Made by a program: the position numbers and the translations under genes
The notes under the pieces: model-generated
What the model was told of the DNA's origin: nothing
Databases searched by the model: none
The model's input: only the letters and a program-made list of their open reading frames with translations
Source: Escherichia coli
Lineage (GTDB): Bacteria; Pseudomonadota; Gammaproteobacteria; Enterobacterales; Enterobacteriaceae
Direction: 5' to 3' (one strand)
Length of the DNA: 64,000 nt
Assembly: GCF_003790525.1 (NCBI RefSeq)
Contig: NZ_CP033635.1
Shown here: piece after piece, positions 1 through 64,000 of the stretch
How the letters are laid out: every line of letters starts with the position of its first letter
Position numbering within the stretch: position 1 is the stretch's first letter

Positions 1-51
1 CCTGAAGAAGTGGTGCTGGACGCAGAAGACGCGGATATAACAGACAAATAA
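1..51 (+). CDS. uraA: 3' end of uracil permease gene (partial, C-terminal 16 codons plus stop)
   Basis: In-frame read [16 protein letters not shown] then TAA at 49-51; position immediately upstream of hda matches the upp-uraA-hda order. The C-terminal sequence itself is not recalled with certainty. Confidence 0.55.
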
Positions 52-145
52 TGTACCGACCGGGCAGTGTTGCTGCCCGGTTCAAACATCATGGGATTCT
101 GTGGTAAACTTCTCGCGATTTTGTGAAATCCTGGTTGAGGTATCT

Positions 146-847
146 CTGAACACACCGGCACAGCTCTCTTTGCCACTTTATCTTCCTGACGACGAAACCT
201 TTGCAAGTTTCTGGCCGGGGGATAACTCCTCTTTACTGGCCGCGCTGCAAAACGTGCTGCGTCAGGAACATAGCGGTTACATCTATCTCTGGGCACGCGA
301 AGGCGCGGGGCGCAGCCATCTGCTGCACGCGGCTTGCGCGGAATTGTCACAGCGTGGCGATGCGGTGGGTTATGTCCCGCTGGATAAACGCACCTGGTTT
401 GTTCCGGAAGTGCTCGACGGTATGGAGCATTTGTCGCTGGTCTGTATCGACAACATTGAGTGTATTGCAGGCGATGAGTTGTGGGAGATGGCGATTTTCG
501 ATCTCTACAATCGAATTCTGGAATCGGGTAAAACACGGTTGTTGATCACCGGCGATCGTCCACCGCGGCAGTTGAATCTGGGATTACCGGATCTCGCGTC
601 GCGTCTCGACTGGGGGCAGATCTACAAATTGCAGCCACTTTCTGATGAAGATAAGTTGCAGGCGCTACAGTTACGCGCTCGTTTGCGTGGTTTTGAACTG
701 CCGGAAGATGTGGGGCGTTTCTTGCTGAAGCGGCTCGACAGAGAAATGCGCACGTTATTTATGACGCTGGATCAGTTGGATCGTGCGTCGATTACCGCGC
801 AACGTAAGCTGACCATTCCGTTTGTGAAAGAAATTCTGAAGTTGTAG
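146..847 (+). CDS. hda: DnaA regulatory inactivator Hda (AAA+; N-terminal clamp-binding motif QLSLPL)
   Basis: Track ORF 101-847 (248 aa) matches Hda. The mature protein is recalled to begin at a CUG so that the clamp-binding motif is N-terminal; the CTG at 146 gives 233 aa ([16 protein letters not shown]...). Confidence 0.85.
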
Positions 848-886
848 ACAAGACGTTTATTGTCGGAAATGCACCCATAGTATTCG

Positions 887-923
887 TCGGCCGGATAAGA
901 CGCGGCAAGCGTCGCATCCGGCA
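887..923. repeat. REP (repetitive extragenic palindromic) element between convergent hda and yfgD
   Basis: tcggccggataagacgcggcaagcgtcgcatccggca has the typical GCCGGATAAG...CGCATCCGGC REP signature. Confidence 0.7.
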
Positions 924-952
924 ATGTGCTTCAACTAGCGATGGAGCACTTC

Positions 953-1312
953 TTAACCCACGATTTCCAGTACCTGCTCCGGTGGACGACCAATCCGCGC
1001 TTTGCCATTCGCGACCACAATCGGGCGCTCCATTAGCTTTGGATTATCCACCATTGCCTGAATCAGCGCCCCTTCGCTAAGCGAACTGTCAGCCAGGTTC
1101 AGTTCTTTATAAAGATCCTCTTTCTGGCGCATCAATTCACGAGCGCTATTCATTCCCAGCATTTTCAGCAAATCACGCAGCGTTGCCGCATCGGCGGGTG
1201 TCTGAAGGTAGAGCACCACTTCTGGCTCCACGCCGTTTTCTTTCAGCAGGTTCAGCGTTTCCCGGCTCTTTGAACAGCGTGGGTTATGGTAGATTTTTAC
1301 CTGTTTGGTCAT
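953..1312 (-). CDS. yfgD: ArsC-family putative arsenate reductase
   Basis: 119-aa ORF matching YfgD length; sits 20 bp downstream of bepA on the same strand. Confidence 0.85.
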   Translation of the reverse strand: MTKQVKIYHNPRCSKSRETLNLLKENGVEPEVVLYLQTPADAATLRDLLKMLGMNSARELMRQKEDLYKELNLADSSLSEGALIQAMVDNPKLMERPIVVANGKARIGRPPEQVLEIVG

Positions 1313-1332
1313 TGTTCTTCCTTTAATGCGAA

Positions 1333-2796
1333 TTACATCTTGGTATAAGGCTTAAAGCGTTCCTGCAGCTGGCGCAACTGGTCGATGCGCGCATCGTAAC
1401 GCGCTTGTTGCAGGCTGCCTAATTTCACCTGCGAACTGGCGCTACTCAACAAGGAAATGGCCTGATCGAGTCGCCCGGCGAGCGCATAACCTTCTGCTCG
1501 CGCAGCCAGTTCCTGATCGCGGTTATTTAGCGCGGCTTCCGCCTGTGCCAGTAAATCCCAGCCGTTGCTGTCATCTTTATTATTAAAAGTGTAGCGATTC
1601 AGAATATTGGCCGCTTCTTGTGGTTGACCGCCTTGCAGATAAGCGTTCGCCAGGTTGAGCTGCAACACCGGATTGGTGCGCAAATCACGGGCATTTTTCA
1701 GGCGATTGATTGCCTCATTGGCTTTGTTTTGCCCAAGATCGATATCGGTAGCCAGATCGAGATACCATGCGTTACCAGGTTCTGCCGCCAGTAACGGTTG
1801 CAGCGTTTTACGCGCCTCATCGTATTTATTGGCTTCCATCGCCTGTAGAGCACGACCATATTGCGCCGCTCGTTGCTGACGAACGTTTCCTTTCGCCCAT
1901 TCATCCAGCAAATCACTGGTGAGCTGGTTACGTCCGGAATTATACATCCCCAGTGTGCGCACTTTTGCCAGATAGAAATCTTCTGACGATTGCACCACCA
2001 TCGGGCGCATCTGATTGGCACGGTTACGGGCATCAGCCAGACGGCTTTCCGGTAGTGGGTGAGTGAGCAGAATTTCTGGTGGGCGCGAGGAGTAACGCGC
2101 CTGATCGAGTAATTTTTCGAGGAAGGTCGGCATCGCCTGCGGATCGAATCCCGAGCGTTGCAGCACCTGAATACCAATGCGGTCCGCTTCCTGTTCATTT
2201 TGCTGGGTGAAACTGATCATCCCCTGGCGCGTTCCCGCCAGTGTACCGGTCAGCGCCGCCATCCCCGCCTGCGGACTGGCCATCGCCAGTAAAATAGAAC
2301 CTAACGCGCCGACCCAGGTCAGCGGCGCGCTGCGCTGCTGATCTTCCATCGCTCGCGCCAGGTGACGTTGGGTGACGTGGGAGATTTCGTGCGCCATAAC
2401 TGAAGCCAGTTGACTTTCGTTATCGGAATAACGGAACAGGGCAGAGTGCAGCACCACGTTGCCGCCAAAGAAAGCAAAGGCGTTAATTTCGTCGTTGTTG
2501 ATCAGAAAGAAATGAAACGGTGTCTTAACCGAATTGGCATGCGAAACCAGACGCATCCCCAGCGAATTAATATATTGCGTTAACAGCGGGTCATTAATTA
2601 ACGGCGCGCTGCCGCGTAGCTGGCGGACATAATAGTCGCCCATCTGCATTTCCTGGCCAATGGAAAGCGTGCTTCCTGCGGAGGTTCCCATATCCGGCAA
2701 GGTGTCTGCGCTGTCGGCAAACGCCGGGGCTACCTGACCAATGGTCATAGCAGCAATGAGGGTTGCAACCAGGTTTTTTTTCAACTGCCTGAACAT
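1333..2796 (-). CDS. bepA: Periplasmic M48 zinc metalloprotease/chaperone with TPR repeats (beta-barrel assembly-enhancing protease)
   Basis: 487-aa ORF with signal peptide, HEISH zinc motif ([12 protein letters not shown]) and a C-terminal TPR-like region; synteny with yfgD. Confidence 0.9.
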
Positions 2797-2827
2797 AACC
2801 TCTATCCTGTATTTCTGAAGATAGTCA

Positions 2828-2855
2828 TTTGACCGATACTGTGAAATATCGTTCC
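2828..2855 (-). promoter_or_regulatory. Candidate sigmaE-type promoter for bepA (-35 GGAACGA, 16-nt spacer, -10 TCAAA on minus strand)
   Basis: Minus strand reads GGAACGA-N16-TCAAA about 30 nt upstream of the bepA start; bepA/yfgC is recalled as a sigmaE regulon member. Confidence 0.4.
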
Positions 2856-3008
2856 CACCGCGCCGCCTTTGAGTGTAACGGCGAAGATTAGCCCACTCAA
2901 ATGACTTTTCAGTTTCCTGAATCCGTCATAAAAAGCGAAGTCTTTTTTGTGACATTTCGATACAATTGCGGATCGCAATCCCGCTCTTGAGGTTCAGGGA
3001 AGGTCTTT

Positions 3009-4070
3009 ATGCTCGAAATGTTGATGCAATGGTATCGCCGCCGTTTTAGCGACCCGGAAGCGATTGCCTTGCTGGTTATTTTAGTTGCCGGATTTGGCAT
3101 TATCTTTTTCTTTAGTGGCCTGCTTGCTCCGTTGCTGGTGGCTATTGTGCTGGCCTATTTGCTGGAATGGCCAACCGTGCGCCTGCAATCTATTGGCTGC
3201 TCCCGCCGCTGGGCGACGTCGATTGTATTGGTGGTTTTCGTCGGTATATTGCTACTGATGGCGTTCGTGGTGCTGCCTATCGCCTGGCAACAGGGCATCT
3301 ACTTAATCCGCGATATGCCGGGGATGCTCAATAAGCTTTCTGACTTTGCCGCCACGTTGCCGCGCCGCTATCCGGCGTTAATGGACGCGGGCATTATTGA
3401 TGCAATGGCCGAAAATATGCGCAGTCGGATGCTGACCATGGGCGATTCGGTGGTGAAAATTTCCCTCGCCTCGCTGGTCGGTTTGCTGACCATAGCCGTC
3501 TATCTGGTGCTGGTGCCATTGATGGTCTTCTTCCTGCTGAAAGACAAAGAGCAGATGCTGAACGCCGTTCGTCGGGTGCTGCCGCGTAACCGTGGGCTGG
3601 CAGGACAGGTGTGGAAGGAGATGAATCAACAAATCACCAACTATATCCGCGGCAAAGTGCTGGAGATGATCGTGGTGGGGATCGCCACCTGGCTGGGGTT
3701 CTTACTCTTCGGGCTGAACTATTCGCTGCTGCTGGCGGTGCTGGTCGGCTTCTCGGTACTTATTCCGTACATTGGTGCATTTGTGGTGACCATTCCGGTG
3801 GTTGGCGTGGCGCTATTCCAGTTTGGTGCTGGCACGGAATTCTGGAGCTGCTTCGCGGTGTATCTGATTATTCAGGCGCTGGACGGCAACCTGTTAGTAC
3901 CTGTGTTGTTCTCCGAAGCGGTTAACCTGCATCCGCTGGTCATTATTTTATCAGTAGTGATCTTCGGTGGTTTGTGGGGATTCTGGGGCGTATTCTTCGC
4001 CATTCCATTGGCGACGCTGATCAAAGCCGTGATTCACGCCTGGCCCGATGGGCAAATCGCGCAAGAATAA
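3009..4070 (+). CDS. perM: AI-2E family inner-membrane permease
   Basis: 353-aa highly hydrophobic ORF matching YfgO/PerM; divergent from bepA. Confidence 0.85.
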   Translation: MLEMLMQWYRRRFSDPEAIALLVILVAGFGIIFFFSGLLAPLLVAIVLAYLLEWPTVRLQSIGCSRRWATSIVLVVFVGILLLMAFVVLPIAWQQGIYLIRDMPGMLNKLSDFAATLPRRYPALMDAGIIDAMAENMRSRMLTMGDSVVKISLASLVGLLTIAVYLVLVPLMVFFLLKDKEQMLNAVRRVLPRNRGLAGQVWKEMNQQITNYIRGKVLEMIVVGIATWLGFLLFGLNYSLLLAVLVGFSVLIPYIGAFVVTIPVVGVALFQFGAGTEFWSCFAVYLIIQALDGNLLVPVLFSEAVNLHPLVIILSVVIFGGLWGFWGVFFAIPLATLIKAVIHAWPDGQIAQE

Positions 4071-4074
4071 TCTT

Positions 4075-4109
4075 CAGCCCGACGAACTGTTTCGCCGGGC
4101 TGATTTTTA
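4075..4109. terminator. Hairpin between convergent perM and focB, likely bidirectional terminator
   Basis: cagcccg...cgggctg 7-bp stem followed by ATTTTTA on the plus strand; overlaps the focB stop codon. Confidence 0.5.
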
Positions 4110-4955
4110 GGGTTCCTGACGTAAATAAATAGCCCGATAACAAATACTCACCAGCACTGCACCGCCGATAATATTACCCAGCATCACCGGGAGCAGATTG
4201 GCGGTAATAAAATGGCTGACCGTCAGTGCCGGAAAATGGTCTGCGCTACTGTGCGCCAGTTGCCAGAAGGAGGTAGGGGCGAAATGGCGAATGGCAATGG
4301 CGAACGGAATCACAAACAAATTGGCGATACAGTGCTCAAAACCACTGGCGACAAACAGGGTGATGGGCAAAATCATGGCGACGATTTTGTCGCATAACGA
4401 ACGTCCGCAATAACTCATCCACAGCGCCAGGCAAACCATCACATTGCACATAATGCCGAGGCTGACTGATTCAGTAAATGTATGATGCATTTTGCCCTCG
4501 GCGCAGTGTAAAACCGCGACTCCCCACATCGCGTTTTCACTCATCACCAGCCCGGAAAACCAAATTAACAAACTGAAACAGGCAATACCTGCCAGATTAC
4601 CGCAGGCCACCAGAAGTGCATTAATCAGCCATGTTCGCCAGCTAATAACGCCCCGACTTTTTGCCATCACCGTCATTACCGACGAGGTGAACAGGCTGGT
4701 GCCGCAAACCGCCAGCAAAATAAAGCCGAGCGTAAAGCAAAGGCCTCCCACCAGATGGGTTAATGCCTGTGAAGACGGGGCATCGGCGATAACGGTAAGG
4801 TAAAAAGTAAATCCGATCGCCATAAACACGCCTGCGGACATCGCCATTAAAAAGACCGACACTTTGCTGCGGGCAATTTTATGGGCGGCAATCCGTTCAG
4901 CGATTGCCGCTTTTCTGGCGCTCAACTGCAAGTCGAAAGAGAGTTTGTTTCTCAT
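4107..4955 (-). CDS. focB: Formate channel (FNT family), last gene of the hyf operon
   Basis: 282-aa membrane ORF, 21 bp downstream of hyfR on the same strand. Confidence 0.9.
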   Translation of the reverse strand: MRNKLSFDLQLSARKAAIAERIAAHKIARSKVSVFLMAMSAGVFMAIGFTFYLTVIADAPSSQALTHLVGGLCFTLGFILLAVCGTSLFTSSVMTVMAKSRGVISWRTWLINALLVACGNLAGIACFSLLIWFSGLVMSENAMWGVAVLHCAEGKMHHTFTESVSLGIMCNVMVCLALWMSYCGRSLCDKIVAMILPITLFVASGFEHCIANLFVIPFAIAIRHFAPTSFWQLAHSSADHFPALTVSHFITANLLPVMLGNIIGGAVLVSICYRAIYLRQEP

Positions 4956-4976
4956 GAATACTCCTGCAAAAGCAGA

Positions 4977-6989
4977 TTACAACACCTCGCGAACCGAGAT
5001 CCCCAGACGCTGCATTCGTGACAGCAGCGTGGTGCGCTTCATCCCTAATCGTGTCGCCGCGCCACGGGGCCCGGCAACAATGCCATTGGTTTCTCGCAAT
5101 ACCTGAACAATGCGCTGACGTTCTTCTTCGTCATTCTCTGGCGTCGTCGGGTGCAGCAACTGCGCCATTGAACTGCGAAGCGCTGAATCTTCATTTAGCG
5201 TCGGCAGTAAACGGCTTTGTCGGACATTAAGATGTAAATTCAGACTGTTACCGCGAGTCAGTAGTACCGCTCGCTCAATCACGTTTTCCAGCTCGCGCAC
5301 GTTGCCCGGCCAGTCCCACGACATCAACTGGCGTAGCGCCTCGGTCGGGATGGCGTCAATTGCGCGATTCATATGGCGCGCCATTTTTTGCGTGAAATGC
5401 TTTGCTAAAAGAGGGATATCTTCCGGACGGTCGCGCAGTGGCGGCAGTTCCAGTGGGAAGACATTCAGGCGATAAAAGAGATCGCTGCGAAACTGGCGAT
5501 CTTCAACCATTTGCCACAAATCACGGTTGGTGGCGGCAATGACTCTGACATTTACCGGGATCGTTCTACTCCCGCCGAGACGCTCAATCTCCCGTTCCTG
5601 CAATACGCGCAGCAGTTTAGGCTGAAGTTCTAACGGCAGATCGCCAATTTCATCGAGAAACAACGTGCCGCCATCGGCAATTTCAAAACGACCACGATGG
5701 GTATTAATCGCACCAGTAAATGCCCCTTTGTCATGACCGAATAACTCACTTTCCAGAAGACTGGCGGGGATGGCAGCGCAGTTGATTTTGACCAGTGGCT
5801 TGTCGCGTCGTGGGCTAAGTTGATGGATCGCTCTGGCGATCACCTCTTTGCCGGTTCCGGTTTCACCACAAATCAACACCGTACTGTCGCTCTTCGCCAC
5901 AATATCTACCTGCTGGAGCAGGTCTTCCATTGCCTGGCTTTGATAGATAATGTCACCGACGCCCAGATTCGAAAGGAGCTGCTCGCTAAGCTGGTGGTTT
6001 TCTTGCTGCAAGCTTTCCTGCAAATCGGTCATGCTGCGCCAGGCATCGGCATTGCCAACGGCAATAGCGATGCGATCGGCAATATGTTGTAGTAGCTGGC
6101 AGTTTTCCTCACTAAAGAGAGTGGAAGAGGTATGCGCCAGCAACAATGCACCCGGTGTATGGTTGCCAAAGGTGAGCGGTATAAGGAGCGCAGATTCGCA
6201 GCCGTTAGATGCAAGTAAGTGTAATAACGGGTCGCGTTGCCAGAGAAACAGATCGTCTGCACGGTGCGTCAAGGTCGGTTGTCGGGTTTGTAGCGTTTGT
6301 GTCAGCAATACACTGTCGCCAGCCATATTGCGTGGCAGACACGCACAATGTGAGGCAGAAAGATCGCTGCACCACAGGCTGAACTTCTCGTTCTTTCGAT
6401 GATCGCCCAGTACCATACTGACTGAAGCCAGACCGAAAAAATGATGGATCTCACGAGCGACGTCAGCGATCAGATTGTCGAGATCAAGATGTGACAACAC
6501 TGCATTAGTGATATCCACCAGTACCCGATGATGATCGCGATCTTTCTCCAGCAAACGCAGCGCCACCTGCTGTTCTTCATCATTGAGCCATGATTGCAGA
6601 ACCGGAGTGATTATGTGTGCCAGCCAGTTAAACAGTGTGCAATCCTGGGGAGTAAAACGACTGCCGTGGGTGCGAATAAAGCGTAGCTCCGCCATTCCAC
6701 TACTGCCGAGAAGGACGGCGTGGCGCGAATAATCGACCATCTCACCCTGATACTTTGTTGTTGCCGTCACATCGCTGCCATCATCATGGTAGCGGTAATA
6801 GAAGTTGCTTTTGAGAACATGCAGTTCAATAAGTTGTACCGGGCTGAACGGCGGCGGCAGCGGGATGAAGGCGCGTAATAAAGACGCCTTGCCGTGTTTC
6901 TGCGCTAACCGCTCCGCGAGCATTCCGTTTACCGCTTCAATTGTTATTCCTTGCGGCGGGGCAAACATCGCCTCGTCTGACATAGCCAT
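4977..6989 (-). CDS. hyfR: Sigma54-dependent transcriptional activator of the hyf operon (FhlA-like enhancer-binding protein)
   Basis: AAA+ sigma54-interaction domain (GETGTGKE Walker A; GAFTGA motif as ...[10 protein letters not shown]...) and C-terminal HTH; track ORF begins with TTG at 6992, the ATG at 6989 matches MAMSDE. Confidence 0.9.
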
Positions 6990-7018
6990 CAACAGTCCTT
7001 ATTAATGAGAAATCCTTC

Positions 7019-7432
7019 TCACGCAATTTTTCTGGCCATCAGATAGATGGCCGGTTCCTGCACAATTTCATCCAACAGATGAATGAATTGAATGCTACGC
7101 GCCTGCCACGCCGACGTCGCGTCATCTGCCAGTGGCGCGAATGCCCGGGTCAACAGGGCGGTGTGGCTGGCGTCAATAACAATCTCACCAAAAGTCATCA
7201 CCCCCAGCATCTTACGTCGGGCTTGCTCCTCTTCGACCAGTGCAAGCCAATCTTCGTATTCCGTCAGTGGGCAGCGGAAGGCGACATTCAGACAATCAAT
7301 CACGCCAACGTGATGGCCGATAGCTAGCGAGTAATACATTACCTGAGAGCTGTGTTCCGGCATCTCGTCGCTACTGGCGACAAACTTTTTTCGCAGCGTC
7401 CAGAAAACAATTTCCCCGCACTCTTCAGTCAT
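7019..7432 (-). CDS. hyfJ: Hydrogenase-4 maturation/assembly protein (HycH homolog)
   Basis: Track ORF 7019-7495 (158 aa); the internal ATG at 7432 gives the 137-aa protein [11 protein letters not shown]... immediately after the hyfI stop. Confidence 0.85.
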
Positions 7433-8183
7433 GTAACCCCCGGAGTACGCGAAAGAGTTGCTGAACGATACTATTGAGACGTGGATCGTCGGCATCGCGC
7501 AACCAGGTGTTAACCCGATTTCCTGTAGGATCGTCGCTTAAATGGCGCAGGAGTCGATCGCAAATTTCTCGCCCTTGACGATAGCCCGCCAGCCGCCTCG
7601 CTTCTCGCTCAATGGCGATACGCTGTGATGGCGGGATCTGCGGCCACAGCGGTTGCATGGTCACCCCGGTGGGATCGCGATAATCCACCGCGTGAATCTT
7701 CTGTTGCAGCAAACCGAGCGCCACGGCGAAACCGTGAATGGTGGCGGCCGGTGTTGGCGGGCAGCCGGGGATCCAAACATCAATGGGGACAATGGTGTCG
7801 CTGCCGCCCCAGACGCTGTAAAGATCGTGGAAAATACCGCCGCCGACACCGCACGCGCCGTAGGAAACACAAATTTTATGATCGGGGGCAGACTCATATG
7901 CCCGAAGTGCAGGCATACGCATCGCACGGGTGACTGCGCCAGTAAATAACAAAATATCGGCGTGACGCGGTGATGAAACAACCTTAATGCCAAAACGTTC
8001 TGCGTCGAATACGGGTGTGATGGCGGCAAAAATTTCGATTTCGCAGGCGTTACAGCCGCCGCAATCGACGCGATAAACGTAAGCCGAGCGACGGATATCC
8101 TGTAGCAAATGCTGCTTCATCTTTTGCGTTTGCTCGTCCAGCGTAATGGGCTGGCTGACATGTTGCGTAAGCACTGGACTCAT
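7425..8183 (-). CDS. hyfI: Hydrogenase-4 small subunit (NuoB-like, [4Fe-4S])
   Basis: 252-aa ORF with NuoB-type cysteine motifs ([10 protein letters not shown], ...GCPP); overlaps hyfH and hyfJ. Confidence 0.9.
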
Positions 8184-8725
8184 AGCTGCTCCTTAGCCAC
8201 CAGCGGTTCATTTGTGTCGTCGTTGATCAGCGTCGCGCGTTGTTTGCATTCCGGGCAGACGCTCGCTTGCGCCCGTAACATTTCGCGGTTTTGTGGTGCA
8301 TTTTGTTGCTGTGCCAACAGTTCTGCAGCCAGTGCGACGGTTTTTTGCGGGGCAAACGGGCGTTCGCAACGGCTGCAACGTTGTAGATGGAACGTCGCGC
8401 GGGTATAGAGATCGGCTTTATTGGTGACGGTCAGTTCAAAGTTATTGGTAAGCTGAATGGCTCTGGTCGGGCACACTTCTTCACAACGTCCGCAGTAAAT
8501 ACAACGCCCCAGATAGAGCTGCCAGGTGCGCGTATTTTGCTGGTCGTCGGTCTGGATAGTCAGCGCATTTGCCGGACAAGCACAGGCGCAGGCACCGCAG
8601 GCAATACATTGGCTGGGCATCAGGTCCGGTTTCCCGCGAAAGCCTGGGCTGACCTCCAGTGGCGCGAAGGGATACTTCACCGTCGCGGTTCCGGCGCGCA
8701 TAATAGTTTTCAGTAACTTCAGCAT
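8180..8725 (-). CDS. hyfH: Hydrogenase-4 ferredoxin-like subunit (2x[4Fe-4S])
   Basis: 181-aa ORF with two CxxCxxCxxxCP motifs. Confidence 0.9.
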
Positions 8726-8734
8726 TTTCTGTCC

Positions 8735-10450
8735 TTACTTCAGCGGCGAACGGTTACGATCAATGCCGTAGCGTTCGATCTCTTTATACGGCACGGTTTT
8801 TGACTGGCGCTTGCGCACATCAACCAGCGTCACACGGTCGGTACAGGAGTAACAGGGATCAAGGCTACCGATAATCAGCGGTGCGTCAGAAACGGTATTG
8901 CCGCGCAGCATGTAACGCAGCACTGGCCAGTTGGCGTAGGTGGCGGCACGACAGCGCCAGCGGAACAATTTTTGGTTATCACCGAGCATGCTCCAGTGCA
9001 CGTCTTCACCGCGTGGCGCTTCAACAAAGCCCAGCGCGAATGCGTGAGGTTTATAGCTAAAGCCTTCGGTCAGCAGTGGGGTATCCGGCATGTTGTCGAG
9101 GGCAAATTCCAGCATTGCCAGCGAATCAAACGTCTCTTTGACACGGACCATCACGCGGGAGAAGACATCGCCGCCGGTAAAGGTAAACAGCGTTTTGGGA
9201 ATATTACCGTAGTCGGCGTAGGGGTGATCAAAGCGCAAATCACGGGCAAAACCACTGCCGCGGATCAGCGGCCCGACAGGGCTATAATCACGGGCGATTT
9301 GTCGGTCGAGAATGCCAATGCCCTGAGTGCGTTGTTCCATATTCGGCGTGGCAAGCAGCATCTCTACCAGCTCCGACACGTCGGCGCGCATCTCGCGCAC
9401 CAGTTTCAGCGTTTGCAGACGTTGCTCTTTGAGAATATCGCGGCGAACACCACCAATCAGATTCAGACCGTAGGTTTTACGCGACCCGGTCAGCAATTCC
9501 GCCATCGTCATCGACTTTTCCCGCACGCGGAAAAATTGCATAAAGCCGGTATCAAAACCAACAAAATGGCAGGAGAGGCCAAGGTTGAGCAAATGACTAT
9601 GCAGCCGTTCGACTTCCAGCAGAATCGAGCGAATAGTATGCGCTCGTTGCGGCACCTCAATCCCCAGTGCATTTTCAACCGAGTTGGTATAGGCCACACT
9701 GTGGGCAAAACCGCAAATCCCACACACGCGGTCGGATAAGAAGGTCACTTCGTTGTAGCCCATCCGCGTTTCTGCCAGTTTCTCCATGCCGCGATGGACA
9801 TAAAACAGGCGGTAATCAGCATCGACAATTTGCTCGCCATCCACAAACAAGCGGAAGTGACCTGGTTCATCGGAGGTGATATGCAGCGGGCCGACAGGGA
9901 TCACCCGCGCATCGCTGTTGCCCTCGTTGATAAACGGATACGTTTCGGTATCAGTCGTCGGTTCTGGGCGCAGTCGATAATCCATCGCGTCTTTGCGCAG
10001 CGGATGCATATCTTCCGGCCAGTCATCGGGCAACACCAGCCGACGCTGATCCGGCAGGCCAACCGGAATCAGCCCGTACATATCGCGAATTTCTCGCTCG
10101 CCCCAGACCGCGGCAGGGACGCGCGGTGTGACTGACGGAAACTCCCGACTGTCGGCATCGACCAGTGCCTTCACCACGATCCAGCATTTTTCGGCCCCTT
10201 CCATAGAAAGGGCATAATAAACCGCGTAATGACCGTTAAGTGTCCGCTCGTCGTTGCCAAACAGGACTGGAAGCCAGCCATCATGTTGATAATAAAGATA
10301 ATGCACAACGTCAGGCAGCAGATTGATTTTCACCGTAATGGTGACCTGTTCAGGCGTTTGTCGCTCTTCATCCAGCACCGCGCCGGGGAACTGCGTTTTC
10401 AGGGCGGCGAGAATCGCTTCGCCACGATTTGACGATGAATTAACGTTCAC
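8735..10450 (-). CDS. hyfG: Hydrogenase-4 large catalytic subunit (NiFe, HycE/NuoCD-like)
   Basis: Track ORF 8735-10495; the likely start is the GTG at 10450 ([11 protein letters not shown]) with GGAGA upstream, overlapping the hyfF stop. C-terminal DPCxxC NiFe-binding motif present (DPCYSCTDR). Confidence 0.85.
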
Positions 10451-12020
10451 TGTGTTTCTCCGAAACAGATGCGGTGCCTGAAGGCAAAAAATCATGCCAG
10501 GTGCTACGTTGTGCAGGCAGGTCGTGCGTCCCTGAGAGGACTATAGTGGAAGCGCCCGCCAGGATCCTGATGACAGGTTGTGGAATATGCGTTCCCATCG
10601 CCAGCATCATGACCAGCAGAATCACCATTGGCGAGGTGGTCAACCAGCCAAGTTCACCCCGGTTAACGGCCTGCGGCGGTTTCGCCATTAACACCCGCGC
10701 AGCCATCCGTACCAGGCCCGCCAGCACCAGCGTTAACAGCAATAACAGCAGGACGATAAGCAGCAGATGATTACGCGCCAGCCCTGCGGTAACGGTCATA
10801 AATTCGCTAAGAAAAATGTTGAAGGGCGGCATCCCGGCCAGCGCCAGCGCACCGCCGCCAAACAGCACGGCGGTAAATGGCATGATTTTGAGCATTCCGC
10901 AGACGACGTTGAGATCGCGCGTGCCGTACTTGAGCAGTACATTGCCGGAACCGCAGAACAGCAGCGTTTTTGCCAGACTGTGGTTTAAGGTGTGCAGCAG
11001 CGCGGCAAAAATTCCCAGCGGCCCGCCAATGCCTAACGCCACCGCGACCAGTCCCATGTTCTCCACGCTGGAGTACGCCAGCAGACGCTTAATGTCCCGC
11101 TGTACCAGAATGAAAAATGCCGCCACGGCAACCGACAACATGCCGAAGATGAGCAACAACCGGTTGGGGAAATCGCTGCCGATGGCCTGGCAAATAATGA
11201 TGTAATAGCGAATCAGCACCAACAGCGCGCAGTTCAGCAATACGGCGGAGAGCAGGGCGCTGACCGGACTCGGCGCTTCACTGTGAGCATCTGGCAGCCA
11301 GGCGTGCATGGGGAATAGCCCGGTTTTAGTGCCAAAGCCAATTAGCACAAACACAAAGGCCAACAGCATTAATGTTGGGTCAAGCAAGGACGATTGCTTA
11401 AGAACCTCGCTCCAGAATATCGCCATTTCTGCCTGCGGCATAACGCTGGCGGCGTTGGCGTATACCAGCACGGTACCGAACAGACCAAAAGCGACACCAA
11501 CAGTACAAATAATGATGTACTTCCATGCAGCTTCCAGCGATGAACGCTGACCGTAAATGCCTACCAGAAACGCCGAGCTTAAGGTGGTGGCTTCGATCGC
11601 CGCCCACATCACAATCAGGTTATTGCTGGTAACAACCAGCAGCATGGTGAACAAAAACAGATGGAAGAAACCGTAGTAATCGCACAGCGTAACGGGTGAA
11701 AGCTCGCCGTGCTCCACTTCATGACGCATGTAGCCAATCGAGTAAACACCGGTGAGAAAGCCAATCACACCAAGAATGGCGAGGAACAAACCGCCCAGAC
11801 CATCAATATGAAGCCACAGTCCCGCAGCGAATATTTCTCCCGCATCAGCGGCTGTTTGGACCACCCAGAGTGCCAGAATCAGCAGCAGTGTGATCCCTAA
11901 GCTATGTAATACTGTCACCGCGCGAGTCGGAGAGTGCCCCCGTTTCCGGCAGGCAAAACAGAGCAGCGAAAAAAGCAGCGGCGTGAGCAGGAGTAAAGCG
12001 AACATCACAGAATAACTCAT
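10440..12020 (-). CDS. hyfF: Hydrogenase-4 membrane subunit (NuoL/M/N antiporter-like)
   Basis: 526-aa polytopic membrane ORF in hyf order. Confidence 0.9.
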
Positions 12021-12024
12021 CTCA

Positions 12025-12675
12025 TTATCCCTTCAGCGCGGTCAAGTTGTTCACGTTCAGCGTGCCGTGGGTACGCCATATTTTTCTTGCCAGTAACACC
12101 ATCACAATGACGGCGAAGATGGCGTCGGTAGCGATACCAATTTCCACCAGTTCCGGTGCACGCCAGGCAAGAAGCGCCAGCACCAGATGGGAGCCGTTTT
12201 CCATCAGGCAGTAACCAAAAATTTGCCGCAGGATATTGCGCTGGCTGACAATGCACAGCAGGCCAAGCAGAAAATGACCTAACGCCACCGCCAGCGCCGG
12301 TTTCAGCCCGGTAGCCATCGGTAGCTTCACGGGCTGAACGACAAATGCGCAAAGCAGGACAATTAACGCCGCGAGCAGTGTCATCATTGCCGGACCGAAT
12401 AACGCTTTTTCCGGGAGGTTCTGGGGAATATTTCGTGCAGCGTAAGTCATGATTAACGGTACCAGCAGCACTTTGGTGATAAAGGCGCTGGCGGACCAGA
12501 TCAGCAGTTGCTCTGCGGCGAACAGGCACGAGAGAGTGGCGAAAATAGACACCAGCACCAGCGACTGGCAGGCGTAAAATCCGCATGACAGGCGATAGCT
12601 TTTGACACTAATCACAAACAGCGATGTCAGCATCATCAGTCCCGCCAGATTATTTACGATCATAGAACCGGTCAT
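12025..12675 (-). CDS. hyfE: Hydrogenase-4 membrane subunit
   Basis: 216-aa hydrophobic ORF between hyfD and hyfF. Confidence 0.85.
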
Positions 12676-12686
12676 TCATCATCTCC

Positions 12687-14126
12687 TTACTGCAACCAGG
12701 TCGCGGCGATTACGCTGGAAATCAGCGACATCACAATCAGTACAATCAACACCAGGCGCATTGATCCTGGCAGCGGTGCGGCATCGGCGACGGCCTCGCT
12801 CGGTTTGCCAGGCACGACGCGACCAAACCAGCGAATAAACCAGGCGAAACTGGCGACCGATTCAATCATCAGCAGAATCATGGCGGGCAGCAGGATCCAG
12901 TACTCCACTGACAACGAAAAACCGGCAGCAAACAGCGGGAATTTACTGAAGAAGCCGTTGAACGGCGGTACGCCAGTAATCGCCAGCGCGGCTACGCAGA
13001 AACCCACGCCTGGCAACGGCAGGGTGTGCAATACGCCACGCAGACGCGGCAACAAGCGCGTGCCGCAGCTGTAACTCAGCGCACCTGCTACAAGGAAAAA
13101 CAGGCTTTTAGCGAACGCGTGGTTGACGATGTAGGCGATGCTGCCCTCCAGCGACAGCCGCGAGCCGAAGATGGAGAGCGACAAGCCGAAAAACATCCAG
13201 CCAAGTTGAGTGATGGTCGACCAGGCCAGCAACCGCTTCATATCCTGCTGTGGCAAATACATCAGGAAGCCGTAAAGAATGGTGACCAGTGCCATAACCA
13301 TGCCAACGCCGCCAATCACATGCGGGATATTGCCGCCGTCGATAATGGCACGGGCAAAAATGTAAACGCCCACTTTCACCATCGATGCGGCGTGGAGATA
13401 GGCGCTGATCGGTGTTGGCGCTTCCATTGCATCCGGTAGCCACGCTTGCATCGGTAGCTGGGCCGATTTCCCCCACGCGGCAAACAGAATGCCGCCATAA
13501 ACCAGATAACGTGCGTCGCCGTGTAACTCGCTCATCGCGCTAAGCGCAAACGTTCCGGTCTGCAAAAACAGCGTGGCGGCGGCAAGATACAACCCCAGCG
13601 AACCGATATGAGTGATAAGTAACGCTTTTAGTGCTGAACGCTGCGCTTTATCGCTCTGGTAATAACTGATCAACGCCCAGGAGCAGCCGCCCGTAATTTC
13701 AAAAAACAACAACTGACCGAGCAGCGTTGAGGAGAGTACCAGTCCCGCCATCGCGCCGATAAACACCAGCAAAAATGCGTAATAACGATTCGTGCCGTTA
13801 TGCGGGTGTTCGCGATTTTTATCCGTCAGATAACCCGTGGAGTAGATCGTGACCAGCAAACCGAGGAACACCACCACAAACAGAATCAGCGTACTCACGC
13901 GATCAATGACCAGGCCAAACAACGCCACATCCCCCACGTTGACCAACGTCAACGTGACGGCAACTTTATCGGCCTGATAAAACGCGGAGATCAGCGACAA
14001 CATGCACAGCGTGGTCAGCGCGGCGAACAAAATCCCCCATTCGGCGGCCCGACGTTGTGGCGAAAACGAAACGACCAGTGCGCCGATAAAAGGCAGCAAT
14101 AACGTCGTCAGAGCAAGATTTTCCAT
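12687..14126 (-). CDS. hyfD: Hydrogenase-4 membrane subunit (NuoL/M-like)
   Basis: 479-aa polytopic membrane ORF. Confidence 0.9.
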   Translation of the reverse strand: MENLALTTLLLPFIGALVVSFSPQRRAAEWGILFAALTTLCMLSLISAFYQADKVAVTLTLVNVGDVALFGLVIDRVSTLILFVVVFLGLLVTIYSTGYLTDKNREHPHNGTNRYYAFLLVFIGAMAGLVLSSTLLGQLLFFEITGGCSWALISYYQSDKAQRSALKALLITHIGSLGLYLAAATLFLQTGTFALSAMSELHGDARYLVYGGILFAAWGKSAQLPMQAWLPDAMEAPTPISAYLHAASMVKVGVYIFARAIIDGGNIPHVIGGVGMVMALVTILYGFLMYLPQQDMKRLLAWSTITQLGWMFFGLSLSIFGSRLSLEGSIAYIVNHAFAKSLFFLVAGALSYSCGTRLLPRLRGVLHTLPLPGVGFCVAALAITGVPPFNGFFSKFPLFAAGFSLSVEYWILLPAMILLMIESVASFAWFIRWFGRVVPGKPSEAVADAAPLPGSMRLVLIVLIVMSLISSVIAATWLQ

Positions 14127-14142
14127 ATTCCGTCAGTGCTCC

Positions 14143-15090
14143 TTACAGACCGGTTAACCAGAAGACCCAGGCAAGCGCAGCAAGGCTGAAGCCAAGCCAG
14201 GTCACATGGTGAATGAGTAAAAAACGCCCGCGTGCCAGCGTGTTTTCTGCGATAGAGGCCAGAACAAAAATCAGCAAAACCTTGAGCAGCGTAACGACAA
14301 GTGAAGTCAGCAGGCAGGTGAGAGAAAGCTCTTGCGCGCGCCCAAAGGGCAGAAACAGGGCCACAAACAGTGATGCCATCACGACCTGTTTCAGCCCCAG
14401 CCCCAACTTCGCCAGCGCCAGCCCGGCACCGGAATATTCGGTCAGCGGGCCTTCCTGTAATTCCTGTTCTGCTTCAGCAACATCAAAGGGAATTTTTCCC
14501 ATCTCAATGAAGCAGGCAAAACCACAGGCCAGTAACGCCAGTACGGTGGTTAGCGGCGAGTTCCAGCCCGTCGCCAGCGTCTTGCTGATCATCTCGATAT
14601 GCGTGGAATCCGCTATCAGCGCCAATACCAGCAGTGAGAGAATGAGCATGGGTTCGACCAGAATGCCGAGCGTTAACTCGCGACTGGCACCGATTCCCGC
14701 AAAGGGGCTTCCGGTATCCAGCCCGGAAAGAGCAAAGAAAAAACGAAATAGGGCAAGAAGATAGATAAGGGTGATCAGATCGCCGCCGCCCGCAAAAGGG
14801 GAAACAGTAATAAATAGTGGTAGGGCCATCGCCAGCACCAGCATGCTGCTGATTAATACCCACGGCATCAGGCGGAACATCAGACCTGAAGATGTCGGCG
14901 CAACTTCCTGGCGTTTAAACAGTTTGTGGATATCGCGATAATCCTGCCAGATCCCCGGTCCGCGACGGGAGTGCATACGCGCGCGTATCTGCCGGGAAAT
15001 CCCCGTAAAAAGCGGGGTTAGCGCCAGCAGAATCACGGCCTGTGCTAACGCAAAAATGATCAGATATCCGTCGCAAAGAGTTTGTCTCAT
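14143..15090 (-). CDS. hyfC: Hydrogenase-4 membrane subunit (NuoH/HycD-like)
   Basis: Track ORF starts with TTG at 15111 and overlaps hyfB; the ATG at 15090 (MRQTLCDGY) lies downstream of the hyfB stop with AAGGAAA upstream and gives 315 aa. Confidence 0.85.
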   Translation of the reverse strand: MRQTLCDGYLIIFALAQAVILLALTPLFTGISRQIRARMHSRRGPGIWQDYRDIHKLFKRQEVAPTSSGLMFRLMPWVLISSMLVLAMALPLFITVSPFAGGGDLITLIYLLALFRFFFALSGLDTGSPFAGIGASRELTLGILVEPMLILSLLVLALIADSTHIEMISKTLATGWNSPLTTVLALLACGFACFIEMGKIPFDVAEAEQELQEGPLTEYSGAGLALAKLGLGLKQVVMASLFVALFLPFGRAQELSLTCLLTSLVVTLLKVLLIFVLASIAENTLARGRFLLIHHVTWLGFSLAALAWVFWLTGL

Positions 15091-15100
15091 GGTGATTTCC

Positions 15101-17119
15101 TTAGACGGCAATAGCGATTAGCAGCACAACCAGTGCGGCGACCACATACAGGCAATAGAGACGAAAGTCGCCGCTTTGCAGATGCTGTATTTCTTTGGCC
15201 AGCCGTTGGGTGGCGCTCACGATGGGGCGGATCACCCGCTCATCCCAGAAGGGTTCTGTGCTCTGAGCCCTGGCGGTGACGTGCGCAAGACCTTTGTTCA
15301 GCCTCAGCGTAGGGTCGAGCTGTTGTCGTAGACGAAATAGCGCACAAAAGACCACACGCAGCGGCTGCATCACGCCATTGCCTGACGGGGCCATCGCATT
15401 ATCCCAGCCGTAGCCGCATGCCCAGGCATCTCCTGTGCGACGAAACGCTGCGCGGCGCGAACGACACCACAGCCAGTAAAGGCCAGGCAGCAAAGGCATC
15501 GCCAGTAGTAACAGCAACAGTAATGAGGGAGTGACCCGTGTATGAAACGTGCCGGGTACAAGTGCTATTCCGCTGGCGACAGTGACGGGAGGGGTATTGG
15601 TAAACGCATGGGCAATGTGCATTATCTTCGGTGCCAGCCAACTGGCACTAAGCGCAATGAATACGCAGAGTGCCGCGAGCAGTAGCATGGCGACGATCAT
15701 CGTATTTGGCACGTCCTGTGCCTCTTCAGCGTGTGTACTGCGCGGCGCACCACAGAAAGTAATGCCGTACATTTTGACGAAGCACATTACTGCCAGCCCA
15801 CCAGTGACTGCCAGCATCACCATAGCAATAGGACCCGCAAGTTGTAGCGCTACGGCTTCCACACGACTTAGTGAGAACAGCGACTGCCAGGTGTACCATT
15901 CGCTGATAAAACCATTCAGCGGAGGAATGGCTGATATCGCGAGGCAACCAATCAGGCATGCTGCGGCTGTCCACGGCATCCGTTTTGCCAGTGCCCCCAT
16001 TTTTTCCATGTCGTGGGTATGCAAACGCGAAATAATCGCACCCGCGCCGAGAAATAGCAGCCCTTTGAACAGCGCATGGTTGAGCAGATGAAACAGTGCG
16101 CCGAGCAGTCCAACCATGGTGAGCAGCGGGTCGTGCAGTGACAGACCGACCATGGACACACCGACCGCCAGCAAAATAATGCCGACGTTTTCGACGGTAC
16201 TCCAGGCCAGCAGCCGTTTGATATCCTGTTCCGCCAGCGCATACAGCACGCCCAGGAGCGCGGAGATTGCGCCGATCGCCATCACCAGAATGCCCCACCA
16301 CAGCGGCAAACCCGTTTGCGCCAGCAGATCCATCGCCACTTTCAGGATGCCGAAAATACCGATTTTGACCATTACGCCAGACATCAACGCCGAAGCGTGC
16401 GATGGTGCGGCAGGGTGAGCGCGCGGCAACCAGCTGTGCAACGGCATCATCCCGGCTTTCGCGCCAAAACCGAAGAAGGCCAGCAGGAACACCGCCGACG
16501 CCAGCCCCGGAGAAAGTGAAAGCGTGCGGAAACTGGCAAAATCGAGGCTGCCGCTTTCGCGCCCCATCAGCAAGAAGGCGATCATAATCAGCACCGATCC
16601 GGCGTGGGCGATAAAAACGTAGAGCATGCCAGCGTTGATTGACGTTTTATCCTGCCTGGCAATGACCAGAAACCAGGAAGACAGCGACATCATTTCAAAC
16701 AGCACGATGAACCAAAAAGCGTTATCCATCACCAGCAGGGCAACCATCGAGGCGATGAAAAGATTCATAAAGAAGCCCATCGCCGCCGCGCCTTTGCCCT
16801 CGTATTCGCGCATATAAGTCAATGAATAGAGCGAACAAACCACCACCAGCAAGGAGATAACCAGCACCATAAATGCCGAGAGGCTATCCATTCGCAGGGT
16901 TAAATCGGCAAAGTCAAAAGGCGTGGCAAAACGGGCGACTAAAGTTACGCCTGCATGTAATTGCGTAATTCCGCTGATGATGCCAATCACGCCGCCCACC
17001 AGCGATGTGATGCCGGAAAGCTTAATAGCCAGTCTGTCCAGACCGAGTAAAAACAGCGAAGCCAGACTGGCAAACAGATAGAGGATCAGCGACCAGGTTA
17101 ATAATTGCAGGGCATCCAT
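15101..17119 (-). CDS. hyfB: Hydrogenase-4 membrane subunit (NuoL-like proton-pumping subunit)
   Basis: 672-aa polytopic membrane ORF; start overlaps the hyfA stop. Confidence 0.9.
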   Translation of the reverse strand: MDALQLLTWSLILYLFASLASLFLLGLDRLAIKLSGITSLVGGVIGIISGITQLHAGVTLVARFATPFDFADLTLRMDSLSAFMVLVISLLVVVCSLYSLTYMREYEGKGAAAMGFFMNLFIASMVALLVMDNAFWFIVLFEMMSLSSWFLVIARQDKTSINAGMLYVFIAHAGSVLIMIAFLLMGRESGSLDFASFRTLSLSPGLASAVFLLAFFGFGAKAGMMPLHSWLPRAHPAAPSHASALMSGVMVKIGIFGILKVAMDLLAQTGLPLWWGILVMAIGAISALLGVLYALAEQDIKRLLAWSTVENVGIILLAVGVSMVGLSLHDPLLTMVGLLGALFHLLNHALFKGLLFLGAGAIISRLHTHDMEKMGALAKRMPWTAAACLIGCLAISAIPPLNGFISEWYTWQSLFSLSRVEAVALQLAGPIAMVMLAVTGGLAVMCFVKMYGITFCGAPRSTHAEEAQDVPNTMIVAMLLLAALCVFIALSASWLAPKIMHIAHAFTNTPPVTVASGIALVPGTFHTRVTPSLLLLLLLAMPLLPGLYWLWCRSRRAAFRRTGDAWACGYGWDNAMAPSGNGVMQPLRVVFCALFRLRQQLDPTLRLNKGLAHVTARAQSTEPFWDERVIRPIVSATQRLAKEIQHLQSGDFRLYCLYVVAALVVLLIAIAV

Positions 17120-17736
17120 TAGCGTTGCTCCTGAGTGAGGGAAAGGGGATCCTCCCCGCCATTGGCAAACCAGCTTGCGGCAAGGCGCTGTTTTTCTTTC
17201 ATCTGACGTTGCAGTCTATCGTCGGTGATCAGCCGTAACGCCTGATTCGGACAAGCGCGAACGCAGGCCGGACCTTCTGGCAAGAAATCACACAGGTCGC
17301 ATTTCACCGCGACGGTCTGGACACCCGGTTCCCAGCGCAGCAAAGCATGTTGGGTCGACACGTTTTCTTCGCCGTCTTTGAGTGAGCCCTCAGCCTGAAA
17401 AACATATTGCGCAGGGGCATTCACCGGACGGCTTCCTGAAGCGCTGATTGCGCCAAATGGGCAGACCACGGCGCAAAGCTTGCAACCAATACAAAGGCTT
17501 TCGTTGAGTTGGATCGCATCATCCCTCTGGGAGATGGCATTGACCGGGCAGACCTGCAGGCAAGGGGCTTCCTCACAGTGATGACACACGACAGGGGCAG
17601 TGAGTGTTGACGTCTTCGCCAGGGCCAGGCGCGGGTGTTGCTGTAAACCTTGCGTTTTATGCACGTCCGAACAGGCAGCGAGACAGGTATTACATCCTGT
17701 ACACCACAGTGGTTCGGCCACCACAAAGCGGTTCAT
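17119..17736 (-). CDS. hyfA: Hydrogenase-4 electron-transfer subunit (4x[4Fe-4S] ferredoxin, HycB-like)
   Basis: Track ORF 17119-17775; the ATG at 17736 (MNRFVVAEPLWCTGCNTC) is preceded by AGGAG; multiple CxxCxxCxxxCP motifs. Confidence 0.9.
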   Translation of the reverse strand: MNRFVVAEPLWCTGCNTCLAACSDVHKTQGLQQHPRLALAKTSTLTAPVVCHHCEEAPCLQVCPVNAISQRDDAIQLNESLCIGCKLCAVVCPFGAISASGSRPVNAPAQYVFQAEGSLKDGEENVSTQHALLRWEPGVQTVAVKCDLCDFLPEGPACVRACPNQALRLITDDRLQRQMKEKQRLAASWFANGGEDPLSLTQEQR

Positions 17737-17777
17737 GTCGGCTCCTTGAAAATGATATGAAACATTGCATTTCATAT

Positions 17778-17793
17778 TGCATAAAGAATGCCA
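17778..17793 (-). promoter_or_regulatory. Sigma54 (-24/-12) promoter of the hyf operon
   Basis: Minus strand reads TGGCATTCTTTATGCA (GG-N10-GC spacing, consensus TGGCAC-N5-TTGCA) about 40 nt upstream of the hyfA ATG; hyfR encodes the matching sigma54 activator. Confidence 0.6.
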
Positions 17794-17888
17794 GTCTGAT
17801 TAATTTAATATATTCAATAAGTTATGAATTAACTGTATTCTGAACGGTACAAAAATGATGGTCATTAACGTTCAGCAATAAATGGATT

Positions 17889-17933
17889 CGACACCCGTGT
17901 CGCAGGGGAAAGCGAGAATGTGATCTTGATCAC
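17889..17933. promoter_or_regulatory. Candidate upstream activator sequences for the hyf sigma54 promoter (two inverted repeats)
   Basis: CGACAC-CC-GTGTCG (17889-17902) and GTGATC-TT-GATCAC (17920-17933) lie about 100-150 bp upstream of the -24/-12 element, the usual position for enhancer-binding-protein sites. Confidence 0.35.
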
Positions 17934-17988
17934 GAGAAGTGAGGTGTGCTGGCCGCAAGCACAGCCAGCACGGAATGGAGCAAAGTAA

Positions 17989-18459
17989 TCAGGCGTGTTC
18001 TTTCAGCCAGTTCAGCACAACGTCGTGGTGATTGCTGGTTTTGAAATCGTCAAAGACATGTTCGATTTTGCCATCAGCGTCAATCAGGAAGCTGATGCGA
18101 TGAATACCATCGTAGGTTTTGCCCATGAAGGACTTTTCACCCCAGACGCCGAATTGTTCGCACACCTGGTGGTCCTCATCAGACAGGAGCGTAAAGTTAA
18201 GCAGCTCTTTTTCCGCAAAACGGGAGAGTTTTTCGGGTTTATCGGTGCTGATACCCAGCACATCGACGCCCGCTTTTTTCAACTCATCCATGTTATCGCG
18301 TAAGCCGCAGGCCTGTACGGTACAGCCGGGGGTCATGGCTTTCGGGTAGAAATAAACCAGAACACGCTGTCCCTGGAAGTCGGTCAAATTAACTTGTTCT
18401 CCGTCTTGATCCGGCAAGCTAAATTTCGGTGCGATATCACCGGCTTTCAGTGGATTCAT
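17989..18459 (-). CDS. bcp: Thiol peroxidase (peroxiredoxin, bacterioferritin comigratory protein)
   Basis: 156-aa ORF with peroxiredoxin active-site context (FYPKAMTPGCT). Confidence 0.9.
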   Translation of the reverse strand: MNPLKAGDIAPKFSLPDQDGEQVNLTDFQGQRVLVYFYPKAMTPGCTVQACGLRDNMDELKKAGVDVLGISTDKPEKLSRFAEKELLNFTLLSDEDHQVCEQFGVWGEKSFMGKTYDGIHRISFLIDADGKIEHVFDDFKTSNHHDVVLNWLKEHA

Positions 18460-19031
18460 TACTTAACTCCATCCTGTTCATCATGTTGGGAATAATTGAC
18501 GACGTTAATACTGCCTTGTGCATTGAGTTCTGTACATAGGGCTTTGAACGCTTGCTCAATATTTGCTGCGTCCGCAGATGCGGGGCTGTGGGCAGTTATC
18601 TGAATATGCAACTGCGCAGCCCGTTCATTTTCAGCAGGTTGCGTGCGCGACACCAGCTCCGCAATGTTCATATGATGCGCGTCGAAAAGTGCTGTGAAGC
18701 GTTCAATTAAATGCGGGGAGTCTGCCACATCGACCTGAACCCAGACAGATGCTGGCATTGGCGGACGCGGACGCGCCGTCGTGCGCTTCATCACGATTAA
18801 AAGATCCAGTTCGGCACCTTTCAACGGTAACGTTGATTCAATCAGAGTAATGGCATTCCATGAACCGGAAAGCAGCATGATAAACGTGAACTCTTCTCCC
18901 AGCATCGCCAGGCGACTGTCTTCAATATTACAGCCGCAACTACTGACATGACGGGTGATGGTGTTCACTATTCCAGGGCGATCGGCACCCAACGCAGTGA
19001 TCACCAGATAATGTTGCGATGACAGTGTCAA
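18459..19031 (-). CDS. gcvR: Glycine cleavage system transcriptional repressor (ACT domains)
   Basis: Track ORF 18459-19097; the recalled GcvR N-terminus MTLSSQHYLVITALGADRPG corresponds to a TTG start at 19031 with AGGAA upstream (190 aa). Confidence 0.8.
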   Translation of the reverse strand: MTLSSQHYLVITALGADRPGIVNTITRHVSSCGCNIEDSRLAMLGEEFTFIMLLSGSWNAITLIESTLPLKGAELDLLIVMKRTTARPRPPMPASVWVQVDVADSPHLIERFTALFDAHHMNIAELVSRTQPAENERAAQLHIQITAHSPASADAANIEQAFKALCTELNAQGSINVVNYSQHDEQDGVK

Positions 19032-19176
19032 ACTGGTTATTCCTTCAAGGGGTGAGTTGTTCTTAAGGAAAGCATAAAAAAAACATGCATACAACAATCA
19101 GAACGGTTCTGTCTGCTTGCTTTTAATGCCATACCAAACGTACCATTGAGACACTTGTTTGCACAGAGGATGGCCC

Positions 19177-20055
19177 ATGTTCACGGGAAGTATTGTCGCG
19201 ATTGTTACTCCGATGGATGAAAAAGGTAATGTCTGTCGGGCTAGCTTGAAAAAACTGATTGATTATCATGTCGCCAGCGGTACTTCGGCGATCGTTTCTG
19301 TTGGCACCACTGGCGAGTCCGCTACCTTAAATCATGACGAACATGCTGATGTGGTGATGATGACGCTGGAGCTGGCTGACGGGCGCATTCCGGTGATTGC
19401 CGGGACCGGTGCTAACGCTACTGCGGAAGCCATTAGCCTGACGCAGCGCTTCAATGACAGCGGTATCGTCGGCTGCCTGACGGTAACCCCTTACTACAAT
19501 CGTCCGTCGCAAGAAGGTTTGTATCAGCATTTCAAAGCCATCGCTGAACATACTGACCTGCCGCAAATTCTGTATAATGTGCCGTCCCGTACTGGCTGCG
19601 ATCTGCTCCCGGAAACGGTGGGCCGTCTGGCGAAAGTAAAAAATATTATCGGAATCAAAGAGGCAACAGGGAACTTAACGCGTGTAAACCAGATCAAAGA
19701 GCTGGTTTCAGATGATTTTGTTCTGCTGAGCGGCGATGATGCGAGCGCGCTGGACTTCATGCAATTAGGCGGTCATGGGGTTATTTCCGTTACGGCTAAC
19801 GTCGCAGCGCGTGATATGGCCCAGATGTGCAAACTGGCAGCAGAAGGGCATTTTGCCGAGGCACGCGTTATTAATCAGCGTCTGATGCCATTACACAACA
19901 AACTATTTGTCGAACCCAATCCAATCCCTGTGAAATGGGCATGTAAGGAACTGGGTCTTGTGGCGACCGATACGCTGCGCCTGCCAATGACACCTATCAC
20001 CGACAGTGGTCGTGAGACGGTCAGAGCGGCGCTTAAGCATGCCGGTTTGCTGTAA
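19177..20055 (+). CDS. dapA: 4-hydroxy-tetrahydrodipicolinate synthase
   Basis: ATG at 19177 ([18 protein letters not shown]) with AGAGGA RBS; 292 aa. Confidence 0.95.
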
Positions 20056-20071
20056 AGTTTAGGGAGATTTG

Positions 20072-21106
20072 ATGGCTTACTCTGTTCAAAAGTCGCGCCT
20101 GGCAAAGGTTGCGGGTGTTTCGCTTGTTTTATTACTCGCTGCCTGTAGTTCTGACTCACGCTATAAGCGTCAGGTCAGTGGTGATGAAGCCTACCTGGAA
20201 GCGGCACCGCTTGCGGAGCTTCATGCCCCGGCTGGAATGATTTTGCCGGTGACCTCCGGTGATTATGCAATCCCGGTGACCAACGGTAGTGGTGCTGTCG
20301 GTAAGGCGCTGGACATTCGTCCACCAGCCCAGCCGCTGGCACTGGTTTCTGGCGCGCGTACCCAGTTCACGGGCGATACCGCTTCATTGCTGGTGGAAAA
20401 TGGTCGTGGCAATACTCTGTGGCCGCAGGTGGTTAGCGTGCTGCAGGCGAAAAACTACACCATCACCCAACGTGATGATGCTGGTCAGACACTGACCACC
20501 GATTGGGTACAATGGAACCGTCTGGACGAAGACGAGCAGTATCGTGGTCGTTATCAAATCTCTGTTAAGCCGCAGGGTTATCAGCAGGCGGTTACGGTTA
20601 AACTGCTGAACCTGGAACAGGCGGGCAAACCGGTTGCAGACGCGGCTTCCATGCAGCGTTACAGCACGGAGATGATGAACGTTATTTCCGCCGGTCTGGA
20701 TAAATCTGCCACTGACGCCGCGAACGCTGCGCAAAATCGTGCCTCCACCACTATGGACGTACAAAGTGCAGCTGATGACACCGGTTTACCGATGCTGGTC
20801 GTACGCGGGCCGTTCAATGTGGTTTGGCAACGTCTGCCAGCGGCGCTGGAAAAAGTGGGCATGAAAGTGACCGACAGCACCCGTTCGCAGGGTAACATGG
20901 CCGTAACTTACAAGCCGCTGTCTGACAGCGACTGGCAGGAACTGGGCGCGAGCGATCCAGGCCTGGCATCCGGTGACTATAAACTGCAGGTTGGCGATTT
21001 AGATAACCGCAGCAGCCTACAGTTCATCGATCCGAAAGGTCATACTCTGACTCAGAGTCAGAATGACGCGCTGGTAGCTGTCTTCCAGGCTGCGTTTAGC
21101 AAGTAA
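20072..21106 (+). CDS. bamC: Outer-membrane lipoprotein, BAM complex subunit
   Basis: ATG at 20072 ([27 protein letters not shown], lipobox LAAC); 344 aa; 16 bp after dapA. Confidence 0.9.
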
Positions 21107-21112
21107 AAATAC

Positions 21113-21139
21113 AGGGCTGGAGTCATCCGGCCCTTTTTT
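21113..21139 (+). terminator. Rho-independent terminator after bamC
   Basis: agggctgg-agtcat-ccggccct hairpin followed by TTTTTT. Confidence 0.6.
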
Positions 21140-21149
21140 CTGATATGAT

Positions 21150-21165
21150 ACGCAAACGTGTGCGT
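21150..21165. promoter_or_regulatory. PurR operator-like box upstream of purC
   Basis: ACGCAAACGTGTGCGT resembles the PurR box (ACGCAAACGTTTTCNT-type). Confidence 0.5.
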
Positions 21166-21211
21166 CGGCAGAAAAACGCGATTTTAGCGGTAATTCGCAC
21201 GAAATTTGTTT

Positions 21212-21255
<44 letters not shown>

Positions 21256-21318
21256 ACATCTGGCACACCAGACAGCAATAGATTTTAAAACGTTAATTCA
21301 CACCCAGGAGTGATAAAG

Positions 21319-22032
21319 ATGCAAAAGCAAGCTGAGTTGTATCGTGGTAAAGCGAAAACCGTATACAGCACGGAAAACCCGGACCTGTTGGTGCTCGAAT
21401 TCCGCAATGATACGTCAGCAGGGGATGGCGCGCGCATTGAGCAGTTTGATCGCAAAGGTATGGTGAACAACAAGTTCAACTACTTCATTATGAGCAAACT
21501 GGCTGAAGCGGGTATCCCGACTCAAATGGAGCGTCTGCTCTCCGATACCGAATGTCTGGTGAAAAAGCTGGATATGGTGCCGGTTGAGTGTGTCGTGCGT
21601 AACCGTGCTGCTGGCTCTCTGGTGAAACGTCTTGGAATCGAAGAAGGTATTGAGCTGAACCCGCCACTGTTCGATCTGTTCCTGAAAAACGACGCCATGC
21701 ACGATCCGATGGTCAACGAATCTTACTGCGAAACCTTTGGCTGGGTGAGCAAAGAGAACCTGGCGCGTATGAAAGAGCTGACCTACAAAGCGAACGACGT
21801 GCTGAAAAAACTGTTCGATGATGCTGGTCTCATTCTGGTCGACTTCAAGCTGGAGTTTGGTCTGTACAAAGGCGAAGTGGTTCTGGGCGATGAGTTCTCC
21901 CCGGACGGCAGCCGCCTGTGGGACAAAGAAACGCTGGAGAAAATGGACAAAGACCGTTTCCGCCAGAGCCTCGGTGGCCTGATCGAAGCCTATGAAGCCG
22001 TTGCCCGCCGCCTGGGTGTACAGCTGGACTGA
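21319..22032 (+). CDS. purC: Phosphoribosylaminoimidazole-succinocarboxamide synthase
   Basis: ATG at 21319 ([31 protein letters not shown]) with CAGGAG RBS; 237 aa. Confidence 0.95.
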
Positions 22033-22199
22033 TTTTTCTATTCATCATCTTGCCGTGCTGCTGGCACGGCAAGACAACCGCTCTCATAAGATGTGCATTG
22101 AACGCTCATTCCTCCGCCATTTCATCCCGCTTTCCTGTGGTAATCTTCCTCTGAACCACCTACGATCATTTCTATAATGAATATATTGTTGAGGTATCT

Positions 22200-23063
22200 A
22201 TGCGTTGGCAAGGGCGACGTGAAAGTGACAATGTTGAAGACAGGCGCAATAGCTCCGGCGGTCCGTCAATGGGCGGTCCCGGTTTTCGCCTGCCAAGCGG
22301 TAAAGGCGGGCTGATTTTACTGATAGTCGTGCTGGTTGCAGGCTACTATGGCGTTGATTTAACCGGGTTGATGACCGGACAGCCGGTTTCCCAACAGCAA
22401 TCAACGCGGTCAATTAGCCCTAATGAAGACGAAGCCGCAAAATTCACCTCGGTGATTCTGGCAACCACGGAAGACACCTGGGGACAGCAATTCGAGAAGA
22501 TGGGTAAAACCTATCAGCAACCGAAGCTGGTCATGTACCGTGGAATGACGCGTACCGGCTGCGGGGCGGGACAGTCCATAATGGGGCCATTCTATTGCCC
22601 GGCGGATGGCACAGTTTATATCGATCTCTCCTTCTATGATGACATGAAAGACAAACTTGGCGCGGATGGCGATTTTGCCCAGGGGTACGTTATCGCTCAT
22701 GAAGTCGGTCATCATGTGCAGAAACTGCTAGGCATCGAGCCGAAAGTTCGTCAACTGCAACAAAACGCGACGCAGGCGGAAGTAAACCGCTTATCTGTGC
22801 GTATGGAACTCCAGGCCGACTGTTTTGCCGGTGTCTGGGGGCATAGTATGCAGCAGCAAGGTGTTCTGGAAACCGGCGATCTGGAAGAGGCGCTGAACGC
22901 GGCGCAGGCCATCGGCGATGACCGTTTACAACAGCAAAGTCAGGGGCGAGTAGTACCAGACAGTTTCACTCATGGCACTTCTCAGCAACGCTACAGCTGG
23001 TTTAAACGTGGTTTCGACAGCGGCGATCCGGCACAATGCAATACTTTTGGTAAAAGCATTTAA
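22200..23063 (+). CDS. ypfJ: Predicted zinc metallopeptidase (HExxH) with one N-terminal TM segment
   Basis: 287-aa ORF with AHEVGHH motif; synteny. Confidence 0.85.
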
Positions 23064-23077
23064 CTTCCGGGGCAGGG

Positions 23078-25093
23078 ATGGCTGAACTGACTGCGCTTCA
23101 CACATTAACAGCGCAAATGAAACGTGAAGGGATCCGCCGCTTGCTGGTGTTGAGCGGGGAAGAGGGTTGGTGTTTTGATCATGCGCTTAAGTTGCGTGAT
23201 GCCTTACCTGGCGACTGGCTGTGGATTTCGCCGCAGCCAGATGCTGAAAACCACTGTTCTCCCTCGGCACTACAAACTTTACTTGGGCGCGAGTTCCGGC
23301 ATGCGGTATTCGACGCCCGCCACGGCTTTGATGCCGCTGCCTTTGCGGCACTTAGCGGAACGTTGAAAGCGGGAAGCTGGCTAGTGTTGTTACTCCCTGT
23401 ATGGGATGAGTGGGAAAACCAACCTGATGCCGACTCGCTGCGCTGGAGTGATTGCCCTGACCCTATTGCGACGCCGCATTTTGTCCAGCATTTCAAACGC
23501 GTACTTACGGCGAATAACGACGCTATCCTCTGGCGGCAAAACCAGCCGTTCTCGTTGGCGCATTTTACTCCCCGTACTGACTGGCACCCCGCGACCGGCG
23601 CACCACAGCCAGAACAACAGCAACTCTTACAGCAGCTACTGACCATGCCATTGGGCGTGGCGGTGGTAACGGCTGCGCGTGGGCGCGGTAAATCGGCGCT
23701 GGCAGGGCAACTCATTTCTCGTATTGCGGGTAGTGCGATTGTCACCGCGCCCGCAAAAGCGGCAACGTATGTACTGGCACAATTTGCGGGCGAGAAGTTT
23801 CGCTTTATTGCACCGGATGCCTTGTTAGCCAGCGATGAGCAAGCCGACTGGCTGGTGGTCGATGAAGCCGCAGCCATACCTGCGCCGTTGTTGCATCAAC
23901 TGGTATCGCGTTTTCCTCGAACGTTGTTAACCACTACGGTGCAGGGCTACGAAGGCACCGGACGTGGTTTTTTGCTGAAATTTTGCGCTCGCTTTCCGCA
24001 TTTACACCGTTTTGAACTGCAACAACCGATCCGCTGGGCGCAGGGATGCCCGCTGGAGAAAATGGTCAGCGAGGCACTGGTGTTTGACGATGAAAACTTC
24101 ACTCACGAACCACAAGGTGACATCGTCATTTCTGCTTTTGAACAGACGTTATGGCGAAGCGAACCAGAAACGCCGTTAAAGGTATATCAGCTATTGTCTG
24201 GCGCGCACTACCGGACCTCGCCGCTGGATTTACGCCGGATGATGGATGCACCAGGGCAACATTTTTTACAGGCGGCTGGCGAAAACGAGATTGCCGGAGC
24301 GCTGTGGCTGGTGGATGAGGGGGGATTATCTCAACAACTCAGTCAGGCGGTATGGGCAGGTTTTCGTCGCCCTCGGGGTAATCTGGTGGCCCAGTCGCTG
24401 GCGGCGCACGGCAGCAATCCACTGGCAGCGACATTGCGTGGACGGCGGGTAAGCCGGATAGCAGTTCATCCGGCGCGTCAGCGGGAAGGCACAGGGCGGC
24501 AACTTATTGCTGGTGCTTTGCAATATACGCATGACCTCGACTATCTTTCGGTGAGTTTTGGTTACACCGGGGAGTTATGGCGTTTCTGGCAACGCTGCGG
24601 TTTTGTGCTGGTGCGAATGGGTAATCATCGTGAAGCCAGCAGCGGTTGCTATACGGCGATGGCACTGTTACCGATGAGTGATGCGGGTAAACAGCTGGCT
24701 GAACGTGAGCATTACCGTTTACGTCGCGATGCGCAAGCTCTCGCGCAGTGGAATGGCGAAATGCTTCCCGTTGATCCACTAAACGATGCCGTCCTTTCTG
24801 ACGACGACTGGCTTGAACTGGCCGGTTTTGCTTTCGCTCATCGTCCGCTATTAACGTCGTTAGGTTGCTTAATGCGTCTGTTACAAACCAGCGAAATGGC
24901 ATTACCGGCGCTGCGTGGGCGTTTACAGAAAAACGCCAGTGACGCGCAGTTATGTACCACACTTAAACTTTCAGGCCGTAAGCTGTTACTGGTCCGTCAG
25001 CGGGAAGAGGCCGCGCAGGCGCTATACGCACTTGATGATGTTCGCACTGAGCGTTTGCGCGATCGCATAACGCAATGGCAATTTTTTCACTGA
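23078..25093 (+). CDS. tmcA: tRNA(Met) cytidine acetyltransferase (helicase-like ATPase plus GNAT domain)
   Basis: 671-aa ORF with Walker A (GRGKSA); synteny with ypfJ/ypfH. Confidence 0.85.
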   Translation: MAELTALHTLTAQMKREGIRRLLVLSGEEGWCFDHALKLRDALPGDWLWISPQPDAENHCSPSALQTLLGREFRHAVFDARHGFDAAAFAALSGTLKAGSWLVLLLPVWDEWENQPDADSLRWSDCPDPIATPHFVQHFKRVLTANNDAILWRQNQPFSLAHFTPRTDWHPATGAPQPEQQQLLQQLLTMPLGVAVVTAARGRGKSALAGQLISRIAGSAIVTAPAKAATYVLAQFAGEKFRFIAPDALLASDEQADWLVVDEAAAIPAPLLHQLVSRFPRTLLTTTVQGYEGTGRGFLLKFCARFPHLHRFELQQPIRWAQGCPLEKMVSEALVFDDENFTHEPQGDIVISAFEQTLWRSEPETPLKVYQLLSGAHYRTSPLDLRRMMDAPGQHFLQAAGENEIAGALWLVDEGGLSQQLSQAVWAGFRRPRGNLVAQSLAAHGSNPLAATLRGRRVSRIAVHPARQREGTGRQLIAGALQYTHDLDYLSVSFGYTGELWRFWQRCGFVLVRMGNHREASSGCYTAMALLPMSDAGKQLAEREHYRLRRDAQALAQWNGEMLPVDPLNDAVLSDDDWLELAGFAFAHRPLLTSLGCLMRLLQTSEMALPALRGRLQKNASDAQLCTTLKLSGRKLLLVRQREEAAQALYALDDVRTERLRDRITQWQFFH

Positions 25094-25166
25094 CTCCTTC
25101 AATTTTCTCCCATGGTCATTGTGAGTCAGCGGCGTAAAATTAATGACATCAGTTAAGGAGTTCGCC

Positions 25167-25865
25167 ATGAAACATGACCATTTTGTTGTTCAAAGCCCGG
25201 ATAAACCTGCGCAACAATTGTTACTGCTTTTCCACGGTGTCGGGGATAACCCGGTGGCAATGGGGGAAATAGGCAGCTGGTTTGCGCCGCTATTTCCTGA
25301 TGCGCTGGTGGTGAGTGTCGGAGGCGCGGAGCCGAGCGGTAATCCGGCGGGGCGTCAGTGGTTTTCGGTGCAGGGTATTACGGAAGATAATCGCCAGGCG
25401 CGTGTGGATGCCATCATGCCGACGTTTATTGAAACGGTGCGCTACTGGCAGAAACAGAGCGGAGTAGGGGCTAACGCCACGGCGCTAATCGGTTTCTCTC
25501 AAGGCGCGATTATGGCGCTGGAGAGCATTAAAGCCGAACCGGGCCTTGCCTCACGCGTCATTGCCTTTAACGGACGGTATGCGAGCCTGCCGGAAACTGC
25601 GTCTACAGCCACGACAATTCACCTGATTCATGGCGGTGAAGATCCGGTTATCGATCTGGCGCATGCGGTTGCGGCGCAGGAAGCGTTAATCAGTGCCGGT
25701 GGTGACGTGACGCTGGATATCGTGGAGGATTTAGGCCATGCGATCGACAATCGCAGTATGCAATTTGCTCTGGATCACTTGCGTTATACCATTCCGAAAC
25801 ATTATTTCGACGAAGCGCTAAGCGGCGGTAAGCCTGGCGATGATGATGTGATTGAAATGATGTAA
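25167..25865 (+). CDS. ypfH: Alpha/beta-hydrolase esterase
   Basis: Track ORF 25143-25865; the ATG at 25167 (MKHDHFVV) has an AAGGAG RBS 6 nt upstream; GFSQG nucleophile-elbow motif. Confidence 0.85.
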   Translation: MKHDHFVVQSPDKPAQQLLLLFHGVGDNPVAMGEIGSWFAPLFPDALVVSVGGAEPSGNPAGRQWFSVQGITEDNRQARVDAIMPTFIETVRYWQKQSGVGANATALIGFSQGAIMALESIKAEPGLASRVIAFNGRYASLPETASTATTIHLIHGGEDPVIDLAHAVAAQEALISAGGDVTLDIVEDLGHAIDNRSMQFALDHLRYTIPKHYFDEALSGGKPGDDDVIEMM

Positions 25866-25870
25866 TAATA

Positions 25871-25940
25871 GCCGGGTAGGTCTGATAAGACTGTATCAGG
25901 CATCATGGCCGGATGCGGCGTTAACGCCTTATCCGGCCAC
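25871..25940. repeat. Paired REP elements (BIME-like) between ypfH and ypfN
   Basis: gccgggtaggtctgataag...ggccggatgcggcgttaacgccttatccggccac: two REP-type units in inverted orientation. Confidence 0.7.
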
Positions 25941-25945
25941 TTAGC

Positions 25946-26146
25946 TTACTTCTTCGGTTGATCCTTTTTCGGCCAGTCGTCGTCATCGTCCCACTTATCG
26001 TTGAAATCACGATGCGGGGGAAGCTCCGGCTTGTTGGCGAGAAATTTCTTATGGTCGACGCGCTTGAGATCTTTAATCACGTTCAGCAGGACGCCTACCA
26101 AAAAGACAATCACCAGAATCCACCAATATTTAGCCAGCCAGTCCAT
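25946..26146 (-). CDS. ypfN: Small membrane protein (UPF0370), 66 aa
   Basis: Track ORF 25946-26170; the ATG at 26146 ([18 protein letters not shown]) has an AGAGGA RBS; single TM helix and acidic/lysine-rich tail. Confidence 0.8.
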
Positions 26147-26173
26147 GCTTATTTCCTCTTGCGGAACCACTCA

Positions 26174-27301
26174 TCACGCGACGAGCTGTTCCATGATACG
26201 TTGATACATACGGGCAAGTAGCTGCAGGTCGGCAGCGTTCACACATTCATTAATTTTATGAATAGTGGCATTGACCGGCCCGAGTTCCACCACCTGCGCC
26301 CCCATGCGGGCAATAAAGCGCCCGTCGGACGTTCCGCCTGTGGTCAGTAGCTGCGGTTTAATTTCATTATAGTGCTCAACCGCGTTAACGACCGCATCCA
26401 CCAGTTTACCGCGTGCGGTCAAAAATGGCTGCCCGGAAAGCCACCAATCCACCGTATAGCGCAGTTGATGTTTTTCAAGCAGGGCAAGTACCTGCGCTTT
26501 GATCATCTCATCCGTCAGTTCGGTGCTGAAGCGGAAGTTAAACTGCACAAACAGTTCACCCGGAATAACGTTGTTACTGCCCGTTCCCGCCTGAATATTG
26601 GCAATCTGCATACTGGTCGCCGGGAAAAATTCATTGCCCTGATCCCACTCAATAGCCACTAATTCATTAAGGAAAGGTGCTGCGCGATGTACCGGATTGT
26701 CAGCCAGATGCGGGTAGGCAACATGCCCCTGAACGCCATGAATGGTAAGGTTGCAGGTTAATGATCCGCGACGACCATTTTTCACCACATCACCTACCAC
26801 TTCGATACTCGACGGTTCGCCGACCAGGCAGTAATCGAGACGCTCATTACGTGCCATTAACGCCTCGACGACTTTTACCGTACCGTTGTGGGCACTGGCT
26901 TCTTCATCAGAGGTGATCAGAAATGCCAGTCGCCCCGTATGGTTGGGATGTTGTGCGACAAAACGTTCTGCCGCTACCACCATCGCCGCCAGCGAGCCTT
27001 TCATATCTGCCGCACCGCGCCCGAATAACATGCCGTCACGAATGGTGGGTTCAAACGGCGGATTGATCCAACGGTCGGCGTCGCCAGGCGGCACCACGTC
27101 GGTATGCCCGGCAAAGGCTAACGTTTCACCTTGCCCACGCCATGCCCAAAAATTCTGCGTATCGGCAAAGTCCATGCGTTCAACGGTAAAACCGATCGCC
27201 TGCAAACGTTCAATCAACAAAGCCTGGCATCCTGCGTCATCAGGACTCAGGGAAGGGCGGCGAATAAGCTGTTGTGTCAGCTCAATAACCGGGCACGACA
27301 T
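26174..27301 (-). CDS. dapE: Succinyl-diaminopimelate desuccinylase (M20 peptidase family)
   Basis: 375-aa ORF; synteny yffB-dapE-ypfN. Confidence 0.95.
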
Positions 27302-27304
27302 AGA

Positions 27305-27679
<375 letters not shown>

Positions 27680-28041
27680 TTATGAGAATAAATACTCATT
27701 TAAGGGTGAAAACATTTTGCCTGCAAATGATCATCAGGAAATATAACATTATCGAAGTATTCAAATTAACAACTATTAAATAACATTAAACATTTTTAAC
27801 GTAAACATTAAGAATATTCATCTTGTTATCTGTCTGTATTTTAACCAGAATTAAATCAGTATTAGATGCCGTATGAATATCTCGAAATGTTGCTGTGTAT
27901 CACATACAAATTATCACCGCAGGACCATAGTATTTACATAAGGTTTGTCCCCCGGAGGTAGTCATCGCAGCAATCGAGTAAATTAGCTTCACCACGGTAT
28001 ATTGTTTCCGTAGAATACCCATAATTATAAGAGAGGTTGTT

Positions 28042-28101
28042 ATGATTGAACGTGAACTGGGGAACTGGAAAGACTTTATCGAAGTTATGCTTCGTAAGTA
28101 A
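28042..28101 (+). CDS. ypfM: Small protein YpfM (19 aa), below the ORF-track size cutoff
   Basis: ATG at 28042 reads MIERELGNWKDFIEVMLRK then TAA; AGAGAGG RBS 6-12 nt upstream; followed by an intrinsic terminator. Matches the recalled K-12 small protein between yffB and acrD. Confidence 0.75.
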   Translation: MIERELGNWKDFIEVMLRK

Positions 28102-28166
28102 TTCCTGAGACAAAGTACAAACAGCAAGAACCCGCTGAGCAGGTTCTTAATCGGAAAGTTGAAAAA

Positions 28167-28194
28167 GGCGACACATTAGCATGTCGCCTTTTTT
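28167..28194 (+). terminator. Rho-independent terminator after ypfM, probably also serving convergent acrD
   Basis: ggcgaca-cattagca-tgtcgcc hairpin followed by TTTTTT; an A-run precedes it, so the complement also carries a U-tract. Confidence 0.65.
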
Positions 28195-28199
28195 ATTGC

Positions 28200-31100
28200 T
28201 TATTCCGGGCGCGGCTTCAGCGGGAAGCGGCGGCGCACCAGCACAAAGAACAGCGGCACGAAGTAAATAGCCAGAATAGTGGCCGAAATCATCCCGCCCA
28301 TTACGCCAGTACCCACCGCATGCTGACCACCGGAACCGGCACCCGTGCTGGTTGCCATTGGCAATACGCCGAAGATAAATGCCAGCGAAGTCATCAGAAT
28401 CGGGCGTAAACGCTGACGGCAGGCGTGGAGCGTCGCTTCAAACAGGTCGTGGCCTTTTTGGTTCATCTCGTTAGCAAACTCGACGATCAGGATGGCATTT
28501 TTCGCCGATAAACCAATGACCGTTAACAGGCCCACCTGGAAGTAAACGTCGTTTTCCAGCCCGCGCATCCAGGTTGCCAGCAGCGCGCCGATAACCCCCA
28601 GCGGCACGACCAGCATTACCGAGAACGGCACCGACCAGCTTTCATACAACGCCGCAAGACACAGGAATACCACCAGCAAGGAAATGGCGTACAGCGCCGG
28701 AGCCTGCGCGCCGGAAAGCCGCTCCTGATACGACATCGCCGTCCACTCCAGACCAAAGCCGTTTGGCAACTGCTTCACTAACGATTCCATAATATCCATC
28801 GCCGTACCGGTACTGACCCCCGGTGCGGCTTCCCCTACAATCTCTACCGCAGAATAACCGTTATAGCGTTCCAGACGCGGCGAGCCTGTCTCCCAGCGTG
28901 AGGTCGCGAAAGCAGAGAAGGGCACCATGCCGCCATCTTTATTTCGGACATACCAGAGATTGATGTCATCTGGCAGCATGCGATACGGCGCAGCTGCCTG
29001 CACATAGACTTTCTTCACGCGACCGCGATCCATAAAGTCATTCACATAGCTCGAACCCCAGGCGGTTTGCAGTGTGTCGTTAATATCGTCGATAGCAACG
29101 CCCAGCGCCTGAGCTTTACGCTGGTCGATATCAATCTGCAACTGCGGACTGTCGTCGAGGCCGTTATGGCGCACACGGGTTAGCTCCGGGTTTTCCGCCG
29201 CCAGCGCCAGCAACTGGTTACGTGCTGCCATCAGCGCATCGTGACCCGCTCCAGCGTGGTCCTGCAACTCCATATCAAAACCCGCAGAACTACCAAGACC
29301 GCTAATTGCTGGCGGGCTGCTGGCGATAACGCGAGCTTCTTTAATCTTGTTAAACGCCTTCGTTGCACGCTCGATAATGGCAAACGAGGTGCCGGTCTTA
29401 CTGTCGCGTTCGCTCCAGTCTTTCAGGCGGATAAACATTCTCGCCACGTTTTGCCCGTTACCCCCAGGGCCAGAACCAACAGTGGCAAACACCGACATGA
29501 TGTTGTCTTTTTCATGGGTGAAGTAGTATTTCTCGATTTGCTCAACGACTTTCAGGGTCTGTTGTTGGGTTGAACCGCTGGGCAACTGTACCGAGGTAGT
29601 AAACATGCCACGGTCTTCCAGTGGCAAGAACGACGTCGGCAAACGCAGGAACAGGAACACCATGCCGCCAAGCAGCAGGACATAAATCACAATCCAGCGC
29701 AGGCTACGGTGGAGAATTTTCGCCACCCCTTTTTCGTAGCGTTCGGCGTTGCGGTTAAACATCTGGTTAAACCAGGCAAAAAAGCCTTTTTGCCCGTGAT
29801 GCTCACCTTTTTTCAGTGGCTTAAGTAGCGTGGCACACAGAGCCGGAGTGAGGATCATCGCTACCAGTACTGACAGCACCATCGCTGCAACAATGGTAAT
29901 AGAGAACTGGCGATAGATGGCACCGGTGGTGCCGCCGAAGAAGGCCATTGGTACAAATACCGCCGAAAGCACCATCGCAATCCCGACCAGTGCCCCCTGG
30001 ATCTGCCCCATCGATTTACGTGTGGCTTCGCGAGGAGTGAGTCCTTCCTCACTCATAATACGTTCGACGTTTTCCACCACCACGATGGCGTCATCCACCA
30101 GCAGACCGATCGCCAGCACCATCGCGAACATGGTTAAGGTGTTGACGCTGTAACCGAAGGCATAAAGTACGGAGAAGGTTCCCATCAACACCACCGGCAC
30201 GGCGATAGTGGGTATCAGCGTGGCGCGGAAGTTTTGCAGGAACAGATACATAACGAGGAAAACCAGAGCGATAGCTTCCAGCAGCGTTTTCACCACGTCT
30301 TCAATGGAGGCTTTAACAAACGAGGTGGTTTCATACGCCACCTTGTATTCCAGTCCGTGCGGGAAATACTGCGCCAGCTCGTCGAGACGATTGAGCACCA
30401 GCTCCGCTGTCGCCATTTCGTTCGCGCCGGAGGCCAGTTTTACCCCCAGCCCGGAGGCTGGCATACCATTGAAGCGGCTAAGATAATCGTATTTTTCCGC
30501 CCCCATTTCGATGGTGGCGACATCGCCCAGCCTTACCTCTGAGCCGTCCTGATTCACCCGCAAGGTGATATCGCGGAACTGTTCTGGTGTTTGTAGCAGT
30601 GACTGGGCGTTAATGGTGGCGTTGAGCGCCTGCTTATCGACGGAAGGCGTACCACCAAGTTGCCCAACCGCAATCTGCGCGTTCTGTGACTCAATGGCAT
30701 CAGTGACATCTTTAGCCGTCATCTGGAAACTGTTGAGTTTCGCCGGGTCCAGCCAGATACGCATGGAATATTGCGAACCATAGGCATCGATATCCCCGAC
30801 GCCATTCACGCGGCTTAACGGATCCTGAATATTACTGGCAACGTAATCGGCAATATCCTGTTTATCCATCGAACCATCGGTAGAGACGAAGGCAATGGTC
30901 AGAATATTGGTATCGCCGGTTTTACGCACCGTCACGCCCTGATTTTGCACCGCCTGCGGTAACTTTCGCATGGCTGATTGCAGCTGGTTTTGTACTTGCT
31001 GCACGGCTTCGTCCGGATCGGTGCCTGCTTTAAAACTTAAAGTGACAGATGCCTGGCCGGTGCCACTGCTCTGAGACGACATATACATGAGATTATCGAG

Positions 31101-31313
31101 GCCGGTCATATTTTGCTCGATAACCTGGGTCACGGTGTTTTCCAGCGTCTGGGCCGATGCGCCGGGATAGTTAGCGGTCACTCGCACATTCGGTGGCGCG
31201 AGATCGGGGTATTGTTCAACGGGCAATGAAAAAATCGCCAGGGTACCTGTCAGACACAACAGGATTGCCAGCACCCAGGCAAAAATGGGGCGATCAATAA
31301 AGAAATTCGCCAT
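28200..31313 (-). CDS. acrD: RND multidrug/aminoglycoside efflux pump, inner-membrane transporter
   Basis: 1037-aa ORF with AcrB-type N-terminus ([18 protein letters not shown]). Confidence 0.95.
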
Positions 31314-31383
31314 TAAAAGAGGACCTCGTGTTTCTGCGTATCGTTGTAGGCTTGACTTGCTTCACTGTAGCGGCAAGGTACGA

Positions 31384-31401
31384 GCCAATCGTGGAGAAAA
31401 A
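31384..31401 (-). promoter_or_regulatory. BaeR-binding box upstream of acrD
   Basis: Minus strand reads TTTTTCTCCACGATTGGC, 17/18 match to the recalled BaeR consensus TTTTTCTCCATDATTGGC, about 70-90 bp upstream of the acrD start. Confidence 0.6.
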
Positions 31402-31476
31402 AAGGAGTTAATGTAAATTATCATGCCCTTTTATACTGAACCTTAAGTGCCACTATTCTTTGGTCAATAAGAGGCA

Positions 31477-33177
31477 TTACATCAGCTGACTTTCCTCACC
31501 CTCCGCAGAGCGAAAGCTAATACTCACTAACGTGCCGCCGCCGGAAGGTTGCGAAAAAGTCAGCGTCCCACCCAATCTTTCCGCGCGTTCGCGCATGATA
31601 TTCAGACCATAATGGCCTTCGGGTTCTTTCGGTTCACCGATGCCAATCCCGTTGTCGCGAATATAGACTGTGTGATTGCCATCCGGCGCGGTGACGCAGC
31701 TAACGGCGATTTCGCTGGCGTTGGCGTGCTTCATCGCATTCAGCACCGCTTCGCGAATAATTTGCAACAAATGCACCTGCATTTGCGCATCCAGCGCCAG
31801 GGTTGGCAGACGGCAGTCGAGGGTCAGTTTGGCGCTGGTTTGATTTTGTAACGTATCCAGCATTTCCCTCAACGCGGAGGGGAGATCCGCCTGCTGCAGC
31901 GTCAGGCGGAAAGTAGTTAACAGCTCGCGTAACTGCCGATAAGCATCATTCAACGCCTGGGAAAAATCGGCCATGATACTTTGTGCGGTGGCATTATCTT
32001 CCGGTATCGAACGCTTCAGTAACGTCAACTGGATACGTAAGTAAGAAAGTACCTGAGCCAGCGAGTCGTGCAATTCGCGGGCGATGGTCGCACGTTCTTC
32101 CATCAACAATAACTGCTGAAAATGCTTCTGCGCCTGATTAAAGTACAAACCGCGTCCCAGCATCGACGAAACGCTGTTAAGCAGCGGTTCTGATGATGAA
32201 ACGTGACTATTTTGCCAGTGCAGTTCGCCGTAAACCGTCTCTTGCATTGTCACCGGTAAAATCTGCATCGGCAATTCCGGGTTTGGCTGCCCTTCGCTAA
32301 TCCGCCAGTTGTCACCGACATTTAACTCCAGATATTCAGCCGCTTCATTGTCGCGAACAATCTGCAAAATATGGCGGAAACAATGCACATCAATCTGGCT
32401 GGTGTTTAGCGCCTGCGAACACTGATACAACACCTCCAGACGACGCTTGGCCTCGTGGAGATCGCGGGTCTTTTCTTCTACTGACGCCTCCAGCGAACGG
32501 TACAATTTATGCAGCTCGCTCGACATCTGGTTAAAGGTTTTTGCAAGCAGGCCAAGCTCATTCGGCAGGCTGGTATCCAGCGGCGGCGAGTCGAACTGCC
32601 CGTGTTCAATACGCTGACTGGCGGTAACCAGCTGATTCAGCGGGGCAACCACCTGATGGCGTATGCGGCGCAAAGTAAAAAAGACCAGCGTGAAAATACC
32701 GATGCCGCCAGCCAGGGAAATCGCCACCACCAGCAGCATTTTGCGTTCAGCGTAGTGCTGTAAAGCCAGCACGAACAGGTCTATCTGATTAACATAATTA
32801 TTAATATTGGCCTGATACCACGGCAAGTCGCCCTTGCTGAGCCGATTATTCATCTCCAGCCAGTTGGCATTCAGATGCGCATAGCGGGTTTTTACTGCCT
32901 CTGGCACATACCAGACGTTGAGATTGGTTAATACCGGTGAATGCAGTGCCTGCTGAAATAACTGGCGATGTGCATTGAGTTGTGGACTGCCACTTTGCAA
33001 ATCGTAGCCCAGGCGGTAACTCTGCATACGCAGCGATCCGGCAATATTGATAGCCTCAGCGTCGCGCAAACTGCTCGCCAGAGTTAGCAGAGCGATACCC
33101 GTGGAAAGAATCGACAGCAGCACAATGTAAAAAAAGGCCCGGGCCAGACTGGCCGAGACGGGTCGTTTAACAATCAC
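31477..33177 (-). CDS. narQ: Nitrate/nitrite sensor histidine kinase
   Basis: Track ORF 31477-33192; the recalled N-terminus MIVKRPVSASLARAFFYIVLL corresponds to the GTG at 33177 with GGAGAA RBS (566 aa); HAMP and HisKA_3 (ELHDSLAQ) regions present. Confidence 0.9.
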   Translation of the reverse strand: MIVKRPVSASLARAFFYIVLLSILSTGIALLTLASSLRDAEAINIAGSLRMQSYRLGYDLQSGSPQLNAHRQLFQQALHSPVLTNLNVWYVPEAVKTRYAHLNANWLEMNNRLSKGDLPWYQANINNYVNQIDLFVLALQHYAERKMLLVVAISLAGGIGIFTLVFFTLRRIRHQVVAPLNQLVTASQRIEHGQFDSPPLDTSLPNELGLLAKTFNQMSSELHKLYRSLEASVEEKTRDLHEAKRRLEVLYQCSQALNTSQIDVHCFRHILQIVRDNEAAEYLELNVGDNWRISEGQPNPELPMQILPVTMQETVYGELHWQNSHVSSSEPLLNSVSSMLGRGLYFNQAQKHFQQLLLMEERATIARELHDSLAQVLSYLRIQLTLLKRSIPEDNATAQSIMADFSQALNDAYRQLRELLTTFRLTLQQADLPSALREMLDTLQNQTSAKLTLDCRLPTLALDAQMQVHLLQIIREAVLNAMKHANASEIAVSCVTAPDGNHTVYIRDNGIGIGEPKEPEGHYGLNIMRERAERLGGTLTFSQPSGGGTLVSISFRSAEGEESQLM

Positions 33178-33382
33178 ACGCGTCTTCTCCACAAAAAATC
33201 ATTAATGTTCCAGTTCGCTGAAACGCAATTTAGTCAGTGATGGGATTATTTGATCTGCCACAGTTTATAGCGAAATAGTTACTTATTCTGGGCACATGAA
33301 CATTGCCGATTCCCCTGTAAGTCGGGTAATAACAACACTCATATAAAGAATAAGGTTTTTACAACCAAAAAAGAAGGTCGTT

Positions 33383-35362
33383 ATGAATCGTTTTATTATG
33401 GCCAACAGTCAGCAATGTCTGGGTTGTCATGCTTGTGAAATCGCCTGTGTCATGGCTCACAATGACGAGCAACATGTCCTGAGCCAACGCCATTTTCATC
33501 CCCGAATTACGGTTATCAAACATCAGCAGCAACGTAGTGCAGTGACCTGTCACCATTGTGAAGATGCGCCCTGCGCCCGTAGCTGCCCTAATGGCGCAAT
33601 CAGCCACGTTGATGACAGCATTCAGGTCAATCAGCAAAAGTGTATTGGCTGTAAATCCTGCGTGGTGGCCTGTCCATTTGGTACGATGCAAATCGTCCTG
33701 ACACCCGTTGCGGCTGGCAAAGTTAAAGCCACGGCGCATAAATGCGACCTTTGTGCAGGGCGCGAAAACGGTCCTGCCTGTGTCGAAAATTGCCCGGCGG
33801 ACGCGCTGCAACTGGTCACTGACGCCGCACTCTCCGGCATGGCGAAATCCCGCCGCTTACGCACCGCACGTCAGGAACATCAACCGTGGCATGCCAGTAC
33901 CGCGGCACAAGAAATGCCGGTAATGAGTAAAGTCGAGCAAATGCAGGCAACGCCCGCGCGTGGCGAGCCGGACAAACTGGCGATTGAAGCGCGCAAAACC
34001 GGTTTTGATGAAATTTATCTGCCATTCCGTGCCGATCAGGCACAACGGGAAGCCTCGCGTTGCCTTAAGTGTGGCGAGCACAGCGTTTGTGAATGGACCT
34101 GCCCGCTGCATAACCATATACCGCAGTGGATTGAACTGGTGAAAGCAGGAAACATCGACGCCGCCGTCGAGCTTTCTCACCAGACCAACACCCTGCCGGA
34201 AATTACCGGACGCGTTTGCCCGCAAGACCGTTTGTGTGAAGGTGCCTGTACTATTCGCGATGAGCACGGCGCAGTAACTATCGGCAACATTGAACGCTAC
34301 ATTTCAGATCAGGCGTTGGCGAAAGGTTGGCGTCCTGACTTAAGTCATGTCACCAAAGTGGACAAGCGAGTGGCGATTATCGGTGCGGGTCCGGCAGGGC
34401 TGGCCTGTGCGGATGTTCTGACCCGCAATGGCGTAGAGGTGACGGTGTACGATCGCCATCCAGAAATCGGTGGCTTGCTCACTTTCGGCATTCCTTCTTT
34501 CAAACTGGATAAATCCCTGCTGGCACGCCGTCGGGAAATCTTCAGCGCGATGGGGATTCACTTCGAACTCAATTGTGAAGTGGGTAAAGATGTCTCTTTG
34601 GATTCGCTTTTGGAACAATACGACGCGGTCTTCGTTGGCGTAGGCACTTACCGTTCCATGAAAGCGGGTTTACCCAATGAAGATGCGCCGGGCGTTTATG
34701 ACGCCCTGCCGTTCCTCATCGCCAACACTAAACAGGTGATGGGACTCGAAGAGCTACCGGAAGAGCCGTTTATCAATACCGCCGGACTCAACGTCGTGGT
34801 ACTGGGCGGCGGCGACACCGCGATGGACTGTGTGCGTACCGCGCTGCGCCACGGCGCGAGTAACGTCACCTGCGCTTATCGTCGTGATGAAGCTAACATG
34901 CCAGGCTCGAAGAAAGAGGTGAAGAACGCCCGCGAAGAGGGGGCCAACTTTGAATTTAACGTCCAGCCGGTGGCGCTTGAGCTGAATGAGCAAGGTCACG
35001 TTTGCGGAATTCGTTTCCTGCGCACGCGTCTTGGCGAGCCGGATGCCCAGGGGCGTCGGCGTCCAGTGCCGGTGGAAGGCAGTGAATTTGTCATGCCAGC
35101 CGACGCGGTGATTATGGCGTTTGGCTTCAATCCGCACGGGATGCCGTGGCTGGAGTCGCACGGTGTAACGGTAGACAAATGGGGTCGCATCATCGCGGAT
35201 GTGGAAAGCCAGTACCGTTACCAGACCACCAATCCGAAAATCTTCGCTGGTGGTGACGCCGTGCGTGGTGCGGATCTGGTGGTTACCGCAATGGCAGAAG
35301 GACGTCATGCGGCACAGGGGATTATTGACTGGCTGGGGGTAAAATCAGTCAAATCTCACTGA
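33383..35362 (+). CDS. aegA: Putative oxidoreductase: N-terminal 4Fe-4S ferredoxin domain fused to a glutamate-synthase-small-subunit-like FAD/NAD(P) domain
   Basis: 659-aa ORF with multiple Cys clusters and a Rossmann motif (IIGAGPAGLA). Confidence 0.85.
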   Translation: MNRFIMANSQQCLGCHACEIACVMAHNDEQHVLSQRHFHPRITVIKHQQQRSAVTCHHCEDAPCARSCPNGAISHVDDSIQVNQQKCIGCKSCVVACPFGTMQIVLTPVAAGKVKATAHKCDLCAGRENGPACVENCPADALQLVTDAALSGMAKSRRLRTARQEHQPWHASTAAQEMPVMSKVEQMQATPARGEPDKLAIEARKTGFDEIYLPFRADQAQREASRCLKCGEHSVCEWTCPLHNHIPQWIELVKAGNIDAAVELSHQTNTLPEITGRVCPQDRLCEGACTIRDEHGAVTIGNIERYISDQALAKGWRPDLSHVTKVDKRVAIIGAGPAGLACADVLTRNGVEVTVYDRHPEIGGLLTFGIPSFKLDKSLLARRREIFSAMGIHFELNCEVGKDVSLDSLLEQYDAVFVGVGTYRSMKAGLPNEDAPGVYDALPFLIANTKQVMGLEELPEEPFINTAGLNVVVLGGGDTAMDCVRTALRHGASNVTCAYRRDEANMPGSKKEVKNAREEGANFEFNVQPVALELNEQGHVCGIRFLRTRLGEPDAQGRRRPVPVEGSEFVMPADAVIMAFGFNPHGMPWLESHGVTVDKWGRIIADVESQYRYQTTNPKIFAGGDAVRGADLVVTAMAEGRHAAQGIIDWLGVKSVKSH

Positions 35363-35429
35363 TAGCCTGCGCAGACAAACCCGACTTCACAGCGTAAGAT
35401 AATTGTTCATTTCGCGCTGTGGAGTCGGT

Positions 35430-36005
35430 ATGACGCAACAAATCACCCTCATTAAAGACAAAATTCTCTCCGATAACTATTTCACCCTGCACAACATTAC
35501 TTACGATCTCACGCGCAAAGATGGCGAAGTTATCCGTCATAAACGTGAAGTTTACGATCGCGGTAATGGTGCGACGATCCTCCTGTACAACGCGAAGAAA
35601 AAGACCGTGGTTCTGATTCGTCAGTTCCGTGTCGCTACCTGGGTTAATGGCAATGAAAGCGGGCAGCTGATTGAAACCTGCGCCGGGCTGCTGGATAACG
35701 ACGAACCGGAAGTGTGCATTCGCAAAGAAGCAATTGAAGAGACGGGCTATGAAGTGGGCGAAGTGCGCAAATTATTTGAACTGTATATGTCGCCTGGCGG
35801 TGTGACTGAGCTAATCCACTTTTTTATCGCCGAATACAGTGACAGCCAGCGCGCTAACGCCGGTGGTGGTGTCGAAGATGAAGATATTGAAGTGCTTGAG
35901 CTGCCGTTCAGCCAGGCGCTGGAGATGATTAAAACCGGCGAGATACGTGACGGTAAGACGGTGTTATTGCTTAACTATTTGCAAACGTCACATTTAATGG
36001 ACTGA
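35430..36005 (+). CDS. nudK: GDP-mannose pyrophosphatase (Nudix hydrolase)
   Basis: Track ORF 35403-36005; the ATG at 35430 ([13 protein letters not shown]) has a GGAG RBS; Nudix box ([21 protein letters not shown]). Confidence 0.85.
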
Positions 36006-36130
36006 AAAATAACAATAATATTTCGTTGTTTATTATTGGCTCAATCCGACAAATCCGATTGAGCCGCGCTACCTGCGCAACGAAGATACGACTTGTGCTG
36101 TTTGTTTGAACTTCTGGGGTCGTACCGTCC

Positions 36131-37174
36131 ATGCGCTATCGCATTTTCCTTCTCTTTTTTTTCGCTTTGTTGCCGACGTCTTTGGTGTGGGCGGCACCAG
36201 CGCAACGGGCGTTTTCCGACTGGCAGGTCACCTGTAATAACCAAAACTTCTGCGTGGCGCGTAATACGGGCGATCATAACGGACTGGTGATGACCCTGAG
36301 CCGCAGCGCCGGGGCGCATACCGATGCCGTTTTACGTATTGAGCGCGGCGGGTTGAAGTCGCCGGATGCGTCTGAAGGGGAGATAGCGCCACGGCTGCTG
36401 TTAGATGGTGAGCCGTTGGCGTTAAGTGGTGACAAGTGGCGGATTTCACCATGGTTACTAGTAACCGATGATACGGCAACCATCACCGCGTTTTTGCAGC
36501 TGATTCAGGAAGGGAAGGCAATCACCTTACGCGATGGCAATCAGACCATTTCTCTGAATGGCTTAAAAGCGGCGTTGTTGTTTATTGATGCTCAGCAAAA
36601 GCGCGTTGGCAGTGAAACCGCGTGGATAAAGAAAGGGGACGAACCGCCGCTCAGCGTACCGCCCGCGCCTGCGCTGAAAGAGGTCGCGGTGGTTAACCCA
36701 ACGCCGACGCCACTCTCACTCGAAGAACGCAACGATTTGCTGGATTATGGAAACTGGCGGATGAATGGTCTGCGCTGCTCGCTTGATCCGTTACGTCGTG
36801 AGGTGAATGTCACTGCGCTGACCGATGATAAAGCACTGATGATGATTAGCTGTGAGGCAGGGGCCTATAACACCATTGATTTGGCATGGATTGTGTCGCG
36901 TAAAAAGCCGCTAGCCTCGCGCCCGGTTCGGTTGCGTTTGCCGTTCAACAACGGTCAGGAGACGAATGAACTGGAACTGATGAACGCAACATTTGATGAG
37001 AAATCGCGTGAACTGGTGACCTTAGCGAAAGGGCGCGGATTAAGCGATTGTGGCATTCAGGCGCGCTGGCGCTTTGACGGTCAGCGTTTTCGCCTGGTGC
37101 GTTACGCCGCAGAACCCACCTGCGATAACTGGCATGGGCCAGACGCCTGGCCCACGTTGTGGATCACCCGTTAA
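36131..37174 (+). CDS. ypfG: Periplasmic DUF1176-family protein
   Basis: 347-aa ORF with signal peptide (MRYRIFLLFFFALLPTSLVWA); synteny. Confidence 0.8.
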   Translation: MRYRIFLLFFFALLPTSLVWAAPAQRAFSDWQVTCNNQNFCVARNTGDHNGLVMTLSRSAGAHTDAVLRIERGGLKSPDASEGEIAPRLLLDGEPLALSGDKWRISPWLLVTDDTATITAFLQLIQEGKAITLRDGNQTISLNGLKAALLFIDAQQKRVGSETAWIKKGDEPPLSVPPAPALKEVAVVNPTPTPLSLEERNDLLDYGNWRMNGLRCSLDPLRREVNVTALTDDKALMMISCEAGAYNTIDLAWIVSRKKPLASRPVRLRLPFNNGQETNELELMNATFDEKSRELVTLAKGRGLSDCGIQARWRFDGQRFRLVRYAAEPTCDNWHGPDAWPTLWITR

Positions 37175-37217
37175 ACAAAATCCCAGATGCGCCCCTAAAA
37201 AGCGCACAGACTGTCTC

Positions 37218-37255
37218 CTCGCCCCTCTGGGGAGAGGGTTAGGGTTAGGGGAACA
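37218..37255. repeat. G-rich 38-bp intergenic repeat, copy 1 (CTCGCCCCTCTGGGGAGAGGGTTAGGGTTAGGGGAACA)
   Basis: Near-identical (36/38) to a second copy at 50611-50648; contains the CCCTCT-GGGG-AGAGGG hairpin; sits between ypfG and the tktB 3' end. Confidence 0.6.
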
Positions 37256-37276
37256 TACAGCATCCGGCGATCACCA

Positions 37277-39280
37277 TCAGGCACCTTTCACTCCCAGCAC
37301 CTTATGCGCTTTTGCCACAATATTCTCGGCGGTAAAGCCAAAGAACGGGAACAGCTTATCCGCCGGAGCAGATTCCCCGTAACCCGTCATCCCGACAATT
37401 GCCCCTTTCAGACCAACATACTTGTACCAGTAATCGGCGATGCCTGCTTCCACCGCTACGCGAGCCGCAACGTTAGAAGGCAACACCGACTCCCGATATT
37501 CCTCATCCTGGGCGTCGAAAATATCGGTCGAGGGCAGGGAAACTACGCGTACATTGCGACCTTCTCCCGCTAATTTCTCTGCCGCTTGCAGGGTGATTTC
37601 CATCTCTGAACCGGTGGCAATCAAAATAATATCTGGCTTACCGCCGCTGTCTTTCAACACATAACCACCACGAGCAATCTCTTTAACCTGATCCGGCGTA
37701 CGTTCCACCTGGGCCAGATTCTGCCTGGAGAGGATCAGTGCCGTCGGTCCGTTGTGGCGCTCAACCGCCAGCTTCCAGCCCACCGCTGCTTCCACCTGAT
37801 CGCACGGTCGCCAGGTGCTGAAATTTGGCGTTAAGCGCAGACTGGCCAGTTGCTCAACAGCCTGGTGCGTAGGACCATCTTCGCCCAGGCCAATTGAGTC
37901 GTGGGTATAAACCATAATCTGCCGCGCTTTCATCAGTGCCGCCATCCGCGCGGCGTTACGGGCGTATTCAACAAACATCAGGAACGTCGCGGTATACGGC
38001 ACAAAGCCGCCGTGGTGCGCAATGCCGTTGGCGATAGCGGTCATGCCAAATTCACGCACCCCGTAGTGAATGTAGTTGCCCGCCGGATCTTCCTTCAGCG
38101 AAACAGAACCTTTCCAGATGGTCAGGTTGCTGGGAGCCAGATCCGCCGAACCGCCGAGCAGCTCCGGTAGCATAGGCCCGTAAGCGTTAAGCGTATTTTG
38201 CGAAGCCTTACGGGTAGCGATTTTCGCCGGATTCGCCTGCAACTCATTGATATATTTCTGAGTCGTTTTCTCCCAGTCCTTCGGTAAACCACCGCTCATC
38301 CGACGGGTAAACTCTTCTGCCAGTTGCGGATGAGCCTTTTTATAGGCGGCAAACTTCTCATTCCAGCTCTGCTGCGCTTTTTCGCCTTTTTCGCGGGCAT
38401 CCCAGGCGTGATAAATCTCTTTAGGGATCTCAAATGGCGGATGGTGCCAGCCCAGTTTTTGCCGTGCCAGCGCCACTTCTTCTTCCCCCAGTGGTGCGCC
38501 GTGCGCCTCTTCCTTACCTGCTTTATTCGGCGAACCAAAGCCAATCACCGTACGGCAGATAATCAGCGACGGCTTATCTTTCACGCTTTGCGCTTCAAGG
38601 ATCGCTTCCTTCACCGCCTGCGGATCGTGGCCGTCGATCTCGTGGATCACATGCCAGTGATAGGCTTCAAAACGTTTTGCTGTATCGTCGGTAAACCAGC
38701 CTTCGGTTTCACCGTCGATGGAAATACCGTTGTGATCGTAAAAACCAATCAGCTTGCCCAGTCCCAGCGTGCCCGCCAGCGAACAGACTTCGTGGGAAAT
38801 ACCTTCCATCAGGCAGCCGTCGCCCATAAACACATAGGTGAAGTGATCGACAATTTCATGATCTGGCTGGTTAAACTGCGCCGCCAGCGTACGCTCTGCT
38901 ATCGCCAGCCCGACGGCGTTCGCCAAACCTTGTCCAAGTGGACCGGTGGTGGTTTCAACACCAGGCGTATAGCCGATTTCCGGGTGACCAGGGGTTTTCG
39001 AATGCAACTGACGAAAGTTCTTCAGTTCTTCCAGCGGCAGGTCGTAACCGGTCAGATGCAGCAAACTGTAGAGCAGCATCGACGCGTGACCGTTGGAAAG
39101 AATAAAGCGGTCGCGATCATACCAGGTTGGGTCGGTAGGATTATGTTTAAGAAAATCGTTCCACAGCACTTCGGCAATATCAGCCATGCCCATCGGCGCG
39201 CCGGGATGACCAGAATTGGCTTTTTGTACCGCATCCATACTGAGTGCGCGAATCGCATTGGCAAGGTCTTTTCGGGACAT
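37277..39280 (-). CDS. tktB: Transketolase 2
   Basis: Track ORF 37277-39343; the ATG at 39280 ([31 protein letters not shown]) has a GGAGTG RBS; 667 aa. Confidence 0.95.
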
Positions 39281-39299
39281 ATAACACTCCGTGGCTGGT

Positions 39300-40250
39300 T
39301 TATAGTTTGGCGGCAAGAAGATCTTCCAGTTTGCGTTGATCAACGGCGAACAGACGAATGCCTTCAGACAGTTTTTCTACCGCCATCGCATCCTGATTGT
39401 GCTCCCAACGGAACTCCGCTTCGCTCATGGGAGCTGGGCGTGGGAACGTCTGAGAAGGTGGGATTAATTTACGTACCACTGGCGAAACTTTTTCCTGCAG
39501 CTCCTTTAGCAAATTCGGTGCGATAGTCAGTCGATCGCAGCCGGTTAAGGCGAGGATTTGTTCGGTGCGACGGAAACTCGCGCCCATCACAATGGTTTCA
39601 TAGTGGTGTTGCTTATAGTAGTCGTAGATATTGCGTACTGATTTAACGCCTGGATCTTCTTCCACCACATACGGGTCCATCGGCTTGCGTGCCTGATACC
39701 AGTCATAAATACGCCCGACAAACGGCGAAATCAGAAATACGCCTGCTTCTGCACAGGCCCGCGCCTGTGCAAAAGAAAACAGCAGCGTCAGGTTGCAGTT
39801 AATACCTTCTTTTTCCAGCTCTTCTGCCGCGCGAATTCCTTCCCAGGTTGAAGCCAGCTTGATCAAAATGCGTGATTTCTCAACGCCTTGTTGCTGATAC
39901 AAGTCCACCAGATGGCGGGCCTTTTCAATACTCTTTTCTTTATCAAAAGAGAGGCGTGCATCAACTTCTGTTGACACGCGACCGGGTACGATTTTGAGAA
40001 TTTCAGCACCGAAATTGACCGCCAGTTTGTCACACGCTGCGACCACCTGTTGTTCCTGGGTTTTGCCATTTTTTTTACCCCAGGCGATAGCATCGTCTAT
40101 TAAATGCTCATATTGTGATAATCCGGCAGCCTTGAGTAACAGCGAAGGATTGGTGGTGGCATCCTGGGGATGATAATGGCGAATGGACTCAATATCGCCG
40201 CTGTCTGCCACGACAGTGGTGAACTGTTTGATGCCGTCTAACTCGTTCAT
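39300..40250 (-). CDS. talA: Transaldolase A
   Basis: 316-aa ORF; talA-tktB operon arrangement. Confidence 0.95.
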
Positions 40251-40538
40251 AGGAAATACTCCTTGAAAAGTAAAGTGTTAGATGAGTGCGTTAATTCACA
40301 CTTCTGAGAAATTTCGCTAAACGCATCAAAAAAGCATAGCAGACAGGCATGGTATTGCTGGATTAAGCAGGTAACATCAGTGTTATAGGATTATTACCAA
40401 AACATTATATTAATGGTGAGAGTTTGGACTTGCTCAAAGTCTGTAGACTCCGGCAAGGTAATAATGTGCGCCACGTTGTGGGCAGGGGCTGTTGCCCACA
40501 CACTTTATTTGTGAACGTTACGTGAAAGGAACAACCAA

Positions 40539-42818
40539 ATGGATGACCAGTTAAAACAAAGTGCACTTGATTTCCATGAATTTCCAGTTCCAGGGAAAAT
40601 CCAGGTTTCTCCAACCAAGCCTCTGGCAACGCAGCGCGATCTGGCGCTGGCCTACTCACCAGGCGTTGCCGCACCTTGTCTTGAAATCGAAAAAGACCCG
40701 TTAAAAGCCTACAAATATACCGCGCGTGGTAACCTGGTGGCGGTGATCTCTAACGGTACGGCGGTGCTGGGGTTAGGCAACATTGGCGCGCTGGCAGGCA
40801 AACCGGTGATGGAAGGCAAGGGCGTTCTGTTTAAGAAATTCGCCGGGATTGATGTATTTGACATTGAAGTTGATGAACTCGACCCGGACAAATTTATTGA
40901 AGTCGTCGCCGCGCTTGAACCGACCTTCGGCGGCATCAACCTCGAAGACATTAAAGCGCCAGAATGTTTCTATATTGAACAGAAACTGCGCGAGCGGATG
41001 AATATTCCAGTATTCCACGACGATCAGCACGGCACGGCAATTATCAGCACTGCCGCCATCCTCAACGGATTGCGCGTGGTGGAGAAAAACATCTCCGACG
41101 TGCGGATGGTGGTTTCCGGCGCGGGTGCAGCAGCAATTGCCTGTATGAACCTGCTGGTGGCGCTGGGGCTGCAAAAACATAACATCGTGGTTTGTGATTC
41201 AAAAGGCGTTATCTATCAGGGCCGTGAGCCAAATATGGCGGAAACCAAAGCCGCATATGCGGTGGTGGATGACGGCAAACGTACCCTCGATGATGTGATT
41301 GAAGGTGCGGATATTTTCCTCGGCTGTTCCGGCCCGAAAGTGCTGACCCAGGAAATGGTGAAGAAAATGGCTCGGGCACCAATGATCCTGGCGCTGGCGA
41401 ATCCGGAACCGGAAATTCTGCCGCCGCTGGCGAAAGAAGTGCGTCCGGATGCCATCATCTGTACCGGCCGTTCCGACTACCCGAACCAGGTGAACAACGT
41501 CCTTTGCTTCCCGTTTATCTTCCGTGGCGCGCTGGACGTTGGCGCAACCGCCATCAACGAAGAGATGAAACTGGCGGCAGTACGCGCGATTGCAGAACTG
41601 GCCCATGCGGAACAGAGTGAAGTGGTGGCTTCAGCGTATGGCGATCAGGATCTGAGCTTTGGTCCGGAATACATCATTCCAAAACCGTTTGATCCGCGCT
41701 TGATCGTTAAGATCGCTCCTGCGGTGGCGAAAGCGGCGATGGAGTCGGGCGTGGCGACGCGTCCGATTGCTGATTTCGACGTCTACATCGACAAGCTGAC
41801 GGAGTTCGTTTACAAAACCAACCTGTTTATGAAGCCGATTTTCTCCCAGGCTCGCAAAGCGCCGAAGCGCGTAGTTCTGCCGGAAGGGGAAGAGGCGCGC
41901 GTTCTGCATGCCACTCAGGAATTGGTAACGCTGGGACTGGCGAAACCGATTCTTATTGGTCGTCCGAACGTGATCGAAATGCGCATTCAGAAACTGGGCT
42001 TGCAGATCAAGGCGGGCGTTGATTTTGAGATCGTCAATAACGAATCCGATCCGCGCTTTAAAGAGTACTGGACCGAATACTTCCAGATCATGAAGCGTCG
42101 CGGTGTCACTCAGGAGCAGGCGCAGCGTGCGCTGATCAGTAACCCGACAGTGATCGGCGCGATCATGGTTCAGCGTGGCGAAGCCGATGCAATGATTTGC
42201 GGTACGGTGGGCGATTATCATGAACACTTTAGCGTGGTGAAAAATGTCTTTGGTTATCGCGATGGCGTTCACACCGCAGGTGCCATGAACGCGCTGCTGT
42301 TGCCGAGTGGTAACACCTTTATTGCCGATACCTACGTCAATGATGAGCCTGATGCAGAAGAGCTGGCGGAGATCACCTTGATGGCGGCAGAAACTGTTCG
42401 TCGTTTTGGTATTGAACCGCGTGTGGCTCTGTTGTCGCACTCCAACTTTGGTTCTTCTGACTGCCCGTCGTCGAGCAAAATGCGTCAGGCGCTGGAACTG
42501 GTCAGGGAACGTGCGCCAGAACTGATGATTGATGGTGAAATGCACGGCGATGCAGCGCTGGTGGAAGCGATTCGCAACGACCGTATGCCGGACAGCCCTT
42601 TGAAAGGTTCCGCTAATATTCTGGTGATGCCGAACATGGAAGCTGCCCGCATTAGTTACAACTTACTGCGCGTTTCCAGCTCGGAAGGTGTGACTGTCGG
42701 TCCGGTGCTGATGGGCGTGGCGAAGCCGGTTCACGTGTTAACGCCGATCGCATCGGTACGTCGTATCGTCAACATGGTGGCGCTGGCCGTGGTTGAAGCG
42801 CAAACCCAACCGCTGTAA
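40539..42818 (+). CDS. maeB: NADP-dependent malic enzyme (malic enzyme domain plus PTA-like C-terminal domain)
   Basis: 759-aa ORF; divergent from talA. Confidence 0.95.
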
Positions 42819-42835
42819 TTCTTTTTTAACTCTCA

Positions 42836-42863
42836 CGCTTACCCTGAATATTCAGGGTAAGCG
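42836..42863 (+). terminator. Perfect palindrome after maeB, putative terminator
   Basis: cgcttaccctgaatattcagggtaagcg (stem of about 12 bp) followed by a weak U-tract (GTTTAG). Confidence 0.45.
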
Positions 42864-43110
42864 GTTTAGCTGCAATATATTAGTAAAGTTTATTACTGAG
42901 TTTGCGAATAATAAAAAAAACAGTATATAAAATATCTCGATATTATTTTATTTATATTCATGCGTTGCATATGAAAGTTTATGCACCACAGCAAATATCT
43001 CTCCATTCTTAGTGATCTACCTCACCTTTTAAACGCGCTTGCCGAATTTTGTTATTTACTCTGACGAAATATTGTCACGATACACGAAAGTTTTTCACAG
43101 GCGGCGACTC

Positions 43111-43446
43111 ATGGATAAAGAACGCATCATTCAGGAATTTGTGCCCGGTAAACAGGTCACACTGGCGCATCTCATCGCGCATCCCGGCGAGGAACTGGCG
43201 AAGAAAATCGGCGTTCCGGATGCGGGCGCAATTGGCATTATGACGCTAACTCCCGGAGAAACGGCGATGATCGCCGGTGATTTAGCGCTGAAAGCTGCCG
43301 ATGTGCATATCGGTTTTCTCGACCGTTTTAGCGGCGCGCTGGTGATTTATGGCTCGGTGGGTGCAGTAGAAGAAGCGTTATCACAAACCGTCAGTGGTTT
43401 AGGTCGCTTATTAAATTATACGCTTTGTGAAATGACCAAAAGTTAA
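43111..43446 (+). CDS. eutS: Ethanolamine-utilisation microcompartment shell protein (BMC domain)
   Basis: Track ORF 43039-43446; the ATG at 43111 ([32 protein letters not shown]) gives 111 aa. Confidence 0.85.
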
Positions 43447-43458
43447 TACGAGGCATTC

Positions 43459-43938
43459 ATGAAACGAATTGCGTTTGTGGGTACCGTCGGGGCAGGAAAA
43501 ACAACGTTATTTAATGCGTTGCAGGGGAATTATACCCTCGCCAGAAAAACACAGGCCGTGGAATTTAATGATAAGGGCGATATTGATACGCCGGGTGAAT
43601 ATTTTAGCCATCCCCGCTGGTATCACGCCTTAATTACCACGCTACAGGATGTGGACATGCTGATCTATGTCCACGGCGCGAATGACCCGGAAAGTCGGTT
43701 GCCTGCCGGGTTGCTGGATATTGGCGTCAGCAAACGGCAAATCGCCGTCATCAGTAAAACGGACATGCCAGATGCTGACGTCGCCGCAACGCGAAAGTTA
43801 TTGCTTGAGACGGGCTTCGAAGAGCCGATTTTCGAGCTAAACAGCCACGACCCGCAAAGCGTGCAGCAACTGGTGGATTATCTGGCATCTCTCACCAAAC
43901 AGGAGGAAGCAGGTGAAAAAACTCATCACAGCGAATGA
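43459..43938 (+). CDS. eutP: Ethanolamine-utilisation P-loop protein (acetate kinase-like)
   Basis: 159-aa ORF with Walker A GTVGAGKTT. Confidence 0.9.
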   Translation: MKRIAFVGTVGAGKTTLFNALQGNYTLARKTQAVEFNDKGDIDTPGEYFSHPRWYHALITTLQDVDMLIYVHGANDPESRLPAGLLDIGVSKRQIAVISKTDMPDADVAATRKLLLETGFEEPIFELNSHDPQSVQQLVDYLASLTKQEEAGEKTHHSE

Positions 43939-44614
43939 TATTCGTGAAGCACACGCGCGCGGCGAACTGGCAATGTCCGTGGTTCTGCGCGCCAGCATTA
44001 TTACCCCGGAAGCTCGTGAAGTGGCTGATCTGTTGGGTTTTACCATCACCGAATGTGATGAATCGACTGCGGTAACGACGTCCGTTCCCGCCAGCGTGCC
44101 AGCCGATAAAACCGAAAGCCAGCGCATCCGCGAAACCATCATCGCCCAGCTACCGGAAGGCCAGTTTACCGAAAGCCTGGTCGCGCAGCTGATGGAAAAA
44201 GTGATGAAGGAAAAACAGTCACTGGAGCAGGGTGCAATGCAGCCGAGTTTCAAATCGGTGACCGGCAAAGGCGGCATCAAAGTGATTGATGGCAGCAGCG
44301 TCAAGTTTGGTCGTTTCGATGGCGCGGAACCGCACTGCGTAGGCTTGACTGATCTCGTGACCGGAGACGACGGCAGCAGTATGGCCGCTGGTTTCATGCA
44401 GTGGGAGAACGCCTTCTTTCCGTGGACCCTGAACTACGACGAAATCGACATGGTGCTGGAAGGGGAACTGCATGTTCGCCACGAAGGCGAAACTATGATC
44501 GCCAAAGCGGGCGATGTGATGTTTATCCCGAAAGGCTCCAGTATCGAATTTGGTACGACATCCAGCGTGAAATTCCTGTATGTCGCCTGGCCGGCTAACT
44601 GGCAATCCCTATGA
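43913..44614 (+). CDS. eutQ: Ethanolamine-utilisation cupin-domain protein
   Basis: 233-aa ORF; overlaps the eutP 3' end by 26 nt. Confidence 0.9.
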   Translation: MKKLITANDIREAHARGELAMSVVLRASIITPEAREVADLLGFTITECDESTAVTTSVPASVPADKTESQRIRETIIAQLPEGQFTESLVAQLMEKVMKEKQSLEQGAMQPSFKSVTGKGGIKVIDGSSVKFGRFDGAEPHCVGLTDLVTGDDGSSMAAGFMQWENAFFPWTLNYDEIDMVLEGELHVRHEGETMIAKAGDVMFIPKGSSIEFGTTSSVKFLYVAWPANWQSL

Positions 44615-45414
44615 AAGATTTCATCACCGAAGCATGGCTAAGAGCGAACCATACGCTCAGCGAAGGCGCAGAGATCCATCTCCCTGCGGACAGTCGCCTG
44701 ACGCCCTCTGCCCGGGAGTTACTGGAAAGCCGCCATCTGCGCATCAAGTTTATTGACGAGCAGGGCCGCCTGTTTGTTGACGATGAACAGCAGCAGCCGC
44801 AGCCCGTTCATGGGCTGACCAGTAGCGATGAACATCCGCAGGCGTGCTGCGAACTGTGCCGCCAGCCGGTGGCAAAAAAGCCGGATACGCTGACTCACCT
44901 GTCGGCGGAAAAAATGGTTGCCAAAAGCGATCCGCGCCTGGCTTTTCGCGCTGTTCTCGACAGCACCATTGCGCTGGCAGTGTGGCTGCAAATTGAACTG
45001 GCGGAACCGTGGCAGCCGTGGCTGGCGGATATCCGTTCGCGTCTTGGCAACATTATGCGTGCCGATGCGCTGGGGGAACCGCTGGCCTGCCAGGCGATTG
45101 TCGGGCTTTCTGACGAAGATCTGCATCGGCTTTCTCACCAGCCGCTGCGTTATCTCGACCACGATCATCTGGTGCCGGAAGCCAGCCACGGGCGCGATGC
45201 GGCGTTGCTAAATCTGCTACGCACCAAAGTGCGGGAAACCGAAACCGTAGCGGCGCAGGTCTTTATCACCCGCAGCTTTGAAGTATTACGCCCGGACATC
45301 TTGCAGGCGCTGAACCGCCTTTCCAGCACGGTCTACGTGATGATGATCCTGAGCGTAACGAAGCAGCCGCTAACGGTGAAGCAGATCCAACAACGACTGG
45401 GGGAAACGCAATGA
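44611..45414 (+). CDS. eutT: Ethanolamine-utilisation cob(I)alamin adenosyltransferase
   Basis: 267-aa ORF; ATGA overlap with eutQ. Confidence 0.9.
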
Positions 45415-46427
45415 TTATTGAACGTTGTCGTGAACTGGCGTTGCGAGCGCCCGCCAGAGTGGTTTTTCCGGATGCGTTAGATCAGCGTGTGCTGAAAGCT
45501 GCGCAATATTTACATCAACAAGGTCTGGCAACGCCCATTCTGGTCGCTAATCCGTTTGAACTTCGTCAGTTTGCGCTCAGTCATGGCGTAGCGATGGACG
45601 GGCTACAGGTGATTGATCCGCATGGCAACCTCGCAATGCGGGAAGAATTTGCTCATCGCTGGCTGGCCCGCGCGGGCGAAAAAACGCCGCCGGATGCGCT
45701 GGAAAAACTCACCGAACCGCTGATGTTCGCCGCCGCAATGGTCAGCGCCGGTAAAGCGGATGTCTGTATCGCGGGCAATCTCTCTTCCACGGCGAATGTG
45801 CTGCGTGCCGGATTACGCATTATTGGCTTGCAGCCAGGCTGTAAAACGCTCTCATCCATTTTCCTGATGCTGCCACAGTACAGCGGTCCGGCGTTGGGTT
45901 TTGCCGATTGCAGCGTGGTGCCACAGCCGACGGCGGCGCAGTTGGCGGATATCGCGCTTGCCAGCGCCGAAACCTGGCGCGCCATCACCGGAGAAGAACC
46001 GCGCGTGGCGATGCTGTCGTTTTCCAGCAACGGTAGTGCCCGTCACCCCTGCGTTGCCAACGTGCAGCAGGCGACAGAAATCGTCCGTGAGCGCGCACCA
46101 AAGCTGGTTGTCGATGGCGAGTTGCAGTTTGACGCCGCCTTCGTGCCGGAAGTGGCGGCGCAAAAAGCGCCTGCCAGCCCGCTACAAGGCAAGGCCAATG
46201 TGATGGTTTTTCCGTCGCTGGAAGCCGGAAATATTGGCTACAAAATCGCACAACGACTTGGCGGATATCGTGCCGTCGGGCCATTGATACAAGGACTTGC
46301 CGCGCCGATGCACGATCTCTCTCGTGGTTGTAGCGTGCAGGAAATTATCGAACTGGCGCTGGTGGCAGCTGTGCCGCGTCAGACAGAAGTGAACCGCGAA
46401 AGCAGTTTACAAACACTGGTTGAATGA
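45411..46427 (+). CDS. eutD: Ethanolamine-utilisation phosphotransacetylase
   Basis: 338-aa ORF, PTA-like; ATGA overlap with eutT. Confidence 0.9.
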
Positions 46428-46465
46428 ACGGTCCCGTTCTGGACCCTGATAAAGAGGAAAGCACA

Positions 46466-46759
46466 ATGGAAGCATTAGGAATGATCGAAACCCGGGGCCT
46501 GGTTGCACTGATTGAGGCTTCTGACGCGATGGTTAAAGCTGCGCGCGTCAAGCTGGTTGGTGTTAAGCAGATTGGCGGCGGCCTGTGTACTGCCATGGTT
46601 CGTGGTGATGTTGCAGCCTGTAAAGCCGCGACCGATGCAGGTGCCGCAGCGGCACAGCGTATCGGCGAGCTGGTATCTGTACACGTTATCCCGCGTCCGC
46701 ACGGCGACCTGGAAGAAGTGTTCCCGATCGGCCTGAAAGGCGATAGCAGCAACCTGTAA
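46466..46759 (+). CDS. eutM: Major BMC shell protein (hexamer)
   Basis: Track ORF 46424-46759; the ATG at 46466 ([28 protein letters not shown]) has an AAGAGGAAA RBS; 97 aa. Confidence 0.9.
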
Positions 46760-46865
46760 TCACCCTGTGTGACGTCGATTCGGGCGTCACGCTCTCTCCT
46801 TTTTCATTTTACCTTCTGCGGAGGGTAGGGGGAGCTTTTACCTGAAATACGCCACGGAGGCGGGT

Positions 46866-47153
46866 ATGAAACTGGCAGTCGTCACTGGACAAATTGTTTG
46901 TACCGTACGCCATCACGGACTGGCGCATGACAAATTGCTGATGGTGGAAATGATTGATCCACAAGGTAATCCTGACGGGCAATGCGCTGTCGCCATCGAC
47001 AATATTGGCGCGGGAACCGGGGAGTGGGTGTTGCTGGTGAGTGGCAGTTCCGCCCGCCAGGCGCATAAAAGCGAAACGTCACCGGTCGATCTGTGCGTGA
47101 TTGGCATCGTCGATGAGGTGGTGTCTGGCGGTCAGGTCATTTTCCACAAATAA
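46866..47153 (+). CDS. eutN: BMC vertex (pentamer) protein
   Basis: 95-aa ORF (MKLAVVTGQIVCTVRH). Confidence 0.9.
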   Translation: MKLAVVTGQIVCTVRHHGLAHDKLLMVEMIDPQGNPDGQCAVAIDNIGAGTGEWVLLVSGSSARQAHKSETSPVDLCVIGIVDEVVSGGQVIFHK

Positions 47154-47164
47154 GGCAGAACATC

Positions 47165-48568
47165 ATGAATCAACAGGATATTGAACAGGTGGTGAAAGCG
47201 GTACTGCTGAAAATGCAAAGCAGTGACACGCCGCCCGCCGCCGTTCATGAGATGGGCGTTTTCGCGTCCCTGGATGACGCCGTTGCGGCAGCCAAAGTCG
47301 CCCAGCAAGGGTTAAAAAGCGTGGCAATGCGCCAGTTAGCCATTGCTGCCATTCGTGAGGCAGGCGAAAAACACGCCAGAGATTTAGCGGAACTTGCCGT
47401 CAGTGAAACCGGCATGGGGCGCGTTGAAGATAAATTTGCCAAAAACGTCGCTCAGGCGCGCGGCACACCAGGCGTTGAGTGCCTCTCACCACAGGTGCTG
47501 ACCGGTGACAACGGCCTGACCCTGATTGAAAACGCGCCCTGGGGCGTGGTGGCTTCGGTGACGCCTTCCACTAACCCGGCGGCAACCGTAATTAACAACG
47601 CCATCAGCCTGATTGCCGCGGGCAACAGCGTCATTTTTGCCCCGCATCCGGCGGCGAAAAAAGTCTCCCAGCGGGCGATTACGCTGCTCAACCAGGCGAT
47701 TGTTGCCGCAGGCGGGCCGGAAAACTTACTGGTTACTGTGGCCAATCCGGATATCGAAACCGCGCAACGTTTGTTCAAGTTCCCGGGTATCGGCCTGCTG
47801 GTGGTGACCGGCGGCGAAGCGGTAGTGGAAGCGGCGCGTAAACACACCAATAAACGTCTGATTGCCGCAGGCGCTGGCAACCCGCCGGTAGTGGTGGATG
47901 AAACCGCCGACCTCGCCCGTGCTGCTCAGTCCATCGTCAAAGGCGCGTCTTTCGATAACAACATCATTTGTGCCGACGAAAAGGTACTGATTGTTGTTGA
48001 TAGCGTAGCCGATGAACTGATGCGTCTGATGGAAGGCCAGCATGCGGTGAAACTGACCGCAGAGCAGGCGCAGCAACTGCAATCGGTGTTGCTGAAAAAT
48101 ATCGACGAGTGCGGAAAAGGCACCGTCAGCCGTGACTGGGTTGGTCGCGATGCGGCGAAAATCGCGGCGGCAATCGGCCTTAAAGTTCCGGAACAAACGC
48201 GACTGCTGTTTGTAGAAACCACCGCAGAACATCCGTTTGCCGTGACCGAACTGATGATGCCGGTGCTGCCCGTCGTGCGCGTCGCCAACGTGGCGGATGC
48301 CATTGCGCTGGCGGTGAAACTGGAAGGCGGTTGCCACCACACGGCGGCAATGCACTCGCGCAATATCGAGAACATGAACCAGATGGCGAATGCCATTGAT
48401 ACCAGCATTTTCGTTAAGAACGGACCGTGCATTGCCGGGCTGGGGCTGGGCGGGGAAGGCTGGACCACCATGACCATCACCACGCCAACCGGTGAAGGGG
48501 TAACCAGCGCGCGGACGTTTGTCCGTCTGCGTCGCTGTGTATTAGTCGATGCGTTTCGCATTGTTTAA
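47165..48568 (+). CDS. eutE: CoA-acylating acetaldehyde dehydrogenase
   Basis: 467-aa aldehyde-dehydrogenase-family ORF with N-terminal BMC-targeting-like segment. Confidence 0.9.
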   Translation: MNQQDIEQVVKAVLLKMQSSDTPPAAVHEMGVFASLDDAVAAAKVAQQGLKSVAMRQLAIAAIREAGEKHARDLAELAVSETGMGRVEDKFAKNVAQARGTPGVECLSPQVLTGDNGLTLIENAPWGVVASVTPSTNPAATVINNAISLIAAGNSVIFAPHPAAKKVSQRAITLLNQAIVAAGGPENLLVTVANPDIETAQRLFKFPGIGLLVVTGGEAVVEAARKHTNKRLIAAGAGNPPVVVDETADLARAAQSIVKGASFDNNIICADEKVLIVVDSVADELMRLMEGQHAVKLTAEQAQQLQSVLLKNIDECGKGTVSRDWVGRDAAKIAAAIGLKVPEQTRLLFVETTAEHPFAVTELMMPVLPVVRVANVADAIALAVKLEGGCHHTAAMHSRNIENMNQMANAIDTSIFVKNGPCIAGLGLGGEGWTTMTITTPTGEGVTSARTFVRLRRCVLVDAFRIV

Positions 48569-48578
48569 GGAGTAACCG

Positions 48579-49415
48579 ATGGCGCACGATGAACAATGGC
48601 TCACCCCACGTCTGCAAACGGCGGCAACGCTGTGTAACCAGACGCCCGCCGCGACGGAATCTCCGCTGTGGCTGGGGGTGGATCTGGGCACCTGCGATGT
48701 GGTGTCGATGGTTGTCGACCGCGACGGTCTGCCGGTGGCGGTATGCCTCGACTGGGCCGATGTGGTCCGCGACGGCATCGTCTGGGATTTCTTCGGTGCG
48801 GTCACCATTGTTCGTCGCCATCTCGACACCCTCGAGCAGCAATTCGGTCGCCGTTTTAGCCATGCGGCGACCTCTTTTCCTCCAGGTACGGACCCGCGTA
48901 TTTCCATCAACGTGCTGGAGTCTGCCGGACTGGAAGTGAGCCATGTACTGGATGAGCCAACCGCAGTCGCGGATCTGCTGCAACTGGACAACGCCGGTGT
49001 AGTGGATATCGGCGGTGGCACTACTGGTATTGCCATCGTGAAAAAGGGCAAGGTGACGTACTCGGCGGATGAAGCGACCGGCGGACATCACATCTCTCTG
49101 ACTCTCGCCGGAAATCGTCGTATTTCGCTGGAAGAGGCAGAGCAGTACAAGCGCGGTCACGGTGAAGAGATTTGGCCCGCGGTGAAACCGGTGTACGAAA
49201 AAATGGCGGACATTGTCGCCCGGCATATTGAAGGGCAGGGCATTACGGATTTATGGCTGGCGGGCGGCTCTTGTATGCAACCGGGCGTGGCGGAACTGTT
49301 TCGCAAACAATTTCCGGCGTTACAGGTGCATTTACCGCAGCACAGTTTGTTTATGACCCCGCTGGCGATCGCCAGTAGCGGGCGAGAGAAAGCGGAGGGG
49401 CTATATGCAAAATGA
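48579..49415 (+). CDS. eutJ: Ethanolamine-utilisation chaperonin-like protein (actin/Hsp70 fold)
   Basis: 278-aa ORF. Confidence 0.9.
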   Translation: MAHDEQWLTPRLQTAATLCNQTPAATESPLWLGVDLGTCDVVSMVVDRDGLPVAVCLDWADVVRDGIVWDFFGAVTIVRRHLDTLEQQFGRRFSHAATSFPPGTDPRISINVLESAGLEVSHVLDEPTAVADLLQLDNAGVVDIGGGTTGIAIVKKGKVTYSADEATGGHHISLTLAGNRRISLEEAEQYKRGHGEEIWPAVKPVYEKMADIVARHIEGQGITDLWLAGGSCMQPGVAELFRKQFPALQVHLPQHSLFMTPLAIASSGREKAEGLYAK

Positions 49416-50592
49416 ATTGCAGACCGCGCTCTTTCAGGCGTTCGATACCCTGAATCTGCAACGGGTAAAAACATTTAGCGTTCCACCGGTGACGCTTTGC
49501 GGTCCGGGCGCGGTGAGCAGTTGTGGGCAGCAAGCGCAAACGCGTGGGCTGAAACATCTGTTCGTGATGGCAGACAGCTTTTTGCATCAGGCAGGGATGA
49601 CCGCCGGGCTGACACGTAGCCTGGCCGTTAAAGGTATCGCCATGACGCTCTGGCCATGTCCGGTGGGCGAACCATGCATCACCGACGTGTGTGCAGCCGT
49701 GGCGCAGTTGCGTGAATCAGGCTGTGACGGGGTGATTGCGTTTGGCGGCGGCTCGGTGCTGGATGCAGCAAAAGCCGTGGCGTTGCTGGTGACGAACCCG
49801 GATAGCACGCTGGCAGAGATGTCAGAAACCAGCGTTCTGCAACCGCGCCTGCCGTTGATTGCCATTCCGACTACCGCCGGAACCGGCTCTGAAACCACCA
49901 ACGTAACGGTGATTATCGATGCGGTGAGCGGGCGTAAGCAGGTGTTAGCCCATGCCTCGCTGATGCCGGATGTGGCGATTCTCGACGCCGCATTGACCGA
50001 AGGTGTGCCGTCGCATGTCACGGCGATGACTGGCATTGATGCGTTAACCCATGCCATTGAAGCGTACAGCGCGCTGAACGCCACACCATTTACCGACAGC
50101 CTGGCGATTGGCGCCATTGCGATGATTGGTCAATCGCTGCCGAAAGCGGTGGGCTACGGTCACGACCTTGCCGCGCGCGAGAGCATGTTGCTGGCTTCAT
50201 GTATGGCGGGAATGGCGTTTTCCAGTGCGGGGCTTGGGTTGTGCCACGCGATGGCGCATCAGCCAGGGGCGGCGCTGCATATTCCGCACGGTCTGGCGAA
50301 CGCTATGTTGCTGCCAACGGTAATGGAATTTAACCGGATGGTTTGTCGTGATCGGTTTAGTCAGATTGGCCGGGCGCTGAGAACTAAAAAATCCGACGAT
50401 CGTGACGCTATTAACGCGGTAAGTGAGCTGATTGCGGAAGTCGGGATTGGTAAACGACTGGGCGATATTGGTGCGACATCTGCGCATTACGGCGCATGGG
50501 CGCAGGCCGCGCTGGAAGATATTTGTCTGCGCAGCAACCCGCGTACCGCCAGCCTGGAGCAGATTATTGGTCTGTATGCTGCGGCGCAATAA
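49405..50592 (+). CDS. eutG: Iron-containing alcohol dehydrogenase
   Basis: 395-aa Fe-ADH-family ORF; 11-nt overlap with eutJ. Confidence 0.9.
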   Translation: MQNELQTALFQAFDTLNLQRVKTFSVPPVTLCGPGAVSSCGQQAQTRGLKHLFVMADSFLHQAGMTAGLTRSLAVKGIAMTLWPCPVGEPCITDVCAAVAQLRESGCDGVIAFGGGSVLDAAKAVALLVTNPDSTLAEMSETSVLQPRLPLIAIPTTAGTGSETTNVTVIIDAVSGRKQVLAHASLMPDVAILDAALTEGVPSHVTAMTGIDALTHAIEAYSALNATPFTDSLAIGAIAMIGQSLPKAVGYGHDLAARESMLLASCMAGMAFSSAGLGLCHAMAHQPGAALHIPHGLANAMLLPTVMEFNRMVCRDRFSQIGRALRTKKSDDRDAINAVSELIAEVGIGKRLGDIGATSAHYGAWAQAALEDICLRSNPRTASLEQIIGLYAAAQ

Positions 50593-50610
50593 AAGTGTAC
50601 GGACAGTCCC

Positions 50611-50648
50611 CTCGCCCCTTTGGGGAGAGGGTTAGGGTGAGGGGAACA
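50611..50648. repeat. G-rich 38-bp intergenic repeat, copy 2 (CTCGCCCCTTTGGGGAGAGGGTTAGGGTGAGGGGAACA)
   Basis: 36/38 identical to 37218-37255; followed by partial inverted copies (ccctcacccc at 50674-50683, gtgaggg at 50701-50707) in the 169-bp eutG-eutH spacer. Confidence 0.6.
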
Positions 50649-50761
50649 GAGTCGCTCCGGTGCAAACAATTACCCTCACCCCGGTCCCTCGGCTTCCAGA
50701 GTGAGGGAAAAACCCACTTTCAGCATTGGCAATAAATAACAACTAACAGGGAGTAAAGGCG

Positions 50762-51988
50762 ATGGGAATTAACGAAATCATCATGTACATCATGATGTTC
50801 TTTATGCTGATAGCTGCCGTAGACAGGATCCTGTCGCAGTTCGGCGGTTCTGCTCGTTTCCTCGGTAAGTTCGGTAAAAGTATCGAAGGATCCGGCAGTC
50901 AGTTCGAAGAAGGCTTTATGGCAATGGGCGCTTTGGGCCTGGCGATGGTTGGTATGACCGCGCTGGCACCTGTTCTGGCCCACGTACTCGGACCGGTGAT
51001 TATCCCGGTTTACGAAATGCTCGGCGCAAACCCGTCAATGTTCGCCGGAACACTGCTGGCGTGCGATATGGGCGGCTTCTTCCTCGCCAAAGAGTTGGCG
51101 GGCGGCGACGTAGCAGCGTGGCTATACTCTGGATTAATTCTCGGGTCGATGATGGGGCCAACGATTGTGTTTTCCATTCCGGTGGCGCTCGGCATTATCG
51201 AACCTTCTGACCGTCGTTATCTGGCGCTCGGCGTGCTGGCGGGCATTGTGACCATTCCGATTGGCTGTATTGCCGGTGGTCTGGTGGCTATGTACTCCGG
51301 TGTGCAGATCAACGGTCAGCCAGTGGAATTCACCTTTGCGCTGATCCTGATGAACATGATCCCGGTACTTATCGTTGCGGTGCTGGTGGCGCTGGGGCTG
51401 AAATTCATCCCGGAAAAAATGATCAACGGCTTCCAGATCTTCGCCAAATTCCTCGTTGCATTGATCACCCTCGGTCTTGCCGCTGCGGTAGTGAAATTCC
51501 TCCTTGGCTGGGAACTGATCCCGGGCCTTGATCCTATCTTTATGGCCCCTGGCGATAAACCCGGTGAAGTGATGCGCGCCATTGAAGTTATCGGCTCGAT
51601 CTCCTGCGTTCTGTTAGGGGCGTATCCGATGGTGCTGCTGCTGACTCGCTGGTTTGAAAAACCGCTGATGAGTGTCGGTAAGGTGCTGAATATGAACAAT
51701 ATAGCGGCAGCCGGCATGGTGGCAACGCTTGCCAACAACATCCCGATGTTTGGCATGATGAAGCAGATGGATACCCGCGGCAAAGTCATCAACTGTGCCT
51801 TCGCCGTTTCCGCTGCTTTCGCCCTGGGCGACCATTTAGGCTTCGCGGCTGCCAACATGAACGCCATGATCTTCCCGATGATTGTCGGCAAGCTGATCGG
51901 CGGCGTCACGGCGATTGGCGTGGCGATGATGCTGGTACCTAAAGAAGACGCGAGCGCGGCTAAAACCGAAGCGGAGGCGCAATCGTGA
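50762..51988 (+). CDS. eutH: Ethanolamine permease/facilitator
   Basis: 408-aa polytopic membrane ORF. Confidence 0.9.
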   Translation: MGINEIIMYIMMFFMLIAAVDRILSQFGGSARFLGKFGKSIEGSGSQFEEGFMAMGALGLAMVGMTALAPVLAHVLGPVIIPVYEMLGANPSMFAGTLLACDMGGFFLAKELAGGDVAAWLYSGLILGSMMGPTIVFSIPVALGIIEPSDRRYLALGVLAGIVTIPIGCIAGGLVAMYSGVQINGQPVEFTFALILMNMIPVLIVAVLVALGLKFIPEKMINGFQIFAKFLVALITLGLAAAVVKFLLGWELIPGLDPIFMAPGDKPGEVMRAIEVIGSISCVLLGAYPMVLLLTRWFEKPLMSVGKVLNMNNIAAAGMVATLANNIPMFGMMKQMDTRGKVINCAFAVSAAFALGDHLGFAAANMNAMIFPMIVGKLIGGVTAIGVAMMLVPKEDASAAKTEAEAQS

Positions 51989-53388
51989 ACACTCGCCAGC
52001 TACTGAGCGTCGGTATCGATATCGGCACCACCACCACCCAGGTGATTTTCTCCCACCTGGAGCTGGTTAACCGTGCGGCGGTGTCGCAGGTGCCGCGCTA
52101 CGAATTCATCAAACGCGAAATTAGCTGGCAAAGCCCGGTGTTCTTTACCCCTGTCGATAAACAGGGTGGTTTAAAAGAAGCGGAACTGAAAACCTTAATC
52201 CTGGATCAATATCAGGCTGCGGGCATTGCGCCGGAAAGTGTTGATTCTGGTGCCATCATCATCACCGGTGAAAGCGCGAAAACCCGCAACGCTCGCCCGG
52301 CGGTGATGACGCTCTCCCAGTCGCTGGGCGATTTTGTCGTCGCCAGCGCCGGGCCGCATCTCGAATCCGTGATCGCCGGTCACGGTGCCGGGGCGCAAAC
52401 TCTTTCTGAACAACGGCTGTGTCGGGTACTGAATATCGATATCGGCGGTGGCACTGCGAACTACGCCCTGTTCGATGCCGGAAAAATCAGCGGCACCGCC
52501 TGCCTCAACGTCGGCGGTCGCCTGCTGGAAACCGACAGCCAGGGGCGCGTGGTTTACGCTCATAAACCGGGGCAGATGATTGTGGATGAGTGCTTCGGCG
52601 CAGGCACTGACGCCCGTTCGCTGACCGGCGCGCAGCTGGTGCAGGTTACCCGCCGGATGGCAGAGCTGATTGTCGAAGTGATTGACGGAACGCTTTCGCC
52701 GCTCGCGCAGGCATTGATGCAAACCGGTTTGCTGCCCGTAGGTGTTACGCCCGAAATCATTACGCTTTCTGGCGGCGTTGGCGAATGTTATCGCCACCAG
52801 CCCGCCGACCCGTTCTGTTTTGCCGATATTGGCCCGCTTCTGGCAACGGCGCTGCATGACCATCCGCGCCTGCGTGAGATGAACGTGCAGTTTCCGGCGC
52901 AAACCGTGCGCGCCACGGTGATTGGCGCGGGTGCACATACCCTTTCGCTCTCTGGCAGCACAATCTGGCTGGAGGGCGTACAACTGCCGCTGCGCAACTT
53001 GCCGGTGGCGATCCCAATTGATGAAAAGGATCTGGTGAGTGCCTGGCAACAGGCGCTGATTCAGCTGGATCTTGATCCTAAAACTGACGCGTACGTGCTG
53101 GCGCTTCCCGCCTCGCTGCCTGTGCGTTACGCCGCGGTACTGACGGTCATCAACGCGTTGGTCGATTTCGTCGCGCGTTTTCCGAATCCGCATCCCCTGC
53201 TGGTGGTGGCCGGGCAGGACTTTGGTAAAGCTCTGGGCATGTTGTTGCGCCCACAGCTACAACAACTCCCGTTGGCAGTCATTGACGAAGTGATTGTCCG
53301 CGCGGGGGACTATATCGACATTGGTACGCCTCTTTTTGGCGGATCGGTTGTGCCGGTGACGGTGAAATCACTCGCATTTCCTTCCTGA
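51985..53388 (+). CDS. eutA: Ethanolamine ammonia-lyase reactivating factor
   Basis: 467-aa ORF; ATGA overlap with eutH. Confidence 0.9.
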   Translation: MNTRQLLSVGIDIGTTTTQVIFSHLELVNRAAVSQVPRYEFIKREISWQSPVFFTPVDKQGGLKEAELKTLILDQYQAAGIAPESVDSGAIIITGESAKTRNARPAVMTLSQSLGDFVVASAGPHLESVIAGHGAGAQTLSEQRLCRVLNIDIGGGTANYALFDAGKISGTACLNVGGRLLETDSQGRVVYAHKPGQMIVDECFGAGTDARSLTGAQLVQVTRRMAELIVEVIDGTLSPLAQALMQTGLLPVGVTPEIITLSGGVGECYRHQPADPFCFADIGPLLATALHDHPRLREMNVQFPAQTVRATVIGAGAHTLSLSGSTIWLEGVQLPLRNLPVAIPIDEKDLVSAWQQALIQLDLDPKTDAYVLALPASLPVRYAAVLTVINALVDFVARFPNPHPLLVVAGQDFGKALGMLLRPQLQQLPLAVIDEVIVRAGDYIDIGTPLFGGSVVPVTVKSLAFPS

Positions 53389-53399
53389 GGGAACGACTT

Positions 53400-54761
53400 A
53401 TGAAACTAAAGACCACATTGTTCGGCAATGTATATCAGTTTAAGGATGTAAAAGAGGTGCTGGCTAAAGCCAACGAACTGCGTTCGGGGGATGTGCTGGC
53501 GGGCGTTGCTGCGGCAAGCTCACAGGAGCGCGTGGCGGCAAAGCAGGTGTTGTCGGAAATGACCGTAGCGGACATCCGCAATAATCCGGTGATTGCCTAT
53601 GAAGATGACTGCGTGACGCGGCTGATTCAGGACGATGTTAACGAAACGGCCTACAACCAGATTAAAAACTGGAGCATCAGCGAACTGCGTGAGTATGTGC
53701 TGAGCGATGAAACCAGCGTGGACGACATTGCCTTTACCCGCAAAGGGCTGACCTCGGAAGTGGTAGCGGCGGTAGCGAAGATTTGCTCCAACGCGGACCT
53801 GATCTACGGCGCGAAGAAAATGCCGGTGATCAAAAAGGCCAATACCACCATCGGTATTCCGGGCACCTTTAGCGCCCGCTTGCAGCCAAACGATACCCGT
53901 GACGATGTGCAAAGTATCGCCGCGCAAATCTACGAAGGGCTTTCCTTCGGGGTGGGCGATGCGGTGATCGGCGTTAACCCGGTGACTGACGACGTGGAAA
54001 ACTTAAGCCGCGTGTTGGATACCATCTATGGCGTGATCGACAAATTCAACATCCCAACTCAGGGCTGCGTACTGGCGCACGTCACCACCCAGATCGAAGC
54101 GATTCGTCGCGGCGCACCGGGCGGGCTGATTTTCCAGAGTATTTGCGGCAGCGAAAAAGGGCTGAAAGAGTTTGGCGTGGAGCTGGCGATGCTCGACGAA
54201 GCGCGCGCAGTGGGTGCAGAGTTTAACCGTATCGCCGGGGAAAACTGCCTCTACTTCGAAACCGGACAAGGTTCGGCGCTGTCCGCTGGCGCTAACTTCG
54301 GCGCTGACCAGGTGACGATGGAAGCGCGTAACTATGGGCTGGCGCGTCATTACGATCCGTTTATCGTCAACACCGTGGTCGGTTTTATTGGGCCGGAGTA
54401 TCTCTACAACGACCGCCAGATTATCCGCGCGGGCTTAGAAGATCACTTTATGGGCAAGCTGAGCGGCATCTCTATGGGCTGTGACTGCTGCTACACCAAC
54501 CACGCTGACGCTGACCAGAACCTCAACGAAAACCTGATGATCCTGCTCGCCACCGCAGGCTGTAACTACATCATGGGGATGCCGCTGGGTGATGACATCA
54601 TGCTCAACTACCAGACTACGGCCTTCCACGACACCGCCACTGTGCGTCAGTTACTCAACCTGCGCCCGTCACCGGAGTTTGAACGCTGGCTGGAAAGCAT
54701 GGGCATTATGGCAAACGGTCGCCTGACCAAACGGGCGGGCGATCCGTCACTGTTCTTCTGA
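53400..54761 (+). CDS. eutB: Ethanolamine ammonia-lyase large subunit
   Basis: 453-aa ORF starting 11 bp after the eutA stop. Confidence 0.95.
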   Translation: MKLKTTLFGNVYQFKDVKEVLAKANELRSGDVLAGVAAASSQERVAAKQVLSEMTVADIRNNPVIAYEDDCVTRLIQDDVNETAYNQIKNWSISELREYVLSDETSVDDIAFTRKGLTSEVVAAVAKICSNADLIYGAKKMPVIKKANTTIGIPGTFSARLQPNDTRDDVQSIAAQIYEGLSFGVGDAVIGVNPVTDDVENLSRVLDTIYGVIDKFNIPTQGCVLAHVTTQIEAIRRGAPGGLIFQSICGSEKGLKEFGVELAMLDEARAVGAEFNRIAGENCLYFETGQGSALSAGANFGADQVTMEARNYGLARHYDPFIVNTVVGFIGPEYLYNDRQIIRAGLEDHFMGKLSGISMGCDCCYTNHADADQNLNENLMILLATAGCNYIMGMPLGDDIMLNYQTTAFHDTATVRQLLNLRPSPEFERWLESMGIMANGRLTKRAGDPSLFF

Positions 54762-54781
54762 TGACGCGGAGATAACACATC

Positions 54782-55669
54782 ATGGATCAAAAACAGATTG
54801 AAGAAATTGTACGCAGCGTGATGGCGTCAATGGGACAAGCGGCCCCCGCGCCGTCAGAAGCAAAGTGCGCCACCACCACCTGTACGACACCAGTGACCTC
54901 GGAAAGCTGCGCGCTGGATTTAGGTTCTGCGGAAGCAAAAGCGTGGATTGGTGTGGAAAACCCGCATCGCGCAGACGTATTAACAGAACTGCGTCGCAGC
55001 ACCGTGGCCCGCGTTTGTACCGGTCGTGCCGGTCCGCGTCCGCGTACCCAGGCGTTGCTGCGTTTCCTGGCCGATCACTCTCGTTCGAAAGATACCGTAC
55101 TGAAAGAAGTGCCGGAAGAGTGGGTGAAAGCGCAGGGCTTGCTGGAAGTCCGCTCTGAAATTAGCGACAAAAATCTCTACCTGACTCGTCCGGATATGGG
55201 CCGCCGCCTGTGTGCAGAAGCTGTTGAAGCGCTGAAAGCGCAGTGTGTTGCCAATCCGGACGTGCAGGTCGTTATTTCTGATGGCCTGTCAACTGATGCG
55301 ATCACCGTGAACTACGAAGAGATCCTGCCACCGCTGATGGCGGGCCTGAAACAGGCCGGGCTGAAAGTCGGTACGCCATTCTTTGTTCGTTATGGTCGCG
55401 TGAAGATTGAAGATCAGATCGGTGAGATCCTCGGCGCGAAAGTGGTGATCCTGCTGGTGGGGGAACGCCCGGGATTAGGGCAGTCAGAAAGCCTCTCCTG
55501 CTACGCCGTTTACTCGCCGCGTATTGCAACCACCGTTGAGGCCGATCGTACCTGTATCTCTAACATTCACCAGGGCGGCACGCCGCCGGTTGAAGCCGCA
55601 GCCGTCATTGTGGATTTGGCGAAACGTATGCTGGAGCAGAAAGCATCCGGCATCAACATGACCCGATAA
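54782..55669 (+). CDS. eutC: Ethanolamine ammonia-lyase small subunit
   Basis: 295-aa ORF. Confidence 0.95.
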
Positions 55670-55678
55670 GGAGGCATC

Positions 55679-56338
55679 ATGCCAGCTTTAGATTTGATTC
55701 GACCGTCGGTAACCGCCATGCGGGTGATTGCCTCCGTTAACGCCGAATTTGCACGTGAACTGAAATTGCCGCCGCATATTCGTAGCCTCGGGCTGATTTC
55801 TGCTGATTCAGATGACGTCACCTACATTGCGGCTGACGAAGCGACCAAGCAGGCGATGGTCGAAGTGGTATATGGTCGCTCGCTGTATGCGGGCGCTGCA
55901 CACGGCCCGTCACCGACTGCCGGTGAGGTGCTGATTATGCTGGGTGGGCCAAACCCGGCGGAAGTGCGTGCTGGTCTGGATGCGATGGTTGCGCATATTG
56001 AAAATGGCGCTGCTTTCCAGTGGGCTAATGACGCAGAAAATACAGCCTTCCTGGCACATGTCGTTTCGCGTACCGGTTCTTATCTCTCATCAACCGCCGG
56101 GATCACGCCTGGCGATCCGATGGCGTATCTGGTGGCACCGCCGCTGGAAGCGACCTACGGCATTGATGCAGCGTTGAAATCTGCCGACGTGCAGCTGGTG
56201 ACCTATGTCCCGCCACCGTCTGAAACCAACTACTCGGCAGCATTTTTAACCGGTAGCCAGGCCGCGTGTAAAGCAGCCTGTAACGCCTTTACCGATGCAG
56301 TGCTGGAAATCGCGCGTAATCCAATCCAGCGTGCGTAA
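55679..56338 (+). CDS. eutL: BMC shell protein (tandem-BMC trimer)
   Basis: 219-aa ORF. Confidence 0.9.
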
Positions 56339-56350
56339 CGGAGGTTGCCG

Positions 56351-56851
56351 ATGATCAATGCACTGGGATTGCTGGAAGTGGACGGCATGGTCGCCGCGAT
56401 AGATGCAGCTGATGCCATACTCAAAGCAGCTAACGTTCGTCTGCTCAGTCATGAAGTGCTTGACCCTGGTCGCCTAACGCTGGTGGTGGAAGGCGATCTG
56501 GCGGCGTGTCGTGCGGCGCTGGACGCAGGTTGTGCTGCCGCGATGCGTACCGGGCGTGTCATCAGCCGTAAGGAGATCGGTCGGCCAGACGATGACACCC
56601 AGTGGCTGGTTACTGGCTTTAACCGCCAGCCGAAGCAACCCGTAAAGGAACCCGACGCGCCAGTTATCGTCGCGGAATCTGCTGACGAGTTGTTGGCGCT
56701 GTTAACATCAGTACGTCAGGGAATGACGGCAGGAGAAGTGGCTGCCCACTTTGGCTGGCCGCTGGAAAAAGCCAGAAATGCGCTCGAACAGCTCTTTTCT
56801 GCCGGGACGTTACGTAAACGCAGTAGTCGTTACCGTCTCAAGCCCCATTAA
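56351..56851 (+). CDS. eutK: BMC shell protein with C-terminal nucleic-acid-binding-like domain
   Basis: Track ORF starts at TTG 56345; the ATG at 56351 (MINALGLLEVDGMVAAIDAADA) has a GGAGG RBS; 166 aa. Confidence 0.85.
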   Translation: MINALGLLEVDGMVAAIDAADAILKAANVRLLSHEVLDPGRLTLVVEGDLAACRAALDAGCAAAMRTGRVISRKEIGRPDDDTQWLVTGFNRQPKQPVKEPDAPVIVAESADELLALLTSVRQGMTAGEVAAHFGWPLEKARNALEQLFSAGTLRKRSSRYRLKPH

Positions 56852-56896
56852 CCTGTCGGAGGTGCCGGGTGTCCTACAACACCCGGCATTAACATC

Positions 56897-57949
56897 ATGA
56901 AAAAGACCCGTACAGCCAATTTGCACCATCTTTATCATGAACCCTTACCCGAAAACCTGAAGCTCACGCCGAAGGTCGAAGTGGATAATGTTCATCAACG
57001 ACAGACAACGGATGTCTATGAACATGCTTTGACAATTACCGCCTGGCAGCAGATTTACGATCAGCTGCATCCGGGCAAGTTTCATGGTGAATTTACGGAA
57101 ATTCTACTCGATGATATTCAGGTTTTTCGTGAATACACTGGTCTGGCGCTGCGTCAGTCGTGCCTGGTCTGGCCGAACTCGTTCTGGTTTGGCATTCCGG
57201 CGACGCGCGGTGAGCAGGGATTTATCGGTTCGCAATGTCTGGGAAGCGCAGAAATTGCGACGCGCCCGGGTGGAACCGAGTTTGAATTAAGTACGCCGGA
57301 CGATTACACGATCCTGGGCGTAGTGCTTTCTGAAGATGTCATCACTCGTCAGGCTAACTTTTTGCATAATCCGGATCGGGTATTACATATGCTGCGTAGC
57401 CAGTCGGCGTTGGAAGTGAAAGAGCAGCATAAAGCCGCGCTGTGGGGCTTTGTCCAACAGGCGCTGGCGACATTTTGCGAGAACCCGGAAAATCTTCATC
57501 AGCCTGCTGTGCGTAAAGTGCTGGGGGATAATTTGCTCATGGCGATGGGGGCGATGCTGGAAGAAGCGCAGCCAATGGTGACGGCGGAAAGCATCAGTCA
57601 TCAGAGTTACCGTCGATTGCTTTCCCGCGCCCGTGAATATGTGCTGGAAAACATGTCTGAACCGGTAACGGTGTTGGAGTTGTGCAATCAATTGCATGTC
57701 AGCCGCCGCACGCTACAAAACGCGTTTCACGCTATTTTAGGCATTGGCCCAAACGCGTGGCTGAAACGCATTCGCCTGAACGCCGTACGCCGCGAACTGA
57801 TAAGCCCGTGGTCGCAAAGCACAACGGTAAAAGACGCCGCCATGCAGTGGGGATTCTGGCATCTGGGGCAATTTGCCACGGATTACCAGCAGCTGTTTGC
57901 CGAGAAGCCGTCACTGACGCTGCATCAGCGGATGCGGGAGTGGGGGTGA
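56897..57949 (+). CDS. eutR: AraC-family transcriptional activator of the eut operon
   Basis: 350-aa ORF with C-terminal AraC-type HTH. Confidence 0.9.
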
Positions 57950-57954
57950 GGGAG

Positions 57955-58857
<903 letters not shown>

Positions 58858-59727
58858 TTACCGCTTTCTCGAGTGTGCTTTCTGGTTGTCAAACCAGTGG
58901 AAATAACTGATCACGCCTTCGGCAATCGCTGTGGCGATTTTCTGGCGAAACGCTGCAGTGCCTAACAGCCGCTCTTCTTCCGGGTTGGTGATAAACGAGG
59001 TTTCCACCAGCACCGACGGAACCGACGGCGATTTCAACACCACAAACGCGGCTTGTTCGGTGTTGCGGCTGTGCAGTTTATGCACCGGCTTAATCTTTTT
59101 CAGAATATGCGAGCCGAGCGTCAGGCTGTTTTTAATAGTATCGGTTTGCACCAGATCAAACAGCACTTGCTGCAATAGGTGATCCTTGTCAGTCGCCTTT
59201 TTACCGGCAACTTCATCGGCGCGGTTTTCGCGTTCAGACAGGTATTTCGCCATTGCGCTACTTGCGCCGCGGTTAGAGAGAGCAAATACCGAAGCACCGG
59301 CAGCTTTCGGGTTAGTAAAGCCGTCGGCATGAATTGACATAAACAGGTCTGCGCCGTGTTTATGGGCGATTTCAACGCGATCGTACAGCGGGATAAACGT
59401 ATCGCCAGAACGCGTTAAACGCGCATCAATGCCATGATTACGCAAAATGGAACGGACGTTTTTAGCAATCGCCAGCACCACATGTTTTTCTTTCGAACCG
59501 TTGCGTCCGATCGCTCCGGTATCAATCCCGCCGTGGCCTGGATCGAGAACAACGACACGTTTGCCGCCGTTTTTTTTTGCTTTCGGCTTGCTGTGTCCGT
59601 TGCTGGTTTTTAAAGGTTCTTCTTTGGCGATGGCTTGCGACATTCCTGACAACGTCAGGGCAGCCAATCCGGCTTTCAGCACCTGGCGGCGCGAAGTGAG
59701 TGTTTTTAGTGGTTTAAAAGTGCTCAT
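58858..59727 (-). CDS. amiA: N-acetylmuramoyl-L-alanine amidase, Tat-exported
   Basis: 289-aa ORF with Tat-type signal (SRRQVLKAGLAALTLSG); 3 bp upstream of hemF. Confidence 0.95.
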   Translation of the reverse strand: MSTFKPLKTLTSRRQVLKAGLAALTLSGMSQAIAKEEPLKTSNGHSKPKAKKNGGKRVVVLDPGHGGIDTGAIGRNGSKEKHVVLAIAKNVRSILRNHGIDARLTRSGDTFIPLYDRVEIAHKHGADLFMSIHADGFTNPKAAGASVFALSNRGASSAMAKYLSERENRADEVAGKKATDKDHLLQQVLFDLVQTDTIKNSLTLGSHILKKIKPVHKLHSRNTEQAAFVVLKSPSVPSVLVETSFITNPEEERLLGTAAFRQKIATAIAEGVISYFHWFDNQKAHSRKR

Positions 59728-59940
59728 ACGGCCTGAGTTGTAATAATAAAGTTCCAGATGTTATATCGTATCGCGTAATCCGTTACGACGGTTTGCTGTT
59801 GAGAATTGTTTTACTTTTCATTTCAATAGTTGACAACTCCCCATTATGCCACTTTTTCAACCGATTTTCGTCAGATATTGGCTAATTCGACCGTTCACGC
59901 CATAATCAGCCTTTTAACCCGCAAAAAGGTAACGAATACC

Positions 59941-60366
59941 ATGGAGATACGCGTATTTCGCCAGGAAGATTTCGAAGAGGTCATCACCCTTTGGGAGCGT
60001 TGCGACTTGCTGCGTCCGTGGAACGATCCGGAAATGGACATCGAGCGTAAGATGAACCATGACGTCAGTTTGTTTCTGGTCGCTGAGGTAAACGGTGAAG
60101 TGGTCGGAACGGTGATGGGCGGTTATGACGGGCATCGCGGGTCTGCTTATTATCTTGGCGTGCATCCAGAGTTTCGTGGGCGTGGGATTGCTAATGCGTT
60201 GCTTAATCGGTTGGAGAAAAAGCTGATTGCTCGCGGCTGTCCGAAAATTCAGATCAACGTGCCGGAAGATAACGACATGGTGCTCGGAATGTATGAACGC
60301 CTGGGATATGAACACGCCGACGTGCTGAGTCTGGGTAAGCGTTTGATTGAAGATGAAGAGTACTGA
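59941..60366 (+). CDS. ypeA: GNAT-family N-acetyltransferase
   Basis: Track ORF 59830-60366; the ATG at 59941 ([27 protein letters not shown]) gives 141 aa. Confidence 0.85.
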
Positions 60367-60802
60367 GTTTCATCCTGTCCATTATGATGCGCACGGTCGC
60401 CTGCGTTTACCCTTGCTCTTCTGGCTTGTGCTATTGCTTCAGGCGCGAACCTGGGTGCTGTTTGTCATTGCCGGTGCGTCGCGCGAGCAGGGTACTGCGC
60501 TGCTAAATCTGTTTTATCCCGATCACGATAATTTCTGGCTGGGGTTGATTCCCGGTATTCCGGCGGTGCTGGCATTTTTGCTGAGTGGTCGGCGGGCTTC
60601 ATTTCCCCGTATCTGGCATGTGCTCTATTTTCTGTTGCTGTTGGCGCAGGTGGTTTTACTTTGTTGGCAACCGTGGCTGTGGCTGAACGGTGAATCCGTT
60701 AGCGGTATCGGTCTGGCGCTGGTAGTGGCGGATATCGTGGCGTTAATCTGGCTGCTGACCAATCGACGTTTACGCGCTTGTTTTAATGAAGAAAAAGAAT
60801 AA
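60353..60802 (+). CDS. yfeZ: Inner-membrane protein of unknown function
   Basis: Track ORF starts at TTG 60347; the ATG at 60353 (MKSTEFHPV) gives 149 aa and overlaps the ypeA 3' end by 14 nt. Confidence 0.8.
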
Positions 60803-60862
60803 CGGCACTTTTTGGTGAATTTGCACTCCAAGCAACGTTATTGAATAACCAAAGGAAGTGAC

Positions 60863-61438
60863 ATGAAATCGCTGCGTTTAATGTTATGCGCTATGCCGTT
60901 GATGCTGACCGGCTGTTCCACGATGTCGTCAGTTAACTGGTCGGCCGCTAACCCGTGGAACTGGTTTGGATCATCCACCAAAGTGAGCGAGCAGGGCGTG
61001 GGTGAATTAACGGCGTCCACACCACTGCAAGAACAAGCCATTGCTGATGCGCTTGATGGCGATTATCGCCTGCGCAGCGGAATGAAAACCGCGAACGGCA
61101 ACGTGGTGCGCTTTTTTGAAGTGATGAAAGGCGACAACGTGGCGATGGTGATTAACGGTGATCAAGGCACGATCAGCCGCATTGATGTGCTGGATAGCGA
61201 TATTCCTGCTGACACCGGTGTTAAAATCGGTACACCGTTTAGTGACCTTTACAGCAAAGCATTTGGCAATTGCCAAAAGGCCGACAGTGATGATAATCGT
61301 GCCGTCGAATGTAAAGCCGAAGGCAGTCAACATATTAGCTACCAGTTCAGCGGGGAATGGAGTGGCCCTGAAGGGTTAATGCCTTCGGACGATACCCTGA
61401 AAAACTGGAAAGTCAGTAAAATTATCTGGCGGCGTTAA
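60863..61438 (+). CDS. yfeY: Lipoprotein (DUF1131)
   Basis: 191-aa ORF with lipobox LMLTGCS. Confidence 0.85.
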   Translation: MKSLRLMLCAMPLMLTGCSTMSSVNWSAANPWNWFGSSTKVSEQGVGELTASTPLQEQAIADALDGDYRLRSGMKTANGNVVRFFEVMKGDNVAMVINGDQGTISRIDVLDSDIPADTGVKIGTPFSDLYSKAFGNCQKADSDDNRAVECKAEGSQHISYQFSGEWSGPEGLMPSDDTLKNWKVSKIIWRR

Positions 61439-61449
61439 TTTGCGTCTGA

Positions 61450-62433
<984 letters not shown>

Positions 62434-62456
62434 GCGTTTCTGATTCATTGATTAAA

Positions 62457-62489
62457 GGCCAGCCAGTAACACAACTGACTGGCCTTTTT
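62457..62489. terminator. Hairpin plus U-tract between convergent yfeX and yfeW
   Basis: ggccagccagt...actgactggcc imperfect stem followed by TTTTTATT on the plus strand. Confidence 0.55.
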
Positions 62490-62490
62490 A

Positions 62491-63792
62491 TTACTGCTTT
62501 AACGCCGCATACACCTGATCAACTACCCAACCATAAGTTGCAATCGGTAGCTGACCGCTTTCGAACATATTGGGATTTTTTTGTGGATCGGCAACTGGCG
62601 AATGTGGCTTGTTGCTTAACATCACAATCGCCATATGATTCACCGGATCGATAACGGTCACCGTCCCGGTCCAACCTGTGTGACCGTAGGTTTGCGGGCT
62701 TGCCAGCGTGCCAAACGTCGGCGTCATGGTGGCATTACCATTCACGCGCCAGCCAAGGCCAAAAGTGGCATCTTCCTTAGAGCTGGTGGTGAACATCTTC
62801 ACCGTTTCTGCATTGAACAGCTGCACATCACCATAGCCACCGCCGTTCAGCATCGTTTGCATTAACACCGCAATATCGCCGGTATTGGAAAACAAACCTG
62901 CGTGCCCGGAAACACCGCCCATCGAATAAAAGGCTTTTTCATCGTGCACCTGACCCCAGAGAGTGGAGGTGCGGATATTCGGGAAGTGAATCACGCCATC
63001 GCGGGTATTGCCGTTCAGTTCCGTGGCGGCAATTTGCTGTGGTTTAAAGCCTTTCAACAGCGGATTAAACACCGTATGCGTCAGGCCGAGCGGGCGATAA
63101 ATCGACTCTTCAACATAGTGGTCAAGCGGCTGACCGGTGACCGACTCGACGATAAATCCAAGCAGCATATAATCGACATCGCTGTAGATATGCTTGCTGC
63201 CGGGCTGATACTCCAGCGGCGTGCGCTTGATCATCTCCAGCGTCTGGCCTTTATCCTGGGAATATAACGCGCCCGCGACCGCTTTATTCGGGTATTGCGG
63301 ATCTGCCGGGAAACCGCCGCTGTGATGCAGCAGATCAGAAATCCGCAGCGTGTTTTTGCCTTTGATCGCATCGTTCGGGCTGTCGGCAAACCCTGGAATA
63401 TATTTCGCAATCCGATCGTCAGGATGCAGTTTGCCTTCGCTCATCAGCTTTTGCAGCGCGAAGTTAGTGGCGTACATCTTGGTGTTTGAGGCCAGATCAT
63501 ACAGCGTCCCGGTGGTGGCTTTTACAGGCTGCGCCATTAACGCGCTGCCATCGTACTTTTTCGCCGCGCCCCAGGCTTTGCGATAAACAATCTGATTATC
63601 TTTTATAATCAGCAGGTTTACGCCGGGATAACCGGCATCAACTTGCTGGCTTATCCAGCGATCCATCTGATTAAGCCGTTCGACGTTAAACCCTGCCTTC
63701 TCTGGCGAACTTTCTGTCAGAACAGGGTATTTTGCGGCGCTGACGCTACAGCTGACAGCCAGCAGAGAAAGATAGAGCATTGTCCGTTTCAT
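62491..63792 (-). CDS. yfeW: Penicillin-binding protein 4B (class C beta-lactamase-like DD-peptidase)
   Basis: Track ORF 62491-63879; the ATG at 63792 (MKRTMLYLSLLAVSCSVSA signal peptide) gives about 433 aa; SxxK-type motif (LASNTK). Confidence 0.85.
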   Translation of the reverse strand: MKRTMLYLSLLAVSCSVSAAKYPVLTESSPEKAGFNVERLNQMDRWISQQVDAGYPGVNLLIIKDNQIVYRKAWGAAKKYDGSALMAQPVKATTGTLYDLASNTKMYATNFALQKLMSEGKLHPDDRIAKYIPGFADSPNDAIKGKNTLRISDLLHHSGGFPADPQYPNKAVAGALYSQDKGQTLEMIKRTPLEYQPGSKHIYSDVDYMLLGFIVESVTGQPLDHYVEESIYRPLGLTHTVFNPLLKGFKPQQIAATELNGNTRDGVIHFPNIRTSTLWGQVHDEKAFYSMGGVSGHAGLFSNTGDIAVLMQTMLNGGGYGDVQLFNAETVKMFTTSSKEDATFGLGWRVNGNATMTPTFGTLASPQTYGHTGWTGTVTVIDPVNHMAIVMLSNKPHSPVADPQKNPNMFESGQLPIATYGWVVDQVYAALKQ

Positions 63793-63796
63793 ATTA

Positions 63797-64000
63797 TCAG
63801 TCCAGATTGACGTTACGGCAGCCAAAGAGCGTGGTGAAAATAAACCCGCAAACCCATGCCACCAGAATCCCGCCTGCATAAACCGCCATTGCAGGAAGGA
63901 TACCTTGTGCTGAGGTCATCAGCGGCAGCGCCACCAGACCAGACGGCCCAAAGGCGCTGTTTAAGCCCATCGGCAGACCCCACCAGGCTATCAGTCCGAT
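63797..64000 (-). CDS. murP: 3' end of a PTS EIIBC-type membrane protein, probably the N-acetylmuramic-acid transporter (partial)
   Basis: Minus-strand frame reads ...[67 protein letters not shown] then stop at 63797-63799, 4 bp before the yfeW start; identity inferred from the recalled murQ-murP-yfeW order. Confidence 0.55.

Follow-up and report, generated by a model that had tools for sequence, protein, structure and literature searches.

Where does translation of hda begin? The gene lies near the start of the DNA analysed here (64,000 nucleotides of Escherichia coli contig NZ_CP033635.1, assembly GCF_003790525.1; hereafter the window), where a list of open reading frames has an entry at 101..847, opened by GTG 101 and closed by TAG 845–847, that specifies 248 amino acids. 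In the sequence of window 1–1200 a CTG (146–148) stands in the same frame as the GTG (101–103), 45 nt or 15 codons further on, and translation from this codon to the same TAG yields 233 amino acids. The first-pass annotation, made from the letters alone, had favored the CTG.

Our analysis leaves little room for a different view: hda translation almost certainly starts at CUG 146 and delivers a 233-residue Hda in which the clamp-binding motif QLSLPL occupies residues 6–11, with positions 101–145 non-coding. For E. coli the CTG start is correct but not new, having been established by experiment in 2008 and being part of the current reference annotation. What is added here is an account of the false GTG as part of an extended −10 element, quantitative comparative support for the CTG, and a set of probable start mis-annotations in related genera.

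Identity of the locus

The first 1,200 positions of the window contain the 3′ end of uraA (uracil permease; 1..51, plus strand, stop codon TAA at 49–51), a 94-nt intergenic region and the hda reading frame. The uraA assignment follows the RefSeq annotation of an identical strain and the sequence itself; that of hda, which encodes the DnaA inactivator Hda (CDS 146..847, plus strand, 233 amino acids and TAG), draws on RefSeq, NCBIfam, Pfam and identity to PDB entry 5X06. The first 900 nt have a match in 5,425 of 5,426 complete E. coli genomes, with 100% identity to strain 2014C-3075 and approximately 98.6–98.8% identity to most E. coli over the same length. Positions 1–345, promoter, leader, Shine-Dalgarno (SD) sequence and CTG included, are identical to K-12 MG1655; the few substitutions that separate the two sequences over window 1–770 all lie at or beyond position 349. 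The window belongs to a strain lineage other than that of K-12, but its hda is the same gene as that of K-12 (b2496, NP_416991.2; CUG start, 233 aa), has the same CDS boundaries and differs from it in nothing of substance.

The protein passes both equivalog models for the family, NF005982 (474.8 bits against a cutoff of 268) and TIGR03420 (281.7 bits against 194.8), and matches the Pfam families Bac_DnaA (the AAA+ DnaA-type ATPase) and Hda_lid. Residue 153, in CTG-based numbering, is an arginine within ASRLDW; Arg153 is the arginine finger of Hda, in Box VII (Kim 2017). Given 100% identity to the Hda part of PDB 5X06, the protein of the window would be expected to possess the RIDA activity of its characterised counterpart, that is, to stimulate hydrolysis of DnaA-ATP together with the DNA-loaded clamp.

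Of two E. coli Hda variants in public data, one (P0001, 258 aa) carries a 25-residue tandem duplication and another (P0102, 218 aa) a 30-residue deletion; both changes hit the Box VII/arginine-finger region, and the two are possibly loss-of-function alleles. One complete E. coli genome record, NZ_CP102488.1, has as its position 1 exactly the hda CTG (window 146), presumably a consequence of a genome-rotation tool taking Hda, a DnaA paralogue, for dnaA. Downstream of the gene, E. coli lineages diverge from about window position 867 onward. The hda–arsC/yfgD intergenic region contains a stretch (889–959) with sub-threshold matches on both strands to the Rfam family naRNA4 (32.9 bits; gathering score 59.5). 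naRNA4 is a REP-derived nucleoid-associated RNA, and the stretch is most likely a REP element.

The CTG start in earlier work and in the sequence

Several sources place the start of E. coli hda at the CTG. The statement on hda in EcoGene 3.0 gives a CTG start and cites Su'etsugu et al. 2008, J Biol Chem 283:36118. In RefSeq, the hda CDS of the 100%-identical strain corresponds to window 146–847, and that of MG1655 (2618075..2618776, NP_416991.2) is 702 nt long, in agreement with the 233 residues that the first-pass annotation gave for Hda. Table S3 of Nakahigashi 2016 (PMC4909307) records that the 2006 annotation placed the hda start 45 nt further upstream than the 2014 annotation. On manual inspection of tetracycline ribosome profiling (TetRP), the same authors scored hda as "3. 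2014", which is the CTG site; their automatic caller returned "no change", such that the assignment to the 2014 site comes from manual inspection only. Ribosome profiling had been put forward as a check on the start, and the TetRP signal lies where the CTG predicts it.

The position of the clamp-binding motif tells the same story. Encoded at 161..178 (plus strand), QLSLPL comprises residues 6–11 when counted from the CTG and residues 21–26 when counted from GTG 101, and is thus N-terminal, as had been argued, only if translation starts at the former; in the Hda family the motif, QL[SD]LPL, is expected within roughly the first ten residues. The motif appears as 6-QLSLPL-11 of a 233-residue protein in Kim 2017, whose crystal structure shows it bound in the cleft of the beta-clamp. 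The Hda construct of PDB 5X06 consists of a tag followed by M-NTPAQ, and the crystal numbering uses the CTG start. RefSeq, EcoGene 3.0, the TetRP signal and 5X06 are therefore in agreement on initiation at CUG 146.

The initiation codon (146..148, plus strand) is preceded by the SD sequence GAGGT (137..141, plus strand) with a 4-nt spacer. The duplex predicted between this region and the anti-SD has an energy of −6.9 kcal/mol and ranks among the strongest 4% of all 20-nt windows over the initial 20 kb; the corresponding value for GTG 101 is −4.0 kcal/mol. The GAGGT with its 4-nt spacer, the strong anti-SD duplex and the invariance of the codon among 80 species (below) together mark CTG 146 as more than a chance occurrence.

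In E. coli K-12 a CTG start has been confirmed for a second gene, yfjD (EcoGene 3.0). As for hda, a canonical start had earlier been wrongly annotated; the CTG was predicted from conservation and the ribosome binding site and then confirmed by start-codon mutagenesis (EcoGene 3.0). The two proteins are unrelated, and the errors differ in direction: the wrong start of yfjD was a downstream TTG, whereas that of hda was an upstream GTG.

Conservation of the initiation region

To quantify constraint on the start we compared hda loci from 80 species of Enterobacteriaceae, one genome per species, with protein identities of 92–100%. All 80 have CTG at the codon that aligns with window 146. Leucine is conserved at 31 positions in all 80 proteins, and at 30 of these between three and six synonymous codons are used; codon 1 is the only one at which a single codon occurs. 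Of 163 fully conserved degenerate positions just three are also invariant at the nucleotide level, namely codon 1 (CTG), codon 4 (CCG) and codon 21 (AGT). Constraint on the initiation region may explain the invariance of codon 4 (Pro; window 155–157). Codon 21 (Ser; 206–208) is likewise nucleotide-invariant in the 80 species.

GAGGT is found at −9 to −5 from the CTG in 79 of the 80 species, and in the one remaining species the spacer is 1 nt longer. The upstream part of the frame behaves very differently from the CTG. An in-frame stop occurs within 45 nt upstream of the CTG in 60 species, and a canonical codon at −45, the position of GTG 101, in only seven. No in-frame ATG, GTG or TTG exists between the upstream stop and the CTG in 46 species; where there is one its position is not conserved, and in 22 species some canonical in-frame codon falls inside the predicted leader. 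The distance from the −10 element (see below) to the CTG varies among species from 33 to 39 nt, and not in multiples of three. Even within Escherichia the frame of the 15-codon extension fails: one locus (L003) has a 1-nt insertion that breaks it, and in E. albertii (L005) a stop at −54 shuts it shortly before the GTG at −45 is reached.

Taken together, hda shows the properties by which a gene with a near-cognate CUG start is recognised: no canonical start explains the conserved N-terminus, the start codon shows constraint at its synonymous sites, and an SD sequence stands at a functional distance from it. In E. coli, window 85–180, which spans promoter, leader, start and clamp motif, is at least 99% identical in 5,358 of 5,426 records; over 96 nt this threshold means zero mismatches in the aligned stretch.

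The upstream GTG and a probable hda promoter

The GTG (101–103) lies inside the block TGTGgTAAACT (100..110, plus strand), made up of a TG at 102–103 and the hexamer TAAACT at 105–110. Among the 80 species the TG and, within the hexamer, the TA..CT vary little or not at all, and position 104 between them takes all four bases. This pattern points to TGTGnTAAACT as the probable extended −10 promoter of hda. Upstream of hda, the reduced motif TGnTAnnnT recurs in Yersinia, Erwinia, Proteus, Serratia, Shewanella, Ferrimonas, Vibrio, Aeromonas and Plesiomonas.

A −10 element at this position predicts a transcription start site (TSS) at window 117/118. Published data agree: in the SMRT-Cappable-seq results of Yan et al. 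2018 (PMC6131387, Supplementary Data 2), b2496 forms a single-gene operon whose TSS is MG1655 position 2618805, reverse strand. Genome coordinates convert to window coordinates as 2618922 minus the genome position (from the CDS start, 2618776, at window 146), which places this TSS at window 117, a G located 7 nt past the −10 hexamer. The hda-only mRNA (plus strand of the window) thus has a 29-nt leader, 117–145. GTG 101 is upstream of the TSS and within the −10 element, and is accordingly promoter DNA that lies outside the hda-specific mRNA. The 15-codon "extension" of the reading-frame list (101..145, plus strand) is best read as non-coding, comprising promoter, discriminator and 5′ UTR; the family models, the in-frame stops and the variable spacing all argue for this. 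In the alignments to both NF005982 and TIGR03420, residues 1–13 of the 248-aa frame are left uncovered.

Other data sets and searches do not show this promoter. The TSS data of Kim 2012 have no TSS at window 117 and for hda contain only a 2-read TSS inside uraA; the supplements of Ettwiller 2016 have no TSS entry in the hda coordinate range. A consensus promoter and terminator scan of window 1–1000 made no calls. For the promoter this is attributable to a poor −35 element: TTCAAA and TAAACT together score 8/12, which is under the threshold.

The lesson for annotation is that rules based on the longest reading frame and a canonical start fail at this locus, where the false GTG is a piece of the gene's own promoter.

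Read-through from uraA and alternative starts

Not every hda transcript need begin at window 117. Between uraA and hda lies the uraA terminator (60..84, plus strand), a hairpin formed by CCGGGCAG (60–67) and CTGCCCGG (73–80) and followed by TTCA. The hairpin is kept in the 80 species, changes in one arm being compensated in the other (CAG/CTG, CGG/CCG, TGG/CCA); it has no T-run, which is why a simple scan does not call it. SMRT-Cappable-seq places a transcription termination site of upp-uraA at 2618838, which corresponds to window 84 (Yan et al. 2018, PMC6131387). Of 260 reads in M9, 37 end at this site and 95 continue past it; for rich medium the counts are 30 and 8 of 214 (Yan et al. 2018, PMC6131387). 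The same study lists an upp-uraA-hda operon variant. These data suggest that hda transcription is coupled, in a condition-dependent manner, to the uracil salvage operon.

Transcripts that start at the upp promoter and read through carry GTG 101, and the GTG is thus present on some hda mRNAs. This leaves a small residual probability for dual initiation, with CUG 146 giving the main product and GTG 101 a minor 248-aa isoform made on upp-uraA read-through mRNAs. Read-through in M9 is substantial, the GTG is in frame in the 5,358 of 5,426 E. coli records that are identical over 85–180, and a weak GGGA stands 4 nt before it. Against this, the manual TetRP score for hda is "3. 2014" rather than "4. 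multiple", conservation of the extension fails already within Escherichia (the L003 insertion and the E. albertii stop described above), and the extension would bury a clamp-binding motif that is N-terminal in all family models. We consider such an isoform very unlikely.

Initiation at GTG 101 in place of the CTG, as in the reading-frame list and the 2006 K-12 annotation, would lengthen Hda at its N-terminus by 15 residues, to 248 aa. The GTG is a canonical start codon and opens the longest reading frame; annotations used it as the start up to the U00096.3 update, and the 248-aa form is frequent among automatic gene calls (cluster P0002, for example, has 3,510 members). But a codon that precedes the hda-specific TSS, inside the −10 element, has a weak SD, is closed off by stops in most of the 80 species and adds residues that no family model covers is an extremely improbable start, and both the TetRP signal at the downstream site and the concordant EcoGene statement argue against it. 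Least credible of all, with a probability we regard as negligible, is a start at TTG 170 (Leu9): the codon is in frame, and a 225-aa product is annotated in some Klebsiella and Pantoea (KPN_02819, at 678 nt; P0064, "MPLYLPDD", 225 aa, in RefSeq-derived data), but the codon lacks an SD (duplex −1.7 kcal/mol), is TTG in 42 of the 80 species, CTG in 37 and TTA in one, and would cost the protein Q6, L7 and S8 of the motif, which are clamp-bound in 5X06, in contradiction to the conservation of residues 1–8.

The hda leader

With CUG 146 as the start, the leader of the hda-only mRNA is the 29-nt sequence GAUUUUGUGAAAUCCUGGUUGAGGUAUCU. Positions 117–190 are no more structured than shuffled sequences (z = +0.95) and give no sign of a riboswitch or an occluding hairpin; a search of window 1–200 against Rfam returned zero matches. 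A DnaA-box-like sequence noticed by eye on the minus strand of 122–130, GATTTCACA, was rejected because Citrobacter and Klebsiella do not share its TGTG.

The leader also contains a mini-ORF (123–149; GTG AAA TCC TGG TTG AGG TAT CTC TGA) whose stop codon, TGA 147–149, overlaps the CTG (cTGA). A role for GTG 123 in translational coupling was considered and rejected, the frame of the mini-ORF relative to the CTG being shifted among close relatives. A 1-nt indel, seen in Citrobacter, in Salmonella arizonae and in one lineage of E. coli, brings the ATG or GTG of the mini-ORF into frame with hda at −24.

Start annotations in related genera

Automatic gene calling with canonical-start rules has given the conserved hda at least four different N-termini. 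Beyond the Enterobacteriaceae, Yersinia, Erwinia, Proteus and Serratia retain GAGGT, a spacer of 4–6 nt and CTG-AAy. In Yersinia, Erwinia and Proteus (L083, L084 and L085) the sequence reads GAG GTG CTT CTG AAy, and the annotated start is the GTG inside the SD, two codons before the CTG. The resulting 235-aa proteins ("MLLNTPAQ") are probably systematic two-codon errors. The NCBIfam model NF005982 has 235 positions, which means that the GTG form is built into it. Serratia aquatilis, with a spacer of 6 nt, has the GTG out of frame, and here PGAP calls the CTG.

Probable errors of other kinds occur as well. In Citrobacter and Salmonella arizonae the in-frame ATG at −24 has no SD and lies within about 6 nt of the predicted 5′ end; it matches the 241-aa calls, an Hda form with an 8-residue extension (P0005). 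Some Klebsiella and Pantoea annotations, as noted, begin at Leu9 and lose the clamp motif.

Five genomes from outside or at the edge of the Enterobacterales (L087–L091) were also inspected, their starts being annotations rather than experiments. Shewanella algae and Ferrimonas balearica are annotated with GTG, Vibrio stylophorae and an Aeromonas metagenome-assembled genome (MAG) with TTG, and a Plesiomonas MAG with CTG, called by PGAP; none of the five has an ATG start, and TGnTAnnnT is present upstream in each. Hda of Shewanella, Ferrimonas, Vibrio and Aeromonas belongs to the same family as that of E. coli, has QLSL a few residues from the start and shares with it a non-AUG start codon, although this is annotated as GTG or TTG and not as the CTG of the Enterobacterales. 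Judged by this pattern, weak initiation may be a widespread property of Hda in the gamma-proteobacteria.

A weak start as a possible throttle on Hda

Why should a conserved gene begin at so poor a codon? The first-pass annotation held that a rare start codon throttles expression. The mechanical part of this proposal is plausible, as initiation at CUG proceeds at approximately 1–2% of the efficiency of AUG (0.02–3%, depending on the construct; Hecht et al.), and Hda is most likely kept scarce as a result. The further step, that selection has maintained the codon in order to keep the level of Hda low, is one that we infer from the comparative data. AUG, GUG and UUG are each a single substitution away from CUG, and yet a canonical start has replaced the CTG in none of the 84 Enterobacterales loci read as DNA, nor in the Plesiomonas MAG. 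That no replacement is found fits the idea that the weak codon may have been kept as a throttle.

Expression of hda may then be pictured as follows. From the gene's own probable extended −10 promoter (100–110), transcription starts at G117; GAGGT (137–141), within the 29-nt leader, sets the 30S subunit on CUG 146; and ordinary SD-directed initiation would follow on a near-cognate codon, at roughly 1–2% of AUG efficiency. The weak CUG would most likely hold Hda at the low level suited to a regulator of DnaA-ATP hydrolysis (RIDA).

Near-cognate starts with consequences for expression have precedents. Initiation factor IF3 discriminates against near-cognate start codons, and translation of hda may consequently respond to IF3 levels. 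E. coli infC, which encodes IF3 itself, and pcnB both have AUU starts, which belong to the same 1–2% efficiency class as CUG; through IF3 discrimination these starts limit or regulate expression of the two genes. The rare codon of infC takes part in an autoregulatory loop that has been demonstrated; for hda, to our knowledge, no loop of this kind, acting through the start codon, is known.

We lean, by a modest degree, toward regarding the weak start, CUG with its GAGGT, as a selected feature of the order as a whole, present in the 80 Enterobacteriaceae and in Yersinia, Erwinia, Proteus, Serratia and Plesiomonas, and not as a curiosity of E. coli. If this is correct, then many current hda annotations are off by two to eight codons (the 235-aa forms, the 241-aa forms of the Citrobacter/Salmonella type and the 225-aa forms), and the extended −10 promoter of hda would likewise be conserved across gamma-proteobacterial orders. 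Automatic calls in relatives add residues before the N-terminal clamp-binding motif or cut into it.

The significance of a weak start lies in what Hda does. Hda sets the rate at which DnaA-ATP is inactivated after the start of replication, and its abundance therefore matters for initiation once per cell cycle. A CUG start codon is a simple means of keeping Hda scarce; if the weak start is indeed a selected, order-wide feature, then low translation initiation would be a conserved design feature of the RIDA regulator.

Follow-up and report, generated by a model that had tools for sequence, protein, structure and literature searches.

A very probable sigmaE promoter upstream of the bepA-yfgD operon of Escherichia coli and its conservation across Enterobacteriaceae

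Introduction

BepA keeps watch over LptD and other beta-barrel proteins at the BAM complex, and a promoter read by the envelope-stress sigma factor sigmaE would couple it to the signal of misfolded outer-membrane proteins. The link between BepA and sigmaE is already textbook-level knowledge for the sigmaE regulon. In a 64,000-nt stretch of E. coli chromosomal DNA (hereafter the window), a first-pass annotation made from the sequence pointed to a GGAACGA-N16-TCAAA motif upstream of bepA as a sigmaE-like promoter. Is this motif the element from which sigmaE drives bepA, where does transcription start, and could the same letters be explained in another way? We argue here that the site is very probably the sigmaE (RpoE, sigma24) promoter of the bepA-yfgD operon. 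It is, moreover, a promoter already known, the catalogued yfgC/bepA sigma24 promoter, and not merely a sigmaE-like sequence. Our check is mainly one of quality control, in that a reading of the letters alone had pinpointed a genuine, catalogued promoter with single-base accuracy. What we add is a quantified footprint over about 30 genera, in which the blocks and their spacing are fixed, the spacer is free and the +1 A is conserved, together with a few lineage and strain exceptions.

Results

The site lies upstream of bepA-yfgD and follows sigmaE promoter rules

The letters, strand and coordinates of the motif were read again and are correct: GGAACGA, a 16-nt spacer and TCAAA follow one another on the minus strand between 2855 and 2828 (Table 1), within a promoter region whose minus-strand sequence is cggtgGGAACGAtatttcacagtatcggTCAAAtgactATCTTCAG. 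The gene downstream is indeed bepA, as RefSeq annotation in E. coli genomes has it and as the score of its product against the NCBIfam BepA equivalog NF052400 indicates (742 bits, cut-off 570), and the distance between motif and gene is the sensible one that had been claimed, with the -10 block ending 31 nt upstream of the ATG at 2796. Along this part of the chromosome the genes run hda, yfgD, bepA and then the divergent yfgO. A 601-nt query around the site is present in 5,425 of 5,426 complete E. coli genomes, many of the matches being 100% identical and annotated 'bepA | yfgO'. Only 20 nt separate bepA from yfgD, and a scan of this junction found no sigma70-like or other promoter-like site, which fits co-transcription of the two genes. 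Between the convergent yfgD and hda (848-952), we found no intrinsic-terminator-like hairpin that would end either the bepA-yfgD operon or hda.

Table 1. Coordinates in the window of the bepA promoter elements and of the neighbouring genes.
Feature	Position	Strand	Remarks
-35 element GGAACGA	2849..2855	-	Sequence read; 5/7 against consensus GGAACTT, GGAAC core perfect
Spacer TATTTCACAGTATCGG, 16 nt	2833..2848	-	Length constrained, sequence mostly free
-10 element TCAAA	2828..2832	-	Perfect consensus; with preceding CGG (2833-2835) gives CGGTCAAA
Discriminator TGACT, 5 nt	2823..2827	-	
Predicted transcription start A	2822	-	NC_000913.3 2,616,068; U00096.2 2,614,090 (coordinate mapping)
5' UTR ATCTTCAGAAATACAGGATAGAGGTT, 26 nt, ribosome-binding region included	2797..2822	-	
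bepA (yfgC) CDS, 487 aa, beta-barrel assembly-enhancing protease	1333..2796	-	NCBIfam NF052400; RefSeq annotation
yfgD, ArsC-family oxidoreductase, second gene of the operon	953..1312	-	TIGR00014 arsC, 160 bits
yfgO, AI-2E family transporter, divergent neighbour	3009-4070	+	Upstream of bepA, opposite strand

A TCAAA -10 element with a GG extension is a signature of enterobacterial RpoE; many other ECF sigma factors use a -10 of the CGTC type, and FecI, the other ECF sigma factor of E. coli, has to our knowledge a single known target operon. From 28 RACE-mapped promoters, Rhodius et al. (2006) describe sigmaE promoters by a -35 block of GGAACTTTT, a -10 block of (T/C)GGTCAAAA, a spacer of 15-19 nt (16 being strongly preferred), a discriminator preferably of 5 or 6 nt, a start at A or G, and 25-28 nt, mostly 26 or 27, from the -35 block to +1. 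The bepA site agrees with these rules in each block and in its geometry. Its -35 carries the perfect GGAAC core, its extended -10 is CGGTCAAAT (2835-2827, 8 of 9 positions), its spacer has the preferred length, and TGACT is followed by an A at 2822, which leaves 26 nt between GGAACGA and +1. The last 2-3 nt of the spacer (CGG) belong to the extended -10, and tCGGTCAAAt at the site agrees with the extended -10 block as published, 'T/CGGTCAAAA'.

An A/T-rich UP element is frequent in sigmaE promoters without being obligatory; it tunes their strength and is no criterion of membership (Rhodius 2012). No such element was found in the 30 nt upstream of GGAAC, which are 37% A+T (the intergenic region as a whole has 56%), and the sequence upstream of the -35 is unconserved (0.24 bits). 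Because the putative UP region is G+C-rich and the -35 is flanked by GA instead of TT, the bepA promoter is probably of modest strength, which fits the induction of about 2.4-fold reported for yfgC.

Comparison with well-known sigmaE promoters leads to a similar picture. Those of degP, bamA, rpoE and rseA share with bepA the two-block layout and the spacer of 16 nt, and their starts fall 6-7 nt past the -10: the rpoE promoter is GGAACTT-N16-TCTAA, that of degP is GGAACTT-N16-TCTGA, and that of bamA, inside rseP, is GGAACTA-N16-TCGAA. The bepA promoter differs from these classical examples in its -35 flank (GA as opposed to TT or TA), in having the full TCAAA consensus with the CGG extension as its -10, and in lacking an A/T-rich upstream region. 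It also differs in response, with 2.4-fold induction of bepA as opposed to 56-fold for degP in the same experiment (Bury-Mone et al. 2009). Promoters of other ECF sigma factors likewise combine a conserved AAC in the -35 with a short conserved -10, a spacer of rigid length and blocks rich in information, as Rhodius et al. (2006) discuss and as is generally known of group IV sigma factors.

Published records report sigmaE induction of bepA-yfgD and point to a probable start at the motif

The first-pass annotation had named bepA as a member of the envelope-stress sigmaE regulon, and the literature bears this out. When sigmaE was overproduced from pZE21-rpoE, yfgC was induced 2.4-fold and yfgD 1.5-fold (b2494-95; Bury-Mone et al. 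2009), and that study flags both genes 'Rh', that is, as earlier reported by Rhodius et al. (2006), so two independent rpoE-overexpression transcriptome studies contain induction of yfgC-yfgD. Lacoux et al. (2020) call bepA-yfgD a 'sigmaE-dependent bicistronic operon', and a 2026 preprint includes BepA in the sigmaE regulon.

A second line of evidence concerns the start site. Table S2 of Cho et al. (2014) lists an entry SigE_54 at 2,613,790-2,614,190, beside RNAP_1223 and SigD_1057. The authors of that study state that they had no ChIP data for sigma24 and that the 65 promoter regions listed for it were imported from RegulonDB. The SigE_n rows stand beside genuine ChIP-chip regions and are easily mistaken for sigmaE binding data; we rejected their reading as sigmaE ChIP peaks, since they are fixed windows taken over from RegulonDB. 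These imported windows decode as running from TSS-300 to +100 on the plus strand and from TSS-100 to +500 on the minus strand. Under this rule SigE_54, whose limits are those of a TSS-300/+100 span, yields a start at position 2822 of the window, with a decoding uncertainty of about 1 nt (genome coordinates in Table 1), and this is exactly the conserved A that the motif predicts as +1. The rule itself could be tested on four promoters, where it holds within 0-2 nt: the degP entry decodes to 180,845, with GGAACTT-N16-TCTGA ending at 180,838; that of bamA to 197,026, with GGAACTA-N16-TCGAA ending at 197,019; that of rpoE to 2,708,109, compared with 2,708,110/11 from the motif; and that of rseA to 2,707,654, compared with 2,707,654/55. 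Decoding of the rpoE and rseA entries also confirms the 1,978-nt shift between the two genome versions. The RegulonDB entries of skp and lpxD are without a recognisable consensus motif and were unusable for this test.

The promoter so recorded is that of E. coli K-12 (yfgCp/bepAp; the regulon of Rhodius et al. 2006, and SigE_54), with the same locus, the same genes and the same divergent neighbour yfgO. Its 38-nt core is identical in the window and in MG1655 (NC_000913.3 2,616,031-2,616,068), and the only strain-level difference from MG1655 yfgCp lies downstream of the start, a T in place of C at window 2818 (+5). Comparison with published sigmaE promoters thus favours the original proposal, as the RegulonDB-derived entry decodes to the start predicted from the motif. 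A start mapped elsewhere, or a lack of response to sigmaE, would each have spoken against the proposal; both are contradicted, by the retrieved SigE_54 record and by the induction reports. One might take the absence of bepA from the RpoE genomic SELEX of Shimada (2017) as negative evidence, a reading that we rejected, given that degP, fkpA, bamD and lptD are absent from it too. A literal search of the literature for the promoter sequence and start-site coordinates returned nothing relevant, and Cappable-seq supplements gave no match.

Conservation across Enterobacteriaceae

If the motif is a working promoter, its blocks should outlast the sequence around them, and we therefore turned to orthologous loci. 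The scan, of one genome per species, covered about 30 enterobacterial genera and gave 80 bepA loci at 84-99% protein identity; with the window this makes 81 loci, and 65 distinct sequences in an ungapped, motif-anchored alignment. The pattern GAAC-N2-N(15-17)-TCnnA, ending 25-40 nt before the ATG, is present at 76 of the 81, whereas 200 shuffles of the upstream regions left the GAAC-N18-TCnnA motif at 0.28 loci on average and never at more than 2. All but one of the 76 motif-keeping loci have a spacer of exactly 16 nt, although the sequence of that spacer is nearly randomised, and their -10 pentamer is TCAAA in 66, TCGAA in 7, TCATA in 2 and TCTTA in 1.

The same division appears in the information per position among the 65 distinct sequences: 1.70 bits for GGAAC and 1.88 for TCAAA, compared with 0.47 for the first 12 nt of the spacer, 1.23 for its last 4 and 0.24 for the 25 nt upstream. 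The GAAC of the -35 is invariant (65 of 65). Anchoring on the motif inflates the information of the scored columns, but columns that played no part in the anchoring show the same pattern: the G directly 5' of TCAAA is invariant as well (65/65), the base before it is G in 58 of the 65, and the predicted +1, six positions past TCAAA, is A in 57. Because the orthologues share ancestry, the shuffle statistics make them look more independent than they are. A better control comes from the near-random spacer and flank, which show that there has been time for neutral positions to diverge.

A further conserved block stands out in the leader. The last 16 nt before the ATG, ACAGGAnAGAGGTT (window 2797-2812, minus strand), are almost invariant in all 80 loci and far more conserved than the remainder of the bepA leader. 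This block is probably the ribosome-binding region, though it is conserved beyond what a Shine-Dalgarno sequence needs.

Alternative explanations

The most serious alternative is that bepA is driven mainly or additionally by an overlapping sigma70 promoter, with the sigmaE-like blocks secondary. BepA must after all be expressed in the absence of stress too, and a consensus scan returned a sole sigma70-like site that overlaps the motif (TTCACA, 16 nt, TATCTT; window 2845..2818; 9 of 12 positions). Its match is weak, with one site found and 0.4 expected in shuffles, and MG1655 has TATCTC in its place, in which the critical final T of a sigma70 -10 is missing. Conservation points in the same direction, given that the hexamer passes the sigma70 -10 criteria in only 3 of 76 orthologous loci, as against 76 of 81 that retain the sigmaE blocks. 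As for expression in unstressed cells, rpoE is essential in E. coli and active at a basal level, and such basal sigmaE activity can supply it. Experimental sigma70 (SigD_1057) and RNA polymerase (RNAP_1223) ChIP-chip regions do cover the yfgO/bepA intergenic region (Cho et al. 2014), but the divergent yfgO promoter can account for the sigma70 signal, and the resolution of ChIP-chip cannot separate the two. We regard a leading or joint role for sigma70 as improbable, with the proviso that another sigma factor may act here beside sigmaE and that sigma70 may have a minor share in bepA transcription.

It could also be asked whether the motif is a chance match, the real bepA promoter, sigmaE-dependent or not, lying elsewhere, for instance inside yfgO. 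Considered as a string of letters, the motif exceeds chance only weakly. GGAAC-N18-TCAAA occurs once on both strands of the 64-kb window where 0.18 occurrences are expected, and at least one match arose in 16 of 100 dinucleotide-preserving shuffles of the window. When every position of the window was scored against GGAACTT, a spacer of 15-17 nt and CGGTCAAAA (maximum 16), the bepA site ranked first with 13, but a score of 13 was also reached in 8 of 20 block-shuffled windows, which for a 64-kb search is the level of chance. The bepA motif is significant through its position, its orientation and its conservation. A chance match would not hold its spacing and its offset from the start codon across 76 of 81 loci as the spacer sequence becomes random, the start decoded from the RegulonDB-derived entry is the motif's own, and no other sigmaE-like site scoring at least 10 of 16 was found on the bepA strand between 2797 and 3400. 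We consider an accidental match very improbable indeed.

Equally hard to credit is the proposal that the conserved blocks are a transcription-factor site or a leader RNA element rather than sigma recognition elements: conserved blocks do not by themselves reveal which protein reads them, and a PurR-bound region has been reported for the yfgO/yfgC intergenic area (Cho et al. 2011), but the PurR box is elsewhere, at 3054-3069, an Rfam search of 2600-3200 returned no family at E <= 1, the blocks precede the decoded start and so are not transcribed, and the conserved letters, their spacing and the A six bases downstream are exactly the grammar of a sigmaE promoter.

Other sites in the window

Two further sites deserve mention. 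The PurR box (CCGGAAGCGATTGCCT, plus strand) occurs exactly once in the window, within the 5' end of the yfgO coding sequence and about 200 nt upstream of the sigmaE -35, and it corresponds to the 'yfgO/yfgC' site in the PurR ChIP-chip data of Cho et al. (2011).

The second-best match to the sigmaE consensus in the window, GGAACTT-N17-TCAAA, lies inside dapA (19670-19698, plus strand), about 375 nt upstream of bamC (ATG at 20072); its score is at chance level, and the sequence is identical in MG1655. Rhodius et al. (2006) describe bamC/nlpB as sigmaE-induced 'through an unknown mechanism', and purC, which lies downstream, was induced 2.4-fold in Bury-Mone et al. (2009). The RegulonDB-derived entry SigE_6 (Cho et al. 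2014) decodes to a sigma24 start at about 19923 on the plus strand, 149 nt upstream of bamC, where we found only TCGAA (19910-19914) and no GGAAC-like -35 at the right distance. We had to reject the identification of SigE_6 with the dapA-internal motif, since a linear offset is invalid across a 47-nt net indel between the strains and SigE_6 decodes elsewhere. The dapA-internal motif is thus not the region's RegulonDB sigma24 promoter.

Discussion

With the bepA motif read as a sigmaE promoter, the events that it would serve can be set out as follows. Accumulation of unfolded outer-membrane proteins leads to degradation of the anti-sigma factor RseA and to release of sigmaE, and RNA polymerase carrying sigmaE would then recognise GGAAC as the -35 and CGGTCAAA as the -10 across the optimal 16 nt. 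Transcription would start at the A at 2822, 26 nt before the bepA ATG, and would yield more of the BepA protease/chaperone and of YfgD. Placing +1 at exactly this base follows from the geometry of the motif, and the database record decodes to the same position.

Of 5,426 complete E. coli genomes, 4,849 have the 38-nt core from the -35 to +1 unchanged, and the 577 others differ by one base; in both of the genomes sampled among them the variant is C to A at 2843, within the spacer. Just downstream of the core, the T at +5 of the transcript that distinguishes this strain from MG1655 creates the only sigma70-like -10 hexamer found in the region, TATCTT, and could add sigma70 input to bepA in part of the species.

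One genome stands apart. E. coli A24 (NZ_CP028751.1) has a deletion of about 186 bp between two CGATA microhomologies (window ~2851-3037), which takes out the start of yfgO, the entire intergenic region and the GGAAC -35 but spares the -10 block and the leader. Present in 1 of 5,426 genomes, this deletion may reflect a genuine loss of the promoter or an error of assembly.

Among the enterobacterial loci, no sigmaE-like site was found within 400 nt of bepA (1100-1500) in 'Enterobacteriaceae bacterium UBA7338' or in 'Escherichia sp. ESNIH1'. Three Kosakonia-like loci (L034, L046 and L055) have a degenerate motif at the usual position (~1410-1470), with TCAAT, with TCTTT, or with GAAAT in place of GGAAC. 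Control of bepA by sigmaE may then not be universal and, if these exceptions are real, some lineages have lost bepA from the envelope-stress regulon by rewiring, a suggestion that we make tentatively and consider rather unlikely. Were it true, such lineages would be natural experiments on how much the induction of BepA matters.

Follow-up and report, generated by a model that had tools for sequence, protein, structure and literature searches.

The -24/-12 element upstream of hyfA in Escherichia coli: evidence for a sigma-54 promoter, its conservation and its variation among strains

Introduction

Does the GG-N10-GC motif that precedes hyfA on the minus strand of the DNA studied here serve as a sigma-54 promoter of the hydrogenase-4 operon, and which activator would open it? 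The window, i.e. the whole stretch of 64,000 nucleotides that was analysed, had been described in an earlier note made from the sequence. That note had placed a -24/-12 element in front of hyfA and had proposed that the operon's own activator is encoded at its 3' end. According to the analysis presented here, the element is almost certainly hyfAp, the sigma-54 (RpoN)-dependent promoter of the E. coli hydrogenase-4/formate hydrogenlyase-2 operon. This promoter is already known and is textbook biology. For the window itself little is at stake, as a textbook regulatory element is confirmed; mildly new are only the candidate palindromic upstream activator sequence (UAS) found across genera and a probable promoter-dead allele in O157:H7. 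Throughout, a functional promoter is understood as one that is competent and inducible, not necessarily one that is active in wild-type cultures.

Results and Discussion

Location of the element in the hyf locus

The window stems from E. coli. A 501-nt query spanning the site matched 5,424 of 5,426 complete E. coli genomes, at least over its bcp part, and the same query was 100% identical to strain SC516. Between positions 1600 and 34100, the window differs from SC516 by four mismatches and no indels over 32.5 kb; the RefSeq annotation of this strain was therefore transferred directly. The resulting gene order, which lies entirely on the minus strand of the window, is bcp > hyfABCDEFGHIJ-hyfR-focB. 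The first gene of the operon, hyfA (17119-17736, minus strand), codes for the 205-residue 4Fe-4S ferredoxin subunit of hydrogenase-4, as assigned by the SC516 annotation, Pfam Fer4 families and HyfA homologs; its annotated ATG start codon occupies 17736-17734. It is followed by the structural and accessory hydrogenase-4 genes hyfB-hyfJ (7019-17119, minus strand; annotation transfer from SC516 and ORFs) and, after a gap of 29 nt, by hyfR (4977-6989, minus strand), whose Pfam domains and motifs identify the 670-residue product as a sigma-54 enhancer-binding protein. The last gene of the cluster is focB (4107-4955, minus strand), which codes for a formate channel and is recognized by the NCBIfam FocB model with 644.7 bits (cut-off 499). 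A terminator-like hairpin with a 13-bp stem (4074-4103, minus strand) lies directly 3' of focB and is the likely end of the transcription unit. The activator gene is thus encoded near the 3' end of the cluster, as had been claimed, with focB behind it.

On the minus strand, positions 17793-17778 read TGGCATTCTTTATGCA, which is exactly the string given in the earlier note; the 17-mer CTGGCATTCTTTATGCA extends the element to 17794. The spacing had also been read correctly: GG (17792-17791) and GC (17780-17779) are exactly 10 nt apart, as in the frame TGGCAC-N5-TTGCW. It is intergenic, is located on the same strand as hyfA and lies a short distance from this gene, its 3' end being 42 nt before the ATG where about 40 nt had been estimated.

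If the C of the GC dinucleotide is taken as position -12, +1 is predicted near 17767, within the putative start region TGCAA (17765-17769, minus strand), and a leader of 31 nt would precede the hyfA ATG. This length agrees with the distance of 31 that Bonocora et al. (2015) give for the K-12 site. The short 5' leader (17737-17764, minus strand) contains the Shine-Dalgarno sequence AAGGAG (17747-17742). The leader sequence AAGGAGCCGACATGAACCGC is kept in E. coli, E. fergusonii and Citrobacter, and one or two changes are found in Kosakonia. An Rfam search with leader and spacer yielded no meaningful family match. In primer-extension experiments, the transcription start was reportedly located 30 bp upstream of hyfA, with suitably placed -24/-12 boxes.

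An in-frame ATG at 17773-17775 (minus strand), 39 nt upstream of the annotated start, would extend the reading frame to 218 residues. This codon overlaps the 3' flank of the promoter, and its use is very unlikely. It was rejected as the true start of hyfA because it lies upstream of the predicted +1 and is not preceded by a Shine-Dalgarno sequence, and because it is the annotated start that is conserved.

Published evidence for sigma-54 binding

At the homologous position, K-12 MG1655 carries the allele ATGGCATCCTTTATGCA, which differs in one spacer base within the 16-mer. In K-12, this site corresponds to OS23, a peak in sigma-54 ChIP-seq, which has a fold-above-threshold value of 16 and a predicted start 31 nt from hyfA (Bonocora et al. 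2015). In Table 1 of the same study, OS23 is flagged "C", i.e. experimentally confirmed in EcoCyc, and cross-species scores for the hyfA site are already tabulated in its supplement. In a gSELEX screen, the bcp>hyfA spacer gave a 92% peak with the RpoN holoenzyme alone, and in the presence of NtrC it gave the highest (100%) peak of the whole screen (Shimada et al. 2021). The sigma-54-dependent hydrogenase-4 operon that the earlier note had proposed is thus supported by the identity of the downstream gene and by both the ChIP-seq peak and the top gSELEX peak of the K-12 site. Its remark that the architecture is known in outline is borne out and, if anything, understated.

The window and K-12 share the locus, the spacing of the element, its distance to hyfA and the core TGGCA...TGCA. 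The leader, the Shine-Dalgarno sequence and, further upstream, a palindrome, a CRP-like box and a block at -106 to -81 are identical. Over the 17-mer, the window contains a C instead of an A just 5' of TGG and a T instead of a C at base 7 of the 16-mer, i.e. in the spacer. With a matrix derived from ChIP-seq motifs (see below), the window allele scores slightly higher than the K-12 allele (16.5 versus 14.8 bits), which is a comparison of sequences only.

The upstream control region

In order to delineate further elements, the bcp-hyfA spacers of the window, K-12, E. fergusonii, C. amalonaticus and Kosakonia were aligned. The mean column identity of this footprint alignment is 72%, and conservation is concentrated in discrete islands: a TGTGA-N6-TCACA box, CGACACGGGTGTCG, GAACGTTAATGACCATCATTTTTGTA, an AA-N5-TGAA core, the -24/-12 core, and the Shine-Dalgarno sequence with the start codon. 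The positions of the -24/-12 core are invariant in Escherichia, Citrobacter and Kosakonia, whereas its flanks diverge. The islands provide a map of the hyf control region that comprises a CRP-like box, a candidate UAS, a second conserved block and an IHF-like site, and together they are compatible with a complete enhancer architecture.

The candidate upstream activator sequence of HyfR or FhlA is the palindrome CGACACGGGTGTCG (17889-17902, minus strand; centred at -128.5), which has the form CGWCA-N4-TGWCG (here CGACA-N4-TGTCG) and is the sole exact match to this pattern in the 64-kb window. Its distance lies in the range of about 80-150 bp at which a UAS is expected. The same form is found in the UAS of K-12 fdhF (CGTCAAAACTGACG) and of K-12 hydN (CGTCACTAGTGTCG). 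A published 14-bp FhlA weight matrix detected no significant match in the hyf spacer; the palindrome reached 5.6 bits, and the top score of 9.6 bits fell on the CRP-like box and is attained in 14% of random 255-nt segments. The known UAS of fdhF and hydN score only 7.5-8.6 bits with this matrix. It is the conservation of the palindrome and not matrix statistics that suggests a HyfR/FhlA site.

A candidate second activator site is the block GAACGTTAATGACCATCATTTTTGTA (17848-17873, minus strand), which spans -106 to -81 and contains the palindrome AATGA-N3-TCATT. It is the strongest conserved island of the footprint in Escherichia, Citrobacter and Kosakonia. Between the UAS and the promoter lies an IHF-like core, ATTCAATAAGTTA (17812-17824, plus strand), centred at about -51 and having one mismatch to WATCAANNNNTTR, a weak consensus. 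Its AA-N5-TGAA columns are invariant in the five bcp-hyfA intergenic sequences. IHF may bind at this core; for sigma-54 promoters, an IHF site in such a place is frequent without being obligatory. Farthest upstream is the CRP-like box CGTGATCAAGATCACA (17919-17934, minus strand; centred at -159.5), with one mismatch to TGTGA-N6-TCACA. Only three CRP-like sites of that quality occur in the whole window. E. fergusonii and Citrobacter conserve the box, Kosakonia does so in part. Expression of hyf is reportedly dependent on CRP-cAMP.

The arrangement resembles that of the FhlA-activated formate-regulon promoters hycA, hypA, fdhF and hydN. These are likewise of the -24/-12 type and have an activator site about 100-130 bp upstream that is built from TGTCG/CGACA and GTCA/TGAC words, and their activator FhlA is a paralog of HyfR with a near-identical DNA-binding helix. 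In contrast to the UAS of the formate regulon, whose spacer is A/T-rich, the hyf palindrome has a G+C-rich spacer (CGGG) and scores poorly with the FhlA matrix. The hyf system further differs in that the cluster includes a dedicated activator gene and that a CRP-like box is present.

Conservation across genera

By means of HyfA protein homologs, hyfA loci were fetched from ten other taxa, and the 400 nt upstream of each hyfA were scored with the ChIP-derived matrix. When species-representative genomes were scanned at the DNA level with WCTGCNTC, a degenerate codon pattern of HyfA, only four chance matches in unrelated bacteria were obtained; the E. coli representative may lack hyf, and the exact motif may be rare in other species. 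In all ten loci hyfB comes after hyfA, and hyfC follows in every locus for which gene calls were listed. Nine of the ten loci, namely those of Citrobacter, E. fergusonii, Kosakonia, Proteus, Hafnia, Aeromonas, Morganella, Trabulsiella and Acerihabitans, have a site of 12.5-18.1 bits on the same strand as hyfA, and the start predicted from it lies 31-56 nt before the ATG. In eight loci, the hyfA site is the best of the whole 6.6-kb locus on either strand. The bcp-hyfA arrangement is kept in three loci, and in the others the genes upstream of hyfA are unrelated or hypA lies there in divergent orientation; strong sites at the same distance are present in six loci that do not share this arrangement.

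The UAS palindrome accompanies these sites. Upstream of hyfA, an exact or one-mismatch copy occurs in all nine orthologs of the sigma-54 type, 140-210 nt before the ATG. For this pattern, which was defined post hoc from E. coli sequences, the background probability per 300 nt is about 0.004-0.0065 for exact matches and 0.04-0.08 for up to one mismatch. Thus, it can be stated quantitatively that the -24/-12 site and the CGWCA-N4-TGWCG palindrome accompany hyfA in at least nine genera.

The hyf promoter of Proteus mirabilis (PMC7658346) is a case for direct comparison. As in E. coli, a sigma-54 site (TTGGCATGAAATATGCT, 18.1 bits in the Proteus locus L010) lies upstream of hyfA, and the palindrome CGTCATAATTGTCG is located about 157 nt before the ATG. 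Activity of the P. mirabilis promoter is reported to be reduced in rpoN and in fhlA mutants. The upstream neighbour is a different gene, and the Proteus operon is actively expressed and not silent. No hyfR was seen in the Proteus stretch that was fetched.

In Trabulsiella and Acerihabitans (L015:2690-3000 and L016:2676-3000), hyfA is divergent from hypA, and the spacers contain strong sigma-54 sites on both strands, with scores of 16.7 and 15.2 bits and of 16.3 and 15.9 bits, respectively. This bidirectional layout mirrors the divergent hyc-hyp arrangement of E. coli.

A locus from the Pasteurellaceae (Bisgaard Taxon 45, L014:2618-3000) is the sole examined ortholog whose upstream region lacks both a sigma-54 site (best score -0.16 bits) and the UAS palindrome. 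Presumably, this hyfA uses a different type of promoter, and it is suspected that the Pasteurellaceae lack rpoN.

HyfR and FhlA as candidate activators

The earlier note had described HyfR as an enhancer-binding protein with the GAFTGA motif. The exact motif is present at residues 422-427 (codons 5726-5709), and the Walker A sequence GETGTGKE begins at residue 375. Pfam domains are GAF (170-312), Sigma54_activat (348-514, 251 bits), AAA_lid_14 (520-586) and HTH_8 (622-662), the latter with 21.0 bits just below the cut-off of 22. HyfR therefore has the make-up of bacterial enhancer-binding proteins of the NtrC/FhlA class, which consists of a sensory domain, an AAA+ domain and a C-terminal Fis-type helix-turn-helix.

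The best NCBIfam match of HyfR is the FhlA equivalog NF011958, which it fails with 642.6 bits versus a cut-off of 830; the match spans only residues 100-668. HyfR and K-12 FhlA are 51% identical over residues 104-664, and their helix-turn-helix motifs are identical at 30 of 38 residues. Identity of HyfR with FhlA is ruled out by the score below the equivalog cut-off and by the different N-terminus. Instead, the partial FhlA match, the overall identity and the near-identical helix-turn-helix characterize HyfR, at the level of sequence, as a paralog of FhlA that differs in its N-terminal region, and they argue that its DNA specificity is very probably the same as that of FhlA.

The following scenario is proposed for hyfAp. 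Sigma-54 RNA polymerase would bind the -24 GG and the -12 GC at 17792-17779 and wait as a closed complex, whose opening would require an AAA+ enhancer-binding protein that contacts sigma-54 by its GAFTGA loop and hydrolyses ATP. This activator would be either HyfR, whose gene belongs to the cluster, or the HyfR paralog FhlA. Its binding site would be the CGACA-N4-TGTCG palindrome, about 130 bp upstream, and probably the -106 to -81 block as well. The IHF-like site at about -51 may bend the DNA such that the activator is brought to the polymerase, and the CRP-like box at about -160 may add an input of carbon status. Transcription would start near 17767 and produce the 31-nt leader in front of hyfA. 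Which protein binds which upstream island, the roles of IHF and CRP, and the exact start in the window strain are what we infer from this arrangement.

A first alternative is that the element is a genuine promoter that serves mainly FhlA as a member of the formate regulon; HyfR would then be largely irrelevant, and the loop formed by the operon and its own activator would be idle in the wild type. This possibility is less likely than not. In its favour, the title of the primary study on the E. coli operon names both FhlA and HyfR as regulators (Skibinski et al. 2002). The helix-turn-helix motifs of HyfR and FhlA are nearly identical, and the hyf palindrome shares its form with the UAS of fdhF and hydN. 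Moreover, a chromosomal hyfR deletion is said to leave the expression of hyfA-lacZ unaffected, and RT-PCR reportedly gave no hyfJ-hyfR product, so that hyfR may not be co-transcribed from the hyfA promoter. These reports are opposed by others, according to which overexpression of HyfR induces hyf about 1000-fold and purified HyfR binds the hyf promoter region. A contribution of HyfR is also indicated by Pectobacterium, where a hyfR deletion results in very low FHL-2 activity (PMC7384014). The alternative concerns which activator acts, and not whether the element is a sigma-54 promoter.

Probable productive transcription from the element

A second alternative accepts that the site binds sigma-54 holoenzyme and assumes that this binding is not productive, hyfA transcripts coming mainly from bcp by read-through or from a sigma-70 or sigma-S promoter that has escaped recognition in the spacer. 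Many sigma-54 binding sites indeed never yield productive transcription (Bonocora et al. 2015). Furthermore, E. coli hyf is natively poorly expressed (PMC7384014) and is called a silent operon in the title of Self et al. (2004), so that firing of the promoter may be a rare event in the wild type. However, EcoCyc lists this promoter as experimentally confirmed, and the activity of the Proteus hyf reporter is rpoN-dependent.

With respect to read-through, a hairpin with an 8-bp stem, GTGCTGGC-N10-GCCAGCAC (17946-17971, minus strand), is located 18 nt past the stop codon of bcp. It has no T tract, it is conserved only in part among E. coli alleles, and the terminator scan made no terminator call for it. 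Since no canonical intrinsic terminator follows bcp, some read-through may occur. On the other hand, the -24/-12 site is kept in genera in which the upstream gene is not bcp. A separate promoter in the spacer is disfavoured as well, as no sigma-70-like promoter was found there versus 0.9 expected. Taken as a whole, non-productive binding is very improbable, and the sigma-54 promoter hyfAp is by far the best-supported start of hyfA transcription.

Chance expectation and matrix scores

How much of this assignment could be based on the string itself? The bare pattern TGGCA-N7-TGCA has three matches in the window versus 1.55 expected, and 16 of 100 shuffles reach three. Nor does the window show an enrichment of a loose consensus in which three mismatches at most are allowed (127 matches versus 141 expected). 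As neither pattern is above chance, the string alone is not significant.

A more specific test was performed with a sigma-54 weight matrix, which was built from the 134 other ChIP-seq motifs of Bonocora et al. (2015), the hyfA site being left out. In this leave-one-out setting, the hyfA site scores 16.9 bits and ranks first among the approximately 128,000 positions of the window, both strands considered. Its score exceeds those of 86-89% of the bound ChIP-seq sites, the range being set by the background model. Of the simulated windows, 34% contain a site this good at some position (the mean number per window is 0.41); by arithmetic from these simulations, the chance per given 100-nt upstream region on the correct strand is about 3e-4.

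The second matrix was the pan-bacterial RpoN matrix of Barrios as printed in PMC7658346. Here, the hyfA site scores 11.4 bits and ranks 13th in the window, its score being lowered by the T at position 7 and the A at position 12. This score is in the same range as those of the confirmed promoters hydN (10.6 bits), pspA (13.2 bits) and fdhF (13.4 bits). The rank shows that the result "best in window" depends on the choice of the matrix. The sequence evidence is therefore good but matrix-dependent, and the decisive evidence is contextual: it is the position of the site, its conservation in nine of ten other genera and its published occupancy that place it well above chance.

The remaining alternative, a functionless GG-N10-GC match that arose by chance in an A+T-rich intergenic region, could appeal to the bare-pattern count and to the frequency of equal matrix scores in simulated windows, but it is in practice refuted by ChIP-seq and gSELEX, which show the K-12 allele to be occupied by sigma-54 in vivo and in vitro, by the invariant core amid diverging flanks, and by the independent sites at the same distance in six loci, and retains hardly any probability.

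Several other positions in the window match the sigma-54 matrices. The second-best match, ACGGTACAATTTATGCA (32497-32513, plus strand), lies antisense inside narQ and is identical to the published intragenic K-12 ChIP-seq site IA19; its score is inflated because this site was in the training set of the matrix. Sense-strand sigma-54-like matches that rank high with both matrices are located inside hyfR (ATGGCGCAGTTGCTGCA, 5152-5168, minus strand, about 186 nt before the focB ATG) and inside hyfD (TTGGCATGGTTATGGCA, 13290-13306, minus strand). In the main-text tables and the examined supplements of Bonocora et al. (2015), no further sigma-54 ChIP-seq peaks are listed inside hyf; the two internal matches are therefore unsupported.

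Allelic variation within E. coli

Of 5,426 complete E. coli genomes, 4,297 contain the promoter region. The other 1,129 genomes (about 21%) lack the entire hyfA-focB cluster, the absent region corresponding to 4074-17995 of the window. In an example of such a genome (L027:4001-5300), bcp is directly followed by yfgO, i.e. the absence is clean.

Seven E. coli alleles were aligned. The palindrome, the CRP-like box, the -106 to -81 block and the -12 element are invariant in all of them. The -24 element is altered in O157:H7, where the sequence CTGACATCCTTTATGCA (L023:150-260 and L026:14501-14535, homologous to 17778-17794 of the window) contains GA instead of GG, the second G being replaced by A. 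The exact O157:H7 35-mer was found in 139 complete genomes. Among these 139, all thirty genomes listed belong to O157:H7 or the O157 lineage, including EDL933, Xuzhou21 and TW14588. At the position of the second G, 133 of the 134 ChIP-seq sites have a G and one has a T, and all 186 compiled promoters have a G; an A occurs in none. With the exchange, the allele scores 8.2 bits instead of 16.2. In EDL933, all twelve hyf genes are still intact according to the annotation.

Judged by these frequencies, the GG to GA exchange in O157:H7 would probably be a natural promoter knockout. A wider interpretation can be offered tentatively, at somewhat less than even confidence: the strength of the hyf promoter may vary naturally between E. 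coli lineages, with the window allele CTGGCATT... at the stronger-consensus end and, throughout the O157:H7 lineage, a promoter-dead allele in front of twelve intact genes, as the GA exchange would be expected to prevent sigma-54 from binding. If this were true, the GA allele and the absence of hyf in about 21% of the genomes would represent an ongoing, lineage-specific loss of hydrogenase-4 expression that starts at the promoter. The -24 mutation, which is fixed in O157:H7 and probably inactivates the promoter, bears on the question of why hydrogenase-4 is silent or dispensable in E. coli.

A different kind of change was observed in the pig isolate E. coli Res13-Lact-PEB14-36 (L020:61-256). 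Directly after the -24 TGG, this allele contains a 14-bp tandem duplication (two copies of CATCCTTTATGCAA), and its upstream copy keeps an intact -24/-12 frame that lies 14 bp further from hyfA.

Follow-up and report, generated by a model that had tools for sequence, protein, structure and literature searches.

Two perfect inverted repeats, here called P1 and P2, lie upstream of the sigma54-dependent promoter of hyf, the hydrogenase 4 operon, raising the question of which regulatory proteins, if any, would bind them. In the stretch of Escherichia coli DNA analyzed here (64,000 nucleotides, hereafter the window), an earlier note had proposed both repeats as candidate sites for the enhancer-binding proteins HyfR or FhlA. 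That proposal was supported for one of the two: P1 shares its geometry with motifs in the upstream regions of K-12 fdhF and hydN and keeps a fixed, conserved position, whereas P2 proved to be a site for CRP. We therefore favor, with a probability of about 0.72, a reading in which positions 17889-17933 form the distal half of the known hyf regulatory region, with CRP on P2 and FhlA and/or HyfR on P1.

The region from 17100 to 18500 was found to be 100% identical to that of E. coli SMS-3-5 and to others, and the RefSeq annotation gives the gene order gcvR-bcp-hyfA-hyfB, with all four genes on the minus strand. Both palindromes fall inside the 252-bp spacer between bcp and hyfA (Table 1), and a scan of 17650-18100 returned neither a sigma70 promoter nor an intrinsic terminator. 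Work published between 2002 and 2004 reportedly described the hyf operon with its sigma54 promoter, the activators FhlA and HyfR, and the need for CRP. Skibinski et al. in 2002 are said to have mapped the start of transcription 30 bp upstream of hyfA, to have demonstrated binding of purified HyfR to the hyf promoter fragment taken as a whole, and to have observed that HyfR activates hyf far above the level seen for hyc or fdhF. In addition, Self et al. in 2004 reportedly found that optimal HyfR-driven hyf-lacZ expression requires CRP-cAMP. Following the 2002 work of Skibinski et al., we take the start of transcription to be at approximately 17766, 30 nt upstream of the hyfA ATG. This position is consistent with sigma54 ChIP-seq data, in which ATGGCATCCTTTATGCA, the K-12 equivalent of the promoter, was recovered as a sigma54 site, with the distance to hyfA given as 31 (PMC4591121). 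The sigma54 box of the window reads TGGCA-N7-TGCA, and its K-12 counterpart gave the strongest RpoN-holoenzyme SELEX peak in a screen supplemented with NtrC, and reached 92% in the screen with RpoN only (PMC8743547).

The operon also encodes a sigma54 activator of its own, HyfR, which is 51% identical to K-12 FhlA over 573 residues. Comparison of 18-residue stretches from the C-terminal helix-turn-helix showed that HyfR and FhlA are almost the same in this part. As the helix that reads the DNA is nearly the same in both proteins, it is plausible that they recognize one family of motifs.

Table 1. Features of the hyf regulatory region and associated genes; coordinates are those of the window, and centres are given relative to the assumed start of transcription at ~17766.
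Feature	Sequence	Position	Strand	Remarks
hyfR, operon-encoded sigma54 activator		4977..6992	minus	ORF as listed; true start may be internal
hyfA, first operon gene under these sites		17119..17736	minus	ATG at 17736; RefSeq annotation, identical E. coli sequence
Perfect 8+8 palindrome	ATATGAAA-N7-TTTCATAT	17755..17777		Overlaps -12 box and start site
sigma54 -24/-12 promoter of hyfABCDEFGHIJR-focB	TGGCATTCTTTATGCA	17778..17793	minus	57 nt before hyfA ATG
IHF-like site	ATTCAATAAGTTA	17812..17824	plus	One mismatch to WATCAANNNNTTR; centre ~ -52; weak consensus, consensus-level only
Conserved 16-mer	TGACCATCAYTTTTGT	17849..17864	minus	Centre ~ -90; candidate second activator contact
P1, probable FhlA/HyfR upstream activating site	CGACAC-GG-GTGTCG on the gene strand (CGACAC-CC-GTGTCG as listed)	17889..17902		Centre ~ -129.5
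P2 extended, CRP-cAMP site	cGTGATCAAGATCACa (gene strand)	17919..17934		Centre ~ -160.5; consensus match, ChIP-seq, conservation
GC-rich hairpin	GTGCTGGC-N10-GCCAGCAC	17946..17971	minus	Just after bcp stop codon
bcp stop codon	TGA	17991-17989	minus	

Both repeats were found where the earlier note had located them (P2, without its extension, at 17920-17933), each with perfect 6-nt arms and a 2-nt spacer. Its estimate that they lie about 100-150 bp upstream of the promoter was also accurate, as the -24 box is preceded by P1 at a distance of 96-109 bp and by P2 at 127-140 bp. Perfect palindromes of the 6-N2-6 type number 22 in the window, against approximately 16 expected. The occurrence of two of them in a single 252-bp spacer had a probability of ~0.004 in Markov simulations with the gap fixed at 2, and of ~0.13, which is not unusual, when any gap from 0 to 6 was allowed. 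Since single palindromes are common, the case for function rests on conservation and not on the palindromes themselves.

Conservation was evaluated in an alignment of the spacer that included E. coli, Citrobacter amalonaticus, three other Citrobacter species and two Kosakonia species. The core of P1 and the half-sites of P2 are kept in Citrobacter and Kosakonia, and in Escherichia, Citrobacter and Kosakonia the centres of the two sites are separated by exactly 31 bp. Within E. coli, 4297 genomes carry the 55-nt stretch that spans both sites, and its sequence is identical in 3387 of them. Three variant genomes were fetched: the one representing the commoner class, with one to two mismatches, has changes only outside the palindromes, and a rare variant reads CAACAC in P1. 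A full-text literature search with both sequences gave a CRP ChIP-seq table as the only result for P2 and no pertinent result for P1; a match in a footprinting preprint was discarded, as it concerned a different locus, dtpA.

P2 is a CRP site, not a site for an enhancer-binding protein. Like consensus CRP sites, it is built of the half-sites TGTGA-N6-TCACA, matching nine of their ten bases with a single mismatch, and it agrees with the 22-bp CRP consensus AAATGTGATCTAGATCACATTT at 16 of 22 positions, which is the best match on either strand of the whole window. In ETEC H10407, the same sequence, CGTGATCAAGATCACA, is listed as the motif of a high-confidence ChIP-seq peak of CRP located upstream of hyfA (PMC4287617), and genomic SELEX with CRP recovered hyfA as one of its known targets (PMC3105977), so that the evidence for occupancy comes from strains other than that of the window. 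Across genera, the half-sites are kept as YGTGAY-N4-ATCACA (with TTTGAC in Kosakonia) and the spacer varies, and the sites cGTGAtcaagaTCACA, TGTGAtcgcaaTCACA, TGTGActaataTCACA and TTTGAccgcgaTCACA are all found 31 bp from P1. The persistence of the half-sites together with the drift of the six central bases, as in TGTGAtcgcaaTCACA, TGTGActaataTCACA and TTTGAccgcgaTCACA, is the signature of a CRP site.

It was also possible to observe that the CRP site contains two GATC sites for Dam methylation, at 17922-17925 and 17928-17931. Other GATC sites covered by CRP are known to be under-methylated, and by analogy CRP occupancy could leave these two under-methylated as well.

P1, in turn, is probably an FhlA/HyfR site, judging from its resemblance to motifs in two FhlA-dependent upstream regions and from its distribution at related promoters. 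Its arms contain the pentamers CGACA and TGTCG with four bases between them, and it fits the pattern CGWCA-N4-TGHCG. The upstream region of K-12 fdhF has one match to this pattern, CGTCAAAACTGACG (CGTCA-AAAC-TGACG), 82 bp upstream of the -24 box, and that of K-12 hydN also has one, CGTCACTAGTGTCG (CGTCA-CTAG-TGTCG), 75 bp upstream of the -24 box. These are the only matches to CGWCA-N4-TG[ACT]CG in the respective 4-6 kb K-12 loci, and the 64-kb window holds two, of which the second, CGACACGTTTGCCG at 59553-59566, lies inside a coding region and was taken as a chance occurrence. In the hyc-hyp intergenic region, the best-studied target of FhlA, the strict pattern is absent and only a partial match, CGACACGGCGACGA, was detected. 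Local alignments of the hyf upstream region with those of hydN, fdhF and hyc returned the expected pairings of motifs, none of them convincingly better than shuffled sequences (P values of 0.06-0.95). The original footprints of FhlA sites are reportedly those of Schlensog 1994 and Leonhartsberger 2000.

The distribution of the pattern was then investigated at hyfA homologues, using one genome per species, which yielded 45 loci, 30 of them with a recognizable sigma54 box within 400 bp upstream. A pattern of the P1 type was present 30-140 bp upstream of that box in 27 of these 30 loci, in genera including Citrobacter, Kosakonia, Atlantibacter, Sodalis, Morganella, Providencia and Dickeya, as well as in a Photobacterium MAG and in some Betaproteobacteria. 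Its density was 8.7 per kb in the 30-140 bp interval and 0.085 per kb in these loci outside it, an enrichment of approximately 100-fold that should be read as an upper impression and not as a calibrated statistic, as the pattern had been widened to TGHCG after the Citrobacter sequences were seen and many of the loci are phylogenetically related. CGACAC and TG.CG do not vary among Escherichia, Citrobacter and Kosakonia, amid flanks too diverged to be aligned. Only E. coli has the perfect dyad, the right arm being TGCCG in its relatives, and the distance from the centre of P1 to the -24 box stays within 100.5-102.5 bp in Escherichia, Citrobacter, Kosakonia and Atlantibacter.

Two variants of the motif could be distinguished among these loci. 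Escherichia, Citrobacter, Kosakonia and Atlantibacter (loci L006-L015) carry the variant CGACAC...TG(C/T)CG, and Morganella, Providencia and Dickeya (among loci L016-L047) carry CGTCAY-TAR-TGTCG, which is like the E. coli hydN site. The CGACAC and CGTCAY variants may mirror differing specificities of HyfR and FhlA.

The best-conserved upstream element of the bcp-hyfA spacer is neither of the palindromes. It is the 16-mer TGACCATCAYTTTTGT, which had escaped the earlier note and which is invariant, apart from one Y, in all eight aligned sequences, which included E. coli, four Citrobacter and two Kosakonia. It lies at a fixed distance of 70-72 bp upstream of the -24 box. The window contains no second copy of it, and it is absent from the hyc, fdhF and hydN regions of K-12. 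FNR, ArcA, NarL, ModE, NsrR, Cra and a sigma70 -35 box were considered by eye, and none fits the bases conserved across genera. In E. coli, the 16-mer is bracketed by an inverted repeat, CTGAACGTTA...TACCGTTCAG (17840-17875), with 10-nt arms that are 90% complementary; these arms are not conserved in the other genera. The 16-mer may be a second contact of the activator or a determinant specific for HyfR.

A stronger claim would be that this 16-mer is itself the true FhlA/HyfR site and that P1 is the site of another protein or some other conserved element. The conservation of the 16-mer and its distance from the -24 box, which is typical of activators, would agree with this, as would its weak likeness to ATGACATCGTTTTT, a stretch beside the hydN dyad, even though this likeness was not significant in local alignment (P ~0.07). 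Moreover, the preference of HyfR for hyf over hyc and fdhF, as reportedly found by Skibinski in 2002, calls for a hyf-specific determinant. However, the 16-mer shows no dyad symmetry and contains no CGWCA/TGWCG half-site, and it occurs in three genera only, whereas the P1-type motif is found at the sigma54 promoters of hyfA homologues in many more. We thus regard the 16-mer as unlikely to replace P1, which is retained as the site of FhlA and/or HyfR in our preferred reading.

It could also be argued, as the earlier note did, that P1 and P2 are both sites for enhancer-binding proteins. FhlA/HyfR dimers would then occupy a two-site activating sequence, and any CRP on P2 would be incidental or competitive. 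Enhancer-binding proteins often use dyads approximately three turns apart, which corresponds to the 31 bp between the centres of P1 and P2, and a published FhlA matrix (PMC7658346) scored P2 at 9.9 bits, the highest value in the spacer. Nevertheless, 33 positions in the window reach at least that score, and P1 obtained 5.0 of 17.1 bits, which 519 window positions equal or exceed; as hundreds of window positions scored equally well and the CRP site was even preferred, the matrix was considered non-discriminating as a test. In addition, P2 is near-consensus for CRP and is occupied by CRP in vivo, and the bases kept across genera are those of TGTGA/TCACA, including the outer T/G and A, not those of CGWCA/TGWCG. 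P2 is also without any half-site in common with P1 or with the fdhF or hydN motifs. Altogether, this makes a pair of activator dyads very improbable, and the assignment of P2 to CRP and of P1 to FhlA/HyfR is preferred.

That the palindromes are the product of chance, or hairpins at the bcp 3' end that act in the RNA, as terminators or for stability, and play no part in hyf control, is hardly credible: single palindromes of this type are indeed common (22 per 64 kb) and the region lies just downstream of bcp, but an RNA hairpin cannot close with a 2-nt loop, and the RNA reading is contradicted both by the predicted fold, which is dominated by the hairpin at 17946-17971 and pairs neither the arms of P1 nor those of P2 with each other, and by the pattern of conservation, in which substitutions between genera keep protein-type half-sites with no paired compensation, the conserved position is relative to the hyf promoter and not to bcp, and strains lacking hyf lose both palindromes with it (from ~17940) and retain bcp and the hairpin.

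The GC-rich hairpin that dominates the RNA fold (z = -3.6) has no T tract, which is why the scan makes no terminator call. In Citrobacter and Kosakonia, unrelated GC hairpins with T runs are found at the same place. This hairpin is the probable 3' end structure of bcp and the probable upstream boundary of the hyf regulatory region. Of 5426 complete E. coli genomes, 1128 lack the hyf promoter. In one such case, an ST80 strain (locus L055), yfgO (perM) directly follows bcp and the homology to the window stops at ~17940, just upstream of the CRP site, which indicates that the regulatory region and the operon (about 4100-17940) are absent as one block from that strain.

Between P1 and the promoter, the IHF-like site has a core, YAA-N4-TTGAWW, that is partly conserved and begins at a distance of 30-31 bp from the -24 box in three genera, with a perfect match in one Citrobacter (locus L007). 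The perfect 8+8 palindrome at 17755-17777 is an E. coli-specific feature, conserved neither in Citrobacter nor in Kosakonia; a repressor particular to E. coli might use it as an operator.

Based on our and others' results, the following sequence of events may be proposed for the preferred reading, with CRP on P2 and FhlA and/or HyfR on P1. The sigma54-RNA polymerase, as shown by others, is positioned at 17793-17778, where it waits in a closed complex. An oligomer of FhlA/HyfR, with HyfR taking part when it is expressed, would assemble on P1 and might also contact the 16-mer at -90. By analogy with hyc and hyp, a bend introduced by IHF at about -52 would loop the activator onto sigma54, and ATP hydrolysis, a property of this family of activators, would open the promoter. 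CRP-cAMP, whose occupancy upstream of P1 was reported by others, would probably serve as a co-activator that bends the DNA or stabilizes the activator, and its binding would tie the expression of hyf to carbon status. As 31 bp correspond to approximately three helical turns, CRP would be placed on the same face of the DNA as P1.

A further proposal is that HyfR and FhlA read different variants of one motif family, and that CGACAC-N3-TGYCG together with TGACCATCAYTTTTGT makes up an enhancer specific for HyfR. The two elements were seen together only in Escherichia, Citrobacter and Kosakonia. In this proposal, CRP, placed exactly three helical turns upstream, would be an architectural co-activator of a sigma54 promoter. 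We consider this proposal possible, if rather doubtful; if true, it would explain why HyfR activates hyf approximately 1000-fold and barely touches hyc and fdhF.

The biology of this region is, in its essentials, already known, and ChIP-seq has meanwhile located the CRP site as well. The present analysis adds three small things: the CRP site and the probable activator site are told apart at the level of single bases; a motif shared between genera, CGWCA-N4-TGHCG, keeps its distance from the promoter and could serve as a guide for footprinting; and an invariant 16-mer emerges as a possible carrier of HyfR specificity. In laboratory E. coli, hydrogenase 4 is almost silent, and a map of the hyf promoter assigning bases to proteins would help efforts to switch this enzyme on; beyond careful annotation, the significance of the work is small.

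Finally, the hyf region can be compared with known regulatory systems. CRP sites at sigma70 promoters are centred at -41.5, -61.5 or -92.5, whereas that of hyf is located far upstream of a sigma54 promoter, at approximately -160.5, a position from which the usual contacts of CRP with the alpha subunit of the polymerase are impossible. P1 resembles the FhlA sites of the formate regulon (fdhF, hydN-hypF, hyc and hyp) in lying upstream of a sigma54 -24 box, at 96-109 bp, and the fdhF and hydN motifs in being a dyad of pentamers with the same central gap of 4 nt; as in other FhlA systems, an IHF-like site is found between the activator site and the promoter. Differences were also observed, namely in the left arm, which is CGACAC in P1 and CGTCA in the fdhF and hydN motifs, and in the hyc-hyp region, where CGACA units occur as direct repeats and not as the dyad seen in P1. 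Beyond the formate regulon, the two- and three-site enhancers of NtrC at glnAp2 and of NorR at norV share with hyf the use of short dyads approximately 100-140 bp upstream and looping assisted by IHF, the latter being putative for hyf, but at hyf there is only one clear dyad for the activator, and the dyad next to it belongs to CRP.

Follow-up and report, generated by a model that had tools for sequence, protein, structure and literature searches.

The gcvR gene of Escherichia coli very probably starts at a UUG codon conserved among the Enterobacteriaceae, and the upstream part of its longest reading frame appears to be its promoter and leader

The stretch of DNA analysed here (the window; 64,000 nucleotides) is a segment of an Escherichia coli chromosome that runs from hda to murP and includes the hyf, gcvR, dapA, narQ, and eut genes. 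It lies in the orientation opposite to the K-12 map and comes from a non-K-12 strain like SMS-3-5 and GN03551, the 25-kb ends of the window being 100% identical to strains such as these two. The GN03551 segment used as a reference (NZ_CP147535.1, 1469064..1533063) has a single base difference, at 28497, to the first 32 kb of the window, and a 2.2-kb probe around the start of gcvR finds matches in 5,425 of 5,426 complete E. coli genomes. The gcvR locus resembles b2479 of K-12 in its TTG start codon, its length of 190 amino acids, its N-terminus, and its neighbourhood (dapA, gcvR-bcp, and hyf), and the upstream sequences of the two are colinear. A single base distinguishes the two leaders: position 19046 is a G in the window (CTTGAAGG) and an A in K-12 (CTTAAAGG), and this difference sits just 5' of the core of the gcvR Shine-Dalgarno (SD) sequence. 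Elsewhere in the window, eutA and eutB are adjacent, with only positions 53388..53400 between them, whereas these genes are separated in K-12 by an insertion of the cryptic prophage CPZ-55 (6.8 kb).

GcvR is the transcriptional repressor of the glycine cleavage system and has two tandem ACT domains. In K-12, the protein represses gcvTHP through an interaction with GcvA, and this repression is relieved by glycine. The annotated coding sequence occupies 18459..19031 on the minus strand (190 amino acids, TTG start; PGAP WP_000176187.1, K-12 b2479 NP_416974.4) and is followed on the same strand by the annotated bcp (17989..18459). The two genes meet in the sequence TAATG (18457..18461, minus strand), in which the stop codon of gcvR and the ATG of bcp overlap by one base. 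On the other side, dapA (19177..20055, plus strand; ATG at 19177) diverges from gcvR. The longest open reading frame (ORF) of gcvR extends from 18459 to 19097 on the minus strand and would encode 212 amino acids, that is, 22 codons more (19032..19097) than the annotated gene. The first-pass annotation, which was made from the sequence alone, had placed the true N-terminus, MTLSSQ, at the TTG at 19031, and had taken the codon at 19097 for an ATG. The latter was its sole error: the codon at 19097 is a TTG, a second in-frame TTG lies at 19094, and there is no in-frame ATG 5' of 19031 in this ORF.

Translation from the in-frame TTG (19029..19031, minus strand) gives a protein of 190 amino acids that begins MTLSSQHYLVIT..., with the N-terminus MTLSSQ; the N-terminus expected of GcvR is (M)TLSSQHYLVITALGADR. 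When the 212-residue ORF was compared with the NCBIfam model NF008612 (the PRK11589 equivalog), it scored 397 bits against a cutoff of 267, which places it in the GcvR family, and positions 1-189 of the 189 positions of the model fell on residues 23-211. Because position 1 of the model corresponds to residue 23 of the ORF, the GcvR family model starts exactly at the methionine encoded by the TTG. In the Pfam comparison, ACT_6 covers residues 29-104 and ACT covers residues 119-188 of the same ORF, so that the first ACT domain begins six residues after this methionine. A putative GcvR of Vibrio cholerae with a solved structure (PDB 1U8S) is a distant orthologue of the same family, again with tandem ACT domains (E = 5e-39); its residue 4 aligns with residue 28 of the ORF, and its N-terminus thus lies within two residues of that defined by the TTG.

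The signals for initiation point to the same codon. Expressed as the duplex energy with the 3' end of the 16S rRNA, SD strength is -5.7 kcal/mol for the TTG at 19031, compared with 0.0 and +0.2 kcal/mol for the upstream TTGs at 19097 and 19094, and only 8% of random positions reach -5.6 kcal/mol. The SD core, AGGAA (19040..19044, minus strand), is 8 nt upstream of the TTG and is invariant in an alignment of 80 sequences. The UUG codon is thus found where the family profile and the orthologue N-termini begin, with an SD sequence within 5-10 nt. The classic non-AUG start codons of E. coli are those of infC (AUU) and ftsH (UUG); at such near-cognate starts, the initiator tRNA reads the codon with the help of a correctly spaced SD sequence.

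A scan of a genome collection provided 80 gcvR loci from 80 other species of the Enterobacteriaceae, with protein identities of 85-99%. All 80 carry a TTG at the position of the gcvR start, each of its three bases being 100% conserved, and with the window included the UUG occurs in all 81 sequences, whereas nearby synonymous sites are only 40-70% conserved. Of the 80 sequences scored, 29 have an in-frame stop codon close upstream (24-36 nt) and no ATG, GTG, or TTG between this stop and the TTG, so that the TTG is the sole possible canonical start of gcvR in these species; in 17 of the 80, not even a CTG or an ATH codon is found between the stop and the TTG.

The same alignment, which spans positions -110 to +60 around the TTG in the 80 sequences, separates coding from non-coding sequence. 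Downstream of the TTG, the mean conservation at codon positions 1, 2, and 3 is 0.92, 0.97, and 0.69, whereas the 66-nt extension has a flat profile of 0.88, 0.86, and 0.86, with no codon periodicity. What is conserved upstream takes the form of invariant blocks that also lack periodicity, namely AGGAA at -13 to -9 and TTGTATG...GTTTTTTTTATGCTTTCCT at -63 to -35. Moreover, the gap from TGCTTTCCT to the TTG is 33, 34, 35, 38, or 46 nt, depending on the species. Because the distance from this promoter block to the TTG varies by numbers that are not multiples of three, the reading frame is not preserved among species and the extension is not coding. Starts downstream of the TTG were also considered and rejected: a protein begun at the GTG at codon 22 or the ATG at codon 43 would lack the first strand of its ACT domain, and conservation of the coding type is seen from codon 2 onward.

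The transcription start sites (TSSs) of this region have been mapped in K-12 by SMRT-Cappable-seq (PMC6131387, Supplementary Data 1 and 2), in which a gcvR-bcp transcript (b2479|b2480) starts at K-12 position 2599878 (117 reads in M9, 63 in rich medium). Since K-12 and the window are colinear here, this position corresponds to 19059 (minus strand). It precedes the TTG by 28 nt and follows the codon at 19097 by 38 nt. The main TSS is accordingly located inside the 22-codon extension, and the longer ORF cannot be translated from the main mRNA. The transcript start of gcvR was reportedly mapped by Ghrist and Stauffer in 1998 to 27 bp upstream of the UUG start, in agreement with the SMRT-Cappable-seq position. 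The coordinates of the Cappable-seq supplement of 2016 gave no matches for the start region of gcvR.

Upstream of the main TSS, the block TTGTATG...GTTTTTTTTATGCTTTCCT (19066..19094, minus strand) is 99-100% invariant in the 80 species and has, relative to the TSS, the arrangement of a -35 element, 17 nt, and an extended -10 element. The putative extended -10, TGcTTTCCT (19066..19074, minus strand), is 100% invariant and ends 7 nt upstream of the TSS, and the putative -35, TTGTAT (19089..19094, minus strand), is 99-100% conserved; among the 77 sequences that carry the motif, 75 have TTGTAT 17 nt upstream of TTTCCT. A consensus promoter and terminator scan of 18900..19300 found nothing at its threshold, and the assignment of these hexamers is consequently based on the position of the TSS and on conservation. 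In a passage of one paper (PMC2615304), PgcvR is called a "low-level constitutive" promoter with reference to Ghrist and Stauffer 1998, and the poor match of the proposed promoter to the consensus fits both this description and the empty scan. The very codon at 19094 supplies the TTG of the proposed -35 hexamer, and the TTG codon at 19097 lies immediately beside the hexamer. In other words, the two upstream "start codons" of the longest ORF would be a -35 box and its adjoining triplet, and the non-coding extension (19032..19097, minus strand) would hold the 5' untranslated region together with the core promoter of gcvR.

It might still be argued that the longest ORF is real and that GcvR has 212 amino acids from the TTG at 19097, or 211 from that at 19094. 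The frame is indeed open from 19097 both in the window strain and in K-12, and Supplementary Data 2 of PMC6131387 lists a second gcvR-bcp TSS at K-12 2599806 (19131 in the window, minus strand), whose transcript would contain both TTG codons. Against this stand the position of the main TSS downstream of these codons, their lack of an SD sequence and their location at the conserved -35 box, the stop codons in 29 of the 80 sequences, the shifting frame between promoter block and TTG, and the common beginning of NF008612 and 1U8S at the TTG at 19031; a longer GcvR of this kind is effectively refuted already. A milder version would be dual initiation in E. coli only, with the 190-residue GcvR dominant and a minor extended isoform made from the upstream transcript. 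It draws on the same listed TSS and on the stop-free extension, which is seen in E. coli and in some species of Citrobacter. Nevertheless, the table of read counts (Supplementary Data 1 of PMC6131387) was found to contain no entry for this upstream TSS, the upstream codons have no SD sequence, the extension is not conserved as protein, and its peptide, MLYACFFYAFLKNNSPLEGITS, reads as translated promoter sequence. Given the missing SD sequences and the unconserved frame, a long isoform of GcvR is very unlikely.

We conclude that gcvR is translated from the UUG codon at 19031 and not from the top of its longest ORF at 19097, and we put the probability of this reading at about 0.97. The MTLSSQ N-terminus proposed earlier is borne out by the curated K-12 record and PGAP, by the 80 species, and by the SD sequence, the codon periodicity, and the TSS, all of which agree. 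The TTG start is not itself new, as it is in the curated K-12 record, and it is said to be in the literature of 1998 as well. A search of papers for the start codon of gcvR or its UUG found nothing relevant, and neither the TetRP supplement (PMC4909307) nor the TRAINSPOTTER supplement contains data on the initiation site or the N-terminus of gcvR.

The neighbours of gcvR have TSSs of their own. The TSS of dapA is at K-12 position 2599784 (PMC6131387), which is 19153 in the window, and the TTG at 19159 that opens the longest ORF of dapA is only 6 nt from it; the SD energy is -7.6 kcal/mol for the annotated start and -2.7 kcal/mol for this upstream TTG. A further invariant block at 19116..19124, which reads AAAAGCAAG on the gcvR strand and CTTGCTTTT on the plus strand, precedes the dapA TSS by about 30-37 nt and is plausibly the -35 region of dapA. 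With this block near the dapA TSS, the 145-nt spacer between gcvR and dapA can be regarded as a compact divergent promoter region. For bcp, a TSS for this gene only is listed inside gcvR at K-12 2600436 (18501 in the window, minus strand), in addition to the gcvR-bcp transcript (PMC6131387).

The first-pass annotation had made comparable claims for narQ and hyfG, with a GTG start at 33177 and at 10450, respectively, and a plausible SD sequence for each; both starts, and the SD sequences of all three genes (AGGAA at 8 nt for gcvR, GGAG at 9 nt for narQ, and GGAG at 7 nt for hyfG), withstood the comparison. narQ (31477..33177, minus strand; 566 amino acids) has the GTG start at 33177 in K-12 and in PGAP alike. 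Its longest ORF begins at a GTG at 33192, directly after an in-frame TGA, and is only five residues longer. The GGAG that stands 9 nt from the start at 33177 overlaps the upstream GTG, which is itself preceded by a U-rich stretch alone, and the SD energies are -6.4 kcal/mol for 33177 and -3.3 kcal/mol for 33192. Position 2 of the NarQ profile NF008184 and residue 2 of PDB 5IJI_A both correspond to residue 7 of the narQ ORF, and the crystallised NarQ fragments share this N-terminus.

hyfG (8735..10450, minus strand; 571 amino acids) likewise has the same GTG start in K-12 and PGAP, with an 11-nt overlap with the end of hyfF, whereas its longest ORF begins at an ATG at 10495, is 15 residues longer, and overlaps hyfF by 56 nt. 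The SD sequence GGAG 7 nt upstream of the GTG has an energy of -6.6 kcal/mol, compared with +0.6 kcal/mol for the ATG. NCBIfam has no dedicated family model for hyfG and so offers no information on its N-terminus; the paralogue HycE was used instead. Residue 2 of HycE aligns with residue 20 of the extended ORF, that is, residue 5 of the GTG-start protein, and relative to the N-terminus of HycE the GTG form of HyfG is three residues longer, whereas the ATG form would be 18 residues longer. We know of no experimentally determined start for hyfG, and its start is the least certain of the three; initiation at the GTG at 10450 nevertheless appears highly probable.

One may ask whether the curated starts are simply wrong, with hyfG translated from the ATG at 10495 (586 amino acids) and narQ from the GTG at 33192 (571 amino acids). 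No stop codon separates either upstream codon from its gene, with which it is in frame, and the hyfG alternative has in its favour that ATG is inherently stronger than GTG as a start codon. On the other hand, the hyfG ATG has no SD sequence and combines the 18 residues beyond the HycE N-terminus with the 56-nt overlap with hyfF, and in narQ the GGAG that serves 33177 overlaps the upstream GTG, while the NarQ profile begins at 33177. We consider such an error in the curated starts improbable. The GTG codons at 33177 and 10450 thus remain the preferred starts, in accordance with the K-12 and PGAP records, with NF008184 and 5IJI_A for narQ, and with the HycE alignment for hyfG. The TetRP supplement (PMC4909307) lists hda, whereas narQ and hyfG are absent from it.

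The HyfG protein has a second peculiarity, as it is 571 amino acids long in the window and 555 in K-12 MG1655. The K-12 gene lacks 48 nt, corresponding to 9248..9295 of the window (minus strand), which encode 16 residues and are bounded by a 10-bp direct repeat, GCCCGTGATT. Because HycE aligns without gaps with the long form of HyfG, it is K-12 that carries an in-frame deletion, and this deletion affects a conserved segment of the large subunit of the [NiFe] hydrogenase. An 88-nt probe across the segment matches 2,179 genomes, whereas about 4,294 complete E. coli genomes carry this part of hyfG, and hence about half of the hyf-bearing E. coli have a deletion of the K-12 type. In a study of 2020, engineering of the promoter and the C-terminus failed to activate K-12 Hyd-4, and no mention of the 48-nt deletion was found in the searched passages of that study (PMC7654741); a term search of the literature likewise found no paper describing it. 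The deletion may be relevant to the inability to activate Hyd-4 in K-12 (PMC7654741).

How general such over-extension is can be judged from all 60 complete genes of the window, for each of which the longest ORF was compared with the annotated start in PGAP (GN03551) and in the curated record of K-12 MG1655. The two annotations have an identical start codon for 60 of the 60 genes; the PGAP starts are chosen partly from the same family models, and PGAP is consequently not fully independent of the evidence from those models. An in-frame ATG, GTG, or TTG lies 5' of the annotated start in 23 of the 60 genes (38%), which is unremarkable, since random sequence would also offer a start codon before the next stop in about half of all cases. 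Non-ATG starts occur in six of the 60 genes (CTG in hda, TTG in gcvR, and GTG in hyfG, narQ, eutQ, and eutA), a normal number for E. coli.

Besides gcvR (+22 amino acids), narQ (+5), and hyfG (+15), the over-extended genes include all 15 others that had been named as such beforehand, each with an in-frame start codon upstream of the annotated one: hyfA (+13), hyfC (+7), hyfJ (+21), dapA (+6), purC (+3), ypfH (+8), ypfN (+8), nudK (+9), tktB (+21), eutS (+24), eutM (+14), eutK (+2), ypeA (+37), yfeX (+9), and yfeW (+29). To these can be added hda (+15), hyfR (+1), bamC (+1), hemF (+1), and yfeZ (+2), which had not been named. A comparison with the curated K-12 record had been suggested at the outset, and every start named there matches both K-12 MG1655 and PGAP; the corrected starts of narQ, hyfG, and the other genes are the curated ones and in this sense already known.

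SD pairing is stronger at the annotated start than at every upstream alternative in 21 of the 23 over-extended genes of the window. In hyfA, hyfJ, tktB, eutS, eutM, yfeW, and ypfH, the beginning of the family profile coincides with the annotated start or is at most three residues from it, and the annotated ATG of ypeA is also where the structures 4QUS and 4QVT of its protein begin. For ypeA (59830..60366), an NCBIfam model of 147 positions reaches 5-6 residues upstream of the ATG at 59941, where there is no start codon, and this looks like a small inconsistency of the model rather than of the gene. The only two of the 23 genes in which an upstream alternative out-pairs the annotated SD sequence are yfeZ (60347..60353), with -4.3 kcal/mol for the upstream TTG at 60347 and -3.3 kcal/mol for the annotated start, and yfeW (63792..63879), with -4.2 kcal/mol for the upstream ATG at 63879 and -3.0 kcal/mol for the annotated start. 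The PBP4B profile begins at the annotated start of yfeW despite the stronger upstream SD sequence; the protein has 433 amino acids in the window and 434 in K-12. The rarest start codon in the window is the CTG of hda (146..847, plus strand), which PGAP and K-12 alike place at 146, whereas the longest ORF begins at a GTG at 101. A change of 45 nt in the hda start in the 2014 K-12 record is recorded in the TetRP supplement (PMC4909307).

Taken at face value, a longest-ORF track would over-extend 23 of the 60 genes, and start coordinates taken from such tracks should not be trusted; the curated starts are recovered by checking the position of the SD sequence, the N-termini of orthologues, and TSS data. 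The significance of these corrections is mainly one of annotation hygiene, and the curated K-12 annotation is left unchanged. In narQ, hyfG, and the other listed genes, the true start is likewise the in-frame codon that has an SD sequence at the right distance, and the longest ORFs do no more than continue to the next upstream stop. In gcvR, the apparent N-terminal extension seems to be the gene's own promoter, and the weak TTG is conserved family-wide.

We can now propose how gcvR is expressed. A weak, constitutive sigma-70 promoter would fire at around 19059 and produce a 28-nt leader in which AGGAA precedes the UUG by 8 nt. Pairing with AGGAA would position the 30S subunit, and fMet-tRNA would read the UUG through first-position wobble and begin the 190-residue protein MTLSSQ..., the 66 stop-free nucleotides upstream of the UUG serving as promoter and leader. 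This is ordinary near-cognate initiation, in which the initiator tRNA reads UUG or GUG at reduced efficiency. Because of the overlap between the stop codon of gcvR and the ATG of bcp in TAATG, bcp is read from the gcvR transcript, in addition to being served by its own internal promoter.

A weak start codon is commonly read as setting low expression. Across the 80 species, neither the weak codon nor the weak promoter of gcvR varies, which suggests that a low and constant level of GcvR is selected for. We know of no autoregulatory role of the gcvR start codon, nor is one indicated, unlike in infC. It is a matter of even chances whether the invariant UUG and the invariant weak promoter together form a conserved two-layer limiter of GcvR dosage, an idea of which a part may reportedly be contained already in the Stauffer paper of 1998. 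If this is true, the limiter would keep GcvR low relative to GcvA and would thereby let glycine relieve the repression, and replacing the UUG by an AUG would lead to super-repression of gcvTHP and gcvB.

Follow-up and report, generated by a model that had tools for sequence, protein, structure and literature searches.

Results

The yffB-acrD intergenic region

In the window, the whole stretch of 64,000 nucleotides of Escherichia coli DNA (NZ_CP033635.1) that was analysed, the genes yffB (27305-27661, minus strand, start at 27661, with dapE preceding it) and acrD (28200-31313, minus strand, with its stop codon ending at 28200) are separated by a gap of 538 bp (27662-28199). Inside this gap, divergent from yffB and convergent with acrD, lies the plus-strand coding sequence of ypfM at 28042-28101, which consists of 19 codons (ATG and 18 more) plus TAA and encodes MIERELGNWKDFIEVMLRK. 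The first ten codons are ATG ATT GAA CGT GAA CTG GGG AAC TGG AAA, and codons 11-19 with the stop are GAC TTT ATC GAA GTT ATG CTT CGT AAG TAA. A Shine-Dalgarno sequence, AGAGAGG, can be read directly from the plus strand at 28030-28036, 5 nt upstream of the ATG, and is preceded by an A-rich leader, ATAAT(A/T)ATAAG. The initial annotation had reported a 19-codon ORF with the same coordinates and translation, had called its Shine-Dalgarno sequence good, had given the length of the gap correctly and had identified the ORF with a small protein of E. coli K-12, YpfM. That observation is confirmed, and the identification is supported by the RefSeq annotation and by a protein family match.

The gene is missing from the program-made ORF list because the lister has a floor of 20 aa, and the earlier remark that this track undercounts small proteins on account of its size cut-off is true, if trivial. 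Taken from the sequence alone, the ORF is weak evidence for a gene and is not improbable by chance: 19 random codons in a row lack a stop with P = 0.40. ATG ORFs of 19-30 codons number 278 in the window, and 4 of these are accompanied by a strong Shine-Dalgarno-like motif. The case for ypfM therefore rests on comparative and experimental evidence.

RefSeq annotates exactly this ORF as ypfM, 'protein YpfM' (WP_001386977.1), and the same peptide, in the same position and with the same annotation, is found in K-12 MG1655 as b4606 (YP_001165325.1, 'uncharacterized protein YpfM', 2590807-2590866, minus strand), with the window reverse-complemented relative to K-12. With one Ala added at the C-terminus to reach the 20-aa minimum for a query, the peptide matches the NCBIfam equivalog model NF033843 (small_YpfM) with 59.2 bits (E = 2.4e-16; cut-off 33 bits), residues 1-19 covering profile positions 1-19 of 19. 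The orthologous position, between convergent acrD and divergent yffB, is occupied by ypfM both in the window and in K-12. A natural 20-aa variant from Yersinia scores 32.1 bits against the same model, just below the cut-off, and a Pfam scan of the padded peptide returned no family. Of 5426 complete E. coli genomes, 5425 have the 538-bp gap, the feature under it being annotated 'ypfM: protein YpfM', and 5424 have the 91-nt core of ypfM at an identity of at least 95%. The finding is correct but not new, the gene being already catalogued in E. coli. Since ypfM has stood in the K-12 annotation for years, has a dedicated NCBIfam model and has been seen by mass spectrometry, its recovery here counts for little as a discovery. 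It serves instead as a positive control, in which a reader working from sequence alone recovered a real 19-codon gene of the kind that length-filtered ORF callers miss.

Conservation of the reading frame

Loci were collected with the neighbouring YffB as anchor, one genome per species, which gave 80 loci, almost all from Enterobacteriaceae with a few from Yersinia, Erwinia, Dickeya and Lonsdalea. YffB was chosen instead of the peptide itself because the sample is thereby unbiased towards conserved peptides. The initial annotation had named lack of conservation of the frame as the observation that would speak against a gene, and the frame is kept at the equivalent place, upstream of and divergent from yffB, in 72 of the 80 species. 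With BLOSUM62, the best peptide matches in these carriers reach scores of 66-100 and the next-best hits about 15-25. Of the 72 ORFs, 70 have 19 codons, the exceptions being Yersinia nurmii, with 20 codons, and Lelliottia nimipressuralis, in which the stop codon is lost; frame-shifting indels number 0 among the carriers, and the stop (TAA, TGA or TAG) is at the identical position in 71 of 73 sequences (the 72 carrier loci and the window). Nine residues are invariant (M1, E5, W9, K10, F12, I13, M16, L17 and R18), and the variable positions are 4 (R/H/T/V) and 15 (V/G/D/A/Q and others).

Substitutions in the ypfM frame follow the codon structure, with a mean column entropy of 0.17, 0.18 and 0.59 bits at the first, second and third codon positions, respectively, that is, about three times higher at the third position than at the other two. 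When 55 distinct orthologous ypfM sequences are pooled, the ypfM frame has a pN/pS of 0.12, and each of the two shifted frames one of about 2.1. These patterns argue strongly that YpfM is a translated peptide under strong purifying selection.

No ypfM-like ORF was found in the remaining 8 of the 80 yffB loci (L054, L062, L068, L073-L076 and L081), which belong to several Erwinia and Lonsdalea, one Kosakonia and two further Enterobacteriaceae; at one of them, in Erwinia endophytica (L081), acrD is still adjacent. Among the 72 carriers, 70 show a convergent acrD on the locus, and the distance between the end of acrD and the ypfM stop is 71-254 nt in 69 of these 70 and 445 nt in Y. nurmii. Dickeya undicola retains ypfM beside yffB without acrD. 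Around the coding sequence, conservation across genera extends to the -35 and -10 hexamers, the A-rich leader, the Shine-Dalgarno sequence and the stem and T-run of the terminator, and the flank alignment across genera shows that the 60 nt from the ypfM stop to the terminator are not conserved.

Predicted promoter and leader

A sigma-70 promoter of ypfM is predicted at 27988-28016 (plus strand) from a pattern scan and from the conservation of its hexamers, with a -35 element TTCACC at 27988-27993, a 17-nt spacer and a -10 element TAGAAT at 28011-28016. Both hexamers, TAGAAT especially, are conserved across genera, and the start site implied by this prediction would be near 28023. The same hexamers were listed as the ypfM promoter (TTCACC-17-TAGAAT) in the genomic SELEX study of Shimada et al. 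2014, in which the ypfM<>yffB spacer is a constitutive RpoD site and H-NS binding in the spacer is recorded (PMC3946193). Binding of MarA at the ypfM-yffB spacer was described in Salmonella by ChIP (PMC10268841). The leader and Shine-Dalgarno sequence (28022-28041) show about 90-100% identity over the 73 sequences, and we infer that A-R-N-like triplets in this leader may provide a site for the distal face of Hfq.

According to this prediction, the ypfM mRNA would be about 175 nt long, starting from TTCACC-17-TAGAAT, passing through a strong Shine-Dalgarno sequence and the 19 codons of the peptide and ending at a hairpin shared with acrD. In Salmonella, the same proximal promoter implies an mRNA of about 146 nt (alignment A1), and Northern blots showed a transcript of roughly 220 nt (PMC2515195). 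Since the predicted length is shorter than the Northern band, the start may lie further upstream.

Terminator, 3'UTR and STnc250

The initial annotation had credited ypfM with an intrinsic terminator of its own. The hairpin and T-run are indeed present, 60-95 nt downstream of ypfM, but they are not private to it: the element at 28162-28194 is a bidirectional intrinsic terminator, acting for ypfM on the plus strand and for acrD on the minus strand. Its parts are A5 (28162-28166), the stem arm GGCGACA (28167-28173), an 8-nt loop, the stem arm TGTCGCC (28182-28188) and T6 (28189-28194), and it is assigned to both genes because of the A5/T6 symmetry and because it lies no more than about 10 nt from the acrD stop. 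The stem and the T-run are conserved across genera and the loop is variable.

A second hairpin, CAAGAACCCGCTGAGCAGGTTCTTA, with 11 bp, was found by folding in the 3'UTR at 28125-28149 (plus strand). Its conservation is near 0-40%, it occurs only in Escherichia and its closest relatives, and it lies within a stretch of about 24 nt that is absent from Salmonella (alignment A1). This hairpin scores as terminator-like on the minus strand and could, as a back-up terminator, halt transcription that reads through from acrD into ypfM antisense.

The segment 28081-28200 (plus strand) matches the Rfam family RF01409, STnc250, with 37.1 bits, below the gathering score of 42 (E = 5e-6). The match covers the full model (1-94), with an insertion of 37 nt where the model has 13, and takes in the final 7 codons of ypfM together with the 3'UTR and terminator. 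The score falls below the gathering score because the E. coli 3'UTR has diverged, with about 24 extra nt that include the hairpin at 28125-28149. GAAGUCAUGCUUCGUAAAUAA, the start of the model consensus, translates as E V M L R K followed by a stop. In Salmonella, STnc250 was described by Sittka et al. 2008 as located between acrD and yffB and containing the ypfM ORF, whose annotation in E. coli was credited there to Wassarman 2001 (PMC2515195). That study described it as a stable, growth-phase-dependent small mRNA with 4-fold enrichment in Hfq co-immunoprecipitation (24 versus 6 cDNA reads). The orthologous position and the alignment to the model indicate that STnc250 is the 3' part of the ypfM mRNA and not a separate sRNA; it is filed in Rfam as an sRNA ('Hfq binding RNA'), yet it belongs to a protein-coding mRNA.

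ypfM in Hfq interactomes

Interactome data from two independent methods link ypfM to ArcZ on Hfq. Hfq CLASH recovered 13 arcZ-ypfM hybrids in exponential and transition phase, flagged as present in RIL-seq as well (PMC7213987). The ypfM fragment in these hybrids is TATGATTGAACGTGAACTGGGGAACTGG, which corresponds to 28041-28068 in the window (PMC7213987, supplementary file 3). In one more CLASH hybrid, the ypfM site is joined to a fragment matching the sdsR sequence shown in the PMC7213987 file, and this sdsR-like fragment and ArcZ have UUUCCCUGG in common. In a re-analysis of the RIL-seq data of Melamed 2016, 'ypfM CDS' occurs in 2829 chimeric fragments from exponential phase and has a single unique partner; its SIC is -0.69, and its sRNA score is 0.009 against a candidate threshold of 0.1 (PMC8175672, supplementary table 1). 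The arcZ row has the features given for that partner (96 interactions, SIC 0.921422), and ypfM comes first in the chimera in 69% of the fragments, which is target-like. The EPEC RIL-seq supplements do not mention ypfM.

The predicted ArcZ pairing site is at 28051-28064 (plus strand), over codons 4-8 of ypfM, and the case for the interaction is built on the hybrids and on the conservation of the site. The predicted duplex comprises a helix of 9 bp between ACUGGGGAA (28056-28064) and UUCCCUGGU of ArcZ, and a second helix of 5 bp between CGUGA (28051-28055) and UCGCG of ArcZ. For the ArcZ-ypfM CLASH fragments, the predicted duplex has an energy of -17.6 kcal/mol (with arcZ from K-12). The energy of the ArcZ duplex with the whole transcript is no better than with shuffled mRNA, 72% of the shuffles being as good, nor is it better than with other 175-nt tiles of the window, and duplex energy is not counted as evidence because it is indistinguishable from these shuffled and genomic controls. 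The pairing site does fall on synonymous positions that vary unusually little. Third positions are near-invariant in codons 5, 7, 8 and 10 of ypfM, where GAA is used in 73 of 73 sequences, GGG in 67 of 71 (for a four-fold degenerate Gly), AAC in 66 of 66 and AAA in 72 of 73, and Leu-6 has a purine-ending codon in 66 of 68, which keeps a G-U or A-U pair with ArcZ. We infer that ArcZ pairs over codons 4-8, beside the start codon, and limits the synthesis of YpfM. Among the interactome papers searched, the ArcZ-ypfM interaction appears in supplementary tables only, and the hybrids together with the fixed synonymous sites constitute a concrete, testable lead. The one mildly new angle is that the coding sequence would serve at the same time as a conserved pairing site for ArcZ and possibly for SdsR.

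Detection and properties of the peptide

YpfM was reportedly confirmed by epitope tagging by Hemm et al. in 2008. In a proteomics study of 2025, the native peptide was identified by top-down mass spectrometry with 100% coverage and an N-formyl-Met, and it was detected by DIA and PRM as well (PMC12529367). PRM found it in all replicates only in minimal medium low in Mn2+, where it was detected alongside MntS, and the same study credits Schmidt et al. with detection of YpfM too (PMC12529367). A review of the transcriptomics of airborne bacteria, in which ypfM is still called 'of unknown function', cites it as the sole gene down-regulated after 30 min aloft in one study (PMC12093975).

The peptide has a GRAVY of -0.43 and carries four positive and four negative charges, so that 8 of its 19 residues are charged. 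Its hydrophobic moment at 100 degrees per residue is 0.546, in the top 3.3% of shuffles. One face carries a hydrophobic stripe of I2, L6, W9, I13 and M16 (spacing 4-3-4-3), and the variable residues 4 and 15 fall on the opposite, polar face. Judged on composition, YpfM looks like a soluble amphipathic alpha-helix and is not hydrophobic enough for a membrane span of the AcrZ or MgtS type. Small proteins such as AcrZ, MgtS, MntS and SgrT, which act on AcrB, MgtA, MntP and PtsG, respectively, are regulators of transporters and enzymes and belong to a size class similar to that of YpfM. Like most characterised bacterial microproteins, YpfM may dock onto a larger protein, a suggestion that again comes from its amino acid composition. 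Nearly all species sampled have the RND pump gene acrD adjoining the ypfM locus. AcrZ and MgtS, unlike YpfM, which appears soluble and charged, are single-pass membrane helices. A functional link between YpfM and AcrD was considered and is not supported, given that the tight synteny is broken both ways, in Dickeya and in Erwinia.

Discussion

Our results leave little doubt that the sequence at 28042-28101 is ypfM, a small-protein gene already known from Enterobacteriaceae that forms a locus by itself and is transcribed independently. Type I toxins account for many of the short ORFs left unannotated between enterobacterial genes, and an ORF of so few codons with a terminator behind it has a superficial likeness to an attenuator, but that the ORF encodes a leader peptide or the toxic peptide of a type I toxin-antitoxin pair is scarcely credible. 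There is no co-oriented gene downstream that a leader could control, acrD being convergent and the terminator abutting its stop, and runs of regulatory codons are absent from ypfM; the hydrophilic and highly charged peptide is unlike a membrane toxin, and no antisense RNA family was matched at the locus in Rfam. Hardly more credible, and in our judgement very improbable, is that the locus works mainly as a non-coding Hfq-binding sRNA, STnc250, in which the 19-codon frame is incidental. Such a molecule would account for the Rfam match, for the enrichment of the Salmonella transcript with Hfq and for a short transcript that ends in a hairpin and a U6 tail, as sRNAs do. However, the match lies below the gathering score and the model begins inside the ORF, the very study that gave STnc250 its name judged it to be a small mRNA (PMC2515195), the entropy by codon position and the low pN/pS reflect selection on a peptide, and that peptide has been detected by mass spectrometry (PMC12529367). 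Moreover, the stretch between stop and terminator, the place where a 3' seed would be expected, is not conserved, and ypfM behaves in RIL-seq as an RNA with one partner, mostly first in the chimera and with an sRNA score far under the threshold (PMC8175672). Short Hfq-associated RNAs that encode a peptide of less than 30 aa and base-pair with the help of Hfq are known, as in Spot 42/SpfP (15 aa; PMC8916003 for Spot 42), SgrS/SgrT and AzuCR/AzuC, and ypfM would be like them in these respects. In Spot 42, SgrS and AzuCR, however, the RNA regulates many targets, whereas ypfM has one dominant partner, is mostly target-like and has no conserved seed outside the ORF.

We favour the reading of ypfM as a small mRNA that is a target of ArcZ. 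Its transcript would bind Hfq, with the initiation region and first codons forming the pairing site for ArcZ and possibly for SdsR, and ArcZ pairing would lower YpfM synthesis, either because ribosomes are kept from entering or because the mRNA becomes less stable. It is also conceivable, though we regard it as rather unlikely, that besides coding for the peptide the ypfM mRNA is a conserved decoy (sponge) that draws ArcZ and perhaps SdsR off the rest of their targets. The ypfM chimeras make up 2829 of the 28271 ArcZ chimeras in exponential phase, about 10% for one of 96 partners, and ypfM is second in about 31% of them (the SIC of -0.69 was obtained with k = 1), a share that we judge high for an ordinary mRNA target. 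The transcript is short, stable and Hfq-bound and has a U-tailed terminator, and its synonymous sites hardly vary across the pairing region, with Leu-6 keeping its purine-ending codons. On the other hand, the chimera counts may simply reflect the abundance of the ypfM mRNA, some of the fixation at third positions could come from codon bias, and simple repression of ypfM by ArcZ is compatible with the same observations. If the transcript does act as a decoy, the first codons of ypfM would be doubly constrained, by the peptide and by sRNA pairing, and the mRNA would buffer the activity of ArcZ, and hence rpoS and the other ArcZ targets, during exponential growth.

Other features of the yffB-ypfM spacer and atypical records

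The E. coli genomes NZ_CP053730.1 and NZ_CP088131.1 represent one strain with an IS1A inserted in the yffB-acrD spacer and another whose match to the spacer is confined to its first 210 bp and which may lack ypfM, and they could serve as natural knock-outs. In a tblastn search of plasmids, only chromosome-like records matched. The yffB-ypfM-acrD segment is found in one 'plasmid' record of Salmonella Infantis (L084, CP150497.1, 217.9 kb, IncFIB-typed) and in small 'plasmids' of 20-29 kb from E. coli and Klebsiella (NZ_CP019906.1 and NZ_CP069915.1), and several multi-megabase PLSDB 'plasmids' are evidently chromosomes. The plasmid records with the segment are probably mis-assigned contigs rather than cases of mobilised ypfM.

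Upstream of the ypfM promoter, the spacer between yffB and ypfM contains a second block conserved across genera at 27879-27932 (plus strand), which reads ...TATTTCAAAATATTGC-N6-GTCACATAAAATTTA-N12-CCATAGT..., the second gap being approximately 12 nt. A start just past the CATAGT of this block would give a transcript of about 226 nt in Salmonella, in keeping with the Northern band of roughly 220 nt. The block could be an upstream promoter of ypfM, a minus-strand promoter of yffB, for which it holds the candidate GTGACT-16-AATATT with a TG, or a regulator site. Two ORFs that overlap the block, at 27866-27961 (31 aa) and 27873-27941 (22 aa), were rejected as genes, with poorly conserved ATG codons and variable columns that have no third-position pattern. 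Between the block and the -35 element, just upstream of the latter, lies a palindrome at 27962-27978 (plus strand) whose two arms both change between genera, with the versions AATCAC-A-GTGATT, ATCGC-A-GCGAT and AATCA-GAG-TGATT; it is imperfect in E. coli (ATCGCAGCAATCG).

One Hfq CLASH hybrid joins ChiX to a sense fragment of the spacer, AGTATTAGATGCCGTATGAATATCTCGAA, at 27859-27887 (plus strand), 155-183 nt upstream of the ypfM ATG and upstream of both candidate promoters. This hybrid hints at sense transcription upstream of ypfM, a single read being weak evidence. The RIL-seq feature 'ypfM.5UTR' has 140 chimeras in exponential phase, and the features of its partner match the row of the uhpT 3'UTR.

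Follow-up and report, generated by a model that had tools for sequence, protein, structure and literature searches.

The BaeR box upstream of acrD in Escherichia coli and its conserved context: a 34-bp block with tandem repeats at a fixed distance from a putative -10 element

BaeR is a winged-helix regulator of the OmpR/PhoB family, and AcrD exports aminoglycosides and some beta-lactams. The published 18-bp BaeR consensus, as quoted in PMC3915751 and PMC3799227, is TTTTTCTCCATDATTGGC; a second published consensus, quoted in PMC3799227, is TCTNCANAA. According to PMC2731931, acrD carries one of only four BaeR binding sites reported in E. coli, and direct regulation of E. coli acrD by phosphorylated BaeR is cited in PMC10052836. 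BaeS mutations that overexpress AcrD are reported to give temocillin resistance in Enterobacter (as cited in PMC13209484). With drug export by AcrD and temocillin resistance linked to BaeS, the cis-element that couples acrD to envelope stress is clinically relevant, though already described: the site analysed here is the published BaeR box of acrD, which is also listed in regulon databases. What is added is incremental, namely how far its conservation truly extends, its organisation as a tandem repeat and its fixed distance to the putative -10 element across Enterobacterales.

The window, i.e. the whole 64-kb stretch of E. coli DNA analysed, contains the box and its neighbouring genes at the following positions:

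31384..31401, minus strand: 18-bp BaeR box as published (Nishino-type consensus), TTTTTCTCCACGATTGGC, read from the window
28200..31313, minus strand: acrD CDS (RND aminoglycoside/multidrug efflux permease), 1037 aa
31477..33177, minus strand: narQ CDS, upstream neighbour of acrD on the same strand

Read from 31401 to 31384 on the minus strand, TTTTTCTCCACGATTGGC spans -88 ~ -71 relative to the acrD ATG at 31313, in agreement with the first-pass annotation, which had placed the box about 70-90 bp upstream of the acrD start. The same annotation correctly named the downstream gene: ORF 28200..31313 is AcrD, reaching 2264 bits with the NCBIfam equivalog NF007842 (cut-off 1854), and the acrD annotation is present in E. 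coli genomes 100% identical over the site region. Because the stop of narQ is at 31477, the box lies inside the 163-bp narQ-acrD intergenic region (31314..31476). The narQ start differs between the mechanical ORF, which begins with GTG at 33192 (571 aa, 31477..33192, minus strand), and RefSeq (566 aa from 33177). Of 5425 E. coli records, 5337 carry an identical copy of the 61-bp segment around the box, whereas an identity of 99% or more over the surrounding 401 bp is found in only 1413. From 31452 down to the acrD ATG, the window shows no difference from K-12 MG1655.

With an identical promoter, expression data from K-12 apply directly to the window. In K-12 exposed to 5% ethanol, knockout of baeR lowered acrD expression by log2 -2.91 (p = 2e-39; a 7.5-fold fall); without stress, the same knockout left acrD unchanged (log2 -0.20) (PMC7657598 supplement). 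Induction of acrD by tungstate was abolished by deletion of baeS (PMC13209484), and the response of an acrD promoter-lux fusion (-274 ~ +11) to indole required BaeS/BaeR (PMC4780735). The baeR knockout, the baeS deletion and the lux fusion support the first-pass proposal that the box fits the envelope-stress induction of acrD; the lack of BaeR dependence that had been named as counter-evidence is not what these K-12 data show. In Erwinia amylovora, BaeR shifted an acrD upstream fragment in a gel shift, the shift being a smear, and overexpression of BaeR induced acrD about 4-fold. Compared with the conserved TCT(C/T)CACGATT core in the acrD promoters of other Erwinia species (L030, L033, L038 and L043), the E. 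amylovora box given in PMC3915751, TTCTTCACGATTACTGGC, seems to have been aligned about 2 nt off.

Dependence of acrD on BaeR could also be indirect, with the sequence around the box acting as the operator of CpxR or of another OmpR-family protein under BaeR control. ChIP-exo of K-12 in 5% ethanol detected BaeR at mdtA and spy, with no peak at acrD, despite the strongly BaeR-dependent expression of acrD, and its authors regarded acrD as indirectly regulated; knockout of cpxR, moreover, lowered acrD expression by log2 -1.87 (PMC7657598 supplement). However, CpxR is described in PMC2731931 as acting on acrD in a strictly BaeR-dependent manner, and acrD of E. amylovora was induced by overexpression of BaeR but not of CpxR. 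A negative ChIP-exo result from a single condition is weak evidence, which we rank below the conservation described below and the in vitro reports, yet it is the main caveat to direct binding.

Employing TTTTTCTCCATDATTGGC as the query, we found a single match in the 64 kb, the acrD site, with 17/18 positions identical and C for T at position 11; the 17/18 match on the minus strand noted in the first-pass annotation was thus reproduced. Under a zero-order model with the base composition of the window, the expected number of matches with at most one mismatch is 2e-4 per window and 0.014 per 4.6-Mb genome. The fetched K-12 promoters provided these sites:

K-12 mdtA site, fetched promoter: TTTTTCTCCCTTATTGGC
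K-12 spy site, fetched promoter: TTTTTCTCCATAATTGGC
K-12 acrD site, fetched promoter: TTTTTCTCCACGATTGGC

The majority consensus of the three aligned sites is exactly TTTTTCTCCATDATTGGC, with D standing for the T, A and G that occur at position 12. The promoter of ycaC, the fourth reported BaeR target, is without a match to the 18-bp consensus at up to 3 mismatches and adds nothing to it. Together with the mdtA and spy sites, the acrD site appears to have founded the published consensus, and for this reason its 17/18 score is circular. With acrD left out, the consensus of mdtA and spy becomes TTTTTCTCCMTWATTGGC, to which the acrD site matches at 16/18 positions as the sole match in the window; this is the comparison with the mdtA and spy promoters that the first-pass annotation had proposed. 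Matches to TTTTTCTCCMTWATTGGC at 2 mismatches are expected about 0.0065 times per window and 0.47 times per genome under the same model. Considering its location in the promoter of a BaeR-induced gene, the match to the acrD-free consensus is still significant.

The circular 17/18 score, the T-rich sequence and the lack of specificity of a simple hexamer model (see below) leave some room for a chance resemblance, in which an UP-element-like or structural sequence without a specific regulator would merely look like a BaeR box. The 0.0065 matches expected per window for the acrD-free consensus and the stress- and BaeSR-dependent response documented for the acrD promoter argue against it, as does the phylogenetic footprint of the site.

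Using the first 400 residues of AcrD as the query, we scanned the GTDB species representatives (genomes of 100,044 species) and compared the upstream regions of 57 orthologous loci (75-99% amino-acid identity) with those of 23 AcrB-like loci (62-65% identity) as the paralogue control. The orthologues span Escherichia, Citrobacter, Enterobacter, Kosakonia, Serratia, Erwinia, Pantoea, Pectobacterium, Brenneria, Rahnella, Yersinia, Hafnia and Budvicia. The core of the site was present in 57/57 fetched AcrD orthologues, with a median leave-one-out PWM score of 40.4 bits. TCTCCACG or a one-base variant of it occurs in 55/57, and 55 align gap-free; the remaining two score 33.8 bits (L045) and 10.7 bits (L050, degenerate). 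In 22 of the 23 AcrB-like loci the score is -9 bits or less, i.e. the site is absent. Presence in all orthologues and absence from 22/23 paralogues indicate purifying selection on the site. A core that is near-invariant in 57 orthologues of many genera, lies beside unconstrained flanks and is absent from the paralogues contradicts the chance reading, which we consider highly improbable.

The sole exception among the paralogues is the AcrB-like locus of Pseudescherichia vulneris (L077), in which TTTTTCGCCATGCTTGTC, at about -259 ~ -233 from the RND gene start, matches the consensus at 15/18 positions and overlaps a PWM match of 10.9 bits. This BaeR-box-like sequence is probably located inside the upstream adaptor gene.

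Based on per-column conservation in 55 distinct orthologous promoters, the conserved element forms a sharp block of 34 bp, and the flanking intergenic columns are at background:

31420..31387, minus strand: 34-bp conserved block, TAATTTACATTAACTCCTTTTTTTCTCCACGATT, with the consensus gaTaaTTTACAyTwTCTcCTtnnTTTCTCCACGwTT from 55 promoters

A PWM of the block gave 53.6 bits at the window site against -8.1 bits for the next best position in the window. The conserved element reaches 19 bp further upstream than the 18-bp box, and its centre is shifted about 7 bp upstream. At the other end, the GGC that closes the box (31386..31384) is unconserved between genera, the commonest base reaching only 31-45%; ATTGGC 3' of the hexamer is common to acrD, mdtA and spy of E. 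coli and is kept in neither the acrD nor the mdtA orthologues. As judged from these alignments, the textbook BaeR consensus amounts to three aligned sites of E. coli, and its 3' end does not hold more widely. The first-pass annotation had suggested a PWM scan and named a poor score as an argument against the site; with a PWM built only from acrD orthologues outside Escherichia, the window site scored 36.3 bits and the next best 4.6 bits.

Three hexamers stand out inside the block:

31417..31412, minus strand: H1, distal hexamer TTTACA, at about -60; TTTACA in 51/55 orthologues
31408..31403, minus strand: H2, middle hexamer ACTCCT, at about -51; elsewhere TCTCCT in 41 and TCTTCT in 9
31397..31392, minus strand: H3, proximal hexamer TCTCCA, core of the published box, at about -40 ~ -35 of the putative transcription start

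Among the 55 orthologues, H3 reads TCTCCA in 51, TCTTCA in 3 and TATCCA in 1. The spacing between H2 and H3 is 11 bp in all orthologues, and that between H1 and H2 is 9 bp. H2 and H3 are two direct half-sites at the 10-11 bp distance of an OmpR/PhoB-type tandem. H3 fits the TCTNCA of TCTNCANAA, and the position that varies in H2/H3 is the fourth, i.e. the N of TCTNCANAA.

At 31408 on the minus strand, the first position of H2, A is found in K-12 and in 5337/5425 E. coli records and T in nearly all other genera; T is also found at this position in a minority genome labelled E. coli (L005). In view of this distribution, the A at 31408 is a change derived in E. coli. It may weaken the site and may be related to the missing ChIP-exo peak at acrD.

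The bare model TCTNCA-N5-TCTNCA did not discriminate: when up to 2 mismatches were allowed, it gave 43 matches in the window and 48 in shuffled sequences, and we rejected it as a site detector. Even the acrD site of E. coli fits it only with 2 mismatches. Because the bare hexamer model is non-specific, assignment of BaeR contacts to the hexamers rests on conservation and analogy. One perfect TCTNCA-N5-TCTNCA is present in the window (TCTTCACCGTTTCTGCA, 62796..62812, plus strand), antisense within the pbp4b CDS; with 0.12 such matches expected per window, we took it as a chance match.

H1 is of interest to the indirect reading, since the near-invariant TTTACA holds a CpxR half-site on the opposite strand (GTAAA, 31413..31417, plus strand), the only perfect one in the intergenic region. 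However, no tandem CpxR consensus (GTAAA-N5-GTAAA with up to 2 mismatches) was found in the 163 bp of 31314..31476. In addition, the acrD site has its core in common with the mdtA site, itself covered by a BaeR ChIP-exo peak, and with the operators of BaeR relatives. Weighing these points together with the expression data, we consider it unlikely that acrD is controlled by BaeR only through another protein. The partner of H1 is probably either a further BaeR contact or CpxR at a single half-site. In the whole window, GTAAA-N5-GTAAA with up to 2 mismatches occurs 52 times (38.7 expected; 1 of 100 shuffles reaches 52), with none of these matches in the acrD promoter.

Downstream of the block, the conservation in the orthologous promoters points to the following core promoter elements:

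31369..31364, minus strand: putative -10 hexamer TACAGT, from TAnAGT-type conservation in the orthologues
31356..31358 (about 31357, A), minus strand: putative transcription start, placed from the -10 position only

In 53 of the 55 orthologues, a TAnAGT-type hexamer follows the T of H3 at a distance of exactly 28 nt. Its variants are TAAAGT (21), TACAGT (19), TAGAGT (7), TACATT (3) and TAAGGT (3). The spacer between the block and TAnAGT, 17 bp, is unconserved, and the distance to the ATG varies from 78 to 347 nt. A phasing fixed at 28 nt despite the variable spacer and leader is the pattern of a -10 element in phase with an activator site. From its position we infer a start near 31357, which would give a 5' leader of about 44 nt. 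A consensus scan of 31200..31600 for sigma-70 promoters and terminators found nothing, TACAGT being too weak a -10 for the sigma-70 scan; absence of a sigma-70 consensus is expected for an activator-dependent promoter and is consistent with one, not positive evidence for it. We also considered TTTACA (H1) as the -35 element of a second promoter and rejected it, because nothing -10-like lies 16-18 bp downstream. An Rfam scan of the intergenic region gave no match, and a possible hairpin after narQ was no better than shuffled sequences (z = -0.5).

The distance from the module to the ATG is about 84 nt in Enterobacteriaceae and grows to 200-350 nt in Erwinia persicina, Pectobacterium and Rahnella (L030, L044, L061, L054, L055 and others), implying long 5' leaders of acrD in these bacteria.

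We consider it very probable that the 18-mer is the core of the BaeR-dependent activator site of the acrD promoter. Upon envelope stress (indole, tungstate, ethanol, metals), BaeS phosphorylates BaeR, and a BaeR dimer would bind head-to-tail to the two TCTNCA-type hexamers, H2 (31408..31403) and H3 (31397..31392), 11 bp apart. We read H2/H3 as the half-sites of a BaeR dimer because CTCCA repeats of the same 11-bp period make up the DzrR box and the AdeR operator. The pair would lie at about -51/-40 of a promoter with a recognisable -10 (TACAGT) and no usable -35 element, at which BaeR, as we infer from this geometry, would recruit RNA polymerase as a class-II activator and turn acrD on. TTTACA at 31417..31412, in the same conserved module, probably provides a further contact for BaeR or CpxR.

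A wider proposal can be put forward only tentatively. The functional unit would be the whole 34-bp module of three hexamers, TTTACA-N3-TCTCCT-N5-TCTCCA, locked at 28 nt from the -10 element, and not the published 18-mer; TTTACA would be a composite contact that tunes activation by BaeR via CpxR or a second BaeR dimer, the published alignment of mdtA with acrD would be one repeat out, and the change from T to A at 31408, specific to E. coli, would weaken the site to a degree that explains the missing ChIP-exo peak.

Of the known BaeR operators, that of mdtABCD-baeSR (TTTTTCTCCCTTATTGGC, K-12 2153945-2153962) has the same base as the acrD box at 15/18 positions. Like acrD, mdtA has a BaeR-dependent promoter with a CTCC repeat one helical turn upstream; the period of the repeat is 10 bp in mdtA and 11 bp in acrD. 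A BaeR ChIP-exo peak (2153931-2153967) covers the region of the mdtA box (PMC7657598 supplement). When the PWM from acrD promoters outside Escherichia was run over the 1 kb upstream of K-12 mdtA, its top matches, at 627-661, fell on this box region under the peak. Among the best 120 protein matches, orthologues of mdtA and of spy came from Enterobacteriaceae only, and both footprints are shallow. In the mdtA promoters compared (Klebsiella, two Citrobacter and one further sequence), GTTTCATAATTCCTCCAT, just upstream of the box, and GCTAaACTAGTATCATT are invariant (629-663 in the K-12 locus, L002), and the 18-bp box is poorly kept; in Klebsiella it is lost and reads TTTTTAAGCGGCGTTCGC. If the -10 element of mdtA is TAMACT, the conserved mdtA pair would be located at -51/-40, like H2/H3 of acrD, and in that case the boxes of mdtA and acrD may have been aligned one repeat out of step in the published comparison.

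The spy box, TTTTTCTCCATAATTGGC, differs from the acrD box at 2/18 positions. Over 2 kb around K-12 spy, the same PWM ranked the 18-bp box first (18.9 bits), followed by a direct repeat, TCTTCATAATCTCTGCAAAA, which is of the TCTNCANAA type. In Salmonella and two Citrobacter, the spy orthologues compared, the box is kept as TTTTTCT[C/T]CA[T/C]AATTGGCG, with variation in TCTNCA confined to the N, as in acrD; TCTCCACGATT of Citrobacter spy is identical to the proximal half-site of acrD. The spy sites are far upstream of the core promoter, whereas the acrD box would lie over the -35 region. Spy is also co-activated independently by CpxR, as stated in PMC2731931. The upstream ChIP-exo peak at spy (1825823-1825843) is on the TCTTCATAATCTCTGCAAAA repeat (L003 824-844), not on the 18-bp box at 1825765-1825782 (766-783) (PMC7657598 supplement).

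Outside the BaeR regulon, the acrD pair resembles the operators of two other efflux-pump promoters, in which OmpR-family regulators likewise act on tandem direct repeats. The AdeR operator of adeABC in Acinetobacter baumannii, known from a crystal structure, reads CTCCACACTT-N-CTCCACACTT in reverse complement, and the footprinted DzrR box of desAB in Dickeya/Burkholderia is TCTCCA-N5-TCTCCA (PMC10052836); both are CTCCA repeats with the 11-bp period of acrD. These are other proteins in other genera, and their repeats are near-perfect copies, whereas H2 (ACTCCT) and H3 (TCTCCA) of acrD differ from each other and are joined by a third element, TTTACA. As for the proposed mode of activation, a close parallel is the pho box of PhoB. 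In class-II activation at the pho box, a dimer of the OmpR/PhoB family replaces the -35 element. The pho box is a tandem direct repeat of 11 bp that overlaps the -35 region of a promoter with a -10 and without a -35 element, an arrangement that the acrD site would share; the sequence recognised by PhoB differs from that in acrD, for which the corresponding geometry is deduced from conservation.
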